NCBI GenBank assembly: GCA_023264975.1
Contig: JAHFUS010000001.1
Location: 61,113-125,112 of the forward strand
Length of the DNA: 64,000 bases
Source of the DNA: Actinomycetes bacterium
GTDB taxonomy: Bacteria; Actinomycetota; Acidimicrobiia; Acidimicrobiales; GCA-2861595
Reading direction: 5' to 3'
The translations under genes and the position numbers were made by a program. Below are positions 1 through 64,000 of this stretch, one piece after another (position 1 is the first letter of the stretch; every line of letters starts with the position of its first letter). Under the pieces are notes generated by a model. The model was not told the origin of the DNA, ran no database searches, and saw only the letters and a list, made by a program, of their open reading frames with translations.

Positions 1-591
1 GGCCGTCCACGCGCCCCGGGGCGGGTCGTACAGCTCTGCGCTGGCCAGCGGCCGGCCGCCGGCCACACCCCCGGTCACCAGCACCCGCCCGTCGGGCAGA
101 ACCACGGCCTGGTGGCCCCTGCGGGCCTCGCCCATGGAGGCGGTGGCGCGCCATGCGCCCGTTCCCTTCTCGTACAGCTCGGCCGCCGCCACGGGCACGG
201 CGCCGACACCGCCACCGGCCACCAGCACCTCACCACTGCGCAGGACCACAGCGACCGTCGATCCCCTGATCGACCCCAGCGACCGGCCCTTCGTCCACGA
301 GCCGGAGCTCGACGCCTTCGCGGGTCCGGCCTTGGAGTCGCTGCCCGAGGAGCGGGACACGACCAGCGCCGCCACGGCGGCGATGGTGCACGCTGCGCCG
401 ACGGCCAGCAGCCACCGGCCCCCGGCGAGTCGCCTCCTTCGCCCGGCGCCGGCCGGCTGGCCGCACGCTTCGCACCGCAGCCCGACATCGGTGCGCACCA
501 GGCAACGCGGGCAGATGGCCCGCCCACACGACGCGCACCGAAGCCGGGTCGGCTGGGCGTGGCGATCACAGAGGAGGGTGTCGGTCTCCAA
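1..591 (-). CDS. Partial CDS (3' end beyond left edge): Cys-rich zinc-ribbon, single TM helix, Kelch-type repeat protein
   Basis: Own translation of the third minus frame; it is absent from the ORF track because it has no stop in the window. TTG at 591 gives LETDTLLCDRHAQPTRLRCASCGRAICPRCLVRTDVGLRCEACG. A hydrophobic WLLAVGAACTIAAVAALVV follows, then repeats such as VLVAGGG..AELYEKGTGAWRATASMGEARRGHQAVVLPDGRVLVTGG..AELYDPPRGAW. An in-frame TGA lies just upstream of 591. Confidence 0.55.
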   Translation of the reverse strand, partial: METDTLLCDRHAQPTRLRCASCGRAICPRCLVRTDVGLRCEACGQPAGAGRRRRLAGGRWLLAVGAACTIAAVAALVVSRSSGSDSKAGPAKASSSGSWTKGRSLGSIRGSTVAVVLRSGEVLVAGGGVGAVPVAAAELYEKGTGAWRATASMGEARRGHQAVVLPDGRVLVTGGVAGGRPLASAELYDPPRGAWTA

Positions 592-808
592 GGCCCGTGA
601 CGCTATCGCCCGACCCGGTACGGATCATGGGCTCGGCGCGGCGGACGATCCTCAAGTGGTCTGGTGGTCGACCGGATCCGATTCGATGACCTCGGAGCCG
701 GCACGCGCCGACCTTGCAGGGCCGGTTCGATGTGGACACTGCCTGGTCCGGCGAAGATCCGGGCCCACGGATCCTTCCCCGGAGCCGGTGGGAGCAGTGC
801 ACGCGTCG

Positions 809-1789
809 TCAGCCAGGCACGGACCCGTGGGCAGCCCGGTATGCGGCCCACACCTCGGCGGGCACCCTCCCCCTGGCGCTGGTGGTCAGCCCCGACAGCA
901 CGGCCCAGGCCCGCACGTCGGCGGTGGTGGGCTCGGGCGCAGGCACCTCGCCGACGAGTTCCAGCTGGGCGAAGGCGAGGTCGGCGGGCCGGTGGGTGGC
1001 CAGCTCCAGGGCGGCGGCGCCGAGGAAGCGGTAGGCCCACTCCTGGGCCAAGGGACGGGTCTCGCAGAACACCAGCGGCACCGTGGGAAAGCGCACCTGC
1101 GCCTCGGCCAGCCCGTCGAGCACGACCGCAGGGCGCACCCGTTCGAGCCGGAACACCGCGGAGTAGCGGTCCTCGACGACCAGCGCGGCCCGGGGAACGC
1201 CGGCCAACTCGGCCAGGAGGTAGCGGAGCCTGCCGCCGGTCAGCGTGGCCACGAGGTCAGCGAGGCTCTTGCGCTCGACGGCGGCCACGATGTGCCCGTC
1301 GAGCTCCACCGCGTAGTCGCCGGCCGGCAGCGCCCGCCGGACGGTGTCGGCCTGCTGGGCGGTGAACCGCCACGGGTAAGTCTCGTGGCTGTCGACCAGG
1401 ATCTCGAGGCGGCCGGCGGCGCTGCGGGCACGGGGCACGCCGACGTTGGGGCGGGCCTGCTTGGAAGTCCTGGCGCTCTGCCAGAAGATCGCCTCCCGCC
1501 CGCCCTTGAGGCGGGTGAACACGATCTGGGAGCGGTTCTCCCGCCCGCGGTCGAGCACCAGGTCGACGGCTGCGCCCCGCCGAACGCACGACCGCACGGG
1601 CACCCGCTCGACGATCTGCGGCTCGTCCGGCCAGTCGTCCGTGCGGTGGCAGTACACCTTGGCCGTCCGGGGCCAGGTGTCCCTCACCTTGAGGACGACG
1701 CCGCCGCCGTCGAGGGGCAGCCGGATCAGATACGGCAGCGAGGACTCGGCATCGGGGTTGACGGCTACGGCGAACTCGGGACGGCCCAT
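809..1789 (-). CDS. ERCC4-type nuclease domain protein with C-terminal Lsr2-like DNA-binding tail
   Basis: ORF 809..1861, with ATG at 1789 preferred (MGRPEFAV...). It carries the ERCC4 signature GDYAVELDGHIVAAVERKSLADL (GD..ERKxxxD). The C-terminus ADVRAWAVLSGLTTSARGRVPAEVWAAYRAAH matches the Lsr2 C-terminal domain pattern (IREWAR..G..VS.RGRIPA.V..AY.AA). Start is uncertain; 1831 and 1861 are also possible. Confidence 0.7.
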   Translation of the reverse strand: MGRPEFAVAVNPDAESSLPYLIRLPLDGGGVVLKVRDTWPRTAKVYCHRTDDWPDEPQIVERVPVRSCVRRGAAVDLVLDRGRENRSQIVFTRLKGGREAIFWQSARTSKQARPNVGVPRARSAAGRLEILVDSHETYPWRFTAQQADTVRRALPAGDYAVELDGHIVAAVERKSLADLVATLTGGRLRYLLAELAGVPRAALVVEDRYSAVFRLERVRPAVVLDGLAEAQVRFPTVPLVFCETRPLAQEWAYRFLGAAALELATHRPADLAFAQLELVGEVPAPEPTTADVRAWAVLSGLTTSARGRVPAEVWAAYRAAHGSVPG

Positions 1790-1899
1790 CCGACCCACAG
1801 TCTGGCCGCCGCTCCCGCCGGCGTGCCGCATGCCCGTTCCGGGTGCGGCGCCACCCGCCACATACCCTCTGCTGCGTGCAGCCGCCCCTCCTGGCTCCC

Positions 1900-2895
1900 A
1901 TGCTGCCGAGCGCGGTGGCGCCGCCCCGGGACCTGAGCGGGTACCACATCGAGCCGAAGTGGGACGGAGTGCGCCTCGTCGTAACGGTGCACGACGGTGC
2001 GATCACCATGATCACGCGCAACGGTCGCGAGGTGTGCTCGCACTACCCGGAGCTGGCCGGCCTGGTGGGGGCACTCGACGGGCGCTCCGCCGTCCTCGAC
2101 GGCGAGGTGGTCACGTTCGACGAGAAGGGCCGGACGAGCTTCCAGCGACTACAGCAGCGCATGCATGTGGCGCGGCCTTCGCCGGACCTGCTGGCCGACG
2201 TCCCCGTGGTGGCCATGCTCTTCGACGTGCTGTGGCTCGACGGCGAGCTGCTCACCGGGCTCCAGCTGACCGAGCGGCGGCGGCGCCTCGAGGAGCTTCC
2301 GCTCGAGGGCCCGAGCTGGCACCTCACCCCGCTGCTCCCCGCCGCGCCGGTGGACGAGCTGCTGCGGGCGTGCAGGGCCGTGGGCATGGAGGGTTATGTG
2401 TTCAAGCGGGCCGACTCCGCCTACTTCCCCGGCCGGCGGTCGATAGCGTGGATCAAGCTCAAGTGCATCCAGCGCCGTGAGCTGGTGGTGGGCGGGTGGA
2501 CCGAAGGGCTGGGCGGTCGCAGCGGCTCGATCGGCGCGTTGGTTGTGGGGCTCTACGGCCTCGACCGGGAGACCGGCGGCAGCGACGGGCGGCTGCGGTA
2601 CCTGGGCAAGGCCGGGTCCGGTCTCACCGAGGACTGGATCCGCCAGCTCACCACCGTCGCCCAGCGCCTGGGGACCGAAGTCAACCCGTTCACGGAGCGC
2701 CTCTCGAGCGTCCACTTCCTCGATCCGCTGCTCATCGCCGAGATCGCCTACACCCAGATCACCGAGGGCGGCACGCTTCGTACCCCGACGCTCCAGGGCT
2801 TCCGCACCGACCTCGATCCCGCCGACATCGTCGCCGACGAGGAGCTCCAGGGCATCCTCGACCGCCGCGACCTGCGGCTGCGCATCCAGGTCTGA
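1900..2895 (+). CDS. ATP-dependent DNA ligase (stand-alone LigD ligase domain)
   Basis: Contains the adenylation motif YHIEPKWDGVRL (KxDG). Later EGYVFKRADSAYFPGRRS..WIKLK is typical of ATP ligase motifs IV-V. ATG at 1900 lies inside ORF 1843..2895. Confidence 0.85.
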   Translation: MLPSAVAPPRDLSGYHIEPKWDGVRLVVTVHDGAITMITRNGREVCSHYPELAGLVGALDGRSAVLDGEVVTFDEKGRTSFQRLQQRMHVARPSPDLLADVPVVAMLFDVLWLDGELLTGLQLTERRRRLEELPLEGPSWHLTPLLPAAPVDELLRACRAVGMEGYVFKRADSAYFPGRRSIAWIKLKCIQRRELVVGGWTEGLGGRSGSIGALVVGLYGLDRETGGSDGRLRYLGKAGSGLTEDWIRQLTTVAQRLGTEVNPFTERLSSVHFLDPLLIAEIAYTQITEGGTLRTPTLQGFRTDLDPADIVADEELQGILDRRDLRLRIQV

Positions 2896-2941
2896 GGGGC
2901 GCCACGTGGTTTCCCGGCGCCGTGCGGGGGACAATGGGGGC

Positions 2942-3793
2942 ATGGCCAGATCGATCTGGGGTGGCGCCATCAGCTTCGGGCTGGTGAACGTGCCCGTGAA
3001 GCTCTATACCGCCGTGCGGAAGAAGGACGTCCGCTTCCATCAGATCCATGCCCCTGACGGCGCGCGCATCAACCAGAAGCGGGTGTGTTCCGCCGACGGC
3101 GCCGAGGTGGCGTACGAGGACATCGTCAAGGGCTACGAGATCGCCAAGGGCCAGTACGTCATCATCGAGCCCGACGAGCTGGAGTCACTCGATCCGGAGA
3201 CCACGCACACGATCGACATCGAGGACTTCGTGCAGCTGGACGAGATCGACCCTCTGTTCTTCGACGCCTCGTACTACGTGCTACCGGACGCCCGTGGCGA
3301 GAAGGCCTACCGCCTGCTGCTCGAGGCCATGCGCGACGCCGGCAAGGTGGGCATCGCCAAGGTGGTGATGCGGTCCAAGCAGTACCTGGTGGCCGTGCGG
3401 CCGGTGGGCGAGGCGCTGGTGATGTCCACCATGAACTTCGTCGACGAGGTCGTGGCCCAGGACGAGCTCGACGGGCTGCCCGGGCCGTCGGAGGGCGTGA
3501 GCGACCGCGAGCTGAAGATGGCCAGTCAGCTCATCGACTCCCTGTCCACCGACTTCGACCCGAGCAGGTACGAGGACACCTACCGAGAGAAGGTGCTCGA
3601 TCTCATCGAGAAGAAGGCCGAGGGCCAGGAGATCGTGGCGCCCACCGAGACGAGGGCCACCACGCCGGTGGTCGACCTCATGGCCGCCCTGGAGGCCTCG
3701 CTGGCCGCGGCCAAGGGCGACTCCAGGGCCAAGGGCAAGGCCCGGGACAACGACGACGACGCAGACGCCAAGGCGGGCCGGAAGGCGTCATGA
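2942..3793 (+). CDS. ku: Ku protein (NHEJ DNA-end binding)
   Basis: MARSIWGGAISFGLVNVPVKLYTAVRKKDVRFHQIH is the canonical bacterial Ku N-terminus. The basic C-terminal tail is (AKGKARDNDDDADAKAGRKAS). ATG at 2942 is in frame with ORF 2477..3793. Confidence 0.9.
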   Translation: MARSIWGGAISFGLVNVPVKLYTAVRKKDVRFHQIHAPDGARINQKRVCSADGAEVAYEDIVKGYEIAKGQYVIIEPDELESLDPETTHTIDIEDFVQLDEIDPLFFDASYYVLPDARGEKAYRLLLEAMRDAGKVGIAKVVMRSKQYLVAVRPVGEALVMSTMNFVDEVVAQDELDGLPGPSEGVSDRELKMASQLIDSLSTDFDPSRYEDTYREKVLDLIEKKAEGQEIVAPTETRATTPVVDLMAALEASLAAAKGDSRAKGKARDNDDDADAKAGRKAS

Positions 3794-3910
3794 CCACACG
3801 GTGCCCGTGCTGTCGGCGCGGCGCCGGTCCGTCCCACGCCGCTCTGGCCAGCCGATCCGGACCGCCGCGGCACCGATCAGCTGACCGGTCCCCGTGCGGA
3901 CGCCAGCACG

Positions 3911-4843
3911 GTGGCTGAACGCACGGCCAAGCAGTCCGGGGTCACCGTCGAGGTCGGGGACCGCCGGCTCAGCCTGTCCAACCTCGACAAGGTCCTGTAC
4001 CCGGAGGCCGGCTTCACCAAGGGACAGGTGATCGGCTATTACCAACAGCTCGCGCCCGCCCTGCTCCCCCACCTGGCCGGCCGACCACTCACGCTGAAGC
4101 GATACCCCAACGGCGTGGACAGCAAGTTCTTCTACGAGAAGCGCTGCCCCACCCACCGGCCCGACTGGGTGCAGGTCGCCCCCGTGCGGAGCGGCCACAA
4201 CCAGGACGTCATCTGCTACTGCGTGGCGGCGGACCTGGCCACGCTGGTGTGGATGGCCAACCTGGCGGCCCTCGAGCTGCACCCGTCGCTGTCGAGGGCG
4301 GACGGGATCGAACGCCCGACCATGATGGTCTTCGACCTCGACCCCGGTCCGCCGGCCACCGTCGTCGAGTGCTCCCGCATCGCGTTGCGCCTGCAGGAGA
4401 TATTCGGCCGGATGGGCCTGCAGAGCGTGGCCAAGACGTCGGGTTCCAAGGGCATGCAGCTGTACGTGCCCCTCAACACGCCCGTCACCTACGAGGGCGG
4501 CACCAAGGACTTCGCCCTGGCCGTTGCGCAGCTGCTCGAGGGGCGGTACCCGGCCGAGGTCACCTCGAACATGAAGAAGGACCTGCGGCCAGGAAAGGTG
4601 TTCATCGACTGGAGCCAGAACGACCAGCACAAGACGACGGTGTGCGTGTACTCGTTGCGGGCCCGGGCCCGGCCCACCGTGTCGACGCCGGTGACCTGGG
4701 ACGAGGTGGCCGCCACCGCCGAGTCCGGAGATCCGGGCTCGCTGGTCTTCGAGGCGGACGACGTGGTGGAGCGCGTGCGCCGGCTGGGCGACCTTTTCGC
4801 CTGCCTCAACGAGGTCGACCAGACCCTGCCCCGACTCGCTTGA
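3911..4843 (+). CDS. LigD polymerase/primase domain protein (stand-alone)
   Basis: VEVGDRRLSLSNLDKVLYPEAGFTKGQVIGYYQQLAPALLPHLAGRPLTLKRYPNGVD and DLDPG..SGSKGMQLYVPL are typical of LigD-Pol (AEP primase-polymerase). Confidence 0.85.
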   Translation: MAERTAKQSGVTVEVGDRRLSLSNLDKVLYPEAGFTKGQVIGYYQQLAPALLPHLAGRPLTLKRYPNGVDSKFFYEKRCPTHRPDWVQVAPVRSGHNQDVICYCVAADLATLVWMANLAALELHPSLSRADGIERPTMMVFDLDPGPPATVVECSRIALRLQEIFGRMGLQSVAKTSGSKGMQLYVPLNTPVTYEGGTKDFALAVAQLLEGRYPAEVTSNMKKDLRPGKVFIDWSQNDQHKTTVCVYSLRARARPTVSTPVTWDEVAATAESGDPGSLVFEADDVVERVRRLGDLFACLNEVDQTLPRLA

Positions 4844-4911
4844 CCCCTGCTCCCCCCGACATCGCAGTGACGCCTGCCGCACTGGCGCGCACCACCGGCT
4901 CGGGGTGGCGC

Positions 4912-6381
4912 ATGGGCGCCCTCCTGGCCCTGTCCGCAGGGCTGGTGGCCGCCTTCTCGCTGCCGTCATGGGGGTGGTGGCCACTCGGCGTCGCCGGCGT
5001 GGCCGCCCTGCCGGCGCTGCTCGCCGACCGGGGAGCGAGGGGCAGGGCGATGGTCGGTGTCGGCTTCGGCGCCGGCTTCTTCGTCCCCGGGCTGTGGTGG
5101 ATGGGTGAGTTCAACCCGGTGGGCGCCGCCCTGGTGATGGTGCTGGAGACCGCCTTCGTGGGTGCCGCCATGGCGGCCGTGCCGCCTGGGAGGGGACGCA
5201 CCGTCGCGCTGCCCGGCGCCCTGGTGCTGGCCGAGGCGGTGCGGGGGGCGATCCCCTTCGGCGGCCTCCCTATGGCCGGGCTGGCCCTCGGGCAGGCCGA
5301 CGCGCCGATGGCGGGAGCAGCCCGCATCGGGGGCGCGCTGCTGGTGCTGGCCCTGATCGCGGTGGCCGCCGTGGGCGTGGCCGAGCTCGCGGCACGGCGC
5401 TGGGCGCCGGCCGCCCTCGCCCTCGGCCTGGCCGTCGCCACCACGCTGGCCGGCGCGGTCGCTCCCGATGGCGGCGCCGGCAGGCCGCTCCACACGGCGG
5501 TGGTGCAAGGGGGCGGCCGGCGTGGGTTCACCGGCGCCGAGGGGGACGACCCGGCCGAGGTCCTCGCCCGCCACCTGGCCGCCGGAGACGACGTGCAAGG
5601 GCCGGTGGACCTGGTGGTGTGGCCGGAGGACGTGATCGACGTGGAGGGACCGATCGGTGGGCAGCAGGAGGGCGCCCTGCTGGCCGACGCGGCCCGTCGA
5701 GTGGACGCCACCCTCGTCGCCGGGGTGGTGGAGGACGCCGGCCCCGACCGGTTCCGCAACGCGGCGGTGGCGTGGGGGCCCGACGGGGCCATCGTCGACC
5801 GCTTCGAGAAGGTCCACCGGGTCCCGTTCGGCGAGTACGTCCCGGGTCGGGCGTTCTTCGACCGCTTCGCCGACCTGTCCCCCATCCCCCGTGACGCCAT
5901 CGCCGGCAAGGGCCCCGGCATCCTGCACACGCCCGCCGGGGACCTGGGCGTGATGGTGTCGTACGAGGTGTTCTTCGCCGACCGGGCGCGCGGTGCGGCC
6001 CGGGCCGGCGGCCGGCTGCTTCTGGTGCCCACCAACGCCGCCTCGTTCAGTACCAGCCAGGTGCCGTCGCAACAGCTGGCGACGGCCCGGTTGCGGGCCA
6101 TCGAGACCGGACGCGACCTGGTACAGGCGGCGCCCACCGGCTACAGCGCGGTCATCGACAACCGGGGCCGCGTCACGATGCGCTCCACCCTGGGCCGGCG
6201 CCAGGTGCTCCACCGCACCGTGCAGCTCCGGTCGGGCTCGACCCTGTACGTGCAGGCCGGCGACTCCCCCGTGCTGGCCCTCGCCGCTGTTGCGCTCGCC
6301 GCCGGGTGGGCGTTCAGGCGACGATCTCGTCGGCCAGGGCGATGCGCAGGTCCTCGTCCTGGACGAAGACCAGCTTGTTGA
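4912..6381 (+). CDS. lnt: Apolipoprotein N-acyltransferase-like (Lnt; nitrilase-fold) with Ser at the catalytic Cys position
   Basis: Polytopic N-terminal half followed by a nitrilase-type domain: DLVVWPE (Glu), FEKVHRVPFGEYVP (Lys), and GVMVSYEVFF where Lnt normally has CYE. Alternative GTG start at 4867. The 3' end overlaps gtrA on the other strand. Confidence 0.75.
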   Translation: MGALLALSAGLVAAFSLPSWGWWPLGVAGVAALPALLADRGARGRAMVGVGFGAGFFVPGLWWMGEFNPVGAALVMVLETAFVGAAMAAVPPGRGRTVALPGALVLAEAVRGAIPFGGLPMAGLALGQADAPMAGAARIGGALLVLALIAVAAVGVAELAARRWAPAALALGLAVATTLAGAVAPDGGAGRPLHTAVVQGGGRRGFTGAEGDDPAEVLARHLAAGDDVQGPVDLVVWPEDVIDVEGPIGGQQEGALLADAARRVDATLVAGVVEDAGPDRFRNAAVAWGPDGAIVDRFEKVHRVPFGEYVPGRAFFDRFADLSPIPRDAIAGKGPGILHTPAGDLGVMVSYEVFFADRARGAARAGGRLLLVPTNAASFSTSQVPSQQLATARLRAIETGRDLVQAAPTGYSAVIDNRGRVTMRSTLGRRQVLHRTVQLRSGSTLYVQAGDSPVLALAAVALAAGWAFRRRSRRPGRCAGPRPGRRPAC

Positions 6382-6808
6382 AGATGACGAACTTGGCGAC
6401 CCACAACACGCCGAAGGCGGCGATCACGGCGGCGTTGATGATCATGGCCTGGGCGAGGCGGCCGGAGGTGAGCTCGTGCGCCTTGGTCTCGGCGAAGTCG
6501 GCCGTCCAGGTGGAGAAGACCAGGCCGAGGAGAGCGAGGCCCCAGAACGGGACGATCTCCTTGAGGAAGTGCGAGCGGCCGGTCTTGCCCCAGGTCCACC
6601 GCCGGTTGAGGTAGTAGGACGGGATGCCGCCGATCACACACGCCAGCAGGTTGGCCGACTTGGCTGTCCAGTGCAGTCCCGCGTACAGGGTGAACAGCGC
6701 GATCTGGCTGACCACCACGGTGACCACCGAGACGAGCACGTAACGCACCGCCTTCCGGCCCCCGGGGGTCCTCGACCGCGCCCGGAGGCTGCTCACCGTT
6801 AGCACCAC
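6314..6808 (-). CDS. GtrA-family membrane protein
   Basis: 164 aa with four hydrophobic segments. GGIPSYYLNRRWTWGK and FVIFNKLVF are typical of the GtrA-like family. Confidence 0.7.
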   Translation of the reverse strand: MVLTVSSLRARSRTPGGRKAVRYVLVSVVTVVVSQIALFTLYAGLHWTAKSANLLACVIGGIPSYYLNRRWTWGKTGRSHFLKEIVPFWGLALLGLVFSTWTADFAETKAHELTSGRLAQAMIINAAVIAAFGVLWVAKFVIFNKLVFVQDEDLRIALADEIVA

Positions 6809-6843
6809 CGGTCGATCTTAGGGGCCTGTGCGCCTGACCTCCA

Positions 6844-7614
6844 TCAGGCGCCCATGGCGTGGTAGCCGCCGTCGACGTGGACCATCTCGCCGGTGGTGGC
6901 GGGGAACCAGTCGGACAGCAGGGCGGCGCACGCCCGGGCCACCGGATCGGCGTCGCCCACGTCCCAGCCGAGCGGCGCCCGCGCCGACCAGGCGTCCTCG
7001 AAGGCCGAGAAACCGGGGATGGAGCGGGCCGCCACCGTGCGGATCGGGCCGGCGGCCACCAGGTTCACCCGGATGGCGAAGGGACCGAGGTCGCGGGCGA
7101 GGTAGCGGCAGGTCGACTCGAGCGCCGCCTTGCAGACGCCCATCCAGTCGTAGGCCGGCCACGCCTGGCGGGCGTCGAAGTCGAGCCCCACGATCGACCC
7201 GCCGTGCTCCTTCATGAGGGGGAGGGCGGCGGCGGCCAGCGCCTTGAACGAATAGGTGGACACGTGCAGCGCGGTGGCCACGTCGTCCCACTCGGCCTTC
7301 AAGAAGTCGCCCCCCAGGCACGACGGCGGGGCGAAGCCGATGGCGTGGACCACGCCGTCGAGGCGACCCCACCGGGCGCCCAGGTCCTCGGTGAGCCGGG
7401 TCAGGTGGGCGGGGTCGGTGACGTCGAGCTCCAGCACGTCGGGCGGGCGGGGCAGGCGGCGGGCGGCCCGCTCCGTGAGCTTCATGGGACGGCCGAACGA
7501 CGTGAGCACCACCTCGGCGCCCTGCTCCTGGGCCACGCGCGCCACGCTGAAGGCGATCGAAGCCTCCGTGAGCACACCGGTCACCAGCAATCGCTTGCCC
7601 GAAAGCAGCATCAA
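6844..7614 (-). CDS. fabI: Enoyl-ACP reductase (FabI/InhA type)
   Basis: LLSGKRLLVTGVLTEASIAFSVARVAQEQGAEVVLT.. with later Y..K catalytic context (AYDWMGVCKAALES). The length of 256 aa is typical. Confidence 0.85.
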   Translation of the reverse strand: MMLLSGKRLLVTGVLTEASIAFSVARVAQEQGAEVVLTSFGRPMKLTERAARRLPRPPDVLELDVTDPAHLTRLTEDLGARWGRLDGVVHAIGFAPPSCLGGDFLKAEWDDVATALHVSTYSFKALAAAALPLMKEHGGSIVGLDFDARQAWPAYDWMGVCKAALESTCRYLARDLGPFAIRVNLVAAGPIRTVAARSIPGFSAFEDAWSARAPLGWDVGDADPVARACAALLSDWFPATTGEMVHVDGGYHAMGA

Positions 7615-7703
7615 GGACTCCTCAGGGTTCGACGGTTCGAACGCCGGCGGCCGCCCCCGCCGCCGAAGGCGGCCCCGACGGCTGCCGGCAAGAAAGGTCG
7701 GGC

Positions 7704-7720
7704 GGAGGCAGGCCGCCTCC
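7704..7720 (-). terminator. Candidate stem-loop terminator downstream of accD
   Basis: GGAGGC-aggcc-GCCTCC inverted repeat about 55 nt past the accD stop. It is followed on the minus strand by ..CCTTTCTT. No strong U-tract. Confidence 0.35.
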
Positions 7721-7776
7721 GGCGGCCTGCTGGAGCGCCACCAACTCGGTGAGCAACCTCCGGTTGCGAACCGAAA

Positions 7777-9264
7777 TCACAATGGCGTGTTGGCGTGCCG
7801 GCGCGTGACCAGGCTCTCGCGCTTGGTGCGGAAGGCAGCGAGTGCGGCGGCCACCGCCCGGCGGGTCTCTCCGGGCTCGATGACGTCGTCCACGAAGCCC
7901 CGCTCGGCCGCCACCAGCGACGAGCAGTAGTTCGCCGCGTAGTCGGCCTCCAAAAGGTCCCGCTCCCGCTCCCGGTCGGCCTCGTCGTCGATGGCGGCCA
8001 GCCGGGCCCGGTGGAGCACGCTCACCGCTCCGGCCGGCCCCATGACGGCGATCTCGGCCGCCGGCCAGGCGAGGCTGATGTCGCCGCCCAGGCCGCGGGA
8101 GTCCATCACGATGTAGGCCCCGCCGTACGCCTTGCGCAGCACCACCGACACGCGCGGAACGGTGGCTGCCGCGTAGGCGTGCACGAGTTCGGCGCCGTGG
8201 CGGATCATCCCCCGCCACTCCACGTCCTTGCCCGGCTGGAAGCCCGGGGTGTCGACGAAGGTGAGGAGCGGCACGTTGAACGAGTCGCAAAGCTGCACGA
8301 AGCGGGCCGCCTTGCGGGACGCGTCGATGTCGATGGTGCCCGCCATGACCGACGGCTGGTTGGCCACCACCCCGACGGGCAGGCCGGCCACGGTGGCCAG
8401 GCCGGTGACCATGCTCGGCGCGTGCAGGGCCCGGACCTCGAGGAACGAGTGCTCGTCGACCACGTCCTCCACCACGACCCGCACGTCGTAGGAAGCGGTG
8501 GCGCGGTCGGGCACCGACGCGGCGGCGACGTTTGTCTCCCGGTCGACGGGATCGGTGACCCAGCGGGCGGGTGGCTCCTCGTTGTTGTTGGCAGGCAGGT
8601 AGGCCAGGTAGTCGAGCACGACTCCCAGCGCCTCGTCCTCGTCGGCCGCCTCGGCCCACGCCACACCCGTCCTCACCGCGTGGACAGCGGGACCGCCCAG
8701 TTCGTCGTGGGTGACCTCCTGTCCGGTGAACCCTTGTACCACCGCCGGCCCACTCACGTAGGCGTACGAATCCCCGGTTACGACGACCACGTCGGCCAGG
8801 CCCAGCAGCAGCGCAGGGCCGGCCAGGCACGGGCCGCTCACCACCATGGCCACCGGCACCACACCCGACGCGGCGGTGAGCGCCCGGGCGACCTGGCCCC
8901 ATGCATGCAGCGAGGCGATGCCGTGGCTCACGTCGGCCCCCGACGTGGCCAGCAGGCCGATGATGGGCGCACCGAGGTCGGCGGCGGCGCGCACGAGGCG
9001 GGCCACCGTCTCGCCCTCGGCCGGACCGATGGCGCCCCTGTGCTCGCCCCCGCCGAGACGGAACAGGCCCATCGGCCGCCCGTCGAGCTCGGTGAGCTCG
9101 GCCAGGGCGGCAGCCGAGCGCTTGCGGGCCAGCGGCACCTCCCGCCCGTGCTCGTGCGATCCGCCGGGCAGCGGCCCCGGCTCAGGATGTCCGTCGGGAC
9201 CCGACAGCTCCTCCCCCGCTGCCCCCGCCCCGGAGGCGGCGCCGGCCTCCTGGGCCTGCATCAC
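7777..9264 (-). CDS. accD: Acyl-CoA carboxylase carboxyltransferase (beta) subunit, AccD6-like
   Basis: Two carboxyltransferase halves (..GLLATSGADVSHGIASLHAWG.. and ..LLTFVDTPGFQPGKDVEWRGMIRHGAELVHAY..). The start overlaps the fabF stop (GTGATG). Confidence 0.85.
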   Translation of the reverse strand: MMQAQEAGAASGAGAAGEELSGPDGHPEPGPLPGGSHEHGREVPLARKRSAAALAELTELDGRPMGLFRLGGGEHRGAIGPAEGETVARLVRAAADLGAPIIGLLATSGADVSHGIASLHAWGQVARALTAASGVVPVAMVVSGPCLAGPALLLGLADVVVVTGDSYAYVSGPAVVQGFTGQEVTHDELGGPAVHAVRTGVAWAEAADEDEALGVVLDYLAYLPANNNEEPPARWVTDPVDRETNVAAASVPDRATASYDVRVVVEDVVDEHSFLEVRALHAPSMVTGLATVAGLPVGVVANQPSVMAGTIDIDASRKAARFVQLCDSFNVPLLTFVDTPGFQPGKDVEWRGMIRHGAELVHAYAAATVPRVSVVLRKAYGGAYIVMDSRGLGGDISLAWPAAEIAVMGPAGAVSVLHRARLAAIDDEADRERERDLLEADYAANYCSSLVAAERGFVDDVIEPGETRRAVAAALAAFRTKRESLVTRRHANTPL

Positions 9265-10508
9265 CCCTGCTCAGCCCGTACCACCAGGGTGGCGTTGTGG
9301 CCGCCGAACCCGAACGAGTTCGACAGGACGGGGCCCGAGGCGGCGCGCGGCTCACCGTGGACGATGTCGACGGTGACGGTCGCGTCGGTGCGCTCGTGGT
9401 TGGCGGTGGGGGGCACGAGGCCGTTGCGCGAAGAGAGGATGGAGGCCACTGCCTCCACCGCGCCGGCGGCACCGATGAGGTGGCCGGTGACGCCCTTGGT
9501 GGACGTGACGGGCGGCGGGCTGCCGGCGAACACCTTCACCAGCGCCTCCGCCTCGGCCGCGTCGTTGAGCGGGGTGGACGTGCCGTGGGCGTTGACGTGG
9601 CCGATGTCAGCCACCCCCACCCCGGCGTCCTCGAGGGCCAGCTCCATGCACGCCACCGCGCCGCTGCCGTCGGGCGACGGGGCGGTGATGTGGTGGGCGT
9701 CGGAGTTGCGCCCGTAACCCACGATCTCGCCGTAGATGCGGGCGCCGCGGGCCTCGGCCAGGTCCCAGCGCTCGAGCACGAGGAAGGCGGCGCCCTCGCC
9801 CATGACGAAGCCGTCCCGGTCGATGTCGAACGGGCGCGACGCCCGGGCCGGATCGTCGGAGCGGCCGCTGAGCGCCCCCATGCGGGCGAAGGCGGCCATG
9901 GCGACGGGCGTGATGGCAGCCTCCGCCCCCCCGGCCACCACCACGTCGGCTGAACCGTCCCGGATGAACCGGGCGGCCTCCCCGACCGCGTGCGTGCCCG
10001 CCGCGCACGCGGTGGCGATGCAGATGTTGGGCCCCTTCCACCCGTGGCGCATGGCGATGGTGCCGGCGGTGGCGTTGGCCATCATCATGGGGACGAGGAA
10101 CGGGCTGACCCGCATGGGGCCACGCTCGAAGAGGACCTTCTCCTCCGCCTCCTGCGTCCACAGGCCGCCCACGCCGGTGCCCGCCACCACGCCGCAACGG
10201 TTGGGGTCGGCCCCGATGTCACCGGCATCGGCCAGGGCGTCGGCGGCGGCCGCGTAGCCGAGCTGGGTGACCCGGTCGGCCCGCCGGGCCTCCTTGTGGC
10301 CGAAATAGGAGCCGGGGTCGAAATCGGGGACCTCGCAGGCGAAGCCGACCGGCTGCTCGGTGGCGTCGTAGCGGGTGATGGGCGCGGCCGTGGGCCTGCC
10401 CTCTAGCAGGGTGGCCCAGAAAGTCGCCAGGTCGGAGCCGGCGGGCGTCTTCACGCCCATGCCGGTGACCGCCACCCGGGGCCGGCCGCGGTGGTCGGTC
10501 GCGCTCAT
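9261..10508 (-). CDS. fabF: Beta-ketoacyl-ACP synthase II (FabF/KasA type)
   Basis: VAVTGMGVKTP.., active-site context ATACAAGTHAVG, ..HVNAHGTSTPLND.. and GHLIGAAG.. with SNSFGFGGHN. Confidence 0.9.
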   Translation of the reverse strand: MSATDHRGRPRVAVTGMGVKTPAGSDLATFWATLLEGRPTAAPITRYDATEQPVGFACEVPDFDPGSYFGHKEARRADRVTQLGYAAAADALADAGDIGADPNRCGVVAGTGVGGLWTQEAEEKVLFERGPMRVSPFLVPMMMANATAGTIAMRHGWKGPNICIATACAAGTHAVGEAARFIRDGSADVVVAGGAEAAITPVAMAAFARMGALSGRSDDPARASRPFDIDRDGFVMGEGAAFLVLERWDLAEARGARIYGEIVGYGRNSDAHHITAPSPDGSGAVACMELALEDAGVGVADIGHVNAHGTSTPLNDAAEAEALVKVFAGSPPPVTSTKGVTGHLIGAAGAVEAVASILSSRNGLVPPTANHERTDATVTVDIVHGEPRAASGPVLSNSFGFGGHNATLVVRAEQG

Positions 10509-10521
10509 CGGTGCCCTGCCA

Positions 10522-10773
10522 CTAGGTCCCGACGGGGAGCTTGCCCAGCACCACGTCGACCGCCTCGCCGACGGTGGTGATCTCGCCCAGCTCCTCCTCG
10601 GGGATGGTGACGTCGAAGCGCTCCTCGAGCGCCATCACCAGCTCGACCAGGTCGAGGCTGTCAGCCTCCAGGTCGTCCTTGAACCGGGCCTCCTCGGCCA
10701 CGAGGTCGGCATCGACGCCCAGCACCTCGACGGCGGCCTCCTTCACCGCTGTCAGCACCTCAGTTCGCTCCAT
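10522..10773 (-). CDS. acpP: Acyl carrier protein
   Basis: 83 aa. [20 protein letters not shown] contains the DSL phosphopantetheine-attachment motif. SD GGAGCAGAAC lies upstream of the ATG. Confidence 0.9.
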
Positions 10774-10848
10774 GTTCTGCTCCTTCAGGTCGTGCAGCCG
10801 CTCGACGGCCGCCGTCTCGATCTCGATCTCGTGTGCATTCCAGCAGGG

Positions 10849-11628
10849 TCAATGACCCATACCCAAGCCGCCGTCGACAGGCACGACGGCTCCTGTGACG
10901 TAGGCCGCAGCGGGAGAGCACAGGAAGGCCACCACCGCTCCCACCTCCGAGGGCGTGCCCATTCTCCCAAGTGGGACGGCTGCCGTCATTTCCGCCCGGC
11001 GGTCGTCGGTGATCGACTCGATCATGGCGGTCTCGATGGGGCCCGGCGCGACCAGGTTCACGGTGATGTTGCGGGAGCCGAGCTCCCGGGCCAGCGACCG
11101 GGTGAGCCCGATGAGGCCGGCCTTGGTGGCGGCGTAGTTCGCCTGCCCGCCGGCGCCGACGGACCCGACGACCGACCCCATGTTCACGATGCGGCCCCAC
11201 CGCCGGCGCACCATGCCCGGCACGGCCCGGCGGGTCACGTGGAAGGCACCGTCCAGGTTGGTGGCCACCACCTTGCCCCACTGCTCGGCGCTCATGCGCA
11301 TGAAGAGCCCGTCGGCGGTGATGCCGGCGTTGTTCACCAGCACCTCCACCGGCCCGAGCCCCTGCTCGATCTCGGTGTAGGCGGCGTCGACGGTGGCCGG
11401 ATCGGTGACGTCGATGTGCACGGCCATGCCGCCCACGCCGGCCGCCGTCTTCTCGGCCGCCTCCTGATTGGCGCCGTAGCCCACCGCCACCCGGTGGCCG
11501 GCGGCGGCCAGGGCTTCGGCCACGGCCCGCCCGATGCCGCCCGAGCCCCCGGTGACCAGGGCCACCCGGCCGGCGTCCTCTGCCGGCGCCACTGTGCCCG
11601 CGGTTCCCGTCACCGGGGCGTCGCCCAT
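10849..11628 (-). CDS. fabG: 3-oxoacyl-ACP reductase (SDR)
   Basis: ATG at 11628 overlaps the fabH stop (TGATG). RVALVTGGSGGIGRAVAEAL, NNAG, ..YAATKAGLIGLTRSLA.., PGPIETAM. Confidence 0.85.
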   Translation of the reverse strand: MGDAPVTGTAGTVAPAEDAGRVALVTGGSGGIGRAVAEALAAAGHRVAVGYGANQEAAEKTAAGVGGMAVHIDVTDPATVDAAYTEIEQGLGPVEVLVNNAGITADGLFMRMSAEQWGKVVATNLDGAFHVTRRAVPGMVRRRWGRIVNMGSVVGSVGAGGQANYAATKAGLIGLTRSLARELGSRNITVNLVAPGPIETAMIESITDDRRAEMTAAVPLGRMGTPSEVGAVVAFLCSPAAAYVTGAVVPVDGGLGMGH

Positions 11629-12569
11629 CACGCCGGCTCCCCGTCCCAGCGCAGCACGGCGCTGGCCCACGTCATGCCGGCGCCGAAGCCGGAGAGGAGG
11701 ACGATGTCGCCCTTGTGCAGGCGGCCCTGTTCGGACGCCTCGGTCATGGCGATCGGGACGGACGCGGCCGAGGTGTTGCCGTAGCGGTCGAGGTTCACCA
11801 CGGCGCGTTCCATGGGGATCCTGAGCCGGCTGCAGGCCGCCTCGATGATCCGGACGTTGGCCTGGTGGGGCACGAACACGTCGACGTCGGCCGGGGTGAG
11901 CCCGGCCCGCTCCAGGGCCATGGCGGCCGATTCCACCACGATGCGCACGGCCCGGCGGAAGACCTCGCCGCCCTCCATGCGCATGTAGCGGTCGCCCACC
12001 GGCACCTCGAGCAGCGGGGCGGCCGATCCGTCGCAACCCAGGTCCCACGCCAGCAGGCCGGCGGTGGGATCGAGCGGGCGGCCGAGGACGGCGGCGCCGG
12101 CGCCGTCGCCGAACAGGATGCGGGTGCCGCGGTCGTCGGGGTCGGTGATGCGGGTGAGGGTCTCGGCGCCGATGAGCAGGACAGGCTGGTCACCGGCCAT
12201 GCCCGCCGCCGCCACCAGGCCGTACACGAAGCCGGCGCAGGCGGCTCCCACGTCGAGGGCGCCGCAGCGCAGTCCGAGCAATTCCTGCACCAGTGAGGCG
12301 GCAGACGGCAGCACCTGGGGAGCCGTGCACGTGGCCACCAAAACCAGCCCGATGTCGCCCGGCGTGAGGCCGGCGTCCTTGATGGCGGCGGCGCCGGCGG
12401 CGGCACCGAGGGTGACGGCCGTGTCCGACGGTGACGCCACGCGGCGCTCACGGATGCCCGTGCGCTCGACGATCCAGGTGTCGGTCGTGTCGAGCATTCG
12501 CTCGAGGTCGGTGTTCGTGAGCCGGCCGTCGGGCACCGCCATGCCCAGGCCGAGAACTGCAGTGTTCAA
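11628..12569 (-). CDS. fabH: Beta-ketoacyl-ACP synthase III
   Basis: VLGLGMAVPDGRLTNTDLE.., active-site Cys context GAACAGFVYGL, ..FVPHQANVRI.., GNTSAASVP. Confidence 0.9.
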   Translation of the reverse strand: MNTAVLGLGMAVPDGRLTNTDLERMLDTTDTWIVERTGIRERRVASPSDTAVTLGAAAGAAAIKDAGLTPGDIGLVLVATCTAPQVLPSAASLVQELLGLRCGALDVGAACAGFVYGLVAAAGMAGDQPVLLIGAETLTRITDPDDRGTRILFGDGAGAAVLGRPLDPTAGLLAWDLGCDGSAAPLLEVPVGDRYMRMEGGEVFRRAVRIVVESAAMALERAGLTPADVDVFVPHQANVRIIEAACSRLRIPMERAVVNLDRYGNTSAASVPIAMTEASEQGRLHKGDIVLLSGFGAGMTWASAVLRWDGEPA

Positions 12570-12839
12570 CTAGCTGACCCGGAGCCAGGCCACGGGCTGG
12601 CCCTCGCGTACCCGCTCACCGGCCTGCGCCATCATCCCCACGAGCCGTCCCGTGAAGGCACTCCTCACGGGCAGCTTGCGCCCGCCGACCTCCACCATGC
12701 CGACAAGCTGGCCCTCCTCGACGACGCCGCCCTCGGCTGCGCTCTCGTCGTCTACTGGGTGGAACACGCCGACGGCCGGCGCCAGGATCACACGCTCGGG
12801 CACGCCCAGCTGCTCACCCTGCGTCAAAACGGGACTCAC
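12570..12839 (-). CDS. Small biotin/lipoyl-attachment-like domain protein (no canonical AMKM lysine seen)
   Basis: GTG at 12839 with AAGGA upstream. ILAPAVGVFHPV..VEEGQLVGMVEVGGRKLPVRSAFTGRLVGMMAQAGERVREGQPVAWLRV resembles a BCCP/lipoyl hybrid-barrel. The usual E(A/V)MK(M/L) position reads EVGGRK. Confidence 0.5.
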   Translation of the reverse strand: MSPVLTQGEQLGVPERVILAPAVGVFHPVDDESAAEGGVVEEGQLVGMVEVGGRKLPVRSAFTGRLVGMMAQAGERVREGQPVAWLRVS

Positions 12840-12912
12840 CGGAGCACCATCCTTCGGATGGCGCTGGTGAGTCCAACTGCCTCGCTCATTGGTTCGCTCG
12901 CCTGCGGCTCGC

Positions 12913-13809
12913 TCACGATTGGGCCCTTTCGAGATCGTCGGTGCTGCGAACGTTGATGCCCGGCGCGATGCGCCGGGCCAGGCCGGCCAGGGTCGTGCCG
13001 GGACCGACCTCCACCAACTCGGTGGCGCCCATGCGCACGAGGGTCTCCACGGACTGGCGCCACCGCACGGGGTGCACCAGATGGTCGGCCAGGCGCCGGC
13101 GCCAGCCGCCACCGTCCTTGTAGGCCTTTCCGTCGCCGTTGGAGACGACCGGCGTGGCGGTGGCCAGCAGCTCGGCATCCTCCAGGTCGCCGGCGAAGGC
13201 CACCCGGGCCTCCTCCATCAGCGGGGTGTGGAAGGCGCCACCGACCTGCAGGCGAGCGGTGCGGCGCACCCCGGCGGCGGGCGCGGCGCCCACGGCGCAA
13301 TCGACCCCTTCGGGGGTACCGGCCACCACGACCTGCCCGGGGGCGTTGTCGTTGGCCACCCAACAGGCGTCGGGAGCTGTCGCACACACGGCGTCGGCCT
13401 GCTCGGGGGTGGCGCCCAGCAGGGCCACCATCTGCCCCTGTGTGCGGTCGGCCGCCCGCTGTGTGTGGCTAGCGCGGCGGGCGGCCAGGCGGATCCCCTC
13501 GTCGAACGGCAGCGTGCCAGCCGCCAGAAGCGCGGTGATCTGGCCCAGCGAGTGGCCCGCGAACGCCACCGGCTCGCCGATGGACCGCCCGACCTTTTCC
13601 CACGCCATCAGCGACGACAGGAGCACGGCCAACTGGGCGTCCTCGGTGCGGTCCAGCTTGGCCTCAGGATCGAGAAGGAGCGGCGACAGATCGCGGCCGA
13701 GGACACGCTCCGCCCGCTCCACCACCGACCAGACCTCGTCGTGGCGCCACTCCTCGCCCAGGCCAGGGCGTTGCGCGCCTTGACCAGGGAACATGACACC
13801 AACGGGCAC
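12913..13809 (-). CDS. fabD: Malonyl-CoA:ACP transacylase
   Basis: FPGQGAQRPGLG and the active-site GHSLGQITAL. GTG at 13809 is preceded by AAGAGG; the ORF track start is 13869. Confidence 0.85.
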   Translation of the reverse strand: MPVGVMFPGQGAQRPGLGEEWRHDEVWSVVERAERVLGRDLSPLLLDPEAKLDRTEDAQLAVLLSSLMAWEKVGRSIGEPVAFAGHSLGQITALLAAGTLPFDEGIRLAARRASHTQRAADRTQGQMVALLGATPEQADAVCATAPDACWVANDNAPGQVVVAGTPEGVDCAVGAAPAAGVRRTARLQVGGAFHTPLMEEARVAFAGDLEDAELLATATPVVSNGDGKAYKDGGGWRRRLADHLVHPVRWRQSVETLVRMGATELVEVGPGTTLAGLARRIAPGINVRSTDDLERAQS

Positions 13810-13923
13810 GGAGGACCTCTTGCTGGGGAGCGGGGGGACTACCTTCAGGTTCCGACCCCGGCTGCTCACCGTTCGTTACACAATCAGTCGGAAGATTCGC
13901 GAACGTCATATTAGGTTGCGCCC

Positions 13924-14409
13924 ATGGGGGAGCTTCGGGATGGTGCCGGCGGCGCCCGCGGCACACCGGTCCGAGCAGTGACCGGGACCGACTTCGTCGC
14001 CCTCCTTCCCCACCGCTCGCCGTTCCTGTTCGTCGATGTGGTCGACGGCTGCGTGCCCGGCAGGTCGTGCGACGGCCGCTACCTGGTCACGGGCGACGAG
14101 CCGTTCCTCGCCGGCCACTTCCCCGGTAACCCCGTTGTGCCCGGCGTCATCCAACTGGAGGCGCTGGCCCAGGTGGGTGCGGTGGCGCTGCGGGCCCATC
14201 CCGACTTCGCCGACCGGCTTCCCCTGTTCGGGGGGGTCGAGAAGGCCCGCTTCCGCCGCATCGTCCGGCCGGGGGACGAGATGACGCTGCATATCGTCAT
14301 CGAGCGCCTCAGCAGCCGGGGTGGCTGGGGCGACGCCCGGGCCACGGTGGGCGGCGCCGTGGTGTGCGACGCCCGCATCTTCTTCACCTTCGCACCGTCC
14401 GCTTCGTAG
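13924..14409 (+). CDS. fabZ: 3-hydroxyacyl-ACP dehydratase (FabZ type)
   Basis: LLPHRSPFLFVDVV.. and FLAGHFPGNPVVPGVIQLEALAQVG are hot-dog fold FabZ signatures. Confidence 0.85.
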   Translation: MGELRDGAGGARGTPVRAVTGTDFVALLPHRSPFLFVDVVDGCVPGRSCDGRYLVTGDEPFLAGHFPGNPVVPGVIQLEALAQVGAVALRAHPDFADRLPLFGGVEKARFRRIVRPGDEMTLHIVIERLSSRGGWGDARATVGGAVVCDARIFFTFAPSAS

Positions 14410-14416
14410 CGCGACG

Positions 14417-14443
14417 CCGCCGGCCACGCTTGGTGGCCGGCGG
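14417..14443 (+). terminator. Stem-loop directly after fabZ (possibly a bidirectional terminator)
   Basis: Perfect 11-bp inverted repeat CCGCCGGCCAC-gcttg-GTGGCCGGCGG beginning 8 nt after the fabZ stop, followed by TT. It lies between convergent genes. Confidence 0.5.
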
Positions 14444-14548
14444 TTCACGCGGAAGGCCGCCTCGGCCGGATGGCCGGTGGTGCGGCGGTCGTAGCGCCGC
14501 GCCCGGGCGATCTGACGCCGGTCTCCGGATCCAGATCGCCTCGGAAGG

Positions 14549-15433
14549 TCAGTCCCCGGGAACGACGACGAAACCCGGCTCGACGACGAGCGCCGGCGCA
14601 ACAGCAGCGGCACCGGTGCCCGCGCGGGCCAGCCACAGGGCGGCGGCCGTCGTCAGCGCGAATCCGGTGGCGGCGACACCAGCGAGGCCGGGGCGGGCGC
14701 CGTCGCCCAGGGCGAGCACACCGACGGCGGCCGGAACGAGCGTCTCGGTCACGACACAAGCGGCCGTGATGGTCGTCACCCGGCCCCGCTGAAGGGCGGC
14801 TGCGAAGAGCAGGAGGCCGAGCGCCACGTAGGCCACCACGGCCCAGGCGAGGGGGTCGACGACCATCGCCGGATGGGGCGGGGCGGCCATGACGCGACCG
14901 GTCATGCCGAACCCGGCGAAGGCGAGGCCGCTGAGTGCGCCGAGGGCCATGCCCGGACGGGTGCCGGAGGGGCGTCGTTCCACCCAGACCGCCAGGAGGA
15001 CGAGGCCGGGGATGCCGGCCACCAGCAGCAGCGAGGCCATGCCGCGACCGGGTTCCGTCCGCCCGGGCGCGGCTGACAGCCCGAGCAGCACGAGACCGCC
15101 CACGATGCCGGCAACCGCCAGGCGCTCGGCCGGGCGCAGCGCCTCCCGTGCCACCACACCAGCGACGACTGCGGTCACCGCGAGGGCCGAGGCGAGCGCC
15201 GCCTGCACGACGAACAAGGGAAGGAGCCGCACCGTCCACGCCGTCAAAGCGAAGCCCACCCCGTCGAGTGCGAGCCCGAGCAGGTAGGGCCCCTGGCGCC
15301 CGAGACGGCCGAAAAGGCGGATGTCGAGGGCGCGGCCGACGTCCGCCCGGGCGGCCGACGCGTGCTGGAGCACCGAGGCCACCCCGAAGCAGGCGGCCGC
15401 CACGAGGGCGCCGGCGAACGGGACGGTCAGCAT
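14549..15433 (-). CDS. Polytopic integral membrane protein (possible DMT/EamA-like transporter)
   Basis: About 294 aa, almost entirely hydrophobic Gly/Ala/Leu/Val-rich helices. ATG at 15433 (MLTVPFAGALVAAACFG). The family assignment is a guess. Confidence 0.5.
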   Translation of the reverse strand: MLTVPFAGALVAAACFGVASVLQHASAARADVGRALDIRLFGRLGRQGPYLLGLALDGVGFALTAWTVRLLPLFVVQAALASALAVTAVVAGVVAREALRPAERLAVAGIVGGLVLLGLSAAPGRTEPGRGMASLLLVAGIPGLVLLAVWVERRPSGTRPGMALGALSGLAFAGFGMTGRVMAAPPHPAMVVDPLAWAVVAYVALGLLLFAAALQRGRVTTITAACVVTETLVPAAVGVLALGDGARPGLAGVAATGFALTTAAALWLARAGTGAAAVAPALVVEPGFVVVPGD

Positions 15434-15491
15434 GCCGGAACTGCGCCGGCCGACTGCTCCGCCGCCCGACCAGCGCTCGCGGACGGGGCGG

Positions 15492-16691
15492 TCACCACTC
15501 GGTGAGGTCGGAACGCCCGTCGGTGAACAGCGAGCGGGGCGGGGGGAAGCCATTGAAGTGCGAGGCGTAGCTGGTCGTGTAGGCGCCGGCTGACCCGATG
15601 TACACGTGCTGGCCTTCGGCCAGATCGGCGGGCAGCAGCGCGCCGTAGAACATGGTGTCGCTGCTGTCGCACGTCGGCCCGGTCACCGTGAACGGCACCA
15701 GGGGCGACGAGTCGGGGTCGTCGGTGCGCAGGGGGAACCGCCAGCGGCCACCGGTCTGGACCGCCTCCATCATCCCGTTGTAGCCACCCACGTCGAGGTA
15801 GCACCATGGGCCGTCACGTCGATCGTCCACGCCGATGACGGTCGCCACCAGGACTCCGCTCTCGGCCACGAGGAACCGCCCGGGCTCGGCCACCAACACC
15901 GGCGGGCGGTGGGGCAGCCGGTCGAGGGCGGCACGGATGCCGGCGGCGATCTCCTCGAACTCGGGAACCGGATCGCAGTAGCGGGCCGGAAACCCGCCGC
16001 CGATGTCCAACATCTCGAGCCCGATCCCGTGCCGCTTCAGCAGGCGCAGGAGCACGCCGCACTGGGCGATGGCACGCGGCCACGCTGTGGCGTCGGCACA
16101 CTGCGACCCCACGTGGAAGGTCACGCCATACACGTCCAGGCCGAGATCTCGGGCCAGCAGGAGGAGGCGGCAAGCCTCGTCGACCGACGTCCCGAACTTC
16201 TCCGACAGCGGGAAGAGGCTTTGGTTGTCGTTGACCCGCAGGCGCACGTAGACCTTGCTACCGGGTGCGTTGGCAGCGAGCTTGTGCAGTTCTCCTTCGC
16301 CGTCGAAACCGAACAGGCGGACGCCGCCCTGGTAGGCGTCGCGGATGTGGCCGGCCGGCTTGACCGTGTTGCTGTACAGCGCGCTCCCGGCGTCGCCGCC
16401 GGCGGACCGAACCATCTCGAGCTCGAACAGCGAGGCGATCTCGAAGCCGGCGCCCAGTGCGACAAGCGAGCGCAGCACGGTCGGCGCCGGGTTGCACTTC
16501 ACCGCGTAGGAGATCGCCGTGTCGGGAAGGCACGCCTGCATGGCCGCGTAGCGGGCGGCGATGACCGACGTGTCGCAGAGCAGCACCGGCGTCGGATGGC
16601 CGAACGGGCCCAGAGACCCGGGCGTGAGCGCCACCGGCCAGTGGGCGTCGAGGTGGGCCGGCGGTGCGGTGTGCACGATCTGCGTGGACAT
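15492..16691 (-). CDS. Fold-type III PLP-dependent decarboxylase (ornithine/lysine/DAP decarboxylase family)
   Basis: SYAVKCNPAP contains the PLP-lysine motif. Also GFEIASLFELE, HVGSQ, LDIGGGFP and EPGRFLVAESG. Confidence 0.8.
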   Translation of the reverse strand: MSTQIVHTAPPAHLDAHWPVALTPGSLGPFGHPTPVLLCDTSVIAARYAAMQACLPDTAISYAVKCNPAPTVLRSLVALGAGFEIASLFELEMVRSAGGDAGSALYSNTVKPAGHIRDAYQGGVRLFGFDGEGELHKLAANAPGSKVYVRLRVNDNQSLFPLSEKFGTSVDEACRLLLLARDLGLDVYGVTFHVGSQCADATAWPRAIAQCGVLLRLLKRHGIGLEMLDIGGGFPARYCDPVPEFEEIAAGIRAALDRLPHRPPVLVAEPGRFLVAESGVLVATVIGVDDRRDGPWCYLDVGGYNGMMEAVQTGGRWRFPLRTDDPDSSPLVPFTVTGPTCDSSDTMFYGALLPADLAEGQHVYIGSAGAYTTSYASHFNGFPPPRSLFTDGRSDLTEW

Positions 16692-16892
16692 CGGCGTTGT
16701 CTCCCCCTGGCGTCCCGTCGCTCCATACGACCGCCGCCGTTCAAGCCTCGGCTCGTTTCACGACGTCCTTTAGGGCAAATCTCTGAATTCTCCCGGTCGG
16801 GGATTCTGTCGGGAGTATTAACTTTCGCGGCGACGCAGAAGTCGGCGGAAATACCGGTCCAGTCGTCGTCGCACGATGCCGATCAGTGCGGG

Positions 16893-19607
16893 GTGCAGAC
16901 CCGGCTCCGAGCGAGGGTTCCCTTCGGCATTCATGTCGTAGCCACAGTCGGCGCGACCACTGTCTGGGGCGTCTACCTGGCCTTCCACCAGGGCACCGTC
17001 TCCGCCCGGCTCGTCTCCAACCTCGGGCTGATCACCGCCGCATTCGTCGCCGCCGCGTCGTGCGCAGCCACCGGGCGCCGCAGCGATGACTCGAGACGGG
17101 CGTGGTTCCTGTTCGCCGCCTCGGCTGCGTCTTGGGGGATCGGGCAGAGCACATGGACGCTCTACGAGACCGTCCTCGGCCGCACCGTCCCCTTCCCTTC
17201 CCTCGCCGACATCGGCTATCTCGGCGCCGTGCCACTCGCCGTCGCCGCCCTCTTGTCCATGCCGAGCACGGCCCGCAGCTCGGCCAACCGTCTTCGCATG
17301 GTGATCGACGGCCTGGTGACCGCCAGCTCGCTCATGGTCGTGAGTTGGGCAGTGGTGCTCGGCCCGATGGTGCACGCCGACGGCCAGAGCCTCTTTCAGC
17401 TGGTGATCAGCCTCGCCTACCCAGTGGGCGACGTGGTGCTGGTGACGATGGCCCTCGCCTACCTGTCCCGATGCCGGAGGGCAGACGGCGCGCCACAGGG
17501 GAACCTGGTCCTCATCAGCGGCGCACTGATGTCCCTCGCCGTGGCGGACAGCGGCTTCACCTACCTCACCACCAAGGGCATCTACCAGTCAGGGAACCCG
17601 ATCGACGCCGGCTGGTTCGTCGGCTTCTCCCTGCTGTTCCTCGCCTCCCGCAGCAAGCGCGACTTCCACCCCCGCTCGTCACCCGACGAGATCCCCCGCC
17701 GGGCCGCCGCAACCACGCCGTATATCGCCGTACTCGGCGCCATCGGGGCGGCCGGGGCGCTCCAGATCTTCGGCGGCAGCATCGAGGCGTTCGTCGTCTG
17801 GGACCTGGTCGTCACCATGCTGCTCCTGGTCGCCCGCCAGTACCTGTCGATCCTCGAGAACCACAGCCTGGCCCGCACGCTGGAAGAGCGGGTGCGGGTA
17901 CGGACCGACGAGGTGCGCAAGAACGAGGAGCGGTTCCGCTCACTGGTGCAGAACTCGTCGGACGTGGTGACGATCCTCGAACCCGACGGCTTCGTGCGGT
18001 ACCAGAGCGCCTCAGTGGAGCGGGTCTTCGGCTACGAGCCGGACCTGCTGACCGGCACCGCCTTCGCCGACTTGGTGCACGCCGACGACATGGACGTCTT
18101 CATCGACTCCGTCCGCCAGGCCGAGCGCCGGCCCGGCGGCACGGCCCTGGTGGAGTTCGGGCTCCTGCACCGCGACGGGCACTGGTGTCGCTCCGAGACG
18201 GCCATCACCAACCTGCTCGACGAACCGAGCGTGCGAGGCGTGGTGCTGAACACCCGGGACATCAGCGAGCGCAAGCTGCTCGAAGAGCAGCTGATGCACC
18301 AGGCGTTCCACGACCCTCTCACCGGCCTCGCCAACGCCTCACTGTTCCGCGACCGTGTCGGCCACGCACTGGCACAGCGCCACCTGCGCCGGCGGGCGGT
18401 GGCCGTCCTCTTCTGCGACCTCGACGGCTTCAAGCGGGTCAACGACAGCCTCGGCCACGCGTCCGGCGACCTGCTGCTCAAGGCGGTGGGCGAACGCCTG
18501 TCGGCGGTGGTGCGCCCTGGCGACACCGTGGCCCGCCTGGGAGGCGACGAGTTCGCCGTGCTGCTGGAGGACGTCATGTTCGAAGCCGAGGCCAACGTGG
18601 TGGCCGAGCGGCTCGGCGAGGCACTGCGGACGCCGATCGTCATCGACGGACGGGAGCTGTTCGTCAGCTTCAGCATCGGCATCGCCCTGGCCGACCCCGA
18701 GACCGAGACGATCGACAGCCTTCTGCGCAACGCCGACCTGGCCATGTACCGGGCCAAGTCCGAGGGCCTCGGCGGCTACAAGCGCTTCGAGCGCACAATG
18801 CGCAGCGCCTCCGTCGACCGCACCGGCCTGGAGAGTGACCTGCACCACGCCCTCGCCCGCAACGAGCTGTCGCTCGAGTACCAGCCCATCGTCCACCTGC
18901 AGACGGGCTGCATGGTCGGCGTCGAGGCACTGGTCCGCTGGGACCACCCCACGCGCGGCAGGGTCGCCCCGAACGAGTTCATCCCCCTGGCCGAGTGGTC
19001 GGTGCTGATCGTCGACATCGGCCGCTGGGTGCTCCAAGAGGCATGCGCCCAGATCCGCCAGTGGTCAGACCTGTGGGGCGACGCCTCGCCGTCGGTGTCG
19101 GTGAACCTCTCCGGCCGCCAGCTGCTGCACCCGGGCCTGGCCACCGACGTGGCCGTCGCCCTTCAGCTGTCCGGTGTGGAGCCGTCACAGCTCGTGCTGG
19201 AGATGACCGAGAGCGTGCTGCTCGAGCACAACGACGAGACGGTGGCCACGCTGCGCCTGCTCAAGGACCTCGGCGTGCGCCTCGCCATCGACGACTTCGG
19301 CACCGGCTATTCGTCGCTCAGCTACCTCCATCGCTTCCCGTTCGACGTCTTGAAGATCGACCGCTCGTTCGTCGAGCGGCTCTCGCTGGAGACGGCGGAG
19401 CGCAGCCTGGCGTCGGGCATCGTCCGCATGGGCGAGGGTCTGAACCTGAGGATGGTCGCCGAAGGCATCGAGGAGGCCGACCAGCTGCAGGCCCTCAGGA
19501 GCATCGGGTGCGAGCTCGGCCAGGGCTACTTCTTCTCCCGGCCCCTCCCCGCGCCCGAACTCGAGCAGTTCGCCCGCAGCCGGGCGACGGCCGAATTCTG
19601 CGCCTGA
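16893..19607 (+). CDS. Membrane sensor PAS-GGDEF-EAL protein (c-di-GMP turnover)
   Basis: About 8 N-terminal TM helices, a PAS segment (RFRSLVQNSSDVVTILEPDG..), GGDEF (RLGGDEFAVLL) and EAL (VEALVRW...DDFGTGYSSLSYL). Start is uncertain; GTG at 16893 was chosen. The upstream part of ORF 15606..19607 is antisense to the decarboxylase. Confidence 0.85.
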   Translation: MQTRLRARVPFGIHVVATVGATTVWGVYLAFHQGTVSARLVSNLGLITAAFVAAASCAATGRRSDDSRRAWFLFAASAASWGIGQSTWTLYETVLGRTVPFPSLADIGYLGAVPLAVAALLSMPSTARSSANRLRMVIDGLVTASSLMVVSWAVVLGPMVHADGQSLFQLVISLAYPVGDVVLVTMALAYLSRCRRADGAPQGNLVLISGALMSLAVADSGFTYLTTKGIYQSGNPIDAGWFVGFSLLFLASRSKRDFHPRSSPDEIPRRAAATTPYIAVLGAIGAAGALQIFGGSIEAFVVWDLVVTMLLLVARQYLSILENHSLARTLEERVRVRTDEVRKNEERFRSLVQNSSDVVTILEPDGFVRYQSASVERVFGYEPDLLTGTAFADLVHADDMDVFIDSVRQAERRPGGTALVEFGLLHRDGHWCRSETAITNLLDEPSVRGVVLNTRDISERKLLEEQLMHQAFHDPLTGLANASLFRDRVGHALAQRHLRRRAVAVLFCDLDGFKRVNDSLGHASGDLLLKAVGERLSAVVRPGDTVARLGGDEFAVLLEDVMFEAEANVVAERLGEALRTPIVIDGRELFVSFSIGIALADPETETIDSLLRNADLAMYRAKSEGLGGYKRFERTMRSASVDRTGLESDLHHALARNELSLEYQPIVHLQTGCMVGVEALVRWDHPTRGRVAPNEFIPLAEWSVLIVDIGRWVLQEACAQIRQWSDLWGDASPSVSVNLSGRQLLHPGLATDVAVALQLSGVEPSQLVLEMTESVLLEHNDETVATLRLLKDLGVRLAIDDFGTGYSSLSYLHRFPFDVLKIDRSFVERLSLETAERSLASGIVRMGEGLNLRMVAEGIEEADQLQALRSIGCELGQGYFFSRPLPAPELEQFARSRATAEFCA

Positions 19608-19638
19608 CGCCCTCTCCCGTCACAAGAACTCAACTGTC

Positions 19639-19658
19639 GTTCACGTTCGTTCACGCGG
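19639..19658 (+). promoter_or_regulatory. Direct repeat CGTTCACG x2 upstream of ppk1 (possible PHO-box-like site)
   Basis: tgtCGTTCACGTTCGTTCACGCGGG lies 40-60 nt upstream of the ppk1 ATG. It has the GTTCAC cores seen in the pstS and phoU2 sites, but with 10-nt rather than 11-nt spacing. Confidence 0.35.
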
Positions 19659-19697
19659 GGCCGGTCCAGGGCCGGACCCCCGGGACACTGGCGTACG

Positions 19698-21842
<2,145 letters not shown>

Positions 21843-21889
21843 CACCCGTCGGTTTGGGGACGAGGCCTTCCCGCGAGCAGACTTCCGCC

Positions 21890-22105
21890 ATGCCCGTGCT
21901 GCTCGTCCGGCACGCCGTCGCCCTCTCCCGCCGCTCCTGGGCCGGCAAGGACGCCGACCGCCCCCTCGACGACCGCGGCCACAACCAGGCGAGGTCTCTC
22001 GTGCCGTTGCTGGAGGCCACTGCGGTGGTGCGCGTGCTGGCCAGCCCGGCCATCCGTTGCGTGGCCACCGTGGAGCCGCTGGCCGAGCATCGAGGCCTCC
22101 AGTGA
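21890..22105 (+). CDS. Truncated histidine-phosphatase (SixA / MutT1 C-terminal-domain-like) fragment, 71 aa
   Basis: MPVLLVRHAVALSRRSWAGKDADRPLDDRGHNQARSLVPLL..VLASPAIRCVATVEPLA covers the RHx motif and the first half of the fold. The second half, which should carry the distal His, is absent. Its stop overlaps the Nudix start (GTGA). Confidence 0.45.
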   Translation: MPVLLVRHAVALSRRSWAGKDADRPLDDRGHNQARSLVPLLEATAVVRVLASPAIRCVATVEPLAEHRGLQ

Positions 22106-22527
22106 CGCGGCGCGGCGGCACGAACCGCGTCCGGGCGGCGGGCGGCGTGGTCTGGCGTGCTGCGCCGGAGGGCGACGGGGTCGAGACGGAGGTCCTCCTC
22201 GTGCACCGTCCCAAGTACGACGACTGGACACTGCCCAAAGGCAAGGCTGACGCCGACGAGTCGGACGAGGCCTGCGCCCTGCGCGAGGTCAAGGAGGAGA
22301 CGGGCCTGCGCTGCGTGCTCGGCGACCACCTGGCCGACGTCTCCTACATCGACCGCCTCGGCCGGGCCAAGGTGGCCCGGTACTGGGCCATGCGGCCCGT
22401 GGCCGGCACCTTCCGGCCCAACGCCGAGGTCGACGAGGTGCGCTGGCTCCCGATCGACGACGCCACCCACTTTCTCACTTACGAGCGTGACCGCCCCGCG
22501 GTGCGCGCCCTGAACCCGCAGGCCTGA
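22102..22527 (+). CDS. NUDIX hydrolase (MutT1-like)
   Basis: Intact Nudix box GKADADESDEACALREVKEETGL (Gx5Ex7REUxEExGU). GTG at 22102 is in frame with ORF 21685..22527. Confidence 0.8.
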   Translation: MTRRGGTNRVRAAGGVVWRAAPEGDGVETEVLLVHRPKYDDWTLPKGKADADESDEACALREVKEETGLRCVLGDHLADVSYIDRLGRAKVARYWAMRPVAGTFRPNAEVDEVRWLPIDDATHFLTYERDRPAVRALNPQA

Positions 22528-22548
22528 CCACGACCCGATGGCGAAGCG

Positions 22549-22968
22549 CTACGGCGGGATGACGATCCAGCCGCGGCGCTCCAACTCGGCGGCGAGGTGT
22601 TCGTCCGCCAGGCGGCGCAGCATCCGCTCGTCGGCGGGGAGGGGCGCACGCCCGGTAGCGGCGGCGGGCGCCTGATCGGCAGCCGGAAGCCGGACCGGTC
22701 GGACAGGGGCCCGACCGGTGGCGCGTCCGGTGGCGCGTCCGGTGGGCGCACCTGGCGGTGGCGGGCCCTCGTCGACATCGGCGTGGAGCCCGTCGATGAA
22801 CGCGTCTGCCTCATCTCGCGTGAACCTGCCTCCCGCCTGGCGCTGGGTAAATCCCATGGGGCCACGGGCGTCCCGAAAGTCGGCGTGCCCCGAGCGGCGC
22901 AGGAGGTCCAGTAGCTCCTGCACCTGCTTGGCCGTCGCCGGTGGGCCCGACTGTTGTCCGAACGCCAT
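22549..22968 (-). CDS. Hypothetical protein with internal GRAT tandem repeat
   Basis: ATG at 22968 (MAFGQQSGPPATAKQVQELLDLL...). Composition is coding-like but I recognise no family. Confidence 0.4.
   Translation of the reverse strand: MAFGQQSGPPATAKQVQELLDLLRRSGHADFRDARGPMGFTQRQAGGRFTRDEADAFIDGLHADVDEGPPPPGAPTGRATGRATGRAPVRPVRLPAADQAPAAATGRAPLPADERMLRRLADEHLAAELERRGWIVIPP
22715..22750. repeat. 12-nt tandem repeat (3 copies) inside the hypothetical CDS
   Basis: CCGGTGGCGCGT CCGGTGGCGCGT CCGGTGGGCGCA, encoding GRATGRATGRA on the minus strand. Confidence 0.8.
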
Positions 22969-23081
22969 GGCGCCAGTCTCCCCCATGGCAGTGACAGCCG
23001 GGACAATGCCGTTCCGAAGCGATCTGTACCCGGGTACCGGCATCAGATCGCTCTGGAATCAGGGATGGCGGCCTCGGAGGG

Positions 23082-24464
23082 TCAGAGGAGGTCGGCGGCC
23101 ATGGTGGCGAGGGGGCTGCGCTCGCCCTGGGTGAGGCGGATGTGGCCGAACAGGCCGCCGCCGCGCCCGCCACCGAGGGCGGCGGTGAGGACGGCCATGG
23201 CGTTGTTGTCGGCCGACAGAAAGGGGGCGTCGATCTGGCTGGTGTCGCCGGTGAACACGACCTTGGTGCCCTCGGCCGCACGCGTGAGCACCGTTTTGGC
23301 CAGGCTCGGCTCGAGGTTCTGGGCCTCGTCGAGGAGCACCCAAGTGCTGTGCAGCGAGCGGCCCCGCAGGTACGTCACCGACTCCATGGTGAGCCTCCCC
23401 TCGGCCGTGATCTGGGCGAGGGTCTCGTCGGCCGTGCTCTTGCGCCGCCCGTCGCTCATGGCGACCACGGCGTCGTGGATGGCACCCATCCACGGATCGA
23501 GCTTCTCGTCGAGGGTGCCGGGCAGGTAGCCCATGTCCTGGCGGCCCACCGCCACCACCGGCCGGAAGATCGACATGCGCTCGTAGCGCCGCGTCGACGG
23601 GTGGTTCCAGGTCTGCTCGAGGCCGGCGGCGATGGCCAGCAGCGTCTTGCCGGTGCCGGCGGGACCGTCGAGGGCGACCACGGACACCTCGGGGTCGAGC
23701 AGCAGGTCGAGGGCGAGGCGCTGCTCGATGTTGCGGGGCTTGAGGTCGAACGCCTCGTGGCTCTGGCGGAGCAGGCACAGCTGGTCGCCCTTGCGCCGGG
23801 CCAGGGCTGACTGCTGCCCCGCCCGCAGGACGGCGAACTCGTTCTCGGACACGTCAGCGGCGCCGGGCACGTCGGTGACGTCGAGGCTGCGCTCGGTGAA
23901 GAGGCGGTCGACCAGGGCGCCGTCGAGATCGGCGATGGTGCGCCAGCCGGCCGAGTCGAAGCCCCGCCCGTAGGCGGGCAGTGGCACGTACTCCTTGGCC
24001 GCCAGGCCCAGGTGGGCGGCCTTGATGCGCAGGGCGGCGTCGTTCGACACCACTTCCACGTCCCGCCCGTCGAGCCGCAGCGAGAGGGCGGCGCCGATGA
24101 TGCGGTTGTCCGGGACGGCCGGGTCGAGATAGTGCTCGCCCAGCATCGTGTTGTTCACGCCGTTGAGCACGATGGCGAGGGTGCCGCCGTGGTCGAGGGA
24201 TACCGGTTCGACGAGGGAGCCGCCGGCCGCCACCCGCAATGCCTCGATTCGGCGCAGGGCATCACGGGCGGTCCGGCCCACGCCGTCGGCGCGGGTCTTG
24301 AGGCTGTCGAGCTCCTCGATGACGGTGAGCGGCACCTTGAGGGCGCAGCCGGCGAACTCGTTGAGCGCCCCCGGCTCGGCCACGAGCACCGACGTGTCGA
24401 GGACGACGGTCTTGGTAGGCGGGACGGCTTCCGTCACAGGGACGAGGATCGACGGTGACAGCAC
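23082..24464 (-). CDS. phoH2: PhoH2-type PIN-domain / PhoH ATPase fusion
   Basis: N-terminal PIN region (TVVLDTSVLV..), then Walker A LDGPAGTGKT, and later VVFTGDTSQID, typical of PhoH. Start is uncertain (GTG at 24464 or 24437). Confidence 0.85.
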   Translation of the reverse strand: MLSPSILVPVTEAVPPTKTVVLDTSVLVAEPGALNEFAGCALKVPLTVIEELDSLKTRADGVGRTARDALRRIEALRVAAGGSLVEPVSLDHGGTLAIVLNGVNNTMLGEHYLDPAVPDNRIIGAALSLRLDGRDVEVVSNDAALRIKAAHLGLAAKEYVPLPAYGRGFDSAGWRTIADLDGALVDRLFTERSLDVTDVPGAADVSENEFAVLRAGQQSALARRKGDQLCLLRQSHEAFDLKPRNIEQRLALDLLLDPEVSVVALDGPAGTGKTLLAIAAGLEQTWNHPSTRRYERMSIFRPVVAVGRQDMGYLPGTLDEKLDPWMGAIHDAVVAMSDGRRKSTADETLAQITAEGRLTMESVTYLRGRSLHSTWVLLDEAQNLEPSLAKTVLTRAAEGTKVVFTGDTSQIDAPFLSADNNAMAVLTAALGGGRGGGLFGHIRLTQGERSPLATMAADLL

Positions 24465-24581
24465 TGGGCGGCTCCTGGCGGGTTCGGGCCGGCCCCGGGA
24501 ATGAGGGACCGACCCAGGGCGGGAACGAGCGTCATCCGTGCACAACCTTGCCAGTCCGGGCCCCTGGGGTGGTGGAGGGCG

Positions 24582-25046
24582 TCACGCCGGCCGCCCACGG
24601 CGGGCGAGCGACGCGTTGTCCCAACCGTCCTCGCCGGTCAGGTCCCGCCCGAACCATGCAGGCGGGTCGAAGGCGGCCGCCTCGGATTCCGCCGCGAACT
24701 CGACCTCGGCGGTGCACAGGCCCTCGAGCACCCCCTCGTACAGGTCGACGTCGGCAACGCGGCTGCCGGCGTCGACGCGATGGCGCACCTTCTCGATCCG
24801 CCGCCCCCCGGTGTGCGGCCACAGCGCCTCGGCCTCGTCCGTCCCGATCCCCACCTCGACCTCGGTGCGCACGAGCCCGGCTCCGGCCTTGACCGTGAGC
24901 ACGGCGGAACCCTCGGAGATCCGCACCCGCACCTGCACCGCGCCGTCCTCGGCGAGATAGCCTTGCCGCAGCCGGGTTCCCGGGCCCAGCACGTCTGCGC
25001 CGGGAATCTCGGTCACCAGGAACTTCCGCTCGATCTCGGTCGTCAC
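24582..25046 (-). CDS. CYTH-domain protein (triphosphate tunnel metalloenzyme)
   Basis: MTTEIERKFLV carries the ExExK CYTH signature. It is 154 aa with alternating beta-strand pattern. Confidence 0.8.
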   Translation of the reverse strand: MTTEIERKFLVTEIPGADVLGPGTRLRQGYLAEDGAVQVRVRISEGSAVLTVKAGAGLVRTEVEVGIGTDEAEALWPHTGGRRIEKVRHRVDAGSRVADVDLYEGVLEGLCTAEVEFAAESEAAAFDPPAWFGRDLTGEDGWDNASLARRGRPA

Positions 25047-25093
25047 GGGATCAGCATCGGTGATCTGCGGGTCGTCCGCACACCGCGCCTCTC

Positions 25094-26614
25094 ATGGACG
25101 CCACCTCCTTCACCTCCACCGAGCTCGGCGCCGCCGCCGCCATCGACGCCCTGCGCTCGGCAGGGTTCGAGATCGGCGCGCCGGAGGCGGTCGTCCGCAC
25201 GCTGCTCGATACGTTCGACGGGCGGCTGCACGCCGCCGGCCTGCGCCTCGAACTTCGCGCTGCCGCAACCACGGAGTTGGTGCTGCGCGATGGCGGTGTG
25301 GCCGGCGCCCACGTCGCCGTCGGTGGCGCGCCGCGGGTCGCCGCCGACCTGCCGGCCGGTCCGCTACGGGCAAGGCTGGCCCGGGTCCTCGACGTGCGGG
25401 CCCTGCTGGCGGTGGCCACGGTGCGCTCGCTGGCCCGCACCGCCGTGCTGCGGGACCGCACGGGCAAAGGCCGCGTCTCGGTGGTGGTGACCGAGCGACT
25501 GACCGTGGAAGGAGCAGACCCTTTGGCGTCCACGTGGGCGGCCGACGTCGAGACGCTGGCGGGCTATCCGAAGGACGCCCAACGGGCGCGCGACCTCCTG
25601 TCCTCCATAGGTCTGGCCGGCGGCGACGGCGACGTGGTCGACGCGCTGGGCATCGACCTGTCGGGCTTCAAGGGGTCGCCCACGGTGCCGCTGGCGCCCG
25701 GCACGGAGGCACTCGACGCCTTCCGGAAAGTGCTGGCCAACCTGGTCGCCGCCGTCGACGCCAACCGGCCCGGCGCCATCGACGACATCGACCCGGAGTT
25801 CCTCCACGACCTCCGGGTGGCGGTGCGGCGCACCCGCTCGGTCCTCACCGAGGGCAAGGGCGTCCTTCCGGCCGACGTGCGCAAGAAGTTCCGCACCGGG
25901 TTCGGCTGGCTGGGGGGTGCCACCGGTCCGGCTCGCGACCTCGACGTGTACGTCATCGAGTGGGGCGACTACGTGGCGCCCCTCGGCCCGGAGGGATCGG
26001 CTGCCCTGTCCCCCGTCCTCGACGACATCGTCGCCCGCCGGGCGGCCGAGCACGCGACGCTGGCGAAGACGTTGCAGTCGGCCCAGTACCGAAAACTGCT
26101 CACGGACTGGCACCGCTGGCTGGACAAGGAGCAGGTGGACCGCTCGGCCAAGGATGCCTCCCGGAGCGCCGCCGCCGTCGCCGCCGCACGAATCGCCCGG
26201 GCCCAGGCCCAGGTCCTCGACCGGGGGCGCACCATCGGCCCCGAGACCGAGGCGGAGGTGCTGCACGAGCTGCGCAAGGACGCCAAGACGCTGCGCTATC
26301 TCCTGGAGTGCCTCGGAGGCCTCTACGCGCCGGCGCCCCGCAAGGCCTTCGTGCAGCGCCTGAAGGCCCTCCAGGACAACCTGGGCGAGCACCAGGACAC
26401 CGAGGTCCACGTGGCCCAGTTGCGCGACATGTCGCGCAAGCTCCACGCGTCGGCCGGCCCCGATGCGCTCGTCGCCATAGGTCGCCTCACCGAGCACCTG
26501 GAGGGCCGGCGCCGGGCGGCGCGGGAGGAGTTCGCCGAGCGCTTCGCCGCCTACGACACCAAGCCGACGGCCCGCTCGCTCGACACCCTGCTGCGCTCAG
26601 CAGGGCAGACGTGA
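25094..26614 (+). CDS. CYTH-like plus CHAD domain protein
   Basis: The C-terminal two thirds have CHAD-type helices with conserved His/Arg patterns (FLHDLRVAVRRTRSVL, LRKDAKTLRYLLE, LQDNLGEHQDTEV). It is divergent from the CYTH gene. Confidence 0.75.
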   Translation: MDATSFTSTELGAAAAIDALRSAGFEIGAPEAVVRTLLDTFDGRLHAAGLRLELRAAATTELVLRDGGVAGAHVAVGGAPRVAADLPAGPLRARLARVLDVRALLAVATVRSLARTAVLRDRTGKGRVSVVVTERLTVEGADPLASTWAADVETLAGYPKDAQRARDLLSSIGLAGGDGDVVDALGIDLSGFKGSPTVPLAPGTEALDAFRKVLANLVAAVDANRPGAIDDIDPEFLHDLRVAVRRTRSVLTEGKGVLPADVRKKFRTGFGWLGGATGPARDLDVYVIEWGDYVAPLGPEGSAALSPVLDDIVARRAAEHATLAKTLQSAQYRKLLTDWHRWLDKEQVDRSAKDASRSAAAVAAARIARAQAQVLDRGRTIGPETEAEVLHELRKDAKTLRYLLECLGGLYAPAPRKAFVQRLKALQDNLGEHQDTEVHVAQLRDMSRKLHASAGPDALVAIGRLTEHLEGRRRAAREEFAERFAAYDTKPTARSLDTLLRSAGQT

Positions 26615-26686
26615 CGGCGGCGGGCGGGACCTCGACCCCCAGGGCTCCACACCCTTCTGGGTACGGAACCCGGGCCGAGCCGGGGA

Positions 26687-27871
26687 TCAGAGCCCGGAGC
26701 GCCACTCGAGCATCACCAGCGTGGCGTCGTCCTCCAGGTGCTCGGCCCGGTGCGCCACCACGGCGCCCGCGGTGCGGCGCAGCACCTCGGATGCCACCAG
26801 TCCCACGCCCAGGTTGCGTTCCAGCAGGTCCTTGAGCCGGTCGACGCCGAACTGGTCGCGCCGGTCGCCGGCCGGGCGGGCCTCGGTGACCCCGTCCGAG
26901 TAGAACAGCAGCGAGTCACCGGGCTCGAGCTGGCACTCGCCGATCTCCGGCTCCAGGATGCCCAGCCCGAGCGGGTAGCAGGGCGCGCAGGTGATCTCCG
27001 CCACCACCTTGGAACCGCGAGCCAGCAGGGGCGCAGGGTGCCCGGCGTTGACCCACCGGAAGCGGCCGGTGGCCGTGTCGAGCGACCCGATGTGGCCCGT
27101 GACGAAGGTGTCGCCATCGAACTCGGATGCCAGCGCGGCGTCCATGCGATGTGCGATCTCGGCCAGGCCCAGGCCCTTTCGGCGGGCGTGCCGGAAGGCG
27201 GCGAGGGCCAGGGTGCTGGCCATCGTGGCTCGGAGGCCGTGGCCCATGGCGTCGAGCATGAGGAAGCTGAGCGTCTCTCCGTCGAGCGAGTAGTCGAAGC
27301 CGTCGCCGGCCACGTCATAGGCGGGCTCCAGGAGCCCGGCGATCCCCACCTCGGGCGCCTGGAAGGCGAGGGCCGGGAGCAGCATGTCCCACTGCATCTC
27401 AGCGGCCAGGCTCATGTCACGGCGGCGCCGGCGCAGCTCCACCAGGTCGGTATAGCGGCCGGCCGTGTGCAGGAGGTGGCCGACCAGGCGGCCAAGGTCC
27501 TCGCACAGGCGGAGGATCTCGTCGTCGACGGCCGCGAAGCCGAGTTCCAGGACGCCGACGCGCTCGGCCCGCTCGACCAGCGGCGCCCACACCCGCCAGC
27601 CTTTCGGCGTCTCGGCCGATACGACCTCCTGGCGTTGGAACGCCCGCCCCGCCATGGTGCCGTCGATGGTGACGCCCTCGGGCCGCTCATCGAGCAGCTC
27701 GGTGGCGAGCGCAACGGGCTGGAGGGTGACCTGCTCGTAGTCGACGACGTAGATCACCAGGTGGTTGCCGCCGGCGTCGGCCAACGCAGCGGCGACATCG
27801 GCGGCCAGGAGATCGGGGGGCGTGAGGGTGGCGCGCTTCAGCAGGTCGCTGATGACATCGGCCCGCTCCAT
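26687..27871 (-). CDS. GAF-like sensor plus PP2C/SpoIIE-type Ser/Thr phosphatase
   Basis: AGDGFDY, LDAMGHGLRA, FVTGHIGSLD and LFYSDGVTE are typical of the RsbU/SpoIIE phosphatase domain. Confidence 0.8.
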   Translation of the reverse strand: MERADVISDLLKRATLTPPDLLAADVAAALADAGGNHLVIYVVDYEQVTLQPVALATELLDERPEGVTIDGTMAGRAFQRQEVVSAETPKGWRVWAPLVERAERVGVLELGFAAVDDEILRLCEDLGRLVGHLLHTAGRYTDLVELRRRRRDMSLAAEMQWDMLLPALAFQAPEVGIAGLLEPAYDVAGDGFDYSLDGETLSFLMLDAMGHGLRATMASTLALAAFRHARRKGLGLAEIAHRMDAALASEFDGDTFVTGHIGSLDTATGRFRWVNAGHPAPLLARGSKVVAEITCAPCYPLGLGILEPEIGECQLEPGDSLLFYSDGVTEARPAGDRRDQFGVDRLKDLLERNLGVGLVASEVLRRTAGAVVAHRAEHLEDDATLVMLEWRSGL

Positions 27872-27924
27872 CGGGGCAGCCTAGGAGGACGGGCCCGGGG
27901 ATTGCCCGACGGCCGTACAGGTGG

Positions 27925-28392
27925 TCAGCCGCCCGCGTCCGCGACCTTGCCTCCGTGCCCAATGGCCACCGCTGGCGCTCCCTCGGTGTACTCCAGCGCC
28001 TTCTCCAGGTGGACGATGGTGCCCTCCTCCGGGCGGGACTCGAACCGCACCCGGTCGACGAGCGCTCGCATCATCGCGATGCCCCGCCCGCTCTCGGCGC
28101 CGTCGTCCGACATCACCAGGGGCGCATCGACGTCGAAGCCGGACCCACGGTCGACCACTCGGATGACGCAGTCGGCTTCCCTGAGCATGAGCTCCACGTC
28201 GTACTCCTCACCCGGTCCGGAGTGGTCGAGCACGTTCGTGCACGCTTCTGTGAGGGCGACCTCGATATCGCTCACGCATTCGCCCTCCACGCCCAGCTCC
28301 CTGAGCGTCTCCCTGCAGATGTGGCGGGCCACGGCGATCGTTCGGGCATCACGCGGGAGCGACAGGCCCAGCTTGATCTCCACGCCGCTCAC
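27925..28392 (-). CDS. RsbW-like anti-sigma-factor Ser kinase (HATPase_c)
   Basis: ALTEACTNVLDHSGPG.., VVDRGSGFD and GRGIAMMRALVDRV. GTG at 28392 or 28383 with GGAGAGGAG upstream. Confidence 0.7.
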   Translation of the reverse strand: MSGVEIKLGLSLPRDARTIAVARHICRETLRELGVEGECVSDIEVALTEACTNVLDHSGPGEEYDVELMLREADCVIRVVDRGSGFDVDAPLVMSDDGAESGRGIAMMRALVDRVRFESRPEEGTIVHLEKALEYTEGAPAVAIGHGGKVADAGG

Positions 28393-28501
28393 TCCTCTCC
28401 ATGGTCCTTCCTTGCCTTGTTCCCCTTGGGCACGGAGAACTACCCCTCCCGCGCGGTGGTTCCGCCGCCGTCCCGACGACTGGCTCTGCCGGAGGGCCGG
28501 C

Positions 28502-29572
28502 TCAGTGGGTCTGGACGGGCGCCGTCCGCTCGGCGTCGAGGAGGGCCCGCTTGCGGTCGACGCCCCACCGGTACCCGGCGAGGCCCCCGCCGGCGGCCAC
28601 CACCCGGTGGCACGGGACGACCAGCGCCACCGGGTTGGCCGCGCACGCCGAGGCGACGGCCCGCACGGCCCGGGGTTGACCGATGGCCTCGGCGACCTGG
28701 GTGTACGAGCGGGTCTCCCCGCGCGGGATCTCCCGCAGTGCCCGCCAGACCCGTAGCTGGAAGGCGGTGGCCCGCACGTCGAGGGGCAGGTCAAGGCCGC
28801 CGCCGCCGCCCGCCGCCTCCACCACGGCCGCCGCGGCCGCTTTCAGGCCATCGTCATCGGGCGTGAGCGTGGCGGCAGGGAACTCGGCCCGCAGGGCCGC
28901 CTCCAGCTCGGTCCGGTCGTCGTGGCCCGGGTCGACGAAACGCACGGCGCACACGCCGGCGGCGGTGGCGGCGACCAGCACGGTGCCGAGCGGGCTCGGG
29001 ACGGCAGTGTAGGAGATCTGCTGCGCAGCCCCGCCCCGGCGATAGGTGGCGGGCGGCATGCCGAGCGTCCCGGTGGCGTCCTCGTAGAACGCCCGGGTCG
29101 ACCCGTAGCCGGCGTCGAACAGCGACGCCGTCACGCCGGAGCCGTTGCGCATCCCCGCCTTGGCCCGCTCCAGCCTGGCGGCCGCCGCGTACTGCCTGGG
29201 CGTGCTGCCCACCAGGCGCCTGAACGAGCGCTGCAGGTAGGAGGGACTCAGGCCGACCGCTCCCGCCAGCTCCCCGAGCGACAGCGCCTCACCGGCCTGT
29301 TCGAGCATCCGGCACGCCGCCGCCACGGCCGGCGCGGCCCGACCGGGAGCCGCCCGCCCGGCCGCCTCCGGCCGGCATCGCAGGCAAGGGCGATACCCCC
29401 CGGCCTCGGCGTCGGCCGGCCCGTCGAAGAACTCCACATTGCGCCGCAGCGGCCGCCGTGACGGGCATGACGGCCGGCAGTACACGCCCGTCGAGCGCAC
29501 CGCGTAGACGAAGGCGCCGTCCGCTCCCCCGTCGCGCGCCTCTACCGCCGCCCACTGCTCGTCCTGACTCAT
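28502..29572 (-). CDS. ada: Ada-type bifunctional regulator / O6-methylguanine-DNA methyltransferase
   Basis: N-terminal WAAVEARDGGADGAFVYAVRSTGVYCRPSCPSR (Ada Zn domain), an AraC-type HTH middle, and a C-terminal MGMT domain with PCHRVV. Confidence 0.85.
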   Translation of the reverse strand: MSQDEQWAAVEARDGGADGAFVYAVRSTGVYCRPSCPSRRPLRRNVEFFDGPADAEAGGYRPCLRCRPEAAGRAAPGRAAPAVAAACRMLEQAGEALSLGELAGAVGLSPSYLQRSFRRLVGSTPRQYAAAARLERAKAGMRNGSGVTASLFDAGYGSTRAFYEDATGTLGMPPATYRRGGAAQQISYTAVPSPLGTVLVAATAAGVCAVRFVDPGHDDRTELEAALRAEFPAATLTPDDDGLKAAAAAVVEAAGGGGGLDLPLDVRATAFQLRVWRALREIPRGETRSYTQVAEAIGQPRAVRAVASACAANPVALVVPCHRVVAAGGGLAGYRWGVDRKRALLDAERTAPVQTH

Positions 29573-29808
29573 AGGACGAAGGTACGGCAGCCGGGCGCGC
29601 CCGGCCATCCGCATCGTGCCCTCGAACTCGGGCGGTCTTCCCTGACGGTTCATGTCCGCGCCACCTCGATGACGAAGGGCCGACGACTCGGCTCCGTACC
29701 GTCGCGAACGCACGCCCCCACCGGATCGGAGCCGATTGTGACCATCGCCGTGGCCAACGAGACCTCCGGCACGTTGAGCCTGTGGTCCACGGGATTGTGA
29801 CGAAACGG

Positions 29809-31392
29809 CTAGGCGCCCCGCCGCTCGTGCCACTCGTCGGCCGGGAGGGGGGGCGCACCGTCGGACAACTCGAGCCGGCGGCGGAAGACCTGCTCGAACA
29901 GTGACCGCTTCCGGCGGGCCCCCCACAGGTCCAGTTCCACGTCGCCGGTCGTCCGCAGACGCAGTTCGATCCGGTCGTCCTCCACCACCACGTCGACGCC
30001 GTCGACCGTGCCGGCGTGGCCCCGGTCCAGCCCGTCGGCCACCTGGAGCAGGGCGGTGAGCGTGAAGACGCCGTCCCTCGCCTCGCCGTCCATCGCCGCG
30101 AACGGCTCGAACGACGTCTTTGGTTCGCCCTGACGGTGGTAGCGGCCGATGGTGGCCAGCACCGCCACCTCCTCGGGCTTGAACCCCCGGAGCTGCCCGT
30201 GCTGGATGAGGTAGGCGGTGTGCTTGTGATGGGACTCGCCCGACACGTGCTCGCCGATGTCGTGCAGCAGGGCGGCGTGCTCCAGCAGGTCACGGTGGTA
30301 AGCCCCGAGGCCGTGCAGGGAGGCGGTCTGGTCGAACAGGGACAGTGCCACCTTCGCCACCTGCCGGGAGTGGACCTCCCGCCACCCGCAGCGCTGGCAC
30401 AGGTCGAGCACGGAGGCGGCACGCATGAGGCGGGGGTCGCCGGACAGTTCCCCGCCCTGATGCCGGCGCATCTCCTCCAGGACCATGCCTTCGCGCAGGG
30501 CCCAGGTGCCCACGACCATCTCCTCGGCGCCGAACAGCTCCAGCGCCACCACGGCGAGCAGGGAGCCGGCGGGGGCCAGCTCGGCCCGCCGGGCGTCGAG
30601 CCCGGGGATGCGGCGGCGGGCCGCCAGCGGGAGCGAAGACAACTGCTCGTGCACCTGTTCGATCGCCACCCGGCTCACATGGTGCTGGTTGATGGAGATG
30701 GGCACGGCGCCCGTCTCCGCCGCGACGGCCACTCGGGCCAGGTCGCACAGCGTGCCGCTGGTGCCCACCAGGAGTTTCGGAGCGAACCGGGCGACGACAT
30801 CGGCCACCGGCCCGAGGACGGCCTCGACGCGCTTGCGCAGGCGGCGCAGGTCGCCCGGGCGCAACGGGTCGGACAGGTCGGAGCGGACGAGCTCCGCCGT
30901 GAGCCGTGCCACCCCGAGCTTCAGGCTGGTGGCCCAGGCCAGCTCGGTGGAGTCGCCGACCATCACCTCGAGGCTGCCCCCGCCGAGATCCATGCACACG
31001 GCGGGTCCGGGATCGATGAGGACACTGGCCTGCACAGCCCGGAAGATGAGGGCGGCCTCCTCGGTGCCGCTGATCACCCGCACGCGCACGCCGGTATCCG
31101 CCGCCAGGCGGTCGACCAGTTCGGCGCCGTTGTCGGCCTCCCGGATGGCGCTCGTGGCGCAGGCCACGAACTCGTCGGCGCCCGCCCCCTCGGCGAGGGA
31201 CAGAAAGCGCCGCACGGCGTCGACGGCGCCGGCGCACGCCTCGTCCGTGAGCCGGCCGTGGCGGGCGACCACGTCCCCCAGGCGCAGCATCTCCTTCTCC
31301 CGGAACAGCCGGTCGAACGACCCGTCGGGGTGGGCGTCGGCGACCAGGAGATGGAACGAGTTGCTGCCCAGGTCCAAGGCGGCGATGCGCAC
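29809..31392 (-). CDS. ppx: Exopolyphosphatase / pppGpp phosphohydrolase (Ppx/GppA) with HD domain
   Basis: VRIAALDLGSNSFHLLVA.., MDLGGGSLEV, and a C-terminal HD region LLHDIGEHVS..HHKH. GTG at 31392 is preferred over the ORF-track start 31545. Confidence 0.85.
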   Translation of the reverse strand: MRIAALDLGSNSFHLLVADAHPDGSFDRLFREKEMLRLGDVVARHGRLTDEACAGAVDAVRRFLSLAEGAGADEFVACATSAIREADNGAELVDRLAADTGVRVRVISGTEEAALIFRAVQASVLIDPGPAVCMDLGGGSLEVMVGDSTELAWATSLKLGVARLTAELVRSDLSDPLRPGDLRRLRKRVEAVLGPVADVVARFAPKLLVGTSGTLCDLARVAVAAETGAVPISINQHHVSRVAIEQVHEQLSSLPLAARRRIPGLDARRAELAPAGSLLAVVALELFGAEEMVVGTWALREGMVLEEMRRHQGGELSGDPRLMRAASVLDLCQRCGWREVHSRQVAKVALSLFDQTASLHGLGAYHRDLLEHAALLHDIGEHVSGESHHKHTAYLIQHGQLRGFKPEEVAVLATIGRYHRQGEPKTSFEPFAAMDGEARDGVFTLTALLQVADGLDRGHAGTVDGVDVVVEDDRIELRLRTTGDVELDLWGARRKRSLFEQVFRRRLELSDGAPPLPADEWHERRGA

Positions 31393-31473
31393 CTTGAGCA
31401 GCGTAGATGCGGTCGAAGCAAGCGCGACACCATCGGACGCGGCAGCAGAAATGTCGCCCTCCCGGCACCTGAT

Positions 31474-31506
31474 GTTCGGCTTTCGTTCATCTCCTGTCCA
31501 TCTCCC
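31474..31506 (+). promoter_or_regulatory. PHO-box-like site: three consecutive 11-nt direct repeats upstream of pstS
   Basis: GTTCGGCTTTC GTTCATCTCCT GTCCATCTCCC ends 72 nt upstream of the pstS ATG, in the ppx/pstS divergent region. It matches the G(G/T)TCAYYY core of actinobacterial PhoP-type direct-repeat units. Confidence 0.6.
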
Positions 31507-31577
31507 GGCGATCCGCCCGTCAGACGTCGCTCCTAGGGTGCGCAACGACCGATCACCACAGGAGGCCGTTCATCCCC

Positions 31578-32567
<990 letters not shown>

Positions 32568-32633
32568 CAGCCCGACGAGGAACGGCCGGGTCGGCGATGG
32601 ACCGCCCCGGCTACGATCCCCGCTGTCCCGGCC

Positions 32634-33575
32634 ATGGCGACTTCTCCTCCGCGCCCTCACCTGAGCATCACCACCAGGCGGTCGCGTCCTGGCGAGCGGG
32701 TGATCGTCGGGTTCCTGAGCGTCTGCGCCCTCCTTTCGGTCCTGGTCACGGTCGGCATCCTGGCCGTGCTCCTCGAGGAGGCCGTCCACTTCTTCGCTGC
32801 GGTGCCGATCTGGGACTTCCTCACCGGCACCACCTGGGCGCCCGGCGGCGGGAGCGGCGCGGCGGGTGACTACGGGGTGCTCCCGCTCCTAAGCGGCTCG
32901 CTGATGATCGCCGCCGGGGCGCTGCTGGTCGGGCTGCCGCTCGGGCTGGCCACGGCCATCTACCTGTCGGAGTATGCCCGGCCCCGGGTCCGGGCCGTGG
33001 TGAAGCCCACGCTCGAGGTGCTGGCGGGCGTCCCCACGGTGGTCGTGGGCTTCTTCGCCCTCAACTTCATCACGCCGACCCTGCTCCGGCCCCTGTTCGG
33101 GGAGGACCGCGTGTTCATCTTCAACGCCGCCGCCGGCGCCGTCGCTGTCGGCCTCATGGTGATCCCGCTGATCGCCTCGATCAGCGAGGACGCCATGCGG
33201 GCCGTCCCCCAGTCGCTGCGGGAGGCCGCCTTCGGGATGGGGGCGAGCAAGCGGGTCGTCTCGCTCCGGGTGGTTGTGCCCGCCGCGCTGTCCGGCATCG
33301 CCGCCTCGGTCATCGTCGGCCTGTCGCGTGCCGTGGGCGAGACCATGGCCGTCACCATCGCGGCCGGCAACACCCCCCGGCTCACCACCGATTTCTTCGC
33401 CTCCATCCAGACCCTCACCGCGTACATCGCCCAGACGGTGAGCGGGGAGGCGGCGGCCGGCACCGTGCGGTACCAGTCCTTATTCGCAGTCGGCATCACG
33501 CTCTTCGCCATCACGCTGACCATGAACCTGGTGAGCATCCGGCTCGTCCGCCGCTTCCGCCAGGCATACCAGTGA
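32634..33575 (+). CDS. pstC: Phosphate ABC transporter permease PstC
   Basis: Six TM helices and the EAA-like loop SISEDAMRAVPQSLREAAFGMGASK. Confidence 0.9.
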   Translation: MATSPPRPHLSITTRRSRPGERVIVGFLSVCALLSVLVTVGILAVLLEEAVHFFAAVPIWDFLTGTTWAPGGGSGAAGDYGVLPLLSGSLMIAAGALLVGLPLGLATAIYLSEYARPRVRAVVKPTLEVLAGVPTVVVGFFALNFITPTLLRPLFGEDRVFIFNAAAGAVAVGLMVIPLIASISEDAMRAVPQSLREAAFGMGASKRVVSLRVVVPAALSGIAASVIVGLSRAVGETMAVTIAAGNTPRLTTDFFASIQTLTAYIAQTVSGEAAAGTVRYQSLFAVGITLFAITLTMNLVSIRLVRRFRQAYQ

Positions 33576-34480
33576 CGGCATCGACCGCGGGCACGCCACC
33601 CGCCGCCCTGCGCAGGGGCTCGAGCCGCTCGTCGCTCGGCCTCCTGCTCGACGCCGTCTACAGCGGCGCCCTGTTCCTCGGCACGTTCCTCGGCGTGATG
33701 GCCCTCGGGCTGCTGCTCTGGACGATCTACGACCGGGGCTGGGACCGCCTGGCCACCGACCCGGGCGCCTTCCTCACAAACTTCGTCTCCCGCTTCCCCG
33801 CCCGCGCCGGCATCAAGGCCGCCCTCTACGGCTCGCTGTGGCTGATGGGCCTCACCGCCGCCTTCAGCTTCCCGGTGGGCGTGGGCGCCGCCATCTACCT
33901 CGAGGAGTTCGCCCCGAAGAACAGGCTGACCAACTTCGTCGAGGCCAACATCTCCAACCTGGCCGGGGTGCCGTCGGTCGTCTTCGGGATCCTCGGCCTC
34001 GGGATCTTCGTGCGCCTCATGGGCATGGGACCGAGCCTGCTGGCCGGCGGCCTCACCCTGGCCGTGATGAGCCTGCCGGTCATCATCATCACCTGCCGCG
34101 AGTCCCTGCGGGCCGTCCCCGACTCCATCCGCCTGGCCGCCTACGCCCTGGGCGCCACCAAGTGGCAGGCGGTGCGCCACCACGTGCTCCCGGCCGCCAT
34201 GCCCGGCACCCTCACCGGGGCGATCCTCTCGCTCTCCCGGGCTGTGGGCGAAACCGCTCCCCTCCTGGTCATCGGCGCCGCAGTGGCCATCTTCAAGACG
34301 CCCGACGACGTGAGCGACCCCTTCAGCGCACTGCCCGTGCTGATCTTCAACTGGACGGGGCGCCCGCAACCGGCGTTCGCCGAGGCGGCAGCGGCGGCCA
34401 GTATCGTCCTGCTGGCCATGCTGCTGGCGATGAACGCCGTCGCCATCTTCCTCCGTAACCGCTACACGACCAGGTGGTGA
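33572..34480 (+). CDS. pstA: Phosphate ABC transporter permease PstA
   Basis: 4-nt overlap with pst[28 protein letters not shown]. Confidence 0.9.
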
Positions 34481-34517
34481 ACCCATACCCGAGCCCCAGG
34501 CTGCGGCGAGCCCGGCC

Positions 34518-35384
34518 GTGAGCGAAAGAGACATCGAGGCCGGGCCGACGCGTCGGCCCGAGGTACCTCCCCCCCACGTCGCCACCGATGCCGAGGTCCC
34601 CACGGAAACGATCTTCCGCATCCGGGACCTGGACTTCTTCTACGGCTCCTACCGCGCCATCCGCGACGTGCACATGGACGTGGCCGGCAACCAGATCACG
34701 GCCATGATCGGGCCCTCGGGCTGCGGAAAGAGCACATTCATCCGCTGTCTGAACCGGATGAACGACCTCATCCCGGGCACCAGGGTCGACGGGTCTATCG
34801 ATTACCACGGCCAGGATCTCTACGGGCCCGACGTCGACGCCATCGAGGTGCGGCGGCGGATCGGCATGGTGTTCCAGAAGCCCAACCCGTTCCCGAAGTC
34901 GATCTACGACAACGTGGCCTTCGGGCCCAGGGTCAACGGTCACAAGGTGGCGAGCATGGACGACCTGGTCGAGGAGTCCCTGCGCAAGGCGGCCCTGTGG
35001 GACGAGGTGAAAGACAAGATTAAAAAGAGCGCCTTCTCGTTGTCCGGCGGCCAGCAGCAGCGCCTGTGCATCGCCCGCTGCATCGCCGTGAAGCCGGAGG
35101 TGATCCTCATGGACGAGCCCTGCTCCGCCCTCGATCCCCTGGCCACCAACCGCATCGAGGAGCTCATGATCGAGCTCAAGCGCGACTACACGATCGTTAT
35201 CGTCACCCACAACATGCAGCAGGCAGCCCGCGTGTCGGATCGCACCGCCTTCTTCACCGCCGAGGTGAGCAACGAGGGCCGTGAGCGCACCGGCGTGCTC
35301 GTCGAGTTCGACCGCACCGAGAAGATCTTCACCGCCCCCACCGACCGTCGTACCGAGGACTACATCACCGGTCGGTTCGGCTAG
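34518..35384 (+). CDS. pstB: Phosphate import ATP-binding protein PstB
   Basis: [51 protein letters not shown], and C-terminal [10 protein letters not shown]. Confidence 0.95.
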
Positions 35385-35402
35385 GCCGTCGGGCCGTTGC
35401 GG

Positions 35403-36116
35403 CTACTCCGAGCCGATGGTGGGTAGCGTCTCGGCACTGCCCTCGTCGGCGTCCGTCCCGTCCTCGCGCCACACCCCGGTGACCATGAAGCGCACCCGTG
35501 CGCTCACGTTGACGGCGTGGTCGGCGATGCGCTCGAAGTAGCGCCCGACGAGCGCCACCTGGACGGCACGCTGGAGGGCCGCCTCGTCCATGGCCCCGCC
35601 GGTGAAGATGGACCGGAACAGCGACTTCTGGAGGTCGTCCATCACGTCGTCCATGTCCTCGATGGCGGCCGCCTGGGCGAGGTCGCCGTCCTCGAAGGCG
35701 GTGATGGCCAGGCGCATCTGCTCGGCCGCCTGCGCCCCCATGCGCTCGATCAGGCCCCGGACCTTGGGGTCGAGCCCGTACGGGTACAGCCGGCGGGTGG
35801 CCTTGGCCACGTTCACCATGAGGTCGCCGCACCGCTCCACCTCGTGGATCACCCGCAGGATCGCCACGATGGCCCGCAGGTCACGGGCCATGGGGTTCTG
35901 GCGGGCCAGGAGGACGTACGCCTCCTCCTCGATGGCGTACGTGAGCTCGTCCATCTCCCGGTCGGCGGCGACCAGACGCTCGGCCGCTTTGAGGTCGGCT
36001 TCGAGCAGGGCGGCGGTGCCGGACCCGACCGCCTCGATCGCCATGGCCGCCAGCCGCACGGTCTCGGCCTTCATCGCTTCAAGCTGCTCGTGGTACCGCC
36101 GTCGTGTGTCGACCAT
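35403..36116 (-). CDS. phoU: PhoU family phosphate-signalling regulator (copy 1)
   Basis: Two PhoU repeats with EVERCGDLMVNV and YFERIADHAVNV. Convergent with pstB. Confidence 0.85.
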   Translation of the reverse strand: MVDTRRRYHEQLEAMKAETVRLAAMAIEAVGSGTAALLEADLKAAERLVAADREMDELTYAIEEEAYVLLARQNPMARDLRAIVAILRVIHEVERCGDLMVNVAKATRRLYPYGLDPKVRGLIERMGAQAAEQMRLAITAFEDGDLAQAAAIEDMDDVMDDLQKSLFRSIFTGGAMDEAALQRAVQVALVGRYFERIADHAVNVSARVRFMVTGVWREDGTDADEGSAETLPTIGSE

Positions 36117-36155
36117 CGCCCGCCAAGTCTCGCAGAAGCCGGCGAGCGACCGTGC

Positions 36156-36866
36156 CTACCCGGTCGGTGCCTTCTCGTAGCGGTACCCGAGCCCTCGGAT
36201 CGTGATGATGCGCTGGGGATTGGACGGGTCCTGCTCCAGCTTGGACCGGAGCCGCTTGATGTGGACGTCGAGGGTCTTGGTGTCCCCCACGTAGTTCGAC
36301 CCCCACACGCGGTCGATGAGCAGGTCGCGGGTGAGGACCCGTCCGGCGTTGTCGAGGAGGATCTCGAGCAGATCGAACTCCTTGAGCGGGAGGGCGACCT
36401 GGTCCCCGCGGATCGTCACCTCGTGACGCTCGGGGTCGAGGCGCACGTCGCCGACCTCAACCACGGAGTCGCCGCCGGAGTCGGTGTCCTGGCGCGGCGC
36501 CCGACGAAGCACGGCCCGCATCCGGGCCACCAGCTCCCGCAGGCGGTACGGCTTGGTGACGTAGTCGTCCGCCCCCACCTCGAGGCCGACCACCGTGTCG
36601 ATCTCGGACCCCTTGGCCGTCACCATGATGATCGGTGTGCGCGACCGGCTGCGGATCTCCCGGCACACGTCCACGCCCGACAGGCTGGGCAACATGACGT
36701 CGAGCAGCACCAGGTCCGGGCGCACCGCGTCGAATACGGCCAGGGCGGTGATCCCGTCCCGGGCCACGTGGACCAGGAAGCCCTCGCGCTTCAGTCCGAG
36801 CATGAGGGCCTCCACGAACGAGTCCTCGTCCTCCACGATCAGCACGGACGGTTGGGTGTCTGCCAT
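36156..36866 (-). CDS. regX3: OmpR-family response regulator, RegX3/PhoP type
   Basis: SVLIVEDEDSF..DLVLLDVMLPSLSGVDVCREIRSRSRTPIIMVTAKGSEIDTVVGLEVGADDYVTKPY.. is close to mycobacterial RegX3 as I remember it. The C-terminus is a winged helix. Confidence 0.85.
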   Translation of the reverse strand: MADTQPSVLIVEDEDSFVEALMLGLKREGFLVHVARDGITALAVFDAVRPDLVLLDVMLPSLSGVDVCREIRSRSRTPIIMVTAKGSEIDTVVGLEVGADDYVTKPYRLRELVARMRAVLRRAPRQDTDSGGDSVVEVGDVRLDPERHEVTIRGDQVALPLKEFDLLEILLDNAGRVLTRDLLIDRVWGSNYVGDTKTLDVHIKRLRSKLEQDPSNPQRIITIRGLGYRYEKAPTG

Positions 36867-36879
36867 GTCGCTCCAGTCG

Positions 36880-38109
36880 TCAGCTTGCGTCGGCCACCAG
36901 GGCGACCGGCCCGGGCTCTGCGGGGAGACGAAGGGTGAAGGTCGACCCCTCGCCCTCCACCGATTCGACCAGGACATCCCCGCCGTGGTTCGAGGCGATG
37001 TGGCGGACGATGGACAGGCCCAATCCGGTGCCGCCGGTATCGCGCCCGCGCCCGCGGTCTACGCGGTAGAAGCGCTCGAAGATCCGGTCGAGGTCCCGGG
37101 AGGGGATGCCGATGCCGTGGTCCCGCACGAGCAGCTCGATGCTGCTCCCGTCTGTGACCGGGAGGACGTGGACGGTGGAGCCGTCGTCGGAGTACTTCAC
37201 CGCGTTCTCCAGCAGGTTGGCCATGGCCGACACGAGCTGGCGGCGGTCGCCGCGGACCGACCACGTGTGCGGAACGGGATCGACGGCAAGGCGCACAGCC
37301 CGCAGCCCGGCCGAGGGCAGGACCTGCTCGACCGCTTGGGCGACGACCTCGTGCACCCGCACCGTCTCCTGGCGCGTGGTCTCCTCCGCCTCGAGGCGGC
37401 TGAGGTCGAGCAGGTCGTCAATGATGCGGGCGACACGGAACGCCTCGTTCTCCATCCGCTCGGCCAGCCTCTGGACGACGGCGTGGTCGTCCTCGCCCAC
37501 GAGCGTCTCGGCCAGGAGCCCGAGAGCCGCCACCGGCGTCTTGAGCTCGTGGCTCACGTTGGCCACGAAGTCGCGGCGCACGGCGTCGAGCCGCTTACGA
37601 TCGGACACATCCTCCACGGTCACCGCCGCCGCCCCGTTCTCGAGCGGCACAGCCGTGAGCGTAAGCGTCCGCCTCGGGGGGCCGTAGAGGTCGAGCGGAC
37701 GGGTCTCGATCTTGCCGGCCGCCGCTTCGGCCAGGAGGTCCGACAGGGCCCGCCAGGCCAGGGCGTCGGAGGCGCGGGTGCCGAGCAGCTGGTCGGCTGC
37801 CTCGTTGCGGAACAGCACCCGCCCGTCGTCCGCCGTGACCACCACACCGAGGGGCAGCGCCTCGAGTGCGCCGCCGAGGGACCGGGCCAGGTGGAGCGCC
37901 TCCAGCGACCGGTCGACCGCGCTCGTGGCCGCTCGGGACAGGTAGGCCACGGTGTCGGCCGGCAGCGGCTCGTCATCCGCAGGTTCGAGGCGGGCGGCGA
38001 TGGCGAGCATGTGTTCCCGGAGGAGGCGTTGGCGCCGGGCCTGCCGGAGGGACAGCCAGGCGAGCGCCCCGCACGCAAGCGCGGTGACACAGCCGAACAG
38101 GAGCTGCAC
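36880..38109 (-). CDS. senX3: Sensor histidine kinase, SenX3/PhoR type
   Basis: One N-terminal TM, a PAS-like segment (DDGRVLFRNEAADQLLG), H-box FVANVSHELKTP, N box LLENAVKYS, and G boxes DHGIGIP and GTGLGLSIV. Confidence 0.85.
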   Translation of the reverse strand: MQLLFGCVTALACGALAWLSLRQARRQRLLREHMLAIAARLEPADDEPLPADTVAYLSRAATSAVDRSLEALHLARSLGGALEALPLGVVVTADDGRVLFRNEAADQLLGTRASDALAWRALSDLLAEAAAGKIETRPLDLYGPPRRTLTLTAVPLENGAAAVTVEDVSDRKRLDAVRRDFVANVSHELKTPVAALGLLAETLVGEDDHAVVQRLAERMENEAFRVARIIDDLLDLSRLEAEETTRQETVRVHEVVAQAVEQVLPSAGLRAVRLAVDPVPHTWSVRGDRRQLVSAMANLLENAVKYSDDGSTVHVLPVTDGSSIELLVRDHGIGIPSRDLDRIFERFYRVDRGRGRDTGGTGLGLSIVRHIASNHGGDVLVESVEGEGSTFTLRLPAEPGPVALVADAS

Positions 38110-38171
38110 ATGCCGACCTTAGGCGAGACACCGAGGGCGGAGCCAAGCCGCGCGGGGGGCTCCGGCCCACT

Positions 38172-38204
38172 GTTCACCTCCCATTCACCCGTCGGTCGCC
38201 TGGG
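38172..38204 (+). promoter_or_regulatory. PHO-box-like site: three 11-nt direct repeats in the senX3/phoU2 divergent intergenic region
   Basis: GTTCACCTCCC ATTCACCCGTC GGTCGCCTGGG ends 45 nt upstream of the phoU2 ATG and begins 63 nt from the senX3 start codon. Confidence 0.6.
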
Positions 38205-38248
38205 GACCGCTCCGTGCCCCCGCAGCCGAAATAGGGTGCAACCACTTC

Positions 38249-38887
38249 ATGGGTGAGCCCACCAGGACAGCGTTCGACAGAGAGCTGACCGAGCTCGACA
38301 ACAAGGTCGTCTGGCTCGCCGCCCAAGTGTGCGAGGCCCTCGGCGCCACGGCCGAGGCGCTCACCGGCGGCGACGACGATGTCGCCGCTTCGGTGCTCGC
38401 CGGCCACGCCGCCATCGACGCAGGTACCCGCCAGTGCGAGGCGCGCGCCTTCGAGGTGCTGGCCCGCCAGCAGCCGGCCGCCGGGGACCTGCGACTGCTC
38501 GTCACCGTCGTCCGCCTCACCCACGAGCTGGAACGGTCGGCCAAGCTGGTGAAGCACGTCGCCGGCTTCGCTGCACGCCCCCACATCCCCCTGCCGCCCA
38601 GGGTCAGTGCCATTCTCGGCCAGATGGCAGACGAGGCCCACCGGCTGTTCCAGGGCGCCATCGAGGCGTACGTGGCGCGCGACGTCCAGCAGGCAGAGGC
38701 GTTGGACGTGTGGGACGACCGCCTCGACGACATGCACCGGCGTCTCCTGGCCGAGCTGTTCGCTACTCCGCCCCCGCTCGCCACCACCATCGAACTGGTC
38801 CTCGTGGGCAGGTATCTCGAGCGGGTCGCCGACCACGCCGTGCTCATGGGCGAGCGGGTCCGCTATCTGGTGACGGGTGAGCTGTGA
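38249..38887 (+). CDS. PhoU family protein (copy 2)
   Basis: PhoU two-repeat architecture. The second motif YLERVADHAVLM is intact; the first reads ELERSAKLVKHV (Asp replaced). Confidence 0.8.
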   Translation: MGEPTRTAFDRELTELDNKVVWLAAQVCEALGATAEALTGGDDDVAASVLAGHAAIDAGTRQCEARAFEVLARQQPAAGDLRLLVTVVRLTHELERSAKLVKHVAGFAARPHIPLPPRVSAILGQMADEAHRLFQGAIEAYVARDVQQAEALDVWDDRLDDMHRRLLAELFATPPPLATTIELVLVGRYLERVADHAVLMGERVRYLVTGEL

Positions 38888-39561
38888 GCGAGCCGGGGAT
38901 GATCGCGGGCAGGCCGGGGCGGCAGCACTTCCACCAGCGCATCGACTCCCTCCAGCGGACTGTTGTGGCCATCGGGCACGAAGTGGCCCGCTCCATTGCC
39001 GACGCCACCGAGGCGTGGCTGCGCCGGGACTGCGACGCCGGGATGCGGGTCGACGCCCGCACCGCCGGCTGGTCGGCCCGGGCCCGCGACGTCGAATTGG
39101 CCGTGTACGAGTTGATCGCAACGCAGCAACCCATGGCGATCGACCTGCGCCATCTCGTCGCCCTCGTGCGCGTGACCGAGGCTGTTTCCCGATCGGGTGA
39201 CCTGGTCGCCCACATCGCCCGCTCCGCCTGCTTCGAGCGGGAGCCGGACGCCTTCAGCCCCGCCCTGCGTACGCTCGTCGTGGAGATGGCCACGGTGGCA
39301 GCCAGCCAGTTCAGCGCCGCCCTGTCGGCCTTCGAGGCCGAGGACGCCAAGGCCGGGCACAGGGTGGAGGCGTCGGACGAGGACCTCGACCTGCTCCACC
39401 GCGAGCTGTTCGCCAAGTTGCTCACCGGACCGCTAGAAACGGCGCCCGCCATCGACCTCGCCCTGCTGGGCCGCTTCTACGAGCGGCTGGGCGACCATGC
39501 TGTGGAGATCGCCCGGCGGATCACCTTTGTCTCCAACGGGGACGCGCACGCCGACGCCTAG
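38884..39561 (+). CDS. PhoU family protein (copy 3)
   Basis: GTGA overlap with copy 2. Motifs VSRSGDLVAHI and FYERLGDHAVEI. Confidence 0.8.
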   Translation: MSEPGMIAGRPGRQHFHQRIDSLQRTVVAIGHEVARSIADATEAWLRRDCDAGMRVDARTAGWSARARDVELAVYELIATQQPMAIDLRHLVALVRVTEAVSRSGDLVAHIARSACFEREPDAFSPALRTLVVEMATVAASQFSAALSAFEAEDAKAGHRVEASDEDLDLLHRELFAKLLTGPLETAPAIDLALLGRFYERLGDHAVEIARRITFVSNGDAHADA

Positions 39562-39665
39562 GCGCGACGAGAACCGGCGATGAACGCAGGACCAAAAGGA
39601 ACTGGGTTGTCCCGAGCCTGTGGACGGTCGGGCGGGTCGGGGCCGGCGGCGTCAGGCTGGAGCCC

Positions 39666-40427
39666 GTGACGCCGTTGCCGCTCGTCACCGCCGCGGGGGC
39701 CGCCGTCGGCGGCCTGGTCGGTATCTTCGGCGTCGGCGGCTCGTCGATCGCCGGGCCCCTGCTGGCCCTGGCCGGCGTTCCTTCGCTCGCCGCCATCGCT
39801 TCCCCCTTGCCCGCCGCCATACCGACCGCGATGGTGGCCGCCCGCCCCTACGTCCGCAGTGGTGACGCCCGCCGGGCAGCGGCCGCCTGGACCCTGCTCG
39901 GGGCGGTACCGGCCACGGTGGCCGGTGGCCTGTTGTCGCGGGCGGTGGGAGGCCCGGCGTTGCTGTTGGCCTCCGGTGCGATCCTGGTGCCCGTCGGGCT
40001 GCGCGTCCTCCTCCCCGTCAGCGACGGCGCCAGGGAGACCGGCGCACGGCGGCGCCAAGACCGTCCGCTCCTCGTGGCCAGCGCCGCCTGCGTCGGCCTG
40101 GTGAGTGGGCTTCTGGCCAACGGTGGCGGCTTCCTTCTCGTGCCGCTCTACGTGCTCGCATTCGGTCTCCGCATGCGACAGGCGGTCGGCACCAGCCTGC
40201 TTGTGGTAGCCGCCCTGTCGGTGCCGAACCTGATCACCCACTGGGCGCTCGGTCACATCGACTGGGCTGTGGCCGGCGCCTTCGCAGTGGGGGCGCTTCC
40301 CGCCAGCTTCGCCGCCTCCCGCTGGACCGGCCACTTCGGAGCAGGCAGGCAGCGTCGGTTCTTCGGCCTCTTCCTCATCGCCTTCGGGCTGGTCTTCACG
40401 GCCTATCGCCTGTGGCAGGGGTCGTAG
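39666..40427 (+). CDS. TauE/SafE (TSUP) family anion-exporter-like membrane protein
   Basis: 253 aa with about 8 TM helices and duplicated G-rich motifs (GIFGVGGSSIAGPLL; LLANGGGFLLVPL). Confidence 0.7.
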   Translation: MTPLPLVTAAGAAVGGLVGIFGVGGSSIAGPLLALAGVPSLAAIASPLPAAIPTAMVAARPYVRSGDARRAAAAWTLLGAVPATVAGGLLSRAVGGPALLLASGAILVPVGLRVLLPVSDGARETGARRRQDRPLLVASAACVGLVSGLLANGGGFLLVPLYVLAFGLRMRQAVGTSLLVVAALSVPNLITHWALGHIDWAVAGAFAVGALPASFAASRWTGHFGAGRQRRFFGLFLIAFGLVFTAYRLWQGS

Positions 40428-40531
40428 TCCCGGCAGCGGGCGAGCCGGACCGTGCGACTTCACCGGACGTTCATCACACGGTGCGTCGACGGCTACCGGC
40501 CGGCCAACCCGGCTCCCTACCGTTTCCAGCG

Positions 40532-41371
40532 ATGCCTCCTCCTGCCGACGGGCGAATCGGTACGGAGGGGGCCAGGACGCAGAGGATCCTCGTCACCAAT
40601 GACGACGGCATCATGGCGCCGGGCCTCCACGCGCTGGTACTGGCCAGCACCGCTCTGGCCGCCAACGTGATGGTGGTGGCGCCCCGCCACGACGAGAGCG
40701 GGTGCGGCGCCGCCATCGGCCCGCTCCGGCCCGGCGGGAGCGAGTCCTTCGAGCCGGTCACCCTGCCCGGCCTGGAGGACGTGCTTGCTTTCCGCACTGA
40801 CTGCACGCCGGCGCTCGCGGTGCTCAGCACCTGCCTCGCCGGCGGGGAGAACAGCCCCGACATCGTGCTCTCCGGCGTCAATGCCGGCCTGAACGTGGGC
40901 CTGGCCGTGCTCCACTCCGGCACGGTCGGCGCCGCCCTCACGGCGGCCAACCTCGGCCTGCCGGCGATCGCCGTCAGCCTCGATGCCGGGCGGGGCCCGC
41001 ATTGGCGTACGGCGGCGGCGGTGGCGGTCGCCGCCGTCCGCTGGCTGTCGGCCAACCGGCTGCCGGTCACCCTCAACATCAACGTGCCGGACGTCGCCCT
41101 CGAGGAGCTGGCCGGCGTGCGGGCGGCAAACCTCGGCCGGTTCGCACGACCCCAGGTCGTGCCCTCCCGGGCGCGCCCGTTGCCAGATGCCGACCTCGAC
41201 AGCGACGCCGCCCTGGTGCGACGCCGGTTCGCGACCGTCACCGTCCTGCACGGCCTGCGCGAGGCCGGCTACGAGACGGGCGCAGCTGCCGCCTCGTACG
41301 TCGAGACGACGCTGTCGGACAACTTCGGCCTGCCGTCACCGCTCGTCGGTGGACCTCGCCTCCGCACCTGA
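40532..41371 (+). CDS. surE: 5'/3'-nucleotidase SurE
   Basis: RILVTNDDGIMAPGLHAL and SGVNAGLNVG..VLHSGTVGAA are SurE signatures. ATG at 40532 lies within ORF 40412..41371. Confidence 0.85.
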   Translation: MPPPADGRIGTEGARTQRILVTNDDGIMAPGLHALVLASTALAANVMVVAPRHDESGCGAAIGPLRPGGSESFEPVTLPGLEDVLAFRTDCTPALAVLSTCLAGGENSPDIVLSGVNAGLNVGLAVLHSGTVGAALTAANLGLPAIAVSLDAGRGPHWRTAAAVAVAAVRWLSANRLPVTLNINVPDVALEELAGVRAANLGRFARPQVVPSRARPLPDADLDSDAALVRRRFATVTVLHGLREAGYETGAAAASYVETTLSDNFGLPSPLVGGPRLRT

Positions 41372-41382
41372 GCAGTCCAGGC

Positions 41383-42609
41383 TCAGCCCTTCACTGCCGC
41401 CAGCGCGTCCTTCAGCGCCGCCTCGGTCGGGTCGCCGTCACCAATCGCATACCGGTCGGAACCCGCGCTGTAGAAGGGGGACTTCACCCACAGGAGGTAC
41501 CCCGAGGCGCCGGCGTCGAGCGCCGCCCGGATCTTGGCGCGGAAGAACGTCGCCCGCTGGGTGAGGGACTCCGGCGTGATGGGATCAGGACTGCAGGTGG
41601 GCCACGGGTCGCAGCTGGCAGGACCGCCGTCGGACTTCACATTGCCCTGGATGCCCGCCTCGCCGACGAAGATCGGCTTCGCACCATGGGCGAGGCCGGC
41701 GCAGTCCCGCAGGCGCTGCGCCAGTTGGTCAGCGCCGCCCGGCATGGAGGCGGCGGCGGCCCCGTAGTCGTGGTACTCGCAGAGGTCCACCGCCCCGTCG
41801 TGCACGTACTTGAAGGCCTCGCTGCCGGCCATCCCGCACTGGTTCCCGCCGATCGTGCCGAGGTTCACCAGATGGTTGGCGTCGACCGCCTTGATAGCGC
41901 CGGTCACGTCGTCGGCGAAGGCGCGCAAGGCGCGCTTCCCGGCTTCGTTGTCGCAACGGACCTGGCCTGACGGGTCGACGGTGTTGGCCTGGGCTTCGTT
42001 GACCAGTTGCCACATGGCGATGTCGGGGTTGTCGGCATAGCGCTGCGCGACCTCGACTGCGAAGTCGCGGTAGGACAGGGAATGCCCGGCGTCGGGTGAT
42101 CGGTAGCCACCCTGGTACCAGTCGATCGTCTTCTCTGCCCCGCTCCCGCCGTCGCACCCGCCGTTCCACTGGTCGGTCAGCGTGGCGACGATGCGGAGGC
42201 CGCTCCGCCTGATGGCGCCGAGCGCCCGATCGAACGGCTCCCAGTTCCCCGGGCCGCCGTTGGTCTGGAAGAACCACATCCGGACGGCATTGGCGCCCGA
42301 ATCCGCCTTGACGACGTCGAGGTAGTGGTCGAACTCCCCCTCCTGCATCACGAAGGGGTTCGCGCACGGGAGATTGTAGCCGACGAACCGCCACGGGCCG
42401 CCGTCCGCCACGAGCTGGCCCCCGGACCTCTCCACGAACCCGAGGGCGGCGGCAGGCACCGTTGTGGGCGCCGTCGGGCTGGTGGCGGGCAGGTTGACGT
42501 CGTCGGGCGGCCGCACCGCGACCGGGCCTGGTCTGGTGGCACAAGCCCCGAGCACCAGCACGGCCGACGCCACGATCACCCTGGCGAGCGGCAGGCGGAG
42601 CGGGCTCAA
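41383..42609 (-). CDS. GH5-type glycoside hydrolase lipoprotein (beta-mannanase/cellulase-like)
   Basis: TTG at 42609 overlaps the stop of the upstream remnant (TTGA). Signal/lipobox VLVLGAC. NAVRMWFF, WQLVNEAQ (NE acid/base) and FVGEAG (nucleophile context) are typical of clan GH-A/GH5. Confidence 0.7.
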   Translation of the reverse strand: MSPLRLPLARVIVASAVLVLGACATRPGPVAVRPPDDVNLPATSPTAPTTVPAAALGFVERSGGQLVADGGPWRFVGYNLPCANPFVMQEGEFDHYLDVVKADSGANAVRMWFFQTNGGPGNWEPFDRALGAIRRSGLRIVATLTDQWNGGCDGGSGAEKTIDWYQGGYRSPDAGHSLSYRDFAVEVAQRYADNPDIAMWQLVNEAQANTVDPSGQVRCDNEAGKRALRAFADDVTGAIKAVDANHLVNLGTIGGNQCGMAGSEAFKYVHDGAVDLCEYHDYGAAAASMPGGADQLAQRLRDCAGLAHGAKPIFVGEAGIQGNVKSDGGPASCDPWPTCSPDPITPESLTQRATFFRAKIRAALDAGASGYLLWVKSPFYSAGSDRYAIGDGDPTEAALKDALAAVKG

Positions 42610-43028
42610 GCGAGGCGACCCCCGCCCGCATGGTGACCGCCGGCGCGCCTCCTCCTCGTCATGACGAACGCTCCGCCGCCGAGCACGGCCAGGGCGGAGG
42701 CGGGCAGAAGGACCTCCATCCCAACGGGCGCTTCGGGCGGGGCAGGCGGCGGGCCACCCTTGTGGGCACGCCGGACGGTTGCCGGAGTCGCCGAAGAACA
42801 CGTTGGTGGCGGTCGGAGACTCGAGCCGGGCAGACGAGGCGGGCCCCCGTCACCCGACATCCCACCGTCGCCGGTCGAGCCCGAGGCTCCGGTGCCGGCG
42901 TAGGTGACGATGATGTTGTCCGTGGCTGCGCCGGCCGGGGCGGTAGCGGCGAGCGCGGCCGCACCTCCGGCAACCCTGAGGCAACGACGGAGCGACGATG
43001 GCGACGGCGGAAGTGCGTTCGGTGACAC
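42606..43028 (-). pseudogene. Decayed paralogue of the NHL-repeat surface protein (open 140-aa ORF, internally frame-scrambled)
   Basis: The ends match the neighbouring NHL gene (DNIIVTYAGTGASGSTGDGG.. and ..VRRAHKGGPPPAPPEAP + TM + RRRR). The NHL core ..PASSARLESPTATNVFFGDSGN is encoded in a different frame for about 42778-42843. Confidence 0.6.
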
Positions 43029-43140
43029 TGGAACCCCTTTGTAGAGGAGCGGGCCCGCCGGCTGACAGGCGAAAGCCGAGTCGCCGTCGTTTGTTCAACC
43101 GTCCGCCACCTCTGATCCAGATGGTGGACACACCACCGCG

Positions 43141-43179
43141 CCGATCACCGCGCACCCGGGGCGGATGCGCGGTGATCGG
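43141..43179 (-). terminator. Strong stem-loop downstream of the NHL-repeat gene
   Basis: Perfect 14-bp inverted repeat CCGATCACCGCGCA-(11 nt)-TGCGCGGTGATCGG, 19 nt past the stop. No U-tract. Confidence 0.5.
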
Positions 43180-43197
43180 GTGCGGGAGGATGCTTCG

Positions 43198-44454
43198 CTA
43201 GACGGCGAGCGGGCGCCCCGCCGTCCGTCCCGTCCGCCGCCGGGCCACGACCACGCCGCCGGCGAGCAGCACCGCCGCGCTGCCTGCCATCAGCAGGTTG
43301 GTGCCCTCGGACAGCGCCGGAGGGGGCCCGTTCTTGTGCACGCGGCGCACCCGCTGGTTCGCCGTGTCACCGAAGAAGACGTTGCTCGCATCGGTGGTCA
43401 CGCCGCCGACCGGGGCGATCTTGGCCAGTTCGGCCGGCCCGTTGTCTCCCGAGTAGCCGAACGAACCGTTGCCGGCGAAGGTGGAGATGACGCCGGACGC
43501 CGTGACCTGCCGGAGCCTGGCGTTCCCGGAGTCGACGATGTACACGTTGCCGAGCGGGTCCTGGGCGACGCCGAGAGGCCACTGGACCTTGGCTGACGTC
43601 GCCTGGCCCCCGTCACCGGAGAACCCGCCGTTGCCCGTGCCCGCGAAGGCGGTGATCGTGCCGCCGCTCACCTTGCGGACCTGGCTGTTGGCCGTGTCGG
43701 CGATGAGGAGCGCGGAGCCGGAGATGCTGAGGCCGGTCGGGGCGCAGAGGCTGGCGTTCGTGGCTGCACCGCTGTTGCCGGAGAGCCTGCAGCCGCCGCT
43801 CGAGTGCTTGTTGTAGTTGTCGCCACGGAAGGCCTTACCGGCGAAGGTGGAGATGACGCCGTTGGCCGCGACCTTGCGGACCACGTTGTTGTCGGTGTCG
43901 GCGATATAGAGGTTGCCGGAGCTGTCGACGGCGAGGCCTGTCGGCGTGTCGAGCTTGGCGGAAGTCGCCTGCCCGCCGTCACCGCTGTAGCCCGCCTGTC
44001 CGTTCCCGGCGACGGTCGTTATGATGCCGCCGGCGATCTTGCGGACCCGGTTGTTCCCGGTGTCGGCGATGTACAGCACACCGGCGCTGGTCACGGCGAT
44101 GCCCGCAGGGAAGCTCAGCTTGGCGCTCACGGCCGGGCACCCATCGCCCGAATAGCCGCTCGTGCCGGTGCCGGCGACGGTCGTGATGGCCTGCGTTGCG
44201 TTGACCTTGCGGACGCGGTGGTTGCCGGTGTCGTCGAAGAAGATGTTGGCGGCGTTGTCGAGGACGACGCCGCTCGGCAGGCTCAGCTTCGCCGCCGTCG
44301 CCGGGCCGCCGTCACCGGAGTAGCCGAGCTGGCCGTTGCCGGCGTAGGTCACGATGATGTTGTTCGACGCCGCCGCTGCGGGCGCCGCCGACAAGGCCAG
44401 CAGGGCAGAAACGACGAACGCACTTTTCACGGGCTGTGAAAGACGCATGGACAA
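43198..44454 (-). CDS. Secreted six-bladed NHL-repeat beta-propeller protein with PEP-CTERM-like C-terminal tail
   Basis: Signal peptide (..LSAAPAAAAS). Six repeats of the form (I/V)xT(F/V/Y)AGxGxxGYSGDGGxA..AxLxxPxG(V/L)..Dxxx(N)(I/L/V)(F/Y)(F/I)(A/D)DTxNxxVRKV. The tail is PPPALSEGTNLLMAGSAAVLLAGGVVVARRR. SD GGAGGAG. Confidence 0.85.
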   Translation of the reverse strand: MSMRLSQPVKSAFVVSALLALSAAPAAAASNNIIVTYAGNGQLGYSGDGGPATAAKLSLPSGVVLDNAANIFFDDTGNHRVRKVNATQAITTVAGTGTSGYSGDGCPAVSAKLSFPAGIAVTSAGVLYIADTGNNRVRKIAGGIITTVAGNGQAGYSGDGGQATSAKLDTPTGLAVDSSGNLYIADTDNNVVRKVAANGVISTFAGKAFRGDNYNKHSSGGCRLSGNSGAATNASLCAPTGLSISGSALLIADTANSQVRKVSGGTITAFAGTGNGGFSGDGGQATSAKVQWPLGVAQDPLGNVYIVDSGNARLRQVTASGVISTFAGNGSFGYSGDNGPAELAKIAPVGGVTTDASNVFFGDTANQRVRRVHKNGPPPALSEGTNLLMAGSAAVLLAGGVVVARRRTGRTAGRPLAV

Positions 44455-44578
44455 GAACTCCTCCGAAAAAGTGGTGGGGCAAGGGGGTGCACTTCGGTTG
44501 TAGTCGGCCTGTCCGCCGATGGCGAGGGTTCCGGCCGTGTCTTTCCGGACCGTTCACCATGTGGCCACTTGGCGGATC

Positions 44579-44627
44579 GCCGCCGTCCTGCGGCGGCCCC
44601 TTTCGGCCGGCTGCGCAGGTGCTGCGC
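44579..44627 (-). terminator. Two short GC hairpins downstream of the methyltransferase gene
   Basis: GCGCAG-gtg-CTGCGC (44613-44627) and GCCGCCG-tcctg-CGGCGGC (44579-44597). No U-tract. Confidence 0.3.
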
Positions 44628-44641
44628 GCATCCATCTCGCG

Positions 44642-45346
44642 TCAGCAGTGACGCCGGGCCGCGGCCGCGTACTGCCCGCCGAGCGGCACGGAGGACAGCA
44701 TCCGGTCGAGGGCGGAACCCGGCAGCCCACCGAGCGGAGAGAACAGGAAGTTGTGGATCTCGGCCGGGCCTGCTCCTGCTGCGTGCAGGAGCCTCCTGGC
44801 CCGGGCTTGGGGGACAAGGACAGCGTCGTGGTCGAACTCGCAGGCGTTCACGGCCCGGCGGGTCAGAGGGTTGAGCCGGTTGTGCTCGATGATCACGACC
44901 AGGCCGCCCGGACGGGTGGCGCGCACCAGTTCGGCGGTGAACGACGACCAGCGGTCGGGCGGCACGTGGTGCAGGACGCAGATGGTCACCACCAGGTCGA
45001 ACGATCCTTCGGCGAACGGGAGCCTGCTCCCGTCGAAGAACTCGTAGGAGCAGCCCGGGTCCCGTTGCCGGGCCTGCTCCACCATGAGCGGCGAGACATC
45101 CACCCCGTGCACCGAACCCACGTGGGGCTTCAGCATCGCCCCGGTGACGCCGGCGCCACAGCCCACGTCGAGCACGGAGGCGGTCGCCATCGAGTCGAGG
45201 TGGCGCGTGCCGATACGGCGCAGCACGTCGACCTTGCGTTGGTGGAAGAACTCGATCCTGCGGCCGGTGAACCCGACGGACCGTTCCACCGACTCGGTGT
45301 AGTCGCCGGCGTACGTGTCGAACGACGCTGCCACCGGTTCAGCCAC
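44642..45346 (-). CDS. Class I SAM-dependent methyltransferase
   Basis: Motif I VLDVGCGAGVTG and post-I/II FDLVVTICVLHHV. It has an 8-nt overlap with the upstream GT2 gene. Confidence 0.8.
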   Translation of the reverse strand: MAEPVAASFDTYAGDYTESVERSVGFTGRRIEFFHQRKVDVLRRIGTRHLDSMATASVLDVGCGAGVTGAMLKPHVGSVHGVDVSPLMVEQARQRDPGCSYEFFDGSRLPFAEGSFDLVVTICVLHHVPPDRWSSFTAELVRATRPGGLVVIIEHNRLNPLTRRAVNACEFDHDAVLVPQARARRLLHAAGAGPAEIHNFLFSPLGGLPGSALDRMLSSVPLGGQYAAAARRHC

Positions 45347-46358
45347 CGGCAGAGATCAGGCGGTCGAGATCGACCACCGAGTGGGGCTCGGCCAGGACTG
45401 CCCGGCGGGGAGGCACCATCGGGGGCAGCAGGCCGTGGAGGGCGCTCACGACGTAGAGGGGCCGTTCGATGGCCTCCTCGTAGGTGCGCCCGAGGTACTC
45501 GCCGATCATCCCCATGACGGCCAGCTGGGTGCCGCCGAGGAAGGTAACCGTCACCACCACCGATGCCCAGCCCGGGACGAGGTAGATGCCCGAGACGAAG
45601 AGACCGATTGCGGCGATGCCGAACAGCAGGGCGAGGGCGGCCACCAGCATTCCGGCGTGAAGGACGAGCCGGAGTGGCGTGCGGGAGAATCCCACCACGC
45701 CGTCGGTGGCGAGGCGCATCATCTTTCGAAACGTGTACTTGGTGGCCCCCGCCGCCCGCACCTGGCGGGCATAGGGCACACCGACCTGGCGGAAACCCAT
45801 CCACGCGAACATCCCCCGTACATACCGGCTTCCCTCCCGCATCGACTTGAACGCTTCGACGGCCCGGCGGTCGACGAGGCGGAAGTCGCCCACCTCGGCG
45901 GGGATCTTCACGTCGGAGAGCTTGCCGAGGAGCCTGTAGAAGAGGCTGGCCGTGACCCGCTTCGCCCACGAGTCGGTGCTCCGGTCGGTGCGCAGGCCGT
46001 AGACGATCTCGTAGCCCTCACGCCACTTCGCCGCCATCTCCAGGACGACCTCGGGAGGGTCCTGGAGATCGGCGTCCATGATGACCACCGCCTGGCCGGC
46101 GGCAAGGTCGATGCCCGCGGTGATGGCGATCTGGTGCCCGAAGTTCCGGGCCAGGTTGACGATCTGGAAACGTCGGTCCTTGTCGTGCAGCGCCCGGATG
46201 TACTCGTAGCTCCCGTCCGTACTCCCGTCGTTGACGAAGATCACCTCGGAGGGGCCGTCGAGTTCGTCGAGCAGGCTCACGAGGCGCCCCTCCAACACGG
46301 GGAGCACCTTCTCCTCGTTGTAGATCGGGATGACGATGGAATATGTGACGTCGTTCAT
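45339..46358 (-). CDS. GT2 polyprenyl-phosphate sugar synthase-like glycosyltransferase (GtrB/ArnC/Dpm1 type)
   Basis: YSIVIPIYNEEKVLP, FVNDGSTDGS and VIMDADLQDPPE, plus two C-terminal TM helices. ATG at 46358 is preceded by AGGAG. Confidence 0.8.
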   Translation of the reverse strand: MNDVTYSIVIPIYNEEKVLPVLEGRLVSLLDELDGPSEVIFVNDGSTDGSYEYIRALHDKDRRFQIVNLARNFGHQIAITAGIDLAAGQAVVIMDADLQDPPEVVLEMAAKWREGYEIVYGLRTDRSTDSWAKRVTASLFYRLLGKLSDVKIPAEVGDFRLVDRRAVEAFKSMREGSRYVRGMFAWMGFRQVGVPYARQVRAAGATKYTFRKMMRLATDGVVGFSRTPLRLVLHAGMLVAALALLFGIAAIGLFVSGIYLVPGWASVVVTVTFLGGTQLAVMGMIGEYLGRTYEEAIERPLYVVSALHGLLPPMVPPRRAVLAEPHSVVDLDRLISAGG

Positions 46359-46383
46359 CTGCAGACTCCTGTCGAGGGGCCGA

Positions 46384-48129
46384 TCATTGGTCCTGCACCG
46401 CGTAGAGACGGAAGGCCGGGCAACCGATCTCCCGGAACGCCTTGGCAGGCTCGGGGTCGACGACGCCGCCACCGTCGGTCGCCAGCGTGGGGTACGCCGT
46501 GTTGACGGCATCGAGTCCGGCGAGCGTGCCATCGGCGGGAGCCAGGATGTACCGGGCGCCGAAGGTCGACGGGCTCTCGAGCACCTGGTGGAAGTCCCGG
46601 TCGTTGGTGATCACGAACTGCTTCGGGTGCTTCGACGCCAGGATGATGAAGGGAACGCACGGCGAGAAGGTGTCGGTGACGATCGACCCGTCCGGGAGGT
46701 GGAGCCCGTCGAGGGAGCCGGCGATCCGCGAACTCGCAGGATGGAGCTCCCGCTCCCGGAGTGAGCGGGCCCGGGGCGTGGGCGCCAGGTCGGTGGTCAC
46801 ATGGGGGGCGGGCCGGAAGACGTGGGAGAGATGGAGGTACTCCTCCTGGCCGATCCCGGGATTGGCCATGGCCACGCCCTCGCCGACGAGCGAGGGGAGG
46901 ACGGCTGCGGCCATTGCCAGCAGCGCATACGGTCGCCGGCCCGTACGTGCGCGGGACGCCTGCGCCCGATGGCCGGCAGCGCCGGCCGGCGCCGGCGCGA
47001 GCAGGCCTGCGGTCAGCACGACGAGCAAGGGAGCGGCGGTCATGAAGTACCGGAACCAGCCGGCCGTCTGACCGGCGAGATAGGCGATGAAGGCGAAGGC
47101 GAGCACCGCACCGAGGAGGGCGATCGGGGCGAGGAGGCGGAGGTCCCGGTCACGGACGACGCGCCGGAGGGACAGGAGCACGACCACCGCCAGCAGCGGC
47201 GCCATGAGGAGCGACATCTGCACGGCCAGGCCACGGTCGGCGAGCTTGAAGCCGACCGCTGTCATCGCGCCGAGCTGCGACGCCGTGCCGTACTGGGAGC
47301 TGAACTGCTCGAAGGGGTGGCGGACAATGATCCAGCTGGCGACTGCCCAGGTGACGAAGGCGAAGAACCCCGGCAGCACGACGATGACCGCATCCGCCAC
47401 GCCTGCCCGCACCCGCTCCCGGGTGCTGCCGCGCGTGCGATGGACCTGGACGGCGAAGACCAGGAAGGTCACGCAGGCGATGGCGGCGACCGCTTCATTC
47501 CGTGCGAAATAGGCGAAGCCGAGCACGATGGCGGTGCCGATGAGAGGTCTCGTGCTTCCCGACTCGAGGTAGCGCATCAGGTAGCGGGTCGCCAGCGTGA
47601 GCAGGAAGAGGAAGAGGCCTTCGCTCATGCCGTTCGCCCCGTAATAGATCACCATCGGATGGATGGCGAAGAGCAGGGAGAGCAGGACGGCCTCGGTGCG
47701 GCGGAGCCGCAGGTCGGCCAGCAACCCGCGGAGGACGGCCACGGTGCCGGCCATGAACACCGCCGACATGATGTTGCCGGCGAAGGCCCGCTCGGCCAGG
47801 GCGGGCCAGACCTTCGAGAGCAGCAGGACAGGGAGCACCGACATCGACGGCAGCGGGTTCCACACGAACCCGATGGCGGCCAGGTGGGGATCGCGGCTGA
47901 ACAGCACGTAGTAGGCGTTGCCCACACGCGCCTGGGCGTCGCCGTTGAAGCTGTCGAAGTGGAAGGCCAGCAGGGCCCCGAGAGCGAGGTAGACGAAAAC
48001 GGCGATGGCGAACCACCAGGCGAGCCCGTGGGTTCGGCGGCGGCGGCGGCGGCCGGGGACGCCGAGCACGTCCGGCGCCGGCACCGGGGCGGTCCGTGGC
48101 CGCTCGAGAAGGGTGCCGGTCGCCGTCAT
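46384..48129 (-). CDS. GT-C-fold polytopic membrane glycosyltransferase (ArnT/PMT-like) with C-terminal extracytoplasmic domain
   Basis: About 12 TM helices and a first loop with FNGDAQARVGNAYYV. It has a soluble tail of about 170 aa. ATG at 48129 overlaps the upstream stop (ATGA). The family call is based on architecture only. Confidence 0.55.
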   Translation of the reverse strand: MTATGTLLERPRTAPVPAPDVLGVPGRRRRRRTHGLAWWFAIAVFVYLALGALLAFHFDSFNGDAQARVGNAYYVLFSRDPHLAAIGFVWNPLPSMSVLPVLLLSKVWPALAERAFAGNIMSAVFMAGTVAVLRGLLADLRLRRTEAVLLSLLFAIHPMVIYYGANGMSEGLFLFLLTLATRYLMRYLESGSTRPLIGTAIVLGFAYFARNEAVAAIACVTFLVFAVQVHRTRGSTRERVRAGVADAVIVVLPGFFAFVTWAVASWIIVRHPFEQFSSQYGTASQLGAMTAVGFKLADRGLAVQMSLLMAPLLAVVVLLSLRRVVRDRDLRLLAPIALLGAVLAFAFIAYLAGQTAGWFRYFMTAAPLLVVLTAGLLAPAPAGAAGHRAQASRARTGRRPYALLAMAAAVLPSLVGEGVAMANPGIGQEEYLHLSHVFRPAPHVTTDLAPTPRARSLRERELHPASSRIAGSLDGLHLPDGSIVTDTFSPCVPFIILASKHPKQFVITNDRDFHQVLESPSTFGARYILAPADGTLAGLDAVNTAYPTLATDGGGVVDPEPAKAFREIGCPAFRLYAVQDQ

Positions 48130-49769
48130 CGACCCACGGGGGACACGGCCGGCGGGTGTGCAGGCGTGCGCTTTTGCAGCCCGTGCGTGGTCTTCTCCCA
48201 ATAGGAGGGGCTGATGACCAGCTGGAGGATCGCCTTGGCGACGCCGATCCCCATCATCATCCAGTAGGCGGGAGCGAGGATGGCCGCCACCAGGAGGTCG
48301 GACCGCTTGGTGAGGCGGGTGGCGACGATCCACAGGTACGCGATGGTGAAGTTGCCGATGGCCCAGCACGTGAGGCCCAGGTAGAAGACCGGCGCCGGGA
48401 ACAGCTCGTGGAGGATCGGCGGCTTCATCACGAACCACAGCACGGTGAGGAGCCAGAAGACGGGGTTCAGCGCAGCGAGCACGGGCGTTCCGCCCACGAA
48501 GAGGTTGAAGCGGAGGAAGCCTTTCGGGCCGAGCTCGCGCCACAGCTGTCGGGGCCGGCGCATGTGCACCATCCACGTCTGGAGGTATCCCTTGAACCAC
48601 CGGGACCGCTGCTTCACCCAGTTGACGAAGTCGCTGTTCGCCTCCTCGAGGGTGACCGACTCCACGACCCTTGTGCGATAGCCCTGCCGGTGCATGCGGA
48701 CGCCCAGGTCGGCGTCCTCGGTGACGTTGTAAGGGTCCCAGGCGGCCAGTTCCTGGAGTACCGAGCGCCGGAAGTGGTTCGACGTGCCGCCGAGGGGAAC
48801 GGCCGCACCGCTGGCCACCAGGCCCGGCAGGAACAGCGAGAACCACATCGCGTACTCGAGGGTGAACCACCGGGTGAGGAGGTTCTGCCTCACGTTGGCG
48901 AAGGACAGCTGGGCCTGGATGCAGGCCACGTCGTCGCCGTGGCGGGAGAAGACGACCGCCGCCCGCCGGAGCTGCATCGGCTCAGGGACGTCCTCGGCGT
49001 CGTAGACCGTGACGATGTCGCCGGTGGCCAGTTGCAGCCCGTAGTTCAGCGCCTTCGGCTTCGTCCGCGGCTCGGCTGCCGGCACCAGCACGATGTCGAC
49101 CGGTACCGGCAGGTCCACCGCTGTGGCGGCCGCGATGGTGGCCTCGTCGTCGCTCTCGAGCAGGAGCTTCACGTCGAGCTTGTTCGACGGGTACTCGAGC
49201 CCGCCGATGGCGCGGAGGAGGTGCTGGATCACCTCGGGCTCGTGGTAGGCGGGCACCAGCACGGAGAAGACCGGCAGCTCGTCGTCGGGCACGGCCCGTG
49301 CGTCCTCGTCGCTCACCACGTCGACGGCCGCCTCGTCCATCGAACGGACGTACAGGAGCACCCGGTCGATGATCGTGGCCGCGTACACGACGGTGATGAG
49401 GGCGATCCACCCGATCGCCGTGGCCACCGGCCACCGGACGGCGAGCAGCACGTTCACGGCGGCGAAGGTCGCGGCGCCCAGGGCGTGGGTACGGAGGACG
49501 AGCTGCTTGGACGACTGCGCTGTCATCCGCGTCGCCAGCCCGTCGACCGCCTCGGCGAGGAGCACCGAGTCGTCCCGGCCCGTCGACACGACCATCGGCC
49601 GCTCAGACTTCACCGGGCCGGTCCGGAAACGGTTCGCACGCAGCTTCGACAGCAGCGAGAGCTGGAGCGAACGGTGGACGTGCTCCAGCTCGGCCAGGTC
49701 GTCGCCGACCTCGTCGAGAGCGTGGGTCAGCCGCCGCTCGGCGATGTCAGCCGGAGGGTCGACGGTCAC
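48126..49769 (-). CDS. Processive membrane GT2 beta-glycan synthase (cellulose-synthase-like superfamily)
   Basis: N-terminal TMs, VLVPAYHEPEVI, LLLESDD, YDAED, VTEDADLG (TED) and QRSRWFKG (QxxRW), followed by 4 C-terminal TMs. Confidence 0.8.
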   Translation of the reverse strand: MTVDPPADIAERRLTHALDEVGDDLAELEHVHRSLQLSLLSKLRANRFRTGPVKSERPMVVSTGRDDSVLLAEAVDGLATRMTAQSSKQLVLRTHALGAATFAAVNVLLAVRWPVATAIGWIALITVVYAATIIDRVLLYVRSMDEAAVDVVSDEDARAVPDDELPVFSVLVPAYHEPEVIQHLLRAIGGLEYPSNKLDVKLLLESDDEATIAAATAVDLPVPVDIVLVPAAEPRTKPKALNYGLQLATGDIVTVYDAEDVPEPMQLRRAAVVFSRHGDDVACIQAQLSFANVRQNLLTRWFTLEYAMWFSLFLPGLVASGAAVPLGGTSNHFRRSVLQELAAWDPYNVTEDADLGVRMHRQGYRTRVVESVTLEEANSDFVNWVKQRSRWFKGYLQTWMVHMRRPRQLWRELGPKGFLRFNLFVGGTPVLAALNPVFWLLTVLWFVMKPPILHELFPAPVFYLGLTCWAIGNFTIAYLWIVATRLTKRSDLLVAAILAPAYWMMMGIGVAKAILQLVISPSYWEKTTHGLQKRTPAHPPAVSPVGR

Positions 49770-49869
49770 GATCCCGATGGAAACATCGTCGGTCGGCGCG
49801 ACCGTGAACGGGGCGTGGCGCCAGGTACACCACTCGGCGAACCGCCGGGGGCTCCGTGCTTCGTGGTCA

Positions 49870-51693
49870 TCACGAGGTGGCGGTGACCACGGTGGTGGCG
49901 TTGCCCGGCTTGATCACCCTCGGGGAGGGGACGTAATTGTTCTCCACCGGGAGCGAAGTGCCGGGCTGCACCAGCGCCTGGTTCTTCACCACGCCGCGGG
50001 CGAACTCGACGAGGAACGACCGGGCCCCGACCAGCTTGCGGTCCACCGGGTCGGCGGGGACGAGACCGCTGCCGCCGCTGTGGATCCCGGCTTCGCTGCC
50101 CTCGGGGAACGTCGTCGTCACCGAGCTCTGGATGTAGAGCACCACCCGCTCGTAGCGGGTCGCCTCCTCACCGGCTCGGACCGGCCAGATCCAGTAGACG
50201 ACCGTCCAGTCCTGCTTCTCCTTGCTGTTGTAGAAGGACAGGGCCTGGGCGGTCACCCCGGCGCCGACCTCGACGGAGGCGATGTCCTTCAGCGTGTACC
50301 CGTGGAAGCGGTAACAGGCCTCGATGCCGTAGGCCGAGAAGCTGCGAAGGTTGGAGGTGGAGATGACGTCGGCCGTCACGGCCTGGCTCGACTGCAGGGC
50401 CACCTCCTGGCCGGCGCCGGGGAACATCACGTACCGGAGCCACGTGGAGCTGTTCCCGAAGTAGGGCCTGGCCCACTCGTACTCGTCGGACTTCTGGGCC
50501 CGCCAGCCGTCCGGCGTGGCAGGGAAGGCGGAGAAGGAAGCCAGCTTCGGCGTGCCGAGCGCGTTGGCCACCAGGTCGTAGGAGCGGAGATCCGCGTTCC
50601 CGAACGCCAGCGTCGCCCCGAGCACGGTCACGAGGCCGAGGGCGAGGCCGACCTTGGGCACGGCGAGGCGGGTGGCCGCCCCGAACACCCCCTTGCGTGA
50701 CTCGGACGGTTCACCGGTGTCGTCGTCGTCGCCACCACCCCAGATGGCGCCGTTGATCGACAGGCCGATCGGCCTGAGCACGAGCAGCATCCCGACGATG
50801 CCGATGTTGAACGTGATCAGGCCGACAAAAGGATGGAAGACGTCGATGGCGACGCTCTCCCCCCACTGCTTGCCCACCCAGAAGATGAACAGGATGCGCA
50901 CGAGATTGAGGGCCCAGAGCAGGAACATCCCGCCGACCAACCACGCGGCCTTGCGGATCCTCGGCCCCCGCACGATCACGCCGAAGGCCGTCCCGACCAA
51001 AAGGAAGCCCACCATGCCGTTCACGCCTGAACAGGCCGAGACCACACTGATCTGGAACGCGTCGCCGGCGTGGACGATCTGGAAGAGCGACCCGCCGGCG
51101 ATGGGCACGACCTCGGCGATCGGCACCACGCGGAGCAGGGCTTTCAGGCCGGCCAGCGTGAGGCCCGTGAACCCGTCGAGGAAACGGAGCAGGAACAGGT
51201 TGTACGGGACCGGCCAGGCGAGGAACAAGAAGGCGATGGCGAAGCCCTGCCGCCACATGGTCCTGATGCCGAACACGGTGCACACCGCGCCGGCCACGAA
51301 GAACGGCAGGGAGAACAGGTCGATACGCCACACCCAGAACATCGTCGAGAGGCGGTGCGGGAAGACCACGTTGATGCCCAGGGCCACGAGCAGCAGCGGC
51401 AGGCCGACGATGTAGTCCAGCTGCCGGTCGTGGATGGGGAGATGGGGCGGGGCCGTACGTGCGCGCACGGCGGCGAGCACCAGCGCGATCGCAGGCACCA
51501 GTCCGACGTACGCCAGCGGCGTCTCCAGGCCCAGCGTCTGGAGGAGGCTCAGGAGCGAGTAGTGGTAGGCGAGGAGCACCATGGCGAGCACGGTGGCGAC
51601 CCGCGCCATGCTCCGGGTGCGCTCGGGAAGTCGTCGAAACCGGTCACGTGCCCCGCCGAATGGGTCGCGCGTCGAAATCGTAGTGGCCGTCAT
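49870..51693 (-). CDS. Exosortase/archaeosortase-family transpeptidase fused to an EpsI-like extracytoplasmic domain
   Basis: Eight TM helices with the family's Cys/Arg/His triad contexts: ISVVSACSGVNGMVGF, ALNLVRILFIF and DVFHPFVGL. A further TM follows, then about 270 aa (..FPATPDGW.., ..FSAYGIEACYRFHGY.., DWTVVYWIW) resembling EpsI. Confidence 0.7.
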   Translation of the reverse strand: MTATTISTRDPFGGARDRFRRLPERTRSMARVATVLAMVLLAYHYSLLSLLQTLGLETPLAYVGLVPAIALVLAAVRARTAPPHLPIHDRQLDYIVGLPLLLVALGINVVFPHRLSTMFWVWRIDLFSLPFFVAGAVCTVFGIRTMWRQGFAIAFLFLAWPVPYNLFLLRFLDGFTGLTLAGLKALLRVVPIAEVVPIAGGSLFQIVHAGDAFQISVVSACSGVNGMVGFLLVGTAFGVIVRGPRIRKAAWLVGGMFLLWALNLVRILFIFWVGKQWGESVAIDVFHPFVGLITFNIGIVGMLLVLRPIGLSINGAIWGGGDDDDTGEPSESRKGVFGAATRLAVPKVGLALGLVTVLGATLAFGNADLRSYDLVANALGTPKLASFSAFPATPDGWRAQKSDEYEWARPYFGNSSTWLRYVMFPGAGQEVALQSSQAVTADVISTSNLRSFSAYGIEACYRFHGYTLKDIASVEVGAGVTAQALSFYNSKEKQDWTVVYWIWPVRAGEEATRYERVVLYIQSSVTTTFPEGSEAGIHSGGSGLVPADPVDRKLVGARSFLVEFARGVVKNQALVQPGTSLPVENNYVPSPRVIKPGNATTVVTATS

Positions 51694-51856
51694 GCGGCCC
51701 GACTCGTCATGGGGGCCATTCGAACACGGTCCCCGCCGAAAGGCGACTGCCCAAAGGGCTTCGCGGAACCTGTTTGCCGTCCGGACACTTTCCGTTTGCC
51801 GAACAGCCCCTTCACGGTGACCCGGGCGACAAACGACGGACCTACGGTGGCCCGCA

Positions 51857-52621
51857 GTGCCGAATAGCCCTGCTTCACACCGGCCGCCGATCCTTCGGGA
51901 CGGGCCCCGGCCGGCCTATGACACCGCTGCCGTCGACGCCTGGGTGGCGACCATGCGCGAGCGTGCATCGACGCTGCGGGCGTCGGTCGACGCAGCGTCG
52001 AGCGTCATCGGCCAGGTGCGCGAGCAGCTTCGCCTGATCGCCGGAGCCGAGGACCGGATCACCACGATCGCGTCACGGGCGTGCGCCGATGCCGCCGCTG
52101 ACCACTGCGTGCGAGCGACCATCGCAGAGGCGCAGGCGGGCGCTCTCGGGGTCATCGGGGCGATGCGCTCCCAACTGGCCGACGCATACCGCGCAGCAGC
52201 ATCGCAACGCGCACGCGCCCACCCGGCCGAGGCAAGGTCCGGGCAGCCGGCCGGTCCTCTGGCGGGCCAGGTGTTCTGCGCCCGCCCGGCCTACTCGTGC
52301 CGTGACGCAGAGCACTTCATGCGGGCGGAACGCACGCTGGTCGACCGCCTGGTCGGCCGGGCCGTCGACCAAGCGGCGCTGGCCGACGCCGTTCTCGACC
52401 GCCTCTCAGCACTGCCCGAGACGACCGATGCCCGCCCAGCGCAGGGCCCGAGCGTTGAGGACGCGTCCCGACAGGAGCCGCTGCCGGAGCCCCTCGATGC
52501 GCGCGGCATCGTGGTCGTCGCCCACGAGGTCGTCGTCGAGGCGTACGCACTGGCCGAGCGCCATCTCCTCGGGATGCAGGTCGCCGCCGGCGGTTCCCTC
52601 GACGCCGAGCGATCTGCGTGA
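51857..52621 (+). CDS. Hypothetical protein with N-terminal DivIVA-like motif
   Basis: RPAYDTAAVDAWVATM resembles the RGYDxxxVDxF(L/V) motif of DivIVA-domain proteins. The rest is Ala/Arg-rich and helical. GTG start. Confidence 0.4.
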   Translation: MPNSPASHRPPILRDGPRPAYDTAAVDAWVATMRERASTLRASVDAASSVIGQVREQLRLIAGAEDRITTIASRACADAAADHCVRATIAEAQAGALGVIGAMRSQLADAYRAAASQRARAHPAEARSGQPAGPLAGQVFCARPAYSCRDAEHFMRAERTLVDRLVGRAVDQAALADAVLDRLSALPETTDARPAQGPSVEDASRQEPLPEPLDARGIVVVAHEVVVEAYALAERHLLGMQVAAGGSLDAERSA

Positions 52622-52935
52622 GGGCGGCGGTGAGCCTGGCCCCGGAGGACGACGAGAACACGCCGCGCCCTCCAAGCCCAGTGCCGATGTACCCGGCCGA
52701 CCTCGTCGAGGCAGTGGTGACCGGGCTGGAGGACGAGTTGCGGGCCGTCCGGGAGGAACTCGCTACCGCTGTAGCGCGTCTGGATGCGCTGACCACTCCG
52801 GGCGCTCAGGCGCCCACCGAGATCGCCGCCGGCGGGGATCCCTTCACGGCGTTTCTCGACGATCTCCACGACCGCGACGAGCCGTCGCCGCCCACCCGAC
52901 GACCCGGACATGACCCTGCCGGAAACGCCGGGTGA
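52618..52935 (+). CDS. Hypothetical small acidic coiled-coil protein
   Basis: GTGA overlap with the preceding ORF. VVTGLEDELRAVREELATAVARLDAL. No recognised family. Confidence 0.35.
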   Translation: MRAAVSLAPEDDENTPRPPSPVPMYPADLVEAVVTGLEDELRAVREELATAVARLDALTTPGAQAPTEIAAGGDPFTAFLDDLHDRDEPSPPTRRPGHDPAGNAG

Positions 52936-53056
52936 CCGATCAGGAAACGTTGTCACTGCTCTATATCCCCGGCCCGAACCACTCGTCATACTCGCAAAGT
53001 CTCCGCCGTGCTGCGTCGCAGGCCGGCAACAAACCGAAAGGAACAGAACCTCACCC

Positions 53057-54337
53057 ATGGTGAAATCTCGATTCAGGAAGGGTGCGAAGCTGGCTGGAAT
53101 CGCCGCGGTCTCGACCGTCGTCTTTTCCCTCAACAGCTTCGCTCCCACGCCGGTCTCGGCGGACCCGATCTCGCGCTTCGCGTTCGTCGGCGTAGGGTCG
53201 GACACCACCCAGGACGTCACCAACGGCCTGTCCGGCATCGCGCCCTACCCGATCGGGGCGGCCGGTGGCACGCCCAAGGGGTACAACCCCCTGGTCAGCA
53301 GTTCAGCAACGGGTACCAAGGGCATCGTCTCCTGGGACGCCTTCGACGCCAGCACGACCCCCACGGCATGCATCACACCAAAGTCGGGTTTCCCCGCGGT
53401 CGACCGCCCCAACGGCTCGGGCGACGGCCAGAAGGCGCTGAGCCGCTCCATCGACGGCGGTGCTTGGACCAAGGGCCTGGGTTGCAATGCCTCGGCTGGG
53501 AACCTGACCGGCGCCATCGACTTCGCCCGGTCGTCATCCGGCCCTCCGTCGACGTTCCCCGGCACCGCGCTGACGTACATCCCGTTCGCGCGTGACGCCA
53601 TCACCTACGCCTACATTGCCCACCCGGGCGCAGACGTCACGGCATTGACCTCGGCCGAGCTGAAGACCCTGTTCGGTACCGCCAACGTTTCAACCTCGGG
53701 TCGGATCGCCAACTTCCGGGGCACGGGGCACACGCTGATCGCGTGCGCCGTGCAGATCAACTCCGGCATGGGCAAGTCCTTCGACAAGGCACTCGGGAAC
53801 AACGGCACCGGCGCGACCGCAAACGCCTCCGGGGTCGCCTCGGGTTGCAACAACACGGCCGGCAGTCCCGCCGGTGGCGTGTACGAGGAGAATACGTACG
53901 ACGGCTGGACCAGCCCGTTCCTGAGCGCGCTGTCGCCTACCGAAGACGCGGTCATCGCGTTCTCGGCTGCCAGCTGGATCTCCCAGGCCAACGGCACCGG
54001 CCTCGACCGCTCCGCCAGCGGCCGCAGTGGCGGCGACAAGCTCGGTTCCATCGACGGCGTCGCGGCGATCACAGGCACCGCGCCGAACGAGGCTCCCAAC
54101 GACGCGTACTACGCGAACACCACCTACGGCCGCGATGTCTACGTGGTGGTTCAGACCTCCCGGGTCCCGGCCATCGGCGGCGACGCCGGCCTGAAGAGCG
54201 TATTCCGAGGTGCCGGTGCAGCCATCTGCTCGGCCGCCAACCAATTGACCATCAACAAGTTCGGGTTCTCCTCGGCCACCGCCAAGCCCTGTGGGACCAC
54301 AGGCGACGCAACGCTCCAGTCGGGCCTCGTCTCATGA
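53057..54337 (+). CDS. Secreted PstS-family-like (PBP type 2) substrate-binding protein, divergent ligand site
   Basis: Signal peptide MVKSRFRKGAKLAGIAAVSTVVFSLNSFAPTPVSA. FVGVGSDTTQD, RPNGSGDGQKAL and IDFARSSSGP parallel the PstS motifs GAGATF / GSGGG / DFGASD but with substitutions. Confidence 0.6.
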   Translation: MVKSRFRKGAKLAGIAAVSTVVFSLNSFAPTPVSADPISRFAFVGVGSDTTQDVTNGLSGIAPYPIGAAGGTPKGYNPLVSSSATGTKGIVSWDAFDASTTPTACITPKSGFPAVDRPNGSGDGQKALSRSIDGGAWTKGLGCNASAGNLTGAIDFARSSSGPPSTFPGTALTYIPFARDAITYAYIAHPGADVTALTSAELKTLFGTANVSTSGRIANFRGTGHTLIACAVQINSGMGKSFDKALGNNGTGATANASGVASGCNNTAGSPAGGVYEENTYDGWTSPFLSALSPTEDAVIAFSAASWISQANGTGLDRSASGRSGGDKLGSIDGVAAITGTAPNEAPNDAYYANTTYGRDVYVVVQTSRVPAIGGDAGLKSVFRGAGAAICSAANQLTINKFGFSSATAKPCGTTGDATLQSGLVS

Positions 54338-55125
54338 CGACGGCCTCCACGCTCACCGCTCCCACCCACAGAAAGGACCCCCTCGTGAAGCACCGGACCC
54401 GCGGAGCAGTGTTCGCAGGTATCGCAGCGGCAACCGCACTCATGGGTACGTCAACGGCCTGGGCGGCGGGAACCGATGCCGGCCTCGCCCTCATCGTCAA
54501 CCCGGCCAATCAGACCGTCAACATCAACAGCGGGGGGTCGCAGACGGTGTGGACGCTCAAGCTCCCGACGGGAGCCGCGTGCTCGGCCGACACGGCCGGG
54601 AACCAGTACCTCATCCAGAGCTACCTGGTCGACGCCGCCGCCAACCCCGATCCCGGCCTTCTGACCTTCAACTCGGAAGGCCCGATCGGCACTGGCACGG
54701 TGTTCCCGCTCTTCGATGCCACCGGTAGCCCGTACATCAGCCAGGCCACCGAGAACACCACCGGCGCCATCCGCAACATCCCCGGATTCGACCTGAACAT
54801 CTTCAGCATCGACGCCCGGACCACTCCGAGGAACCCGGAGGGCACCCTCACGCTGCCGGCCGGCACCTACAACCTCGGCATCGCCTGCTCCAAGCCTGGC
54901 CCCGGCGGCATCAGCGCCGGCGACAAGTTCTGGAACACCAAGATCGTCGTCTCGGCCAACGGGACCGACGTGAACGGTGAGACCTGGCAGACGCAGCCGT
55001 TCCCGCAGGTGCCCGAGATCCCCCTGTCGATCCTGCTGCCGCTGAGTGCGGCGGCCGTGCTGGGCACCGGCGTCCTGGTGTCGAAGCGGAAGCGGTCGAA
55101 CCGGGGGGCGCTGGCCACCGCCTAG
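54334..55125 (+). CDS. Secreted surface protein, paralogue A, with PEP-CTERM-like tail (VPEIP-TM-KRKR)
   Basis: ATGA overlap with the upstream gene. Signal peptide ..TALMGTSTAWA. Unknown beta-rich domain. The tail is QPFPQVPEIPLSILLPLSAAAVLGTGVLVSKRKRSNRGALATA. Confidence 0.75.
   Translation: MTTASTLTAPTHRKDPLVKHRTRGAVFAGIAAATALMGTSTAWAAGTDAGLALIVNPANQTVNINSGGSQTVWTLKLPTGAACSADTAGNQYLIQSYLVDAAANPDPGLLTFNSEGPIGTGTVFPLFDATGSPYISQATENTTGAIRNIPGFDLNIFSIDARTTPRNPEGTLTLPAGTYNLGIACSKPGPGGISAGDKFWNTKIVVSANGTDVNGETWQTQPFPQVPEIPLSILLPLSAAAVLGTGVLVSKRKRSNRGALATA
54480..54990. repeat. Tandem gene duplication, copy 1 (core of paralogue A)
   Basis: Near-identical at nucleotide level to 55344..55854 (offset 864 nt). 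For example, aaccccgatcccggccttctgaccttcaactcgga is shared, and the identity continues with scattered mismatches for roughly another 60 nt. Confidence 0.85.
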
Positions 55126-55144
55126 CCGCAGCCCCCAGAGAACG

Positions 55145-55190
55145 GAGCGGTCGGGGTGCCCCGCCAGGCACCCCGACCGCTCTTGCATTT
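55145..55190 (+). terminator. Intrinsic-terminator-like hairpin between paralogues A and B
   Basis: Perfect 16-bp stem GAGCGGTCGGGGTGCC-ccgcca-GGCACCCCGACCGCTC followed by TTGCATTTGT. It begins 20 nt after the stop of A. Confidence 0.6.
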
Positions 55191-55218
55191 GTCGAAGACG
55201 AGCGAGAGGACCTGGTTC

Positions 55219-56271
55219 ATGGACGGAGCAAAGCGCAGGGCCGCGCCAGGCGTGGCACGGAGGATCGGCCTTGCCACTGCGGTCCTGACCGCAGCCTGGT
55301 TGGCGATCTACACCACGTCGGTGCTCGCCGCCGGCGCCAACGCCGGGGTTGCCTCGATCGTGGTGCCCACCAACCAGTCCGTCGTCATATCCAGCGGCGG
55401 GTCGCAGACCGTGTGGGCGCTCAAGCTCCCGACAGGAGCGGCGTGCTCGGCTGACACGGCCGGCAGCCAGTACCTGATCCAGGGCTATCTGGTGAACGCC
55501 GGCGCCAACCCCGATCCCGGCCTTCTGACCTTCAACTCGGAGGGCCCGATCGGCACTGGCACGGTGTTCCCGCTCTTCGACGCCACCGGTAGCCCGTACA
55601 TCAGCAAGCCCACGGAGAACACCACGGGCGCCATCCGCAACATCCCCGGATTCGACCTGAACATCTTCAGCATCGACGGCCGGACCACGGTGAGGAACCC
55701 GGAGGGCACGCTGGTCCTGCCGGCCGGCACCTACAACATCGGGATCGCCTGCTCAAAGCCCGGGCCCGGCGGCATCAGCACCGGTGACAAGTTCTGGAAC
55801 ACGACGCTCACCGTGGTCGCGGCAACGGGCGACGTCAACGGGCTCACCTGGACCGGCCCGACCACCACCACGTCGTCGAGCTCGTCGTCCACCTCGTCCT
55901 CCACATCGTCGAGCTCGACCTCCAGCTCGACGTCGACCTCGACCTCCAGCTCGACGTCGACCTCCAGCTCGTCCTCGACGAGCACGTCCACGAGCAGCAC
56001 CACGACGAGCACGGCGCCCGGCGCCACCACCACGACGACCTCCGGCTCGGCGAGCGGCGCCGCCGTACTCGGGACGACGTCTTCAGGCGGCGGTGGCACC
56101 GCCGCGTCGTCGGGTACCCAGACGCTGCCCCGCACGGGAACGTCGCCGGCACGCCGCCTCTTCATCGCGACGGGGCTCCTCTACCTCGGGTACGTCGTGA
56201 TCCTCGTCGCCCGCCGCCGCCGGCCGGGAACCATCGCCCACCTGCTCGAGCAGTCCGAGCGCGGTCACTGA
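55219..56271 (+). CDS. Secreted surface protein, paralogue B, with Ser/Thr-rich stalk and LPXTG-like tail (LPRTG-TM-RRRR)
   Basis: Same core domain as A. It continues with TTTTSSSSSSTSSSTSSSSTSSSTSTSTSSS.., then GTQTLPRTGTSPARRLFIATGLLYLGYVVILVARRRRPG... SD GAGAGGA. Confidence 0.8.
   Translation: MDGAKRRAAPGVARRIGLATAVLTAAWLAIYTTSVLAAGANAGVASIVVPTNQSVVISSGGSQTVWALKLPTGAACSADTAGSQYLIQGYLVNAGANPDPGLLTFNSEGPIGTGTVFPLFDATGSPYISKPTENTTGAIRNIPGFDLNIFSIDGRTTVRNPEGTLVLPAGTYNIGIACSKPGPGGISTGDKFWNTTLTVVAATGDVNGLTWTGPTTTTSSSSSSTSSSTSSSSTSSSTSTSTSSSTSTSSSSSTSTSTSSTTTSTAPGATTTTTSGSASGAAVLGTTSSGGGGTAASSGTQTLPRTGTSPARRLFIATGLLYLGYVVILVARRRRPGTIAHLLEQSERGH
55344..55854. repeat. Tandem gene duplication, copy 2 (core of paralogue B)
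   Basis: See 54480..54990. Confidence 0.85.
55861..56050. repeat. Low-complexity Ser/Thr-coding repeat tract
   Basis: Reiterated tccagctcgacgtcgacc / acctcgtcc units. The antisense frames give the artefactual acidic ORF 55731..56165. Confidence 0.8.
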
Positions 56272-56288
56272 GAAGCGCCGGTAGCACA

Positions 56289-57242
56289 GTGTCAGTCGTG
56301 ACAGGCGAGACGGAGAAGTACGAGCGGCTACTTCGTTCCGGCCGCGAGCGGTTGGCCACGGTGGGCACACAGCGACGCCCCCGCCCTGCCCCGGCGCCCA
56401 TGGGGCCGCAGCGCCGCGGCGCCAGGGCGTCCCTGGCGGTGCTCACCGTCCTCGCCGTCGGCGTCGTGGCCCATGCCACCGTCGTCAGCGGCCTCCAGCA
56501 CCGGTCGGCCCAGGTGCGCAAGCTCGCCGCCCTGCGCGCCTCACTCGCCGTCGGCACTGCGCCGATCAGCGACACCGATGCATCCGGGCACGGCCTCGCC
56601 ATGGGTACGCCAATGGCGTTGCTGCAGATCCCGGCCGCCGGCATCAAGGAGGTCGTCCTCGAGGGCACGACCTCGGGGGTGCTCATGTCCGGGCCCGGCC
56701 ACCGGCGGGGCACGCCGTTCCCCGGCCAGCCGGGCTCGAGCATCGTGTTCGGCCGGCGGGCGGCCTACGGCGGGCCCTTCAAGGAGATCGGCTCCCTCCC
56801 GCCGGGAGCCAAGATCACCGTGACCACAGGGCAGGGCGTGTCGATCTACAAGGTCATCGGCGTGCGGCGCGCCGGCGATCCGGCTCCCCCTCCCCCGGCG
56901 GCAGGGGCAGGGCGCCTCCAGTTGCTCACGGCTGCCGGAACCGCCTTCGTTCCGGAGGGCGTGCTCCGGGTCGATGCCGACCTCGTCAGCGACGCCTTCG
57001 CCGGAACGCCGGTCGGCGCCGGGGAATTGCCGCCCGCCGAACGGCCGCTCGGCACCGATCCGAGCACGGCATGGGCCCTGGTCCTGTGGCTCCAGGCGCT
57101 CGTCGCCCTCGTGGCGGGCACCACCTGGGCGTGGCTGCGCTGGGGCCACCATCCCACCTGGATCGCATTCGGGCCTCCCATGGTCCTCGTCGCCCTGGCG
57201 GCGATGGGCCAGTTCGTGCGACTGCTTCCCAACGTCCTTTGA
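56289..57242 (+). CDS. Sortase-fold-like membrane protein lacking the catalytic Cys and His
   Basis: LQIPAAGIKEVVLEGTTSGVLMSGPGHRRGTPFPGQPGSSIVFGRRAAYGGPFKEIGSLPPGAKITV..IYKV parallels the class E sortase core. The GHR position reads GRR and TLxTC reads LLTAA. The whole 317-aa ORF contains no Cys. It has an N-terminal TM and two C-terminal TMs. Confidence 0.6.
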   Translation: MSVVTGETEKYERLLRSGRERLATVGTQRRPRPAPAPMGPQRRGARASLAVLTVLAVGVVAHATVVSGLQHRSAQVRKLAALRASLAVGTAPISDTDASGHGLAMGTPMALLQIPAAGIKEVVLEGTTSGVLMSGPGHRRGTPFPGQPGSSIVFGRRAAYGGPFKEIGSLPPGAKITVTTGQGVSIYKVIGVRRAGDPAPPPPAAGAGRLQLLTAAGTAFVPEGVLRVDADLVSDAFAGTPVGAGELPPAERPLGTDPSTAWALVLWLQALVALVAGTTWAWLRWGHHPTWIAFGPPMVLVALAAMGQFVRLLPNVL

Positions 57243-57264
57243 CCCCAACGACCAGCAGGAGAGC

Positions 57265-58119
57265 ATGCCCGTGAGCACCCAGGAGATCGACATCGACCTC
57301 ACCGGCACCGCCGAGTCGCCGACGATCGGCGCCGCCGCACTGCCACCCGCCGGCATCGAGGCGCGCGAGATGTGCGCATGGTTCGGCGACCACTACGTGT
57401 TGGACCGCGTGTCCCTGGACATGCCAGACGGCCAGGTGACCGCCCTGATCGGGCCGTCCGGCTGCGGCAAGTCGACCTTCCTGCGCATCCTCAACCGCAT
57501 GCACGAGCTGATCCCCTCGGCCGCACTCGCGGGCGAGGTCCTGCTCGACGGCGTCGACGTGTATGCGCCGGGTCGCCGCCTCACCGACGCCCGCCGCCAG
57601 ATCGGGATGGTGTTCCAGAAGCCGAACCCCTTCCCGGCCATGTCGATCTACGACAACACCGCGGCCGGGCTCCAGCTCACCGGCGCCCGGCTCGACCGCG
57701 ACGCAAAGGACGACCTGGTGGAGGAGTGCCTCACCAAGGCGGGACTGTGGAAGGAAGTCCGGGACCGGCTCCGCCAGCCCGGCGGCGCCTTGTCGGGCGG
57801 CCAGCAGCAGCGCCTGTGCATCGCCCGCGCCCTGGCCGTGAGGCCCCGGGTGCTGCTCATGGACGAGCCGTGCTCCGCCCTCGACCCCACCTCCACTCGG
57901 CGCATCGAGCAAACGATCGGCGAGTTGGCGGCCGAGGTCACCATCGTGATCGTCACCCACAACCTGCAGCAGGCGGCGCGGGTCTCGAACCGCTGCGCAT
58001 TCTTCCTGGCCGAGCAGGGCACCCCCGGCGTCATCGTCGAGCACGGGCCCACCGACGCCATGTTCAACCACCCGCAGGACCCCCGCACCGCCGATTACGT
58101 GCACGGCCGCTTCGGCTGA
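57265..58119 (+). CDS. pstB: PstB-type ABC ATPase (second copy)
   Basis: [52 protein letters not shown], and C-terminal TADYVHGRFG. SD GCAGGAGAG. It is the last gene of the plus-strand surface-protein operon. Confidence 0.9.
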   Translation: MPVSTQEIDIDLTGTAESPTIGAAALPPAGIEAREMCAWFGDHYVLDRVSLDMPDGQVTALIGPSGCGKSTFLRILNRMHELIPSAALAGEVLLDGVDVYAPGRRLTDARRQIGMVFQKPNPFPAMSIYDNTAAGLQLTGARLDRDAKDDLVEECLTKAGLWKEVRDRLRQPGGALSGGQQQRLCIARALAVRPRVLLMDEPCSALDPTSTRRIEQTIGELAAEVTIVIVTHNLQQAARVSNRCAFFLAEQGTPGVIVEHGPTDAMFNHPQDPRTADYVHGRFG

Positions 58120-58131
58120 CCTCGCGTGGCG

Positions 58132-60900
58132 TCACGCCGACTTCGGTACAGGCACCCGCGGTCGGGCCCGGGCCAGCACCGAGCGCTGCCACCGGTCGTC
58201 GAGGATGAGCACTGCGAGCAGGCTGGCCAACCCGATGCCGAGCACGATCGGGACGGCGAATCGAATGAGCCCGGCGACATCCGAGGGAGTCGTTCCCCGG
58301 GCTGCGTGATCGGGATCGGGCTCGGGGGCCGCAGCGGGGGTCGGTGGTACCGACGGAGCAGGCTCGGAGGCAGTCGCCGTCGGCCGACGCGCCGGCACCG
58401 GCGGCGGCGCGGCGGGGGCTGGCGGCGGCTCAACGGCGGGGGCCGGCGGCTCAGCCGGCTGCGCTGGTGCCGGGGTTGCCGCCGGCGTTGCCTCGGGCGC
58501 AACGACCGCCGCCTCCTCGGGCTCAGGTGGGGCCGGGTCCCCGGCCCTGATCCGGGCGGCAGCGGCCAGCGCCTGCGTTCGCAGCTGGGCCGGGAGCGGG
58601 GCGTAGCCGCGCGGCAGCTGGCCGACGTCAAGACCCGGCGTCTGCCCGTCTCCGGCTGCGTAGGCGATGAAGTCTGCGTAATCGGTGCGGGCGGCGGTAT
58701 CGAGCGAGCGCGCCCGTGAGGCGCCGTAGACGACCATGGGGAGGGGGTATGCCCCAGGCTGCTTGGCTGACGGGTTCCCCACAGCCACATCGGGCACCGC
58801 TGACGGCACCATGGCCGCTTGGCCGGCCAGCAGACCGGCCTCATCGGCGACCACAAAGGTCCGATTGTCACCGGTGTCGCCGGCCCGGCTGAGCCGGGCC
58901 GTCTGGAGACCGAAGCGGGCGGCGGAGGCGACGTCGGTGACGGACATAAGTGCCCTGGTGCCCGGGAGCTGGGGGCCTCCGCGAACCCAGGCTGTGTCAG
59001 CCGATGTGGCGGCCCCGTTCTTATCCGTCCTGGCACCGTCATCAGCCACGCGCACGGCCTCTGCGGCAGCAGTCATGGAGTTCACATAGGGCGCCGCGTC
59101 AAGCATGCACAGGGGACGAAGCGGGACCGGCGGGTTTGTGGCGGGCAGGATCTCGAGCGACTGGTAGCAGATCGGGTCGCTCTTCGGATAGCTGTTCGGT
59201 ATCGGATCGGCGAACGCGACGCCCGAAGGATTGCGGTCGGCCCTGACGTTGTACACGGGGTTGACGACCATGCCCCACTGGTCGGGACCGCCGCCCAGCC
59301 AGGCCTTGGCCTCGGGATCCGCCAGCACCCATCGCCAGACTTCGTAAGCAGCGTCCCCCGTCGGCTGCTCCACCACGATCTTCCCCAGGTTGCTGGCCGT
59401 GCTCAGGGCCGCGAACTCCGGGTTGAACCGAACGAAGTCCGGGTCGGTCACGAGGTTGCGGGGGTTCGCACGGAGCCACGGGTACGAGACGGGGATGTTC
59501 GAAAACTGTGTCCCGTACGAGAGGCTCAGCATCTTGGCGACCAACCGGGGGGTGAGGTTGAGCGACGCCACCCGGACACCACTCAGGGCCCCCTCCTCCG
59601 GGTCCGTGGGCAGCCCGGTCCCTGGGTCGGTCCTCGGTACTCGCTCGATGTTGAAGCCGATGACGATCCCGGACAGCGCGAGCGGCGCGTAGGTGACGGG
59701 GTCATCCTCGTCCAGTCGGGCGGGGTCGACCGGGCGCGACATCACCGCCAGACCCGCAGCGCCCTGCTGGCCACTCACCAACTGCGACCTGGCCAGATCG
59801 TCACTCAGAGCCGTGTAGCTGAAGGGGGGTGACCCAGGATTGGCGCACAGACGGGGCTGCCAGCTCGTGAGCGCCCCGACGGCGAGTTCACTGCCGCCGA
59901 TCCGGCGCTCGTCGGCCCCGATGGCACAGGAGCTGTCAACGGGCCGGAAGTCCAGTGGCACGGAGATCCGGTTCCGCCATGAGGCGGCAGCCAGCGGCGA
60001 GGTGATGACAGGGTTCACGGGGTTGTCGTCTCCGGGAGGGTTCTCCTCCACCGCAGTGGCGCGGGGCACGACGACGAGCCAGCACCTCGGAACCTTGCGC
60101 TGGCCTCCGATGACCGGCTCGAGCTTCTGGCCACAGCCGAGTCCGGGCGCCTCGAGTCCGGTCTGTGCCGCGAACAACTCCGATCCGGATCCGTCCGGGT
60201 GCGTCCGGCCCACCACGATCTCGTTCGATGTGTAGAAGCTGAAGTAGGGGTTGCGCCACAGGCCTCCTTCGCCGGTGGCGTACGGGTTGTTCGCTGCGAA
60301 GTTGGCGCTGATGTTCACCACGGTGCCGTCCACCGCCCGGAACGGCTTCCAGATGAAGCCCTGCGCTGCGTCCAGGAACCCGTCGGAGGGGTTCGAAGGG
60401 TCATAGGTGGACATCGCGGACGTGCTCACCACCCGGCTGAGCGGCCAGTGCACAGCCACATTCAGGGAGCTGACCTGCGTGAGGTTCGACGAGTAGCCGC
60501 CGAATTGGCAGCGCTCGGGCGATGGCCCCGGGTTGTCGGGGTTGGTCTCGTCGTCCTCGCCCCAGCACTGGAAGATCTGGAGGAAGTTGCCGTACAGCGA
60601 ACCAGAGCGGTATATGGTGGGTTTCGCACCCGTCCAGGTCACCGACACGGCCTGGTTCACGAGGCCCCTCGTCTGGTTGACGGTGACCCGCAGGTCCTGG
60701 AACCCGCAGCCGTCCGCCGCCCCGGCGCACGGCCGTCCGGGCACCGTCACGGCCGAGTCCGTTAGCGTCAGCGAGGTGTCGGTACCCGCGCTGCCGGCGG
60801 TACCGGCCGAAGAGGGGAAGGCTGCCCCGACGGTGGCCGCAGCCAGGACGGCCAGCGTCGCCATCATGCCGGATCGCTTGCGGCGCAGGAGAACGTTCAC
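58132..60900 (-). CDS. Large (922 aa) secreted, C-terminally membrane-anchored protein with PBP/PstS-like C-terminal segment and Pro-rich stalk
   Basis: GTG at 60900 overlaps the pstS2 stop. Signal peptide MMATLAVLAAATVGAAFPSSAG. The segment before the stalk, AYPLPMVVYGAS..DYADFIAYAAGDGQ..LPRGYAPLP, parallels the PstS C-termini in this window. A roughly 90-aa Pro/Ala stalk, a TM and a basic tail follow. Confidence 0.7.
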   Translation of the reverse strand: MNVLLRRKRSGMMATLAVLAAATVGAAFPSSAGTAGSAGTDTSLTLTDSAVTVPGRPCAGAADGCGFQDLRVTVNQTRGLVNQAVSVTWTGAKPTIYRSGSLYGNFLQIFQCWGEDDETNPDNPGPSPERCQFGGYSSNLTQVSSLNVAVHWPLSRVVSTSAMSTYDPSNPSDGFLDAAQGFIWKPFRAVDGTVVNISANFAANNPYATGEGGLWRNPYFSFYTSNEIVVGRTHPDGSGSELFAAQTGLEAPGLGCGQKLEPVIGGQRKVPRCWLVVVPRATAVEENPPGDDNPVNPVITSPLAAASWRNRISVPLDFRPVDSSCAIGADERRIGGSELAVGALTSWQPRLCANPGSPPFSYTALSDDLARSQLVSGQQGAAGLAVMSRPVDPARLDEDDPVTYAPLALSGIVIGFNIERVPRTDPGTGLPTDPEEGALSGVRVASLNLTPRLVAKMLSLSYGTQFSNIPVSYPWLRANPRNLVTDPDFVRFNPEFAALSTASNLGKIVVEQPTGDAAYEVWRWVLADPEAKAWLGGGPDQWGMVVNPVYNVRADRNPSGVAFADPIPNSYPKSDPICYQSLEILPATNPPVPLRPLCMLDAAPYVNSMTAAAEAVRVADDGARTDKNGAATSADTAWVRGGPQLPGTRALMSVTDVASAARFGLQTARLSRAGDTGDNRTFVVADEAGLLAGQAAMVPSAVPDVAVGNPSAKQPGAYPLPMVVYGASRARSLDTAARTDYADFIAYAAGDGQTPGLDVGQLPRGYAPLPAQLRTQALAAAARIRAGDPAPPEPEEAAVVAPEATPAATPAPAQPAEPPAPAVEPPPAPAAPPPVPARRPTATASEPAPSVPPTPAAAPEPDPDHAARGTTPSDVAGLIRFAVPIVLGIGLASLLAVLILDDRWQRSVLARARPRVPVPKSA

Positions 60901-62651
60901 TACTTCCGCCGCCCGACGGCGCTCGCGGTGAGGGCCGGCGCCAGCACCACACCGAGGGCGAAGACGGCGGCGAGGACCATCAATGTCTGGTCCCCGCCCC
61001 AACCGGACTCGGTAGCCAACGTGAGGGGCGCCGCCACCGCCTGGCCGCCGTCGGCCACCGCAAGCTCCTGATCCACCTCGACGGCGCAATCCCCCGTATC
61101 GGCACACGACTGCACGGCTGGGGCCTCCGGGCCCGTGGCGACCAGGTTCCCGCCGCCGTCTGTGGCCTTCCTCGTCGTCCCCTTTGCCGGCGCCGTGGTC
61201 GCAGTGCCGCCTCCTGGGCCTGGCGCCGATCCGTTCGCCCTCGGTGCCGCTGCCGGCGCCGAGCCCGGCGTGGCGGCACCGGCGATCGTCGTAGTCGTCG
61301 TCGCAGCTGTCGCCTTCTTCACGGGAGTCGACTTCTTTGCCCCCCCTGTGCCGGTGGCGCACTGTTCGGGGCCCTGCTTGTCGCACGCCTCGGGCATCGG
61401 CGCCGTGGCCGCCAGCTTGTTGGGCCCGTCGGCGGCGAAGGTCGGGTTGTTGCAGCTCTCGACCTTGATGTCCTGGGCGGCCACCCCCGGGATCTTCAGG
61501 ATCTGGTCGAACCCGGCCCGCACCAGGTTGATGGGCATCGGGGAGTAGCCCAGGCTGGCCGACTGCTGCTGGCCCTGGCACATGGCGTAGTACGAGAAGG
61601 CGCCCAGGGTGTTCCCCTTCTTCTCGGTGAACTGGCCCTGGACCTTGGTGGGGATGATCAGGTACGAGTACGACGACAGTGGGTAGGTGCGCTGGTCGGT
61701 GTCGGCGTACACCTCCTCGAGCTGCTGGGTGAGGTAGGCCTCGGAGCTCTCGTCGGTGTTGATCTTGGCCTTGAGGAGCGACACGGCAACGTTGCTCGGC
61801 GTGGGCTCGGTGTAGTAACCGGCCGCATTCAACATCTTGGCCACAGGGAAGCCGGCGTTGAGGGCGTAGGAGTAGTTGACGTAGCCGACCGCACCGTCGG
61901 CGTAGCTCTGGGCCACGTAGCCGGCCACGCCCAGGTCACCGGCCTGGGCGATCATGCCCGGCACCGTGGGGTAGTACGAGGTGAGACCGCAGGCCGACCG
62001 CCCGGCACGGCGGCAGTACACCTCCCAGATGTCTCGCTGCTGGTCGATCATCCAGATCGTGAACTGGGCGGTCGACCCCGATCCGTCGGAGCGCACCACG
62101 GGCACGATCGCCTTGTCGGGCATGGTGAGCCCCGGGTTGTCCGTGGCGATGGCGGGGTCGTTCCACTTGGTGAGGACGCCGGTGAAGATCTTGGCGATGT
62201 TGGCGCCGGACAGCCGGAGGTTGGTGACCCGCTGCCCGTTGATCGTGAGGTTGTACATGAAGACGGTGCCGCCGGCCGTCACCGGCATGTAGGCGAAGCT
62301 CCCGGCCGGCGGGCGCTCGGGCGGCGACCCGTCCTCGGGGCGCGACTGGAACGGGATGTCGGAGGCGGCGAAGTCGACCGTGCCGTTGAGGAACTGGCGG
62401 CGGCCGTCGGAGGAGCCGGTGCCGGAGTAGTTCACTCGCATGCCGTACTGCTGCACGTCCCGCCGCCACTGGTCGACGGCGTTCTGCGACCACGTGGACC
62501 CGGCACCCGAGACGGGGACGTACCCCTCGGCCGATGAAGCCACATGTGGTACCAGGCCGAGGGAAGGGAGCACGGCGAACAGGGTGGCCAGACCGGCGCG
62601 GAGCACAACCCCGCGGCCTGCCCCCGAACGACCGAAAGCGCGTCTACGCAT
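60900..62651 (-). CDS. pstS: PstS-type phosphate-binding protein (second copy) with long C-terminal extension and TM anchor
   Basis: VSGAGSTWSQ, NYSGTGSSDGRRQF, VDFAASDIPF and VVRSDGSGST reproduce the E. coli PstS phosphate-ligand motifs. A roughly 190-aa extension follows (Cys pairs, Thr/Ala/Pro-rich), ending in TM + GRRK. Confidence 0.8.
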   Translation of the reverse strand: MRRRAFGRSGAGRGVVLRAGLATLFAVLPSLGLVPHVASSAEGYVPVSGAGSTWSQNAVDQWRRDVQQYGMRVNYSGTGSSDGRRQFLNGTVDFAASDIPFQSRPEDGSPPERPPAGSFAYMPVTAGGTVFMYNLTINGQRVTNLRLSGANIAKIFTGVLTKWNDPAIATDNPGLTMPDKAIVPVVRSDGSGSTAQFTIWMIDQQRDIWEVYCRRAGRSACGLTSYYPTVPGMIAQAGDLGVAGYVAQSYADGAVGYVNYSYALNAGFPVAKMLNAAGYYTEPTPSNVAVSLLKAKINTDESSEAYLTQQLEEVYADTDQRTYPLSSYSYLIIPTKVQGQFTEKKGNTLGAFSYYAMCQGQQQSASLGYSPMPINLVRAGFDQILKIPGVAAQDIKVESCNNPTFAADGPNKLAATAPMPEACDKQGPEQCATGTGGAKKSTPVKKATAATTTTTIAGAATPGSAPAAAPRANGSAPGPGGGTATTAPAKGTTRKATDGGGNLVATGPEAPAVQSCADTGDCAVEVDQELAVADGGQAVAAPLTLATESGWGGDQTLMVLAAVFALGVVLAPALTASAVGRRK

Positions 62652-63894
62652 GGGCTGGACCTCCTGAAGGTGGTGGGCTGGACCGGAGTCGCTCGTCGAA
62701 GCGGGCCATGTCACGGGCCGAAGCCCGCCGGATGCGCTGTGCCTGACGCTTCGACAGGTGGTCCGGCCCGTGGCCGCCGATGAAGCGGGCGATGACGAAC
62801 AGGGTGAGGATCAACAGCATGAGGAGGGCGGCGGTGGCGAAGCCGCGGGAGATCATCGCCGGCTGTGGGGACTTGACGAACTCGAAGGCGGCGAGCGGGA
62901 GCGAGACCATCGGGCCACTGGTCGGGTTTGCGTTGAGGGCGGCCGTGAACCCGGCGGTGAGCAGCACGGGCGCCGTCTCACCGATGCCGCGCGCGGTGCC
63001 CAGGATGACGGACGTGGCCAGCCCGGAGCGGGCCGTGGGCAGCACCACGTGCCACACCGTCCGCCATTGCGACGCGCCCAGCGCGGCCGACGCCTCGCGG
63101 AGGTTGCCGGGCACCAACCGCAGCACGACGTCCGACGCCCTGATGATGATCGGCAGCATCATCACGCTGATGGCCAGAGCCGCCGCCAACCCCGACTTCT
63201 CGCGGTGCAGGGCCAGGATCCAGGTGGCGTAGATGAACAGGCCGGCGACGATCGACGGCAGCGCGGTCATGGCGTCGACGATCGTGCGGACGAACCGGGA
63301 GAAGCGGCCGCCGATCTCGTTCAGGTAGACGGCGGTGGTGATCCCGAGCGGGACGGTGATGGCGAGGGCGATGCCGATCATCCACAGGGTGCCGACGACG
63401 GCATGCTTGACGCCCCCGACGGTGAGGGGGTCGAGGGGCCCGGCCCGCTGCATGTCCTGGGTGAAGAAGTTGGCGTGCCCGAGGGCCGACCGTCCCCGGT
63501 TGAGGGTGAAGAAGATGACGAACCCGAGGGCGGCGAACGTCGCCGTGGCGGCTGCGCTGAGGAGGATGGTCACGATGCGGTCCCGGACGGCGGGGCCCTC
63601 GTCGGTGAGCGACACGAGCACGCCGGACAGCACCACGAACATCACGAAGGCCACCGCGGCGAACCCGATGACGCCCGAGAACGGCGCCAGCCGGCCGAAG
63701 AGCAGGAAGGTGATCGACACGGAGGCGGCAGCGGCCCCGAGGAGGTTCCGCCGCTCGTCGCCCGTCGCGCCGCCGATGCGCCGTCTCGGCGGGACGGGCC
63801 GGTCGTGTCCCGGTTGCGCCGCCGGCACGACGGTGGGGCCGACGCTGTGGAGGGCGCGGGTCGGCCCGGGCCCGTTGTGCGTCACCGGTGCCAT
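62644..63894 (-). CDS. pstA: PstA-type phosphate ABC permease (second copy) with extended N-terminus
   Basis: IIRASDVVLRLVPGNLREASAALGASQWRT is an EAA-type loop. Six TM helices. ATG at 63894 lies 1 nt after the pstC2 stop. Confidence 0.8.
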   Translation of the reverse strand: MAPVTHNGPGPTRALHSVGPTVVPAAQPGHDRPVPPRRRIGGATGDERRNLLGAAAASVSITFLLFGRLAPFSGVIGFAAVAFVMFVVLSGVLVSLTDEGPAVRDRIVTILLSAAATATFAALGFVIFFTLNRGRSALGHANFFTQDMQRAGPLDPLTVGGVKHAVVGTLWMIGIALAITVPLGITTAVYLNEIGGRFSRFVRTIVDAMTALPSIVAGLFIYATWILALHREKSGLAAALAISVMMLPIIIRASDVVLRLVPGNLREASAALGASQWRTVWHVVLPTARSGLATSVILGTARGIGETAPVLLTAGFTAALNANPTSGPMVSLPLAAFEFVKSPQPAMISRGFATAALLMLLILTLFVIARFIGGHGPDHLSKRQAQRIRRASARDMARFDERLRSSPPPSGGPAHA

Positions 63895-63895
63895 C

Positions 63896-64000
63896 TCACG
63901 CCTCGCTCTCTGCGCCGGCGCGGGACCGTCTGACGACGATGGACGCACTGAAGTTCACGATGAGGGTGAGAATGAACAGGGCCAGGCCGGCCGCCATCAG
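63896..64000 (-). CDS. pstC: Partial CDS (5' end beyond right edge): PstC-type permease C-terminus
   Basis: Own translation: LMAAGLALFILTLIVNFSASIVVRRSRAGAESEA*. This is the typical last TM plus basic tail of PstC, directly upstream of pstA2. Confidence 0.6.
   Translation of the reverse strand: MMAAGLALFILTLIVNFSASIVVRRSRAGAESEA

Follow-up and report, generated by a model that had tools for sequence, protein, structure and literature searches.

Positions 809 to 1,789 of the 64,000-nucleotide stretch of actinobacterial DNA analyzed here (the window) hold a gene whose product appears to join a nuclease domain of the XPF/Mus81 type to an Lsr2-like DNA-binding tail, and the gene lies head-to-head with a set of genes for non-homologous end joining (NHEJ). 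ERCC4 nucleases are textbook repair enzymes of archaea and eukaryotes. The locus raises the question of whether this nuclease serves the NHEJ genes beside it or works on its own. An initial annotation, made from the letters of the window, had favored the first answer and proposed that the gene encodes the end-processing nuclease of the NHEJ set. We examined the domains of the protein, their predicted folds, the spread of the family and the neighborhoods of its homologs. The reading that we prefer, and that we consider somewhat better than even, is a structure-specific endonuclease that stands alone, is laterally mobile and carries swappable DNA tethers, and that is not a dedicated component of a Ku/LigD system.

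The gene and its parts are as follows.

809..1789, minus strand: coding sequence of a 326-aa three-domain protein (stop codon at 809-811, ATG at 1787-1789; from the ORF list)
1460..1789, minus strand: N-terminal domain, about aa 1-110, an eight-stranded beta-barrel in the model (AlphaFold and Foldseek)
1025..1396, minus strand: ERCC4 (XPF/Mus81/Hef-type) nuclease domain, aa 132-255 (PF02732, Foldseek, translation)
1253..1321, minus strand: catalytic signature GDY...ERKSLAD, with G157 D158, E172 R173 K174 and D178 (translation)
830..931, minus strand: Lsr2-type DNA-binding domain, aa 287-320, with the RGR minor-groove motif R306 G307 R308 (PF23359, translation)

The mechanical open reading frame runs from 809 to 1861 on the minus strand and would give 350 aa from a GTG start. 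Homologs are about 320 aa long, and A1 and A4, the two alignments of the family, both start from the ATG at 1789. This favors as the product the 326-aa protein that starts MGRPEF, with the N-terminus MGRPEFAVAVNPD....

The translations of the ERCC4 motif and of the Lsr2-like tail quoted in the initial annotation are exact, and its reading of a clean GD..ERKxxxD signature is borne out by both profile score and residue conservation. A Pfam scan of the window protein matched PF02732 with 58 bits against a cutoff of 24 (E = 1.3e-15), and the same model matched 25 of 26 diverse family members. The catalytic motif GDYAVELDGHIVAAVERKSLADL lies at nt 1253-1321, with an upstream acidic pair, D133/E136 (VDSHE), at nt 1382-1393. 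Eight residues (D133, E136, G157, D158, E172, R173, K174 and D178) are invariant in the 20 close homologs of alignment A1, and in the 26 members of A4, which share 35-61% identity, each of the eight is either invariant or conserved to at least 90%. A catalytic set that is both complete and conserved argues for an active enzyme.

Structural comparison pointed the same way. The family profile matched the Hef nuclease 1J22 (E = 1e-5), and the full-length AlphaFold model (pLDDT 79), when used as a Foldseek query, retrieved Aeropyrum pernix XPF, Pyrococcus furiosus Hef, Mus81 and human XPF with E values from 3e-7 to 1e-4. The matches to the nuclease domain (2bgw, 2bhn, 1j22, 1j24, 2ziw and 6sxb) all had a probability of 1.0. 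The structure prediction that had been proposed as a check on the annotation thus shows the XPF/Hef/Mus81 nuclease fold. The (HhH)2 domain was not found in a Pfam scan of the window protein and diverse members that admitted matches up to an E value of 0.1.

The tail had been aligned by eye with the C-terminal domain of mycobacterial Lsr2, and that assignment stood. PF23359 (Lsr2_DNA-bd) matched with 38 bits against a cutoff of 26.9 (E = 1e-9), and the family profile matched solved structures of the Lsr2 DNA-binding domain (2KNG, 6QKP and 6QKQ) with E values of about 1e-6. In the profile searches that the initial annotation had suggested, the ERCC4 and Lsr2 domains both passed their cutoffs, with values well past chance expectation. 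G307 and R308 of the RGR motif are invariant in A1. Judged by these matches and residues, the gene encodes a real ERCC4 (XPF/Mus81-type) nuclease, probably an active one, with an Lsr2-type DNA-binding tail.

A third domain, on which the initial annotation was silent, precedes these two. Residues 1-110 form the most conserved region of the protein, and they matched nothing in Pfam, NCBIfam, PHROG or PADLOC. AlphaFold modeled aa 1-120 alone with a pLDDT of 85.6 and a pTM of 0.76, and the full-length model reproduced the strands of this domain. The top five Foldseek matches for the N-domain were all structures of the LigD 3'-phosphoesterase (PE): 3n9d, 3p43, 3n9b_B, 3n9b_A and 5dmp, which come from P. 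aeruginosa (3N9D and two chains of 3N9B), M. barkeri (3P43) and Methanocella (5DMP). These matches had TM scores of 0.53-0.66, probabilities of 0.98-1.0 and E values from 1e-3 to 8e-2; the next match had a TM score of 0.24. With the full-length model as the query, PE structures fell outside the top 50. PE has been described as a distinctive eight-stranded barrel in which two histidines and an aspartate bind manganese, an arginine and a further histidine bind phosphate, and a tyrosine completes the active site (PMC3082917).

At the level of sequence, the N-domain profile found no PE among PDB sequences, and PF13298 was unmatched in a Pfam scan of the window protein and of 26 diverse members. 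We also aligned the N-domain with PE by hhalign, using PE profiles of 4 and then 124 sequences in local, low-mact and global modes. The result was not significant (E = 0.15-0.24), even with profiles of 71 and 124 sequences. The only register that emerged pairs FVVQKH..LHYDFRLEMDG of PE with FAVAVNPD..LPYLIRLPLDG, and its extension pairs VLKSW with VLKVRDTW and GAG-V-IWDRG with GAAVDLVLDRG. The collinear remnants of PE motifs are FVV, L-Y-x-(F/I)-R-L-x-(L/M)-D-G, VLK..W and (W/L)DRG. In this low-confidence register, the manganese ligands His, His and Asp are replaced by N11, P19 and L21, the phosphate-binding Arg is retained as R23, and no counterpart is seen for the phosphate-binding His or the Tyr, which leaves one of the six catalytic residues in place and five replaced. 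The alignments of the N-domain show no conserved histidine or acidic cluster.

Since every sequence-level test of homology was non-significant, we speak of a PE-like fold and not of a member of the PE family. Going by the model, the domain is probably a degenerate relative of PE and not a phosphoesterase. A search with the N-domain alone brought up no other architectures and returned only fragments of the same family.

The combination of ERCC4 and Lsr2 domains had been flagged as unfamiliar in the initial annotation. Our literature search indeed found no paper that joins ERCC4 to Lsr2 or to Actinobacteria and none on this family, but the architecture is not rare, with thousands of database entries. 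A full-length query gave more than 6,858 matches in clusters at 90% identity; the best 120 cluster matches were 67-92% identical to the window protein, and 118 of these 120 contained both Pfam domains. In a library clustered at 50% identity there were 2,258 matches (301 with E < 1e-30). Species-representative genomes yielded 404 loci, mostly in metagenome-assembled genomes (MAGs) of Acidimicrobiia, with some in Nocardioidaceae, Georgenia, Dermatophilaceae and Desertimonas, which places most of the family in Acidimicrobiia and other Actinomycetota. Pairwise identity stays level at 60-80% and does not sort members by class. In the databases, entries go by "ERCC4 domain-containing protein" or by the misleading name "Lsr2".

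In more distant members the N-domain and the ERCC4 core are retained, and the protein either has no tail (about 270 aa) or ends in a winged helix of the HTH_DeoR or MarR-like type. The winged-helix forms were seen in MAGs labeled Trueperaceae, Bacillota and Betaproteobacteria, labels that may be wrong. The existence of tail-less and winged-helix variants indicates that the core function does not require the Lsr2 tail.

Full-length homologs with 53-57% identity are present on 23 actinobacterial plasmids, with up to three matching places per plasmid record. The carriers include 21-kb plasmids of Mycobacterium intracellulare/chimaera, pMUM002 of M. liflandii, and plasmids of M. ulcerans, Rhodococcus, Streptomyces and Pseudonocardia. 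The plasmid copies adjoin resolvase and ParA genes, IS21, IS110, a Tn7-like tnsABC-tniQ set or toxin-antitoxin genes, and some chromosomal copies sit among Fic, WYL, SNase, nSTAND or integrase genes. From this context and the plasmid carriage, we infer that the family is laterally mobile on chromosomes and plasmids. The level pairwise identities across classes point the same way. A search of PHROGs gave a match to a generic ERCC4 PHROG only.

Upstream of its start, the nuclease gene faces the NHEJ genes.

1790..1899, no strand: divergent intergenic region, 86-110 bp depending on the ligase start (sequence)
1876 or 1900..2895, plus strand: ATP-dependent DNA ligase of the LigD ligase-domain type (PF01068, PF04679)
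2942..3793, plus strand: bacterial Ku (PF02735, 184 bits; TIGR02772, 328 bits)
3911..4843, plus strand: LigD-type primase-polymerase, PrimPol (PF21686, 287 bits; TIGR02778, 275 bits)

The divergent layout, which the initial annotation had described with a gap of about 110 bp, is confirmed. With the ATG at 1900 as the ligase start, the two genes are 110 bp apart, and with the GTG at 1876 they are 86 bp apart. The orthologous ligase at locus L083, 73% identical to that of the window, aligns from the GTG. The window ligase scored 221 bits with TIGR02779, slightly below the cutoff of 227.75. Immediately upstream of the nuclease start is a 15-nt block, GCGGCGGCCAGACTG, that is common to the window and L083. 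A scan of the divergent region for sigma-70 consensus promoters and terminators found none.

To measure linkage across the family, we searched 167 related loci, with up to 10 kb on each side, by tblastn with the ligase, Ku and PrimPol of the window. At least 1.5 kb of upstream sequence was available at 116 of these loci, which we treated as informative. Of all 167, only L083 and L084 had the ligase, Ku and PrimPol genes nearby. Both assemblies represent a single Acidimicrobiales lineage, which is syntenic with the window. The other 114 informative loci were unlinked, and they include homologs as close as the linked ones. The nuclease of the linked relative is 77% identical to the window protein; P0002, at 78% identity, lies in an unrelated context beside an HTH_17 gene, a HAD hydrolase and a CcdA-like pair, and P0004, at 74%, lies opposite RtcB. 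None of the seven plasmid loci that we examined had NHEJ genes nearby. The initial annotation had itself proposed a survey of ortholog neighborhoods and had named a lack of conserved ku/ligD linkage as a result that would refute its proposal, and this is what we found.

No other neighbor took the place of the NHEJ genes. Clustering of the ORFs from 84 loci returned no conserved neighbor, only generic paralogous families (ABC transporters, SDR proteins, histidine kinases) and DUF6629 in four loci. Neither flanking DNA nor terminal repeats were conserved, and nucleotide similarity ended at the ORF boundaries. An upstream gene in distant variants was considered as a partner and rejected, as the gene shared by L178 and L179 is unrelated to that of L180.

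The head-to-head position with the ligase, Ku and PrimPol genes is specific to the lineage of the window. Within that lineage, conservation extends over the NHEJ side of the gene, and the other flank holds a DUF4153 gene in L083 and a Zn-ribbon/Kelch-like ORF in the window. Since the NHEJ genes stayed next to the nuclease through a rearrangement on the opposite side, the two may have a functional tie locally. A dedicated NHEJ role is possible in this lineage and is unsupported for the family.

Such a role would have the nuclease co-expressed with ligase, Ku and PrimPol from a shared divergent promoter region and at work on Ku-bound breaks, where it would trim 3' flaps or overhangs. Recognition of the 3' end would fall to the PE-like barrel, which would supply an end-processing function that the split LigD set is without. 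Beyond the short divergent gap and its persistence in the relative, two further observations fit. The fold of the N-domain is that of the LigD PE, an intriguing and independent hint, and no canonical PE is encoded within the 64-kb window. ERCC4 enzymes such as XPF and Mus81 characteristically cleave 3' flaps. Against it, the homology to PE is unproven by sequence, and the catalytic residues of PE are lost, so the barrel cannot heal ends. Given that the test of conserved linkage failed, we regard an NHEJ role as unlikely.

We find it equally plausible, and so equally unlikely, that the protein works against foreign or mobile AT-rich DNA, or in its service. Here the Lsr2 domain would mark AT-rich acquired DNA in high-GC actinobacteria, and the fused nuclease would attack that DNA or its replication and recombination intermediates; alternatively, the protein might serve its carrier plasmids and elements, for instance by processing or resolving intermediates. 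Lsr2 is a known binder of AT-rich xenogeneic DNA. The accessory and plasmid-borne copies near integrases, transposons, toxin-antitoxin pairs, Fic, nSTAND and a Lamassu fragment are consistent with this proposal, as is a sequence that stays highly conserved while its context varies. The Lsr2-type tail also matches the C-terminus of the PADLOC model for a type II methyltransferase (MTase_II). That tail is the sole match, however, and the nuclease and N-domain match no PADLOC defense model. No methylase, immunity or sensor partner is conserved, homologs are missing from the phage records and the IMG/VR collection, and a tail that some members lack or replace with a winged helix sits poorly with a scheme built on Lsr2 recognition.

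A more elaborate version of the NHEJ proposal is, in our view, a long shot. It would take the barrel to be a module for 3'-end recognition derived from the LigD PE and the ERCC4 domain to be its cutter, together forming a nuclease that trims flaps and overhangs and resects ends in actinobacterial NHEJ or microhomology-mediated joining. In the window, this nuclease would have been drawn into the ku-lig-pol locus, where it would replace the missing phosphoesterase module.

A non-enzymatic, nucleoid-associated or regulatory protein, as the label "histone-like nucleoid-structuring protein Lsr2" implies, is highly improbable: several plasmid homologs do bear that NCBI product name and the Lsr2 DNA-binding domain is genuine, but a Pfam scan of the window protein found no N-terminal dimerization/oligomerization domain of Lsr2, the N-terminus has another fold, and the strong conservation of all ERCC4 catalytic residues points to an enzyme.

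We return to the stand-alone, structure-specific endonuclease as the preferred reading. In the order of its domains, the protein consists of a probably non-catalytic barrel with the PE-like fold, an ERCC4 nuclease and an Lsr2-type minor-groove DNA-binding domain, the last of which fills the place of the canonical (HhH)2 domain of XPF. By analogy with other ERCC4 nucleases, it would act as a dimer and cut branched or flapped DNA (3' flaps, forks, splayed arms) at the junction of double-stranded and single-stranded DNA; this substrate class is extrapolated from distant relatives with about 20-24% identity. The Lsr2 tail would tether the nuclease to DNA, presumably with a preference for AT-rich sequence. 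The degenerate PE barrel, with its phosphate-binding Arg kept, may bind DNA ends or backbone and would contribute no chemistry. The family behaves as a single-gene unit, an accessory gene of chromosomes and plasmids.

The locus has several implications. It belongs to a large bacterial ERCC4 family of thousands of sequences with an intact active site, with copies on mycobacterial plasmids that include pMUM002. The exchange of the usual (HhH)2 module for an Lsr2 or winged-helix tail suggests a new mode of targeting for a structure-specific nuclease, and the added degenerate phosphoesterase fold suggests an evolutionary link between two repair modules that were previously unconnected. Annotation is affected as well, because the name of the nucleoid protein Lsr2 has been wrongly given to some members. 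To the study of NHEJ, the family offers a concrete, if weakly supported, candidate for an end-trimming activity.

The closest points of comparison for the nuclease are A. pernix XPF (2BGW/2BHN) and P. furiosus Hef (1J22-1J25), with which the window protein shares the ERCC4 fold and the DxxE...GD...ERKxxxD signature. It is comparably small to the short archaeal XPF/Hef nuclease domain and, like it, has no helicase domain. It differs from the archaeal proteins in lacking (HhH)2, in having a C-terminal Lsr2-type domain and an extra N-terminal beta-barrel, and in its bacterial host; identity over the nuclease domain is about 20-24%. The nuclease fold and motif are also shared with XPF-ERCC1 and Mus81-Eme1, from which structure-specific cleavage at ds/ss junctions would be expected. 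Both of those are heterodimers in which one partner is non-catalytic, and they have (HhH)2; in the family of the window protein, no partner gene is conserved.

The tail corresponds to the C-terminal DNA-binding domain, with its RGR motif, of Lsr2 from Mycobacterium and Streptomyces (2KNG, 6QKP). Unlike Lsr2, the window protein has no oligomerization domain and carries the Lsr2 domain as the tail of an enzyme, which is why the product name "Lsr2" on homologs is misleading. In the model, the N-domain has an eight-stranded antiparallel beta-barrel in common with the LigD PE and stand-alone archaeal PE (3N9B/3N9D, 3P43, 3P4H, 5DMP). These are its only convincing fold matches, and in the low-confidence hhalign register R23 is the one active-site residue that it keeps. 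Set against these known systems, the catalytic module of the family is classical, and what departs from the classical pattern is its accessory domains and its bacterial, mobile distribution.

The NHEJ gene set that lies head-to-head with the nuclease gene (window 1876-4843) consists of separate genes for a ligase, Ku and a PrimPol. A tblastn search with four 3'-phosphoesterase sequences of solved structure found no canonical LigD phosphoesterase in this set or anywhere in the 64-kb window. Two short elements stand out in the divergent intergenic region:

Window 1800-1814, minus-strand reading, and about 9975-9990 of L083 (the syntenic Acidimicrobiales relative): 15-nt block GCGGCGGCCAGACTG, directly 5' of the nuclease start.
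Window ~1860-1878, plus strand: TAnnnT-type hexamer TACCCT, 7 nt 5' of the ligase GTG at 1876.

When the two intergenic regions were aligned, the block was identical in the window and L083, the remaining intergenic DNA having diverged. It contains a -10-like hexamer, CAGACT. The DNA upstream of the nuclease gene was not common to the other loci. On the opposite side, the GTG at 1876 is the position at which the L083 ligase start aligns, and the placement of TACCCT so close to it suggests, as judged from the sequence, that the ligase mRNA is leaderless.

Synteny with L083 stops precisely at the nuclease gene's 3' end, beyond which the flanks differ. The window has the following feature:

Window 1-~640, minus strand: partial ORF 3' of the nuclease gene and on the same strand, continuing past the left edge of the window.

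The N-terminal segment encoded by this ORF is Cys-rich and Zn-ribbon-like; the product also has a hydrophobic helix and Kelch-like repeats. In L083, a DUF4153 gene occupies the corresponding place. At 36183-37590, about 35 kb from the nuclease locus, the window also encodes a histidine kinase with a response regulator, and these two resemble the pair adjoining the L083 nuclease locus (39-43% identity).

Homologues elsewhere have other neighbors, including mobile-element genes. The Rhodococcus plasmid pDK3 (L168) has this arrangement:

L168 5992-6975: nuclease homologue, divergent from a Tn7-like operon.
L168 665-5611: Tn7-like tnsA-tnsB-tnsC-tniQ operon, upstream of the homologue and divergent from it.

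In M. avium p2-JPH1 and in pMUM002, an IS21 element directly adjoins the homologue. A tail-less variant, P0522, is preceded directly on its 5' side in two loci (L178 and L179) by a gene for a 410-519-aa protein with tyrosine-recombinase-like motifs at its C-terminus. Since a phage integrase, an SSB and an LmuB_C (Lamassu) fragment are also found in these regions, they look like integrated elements. In a single case (L174, 6663-7823 and 8001-8972), a 74%-identical homologue is divergent from a gene for the RNA ligase RtcB, which is another end-joining enzyme.

Several full-length family members carry the RefSeq product name 'histone-like nucleoid-structuring protein Lsr2', namely those of L168 (pDK3), L169 (a Streptomyces plasmid) and plasmid matches H4-H6 and H8. 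This is likely a systematic mis-annotation, because the proteins so named are ERCC4 nucleases that have only the DNA-binding tail of Lsr2. That tail (aa 282-322 of the window protein) also matches the C-terminus of the PADLOC type II methyltransferase model PDLC03328 (E 3.7e-6); the Lsr2 DNA-binding domain is thus fused to further DNA enzymes as well.
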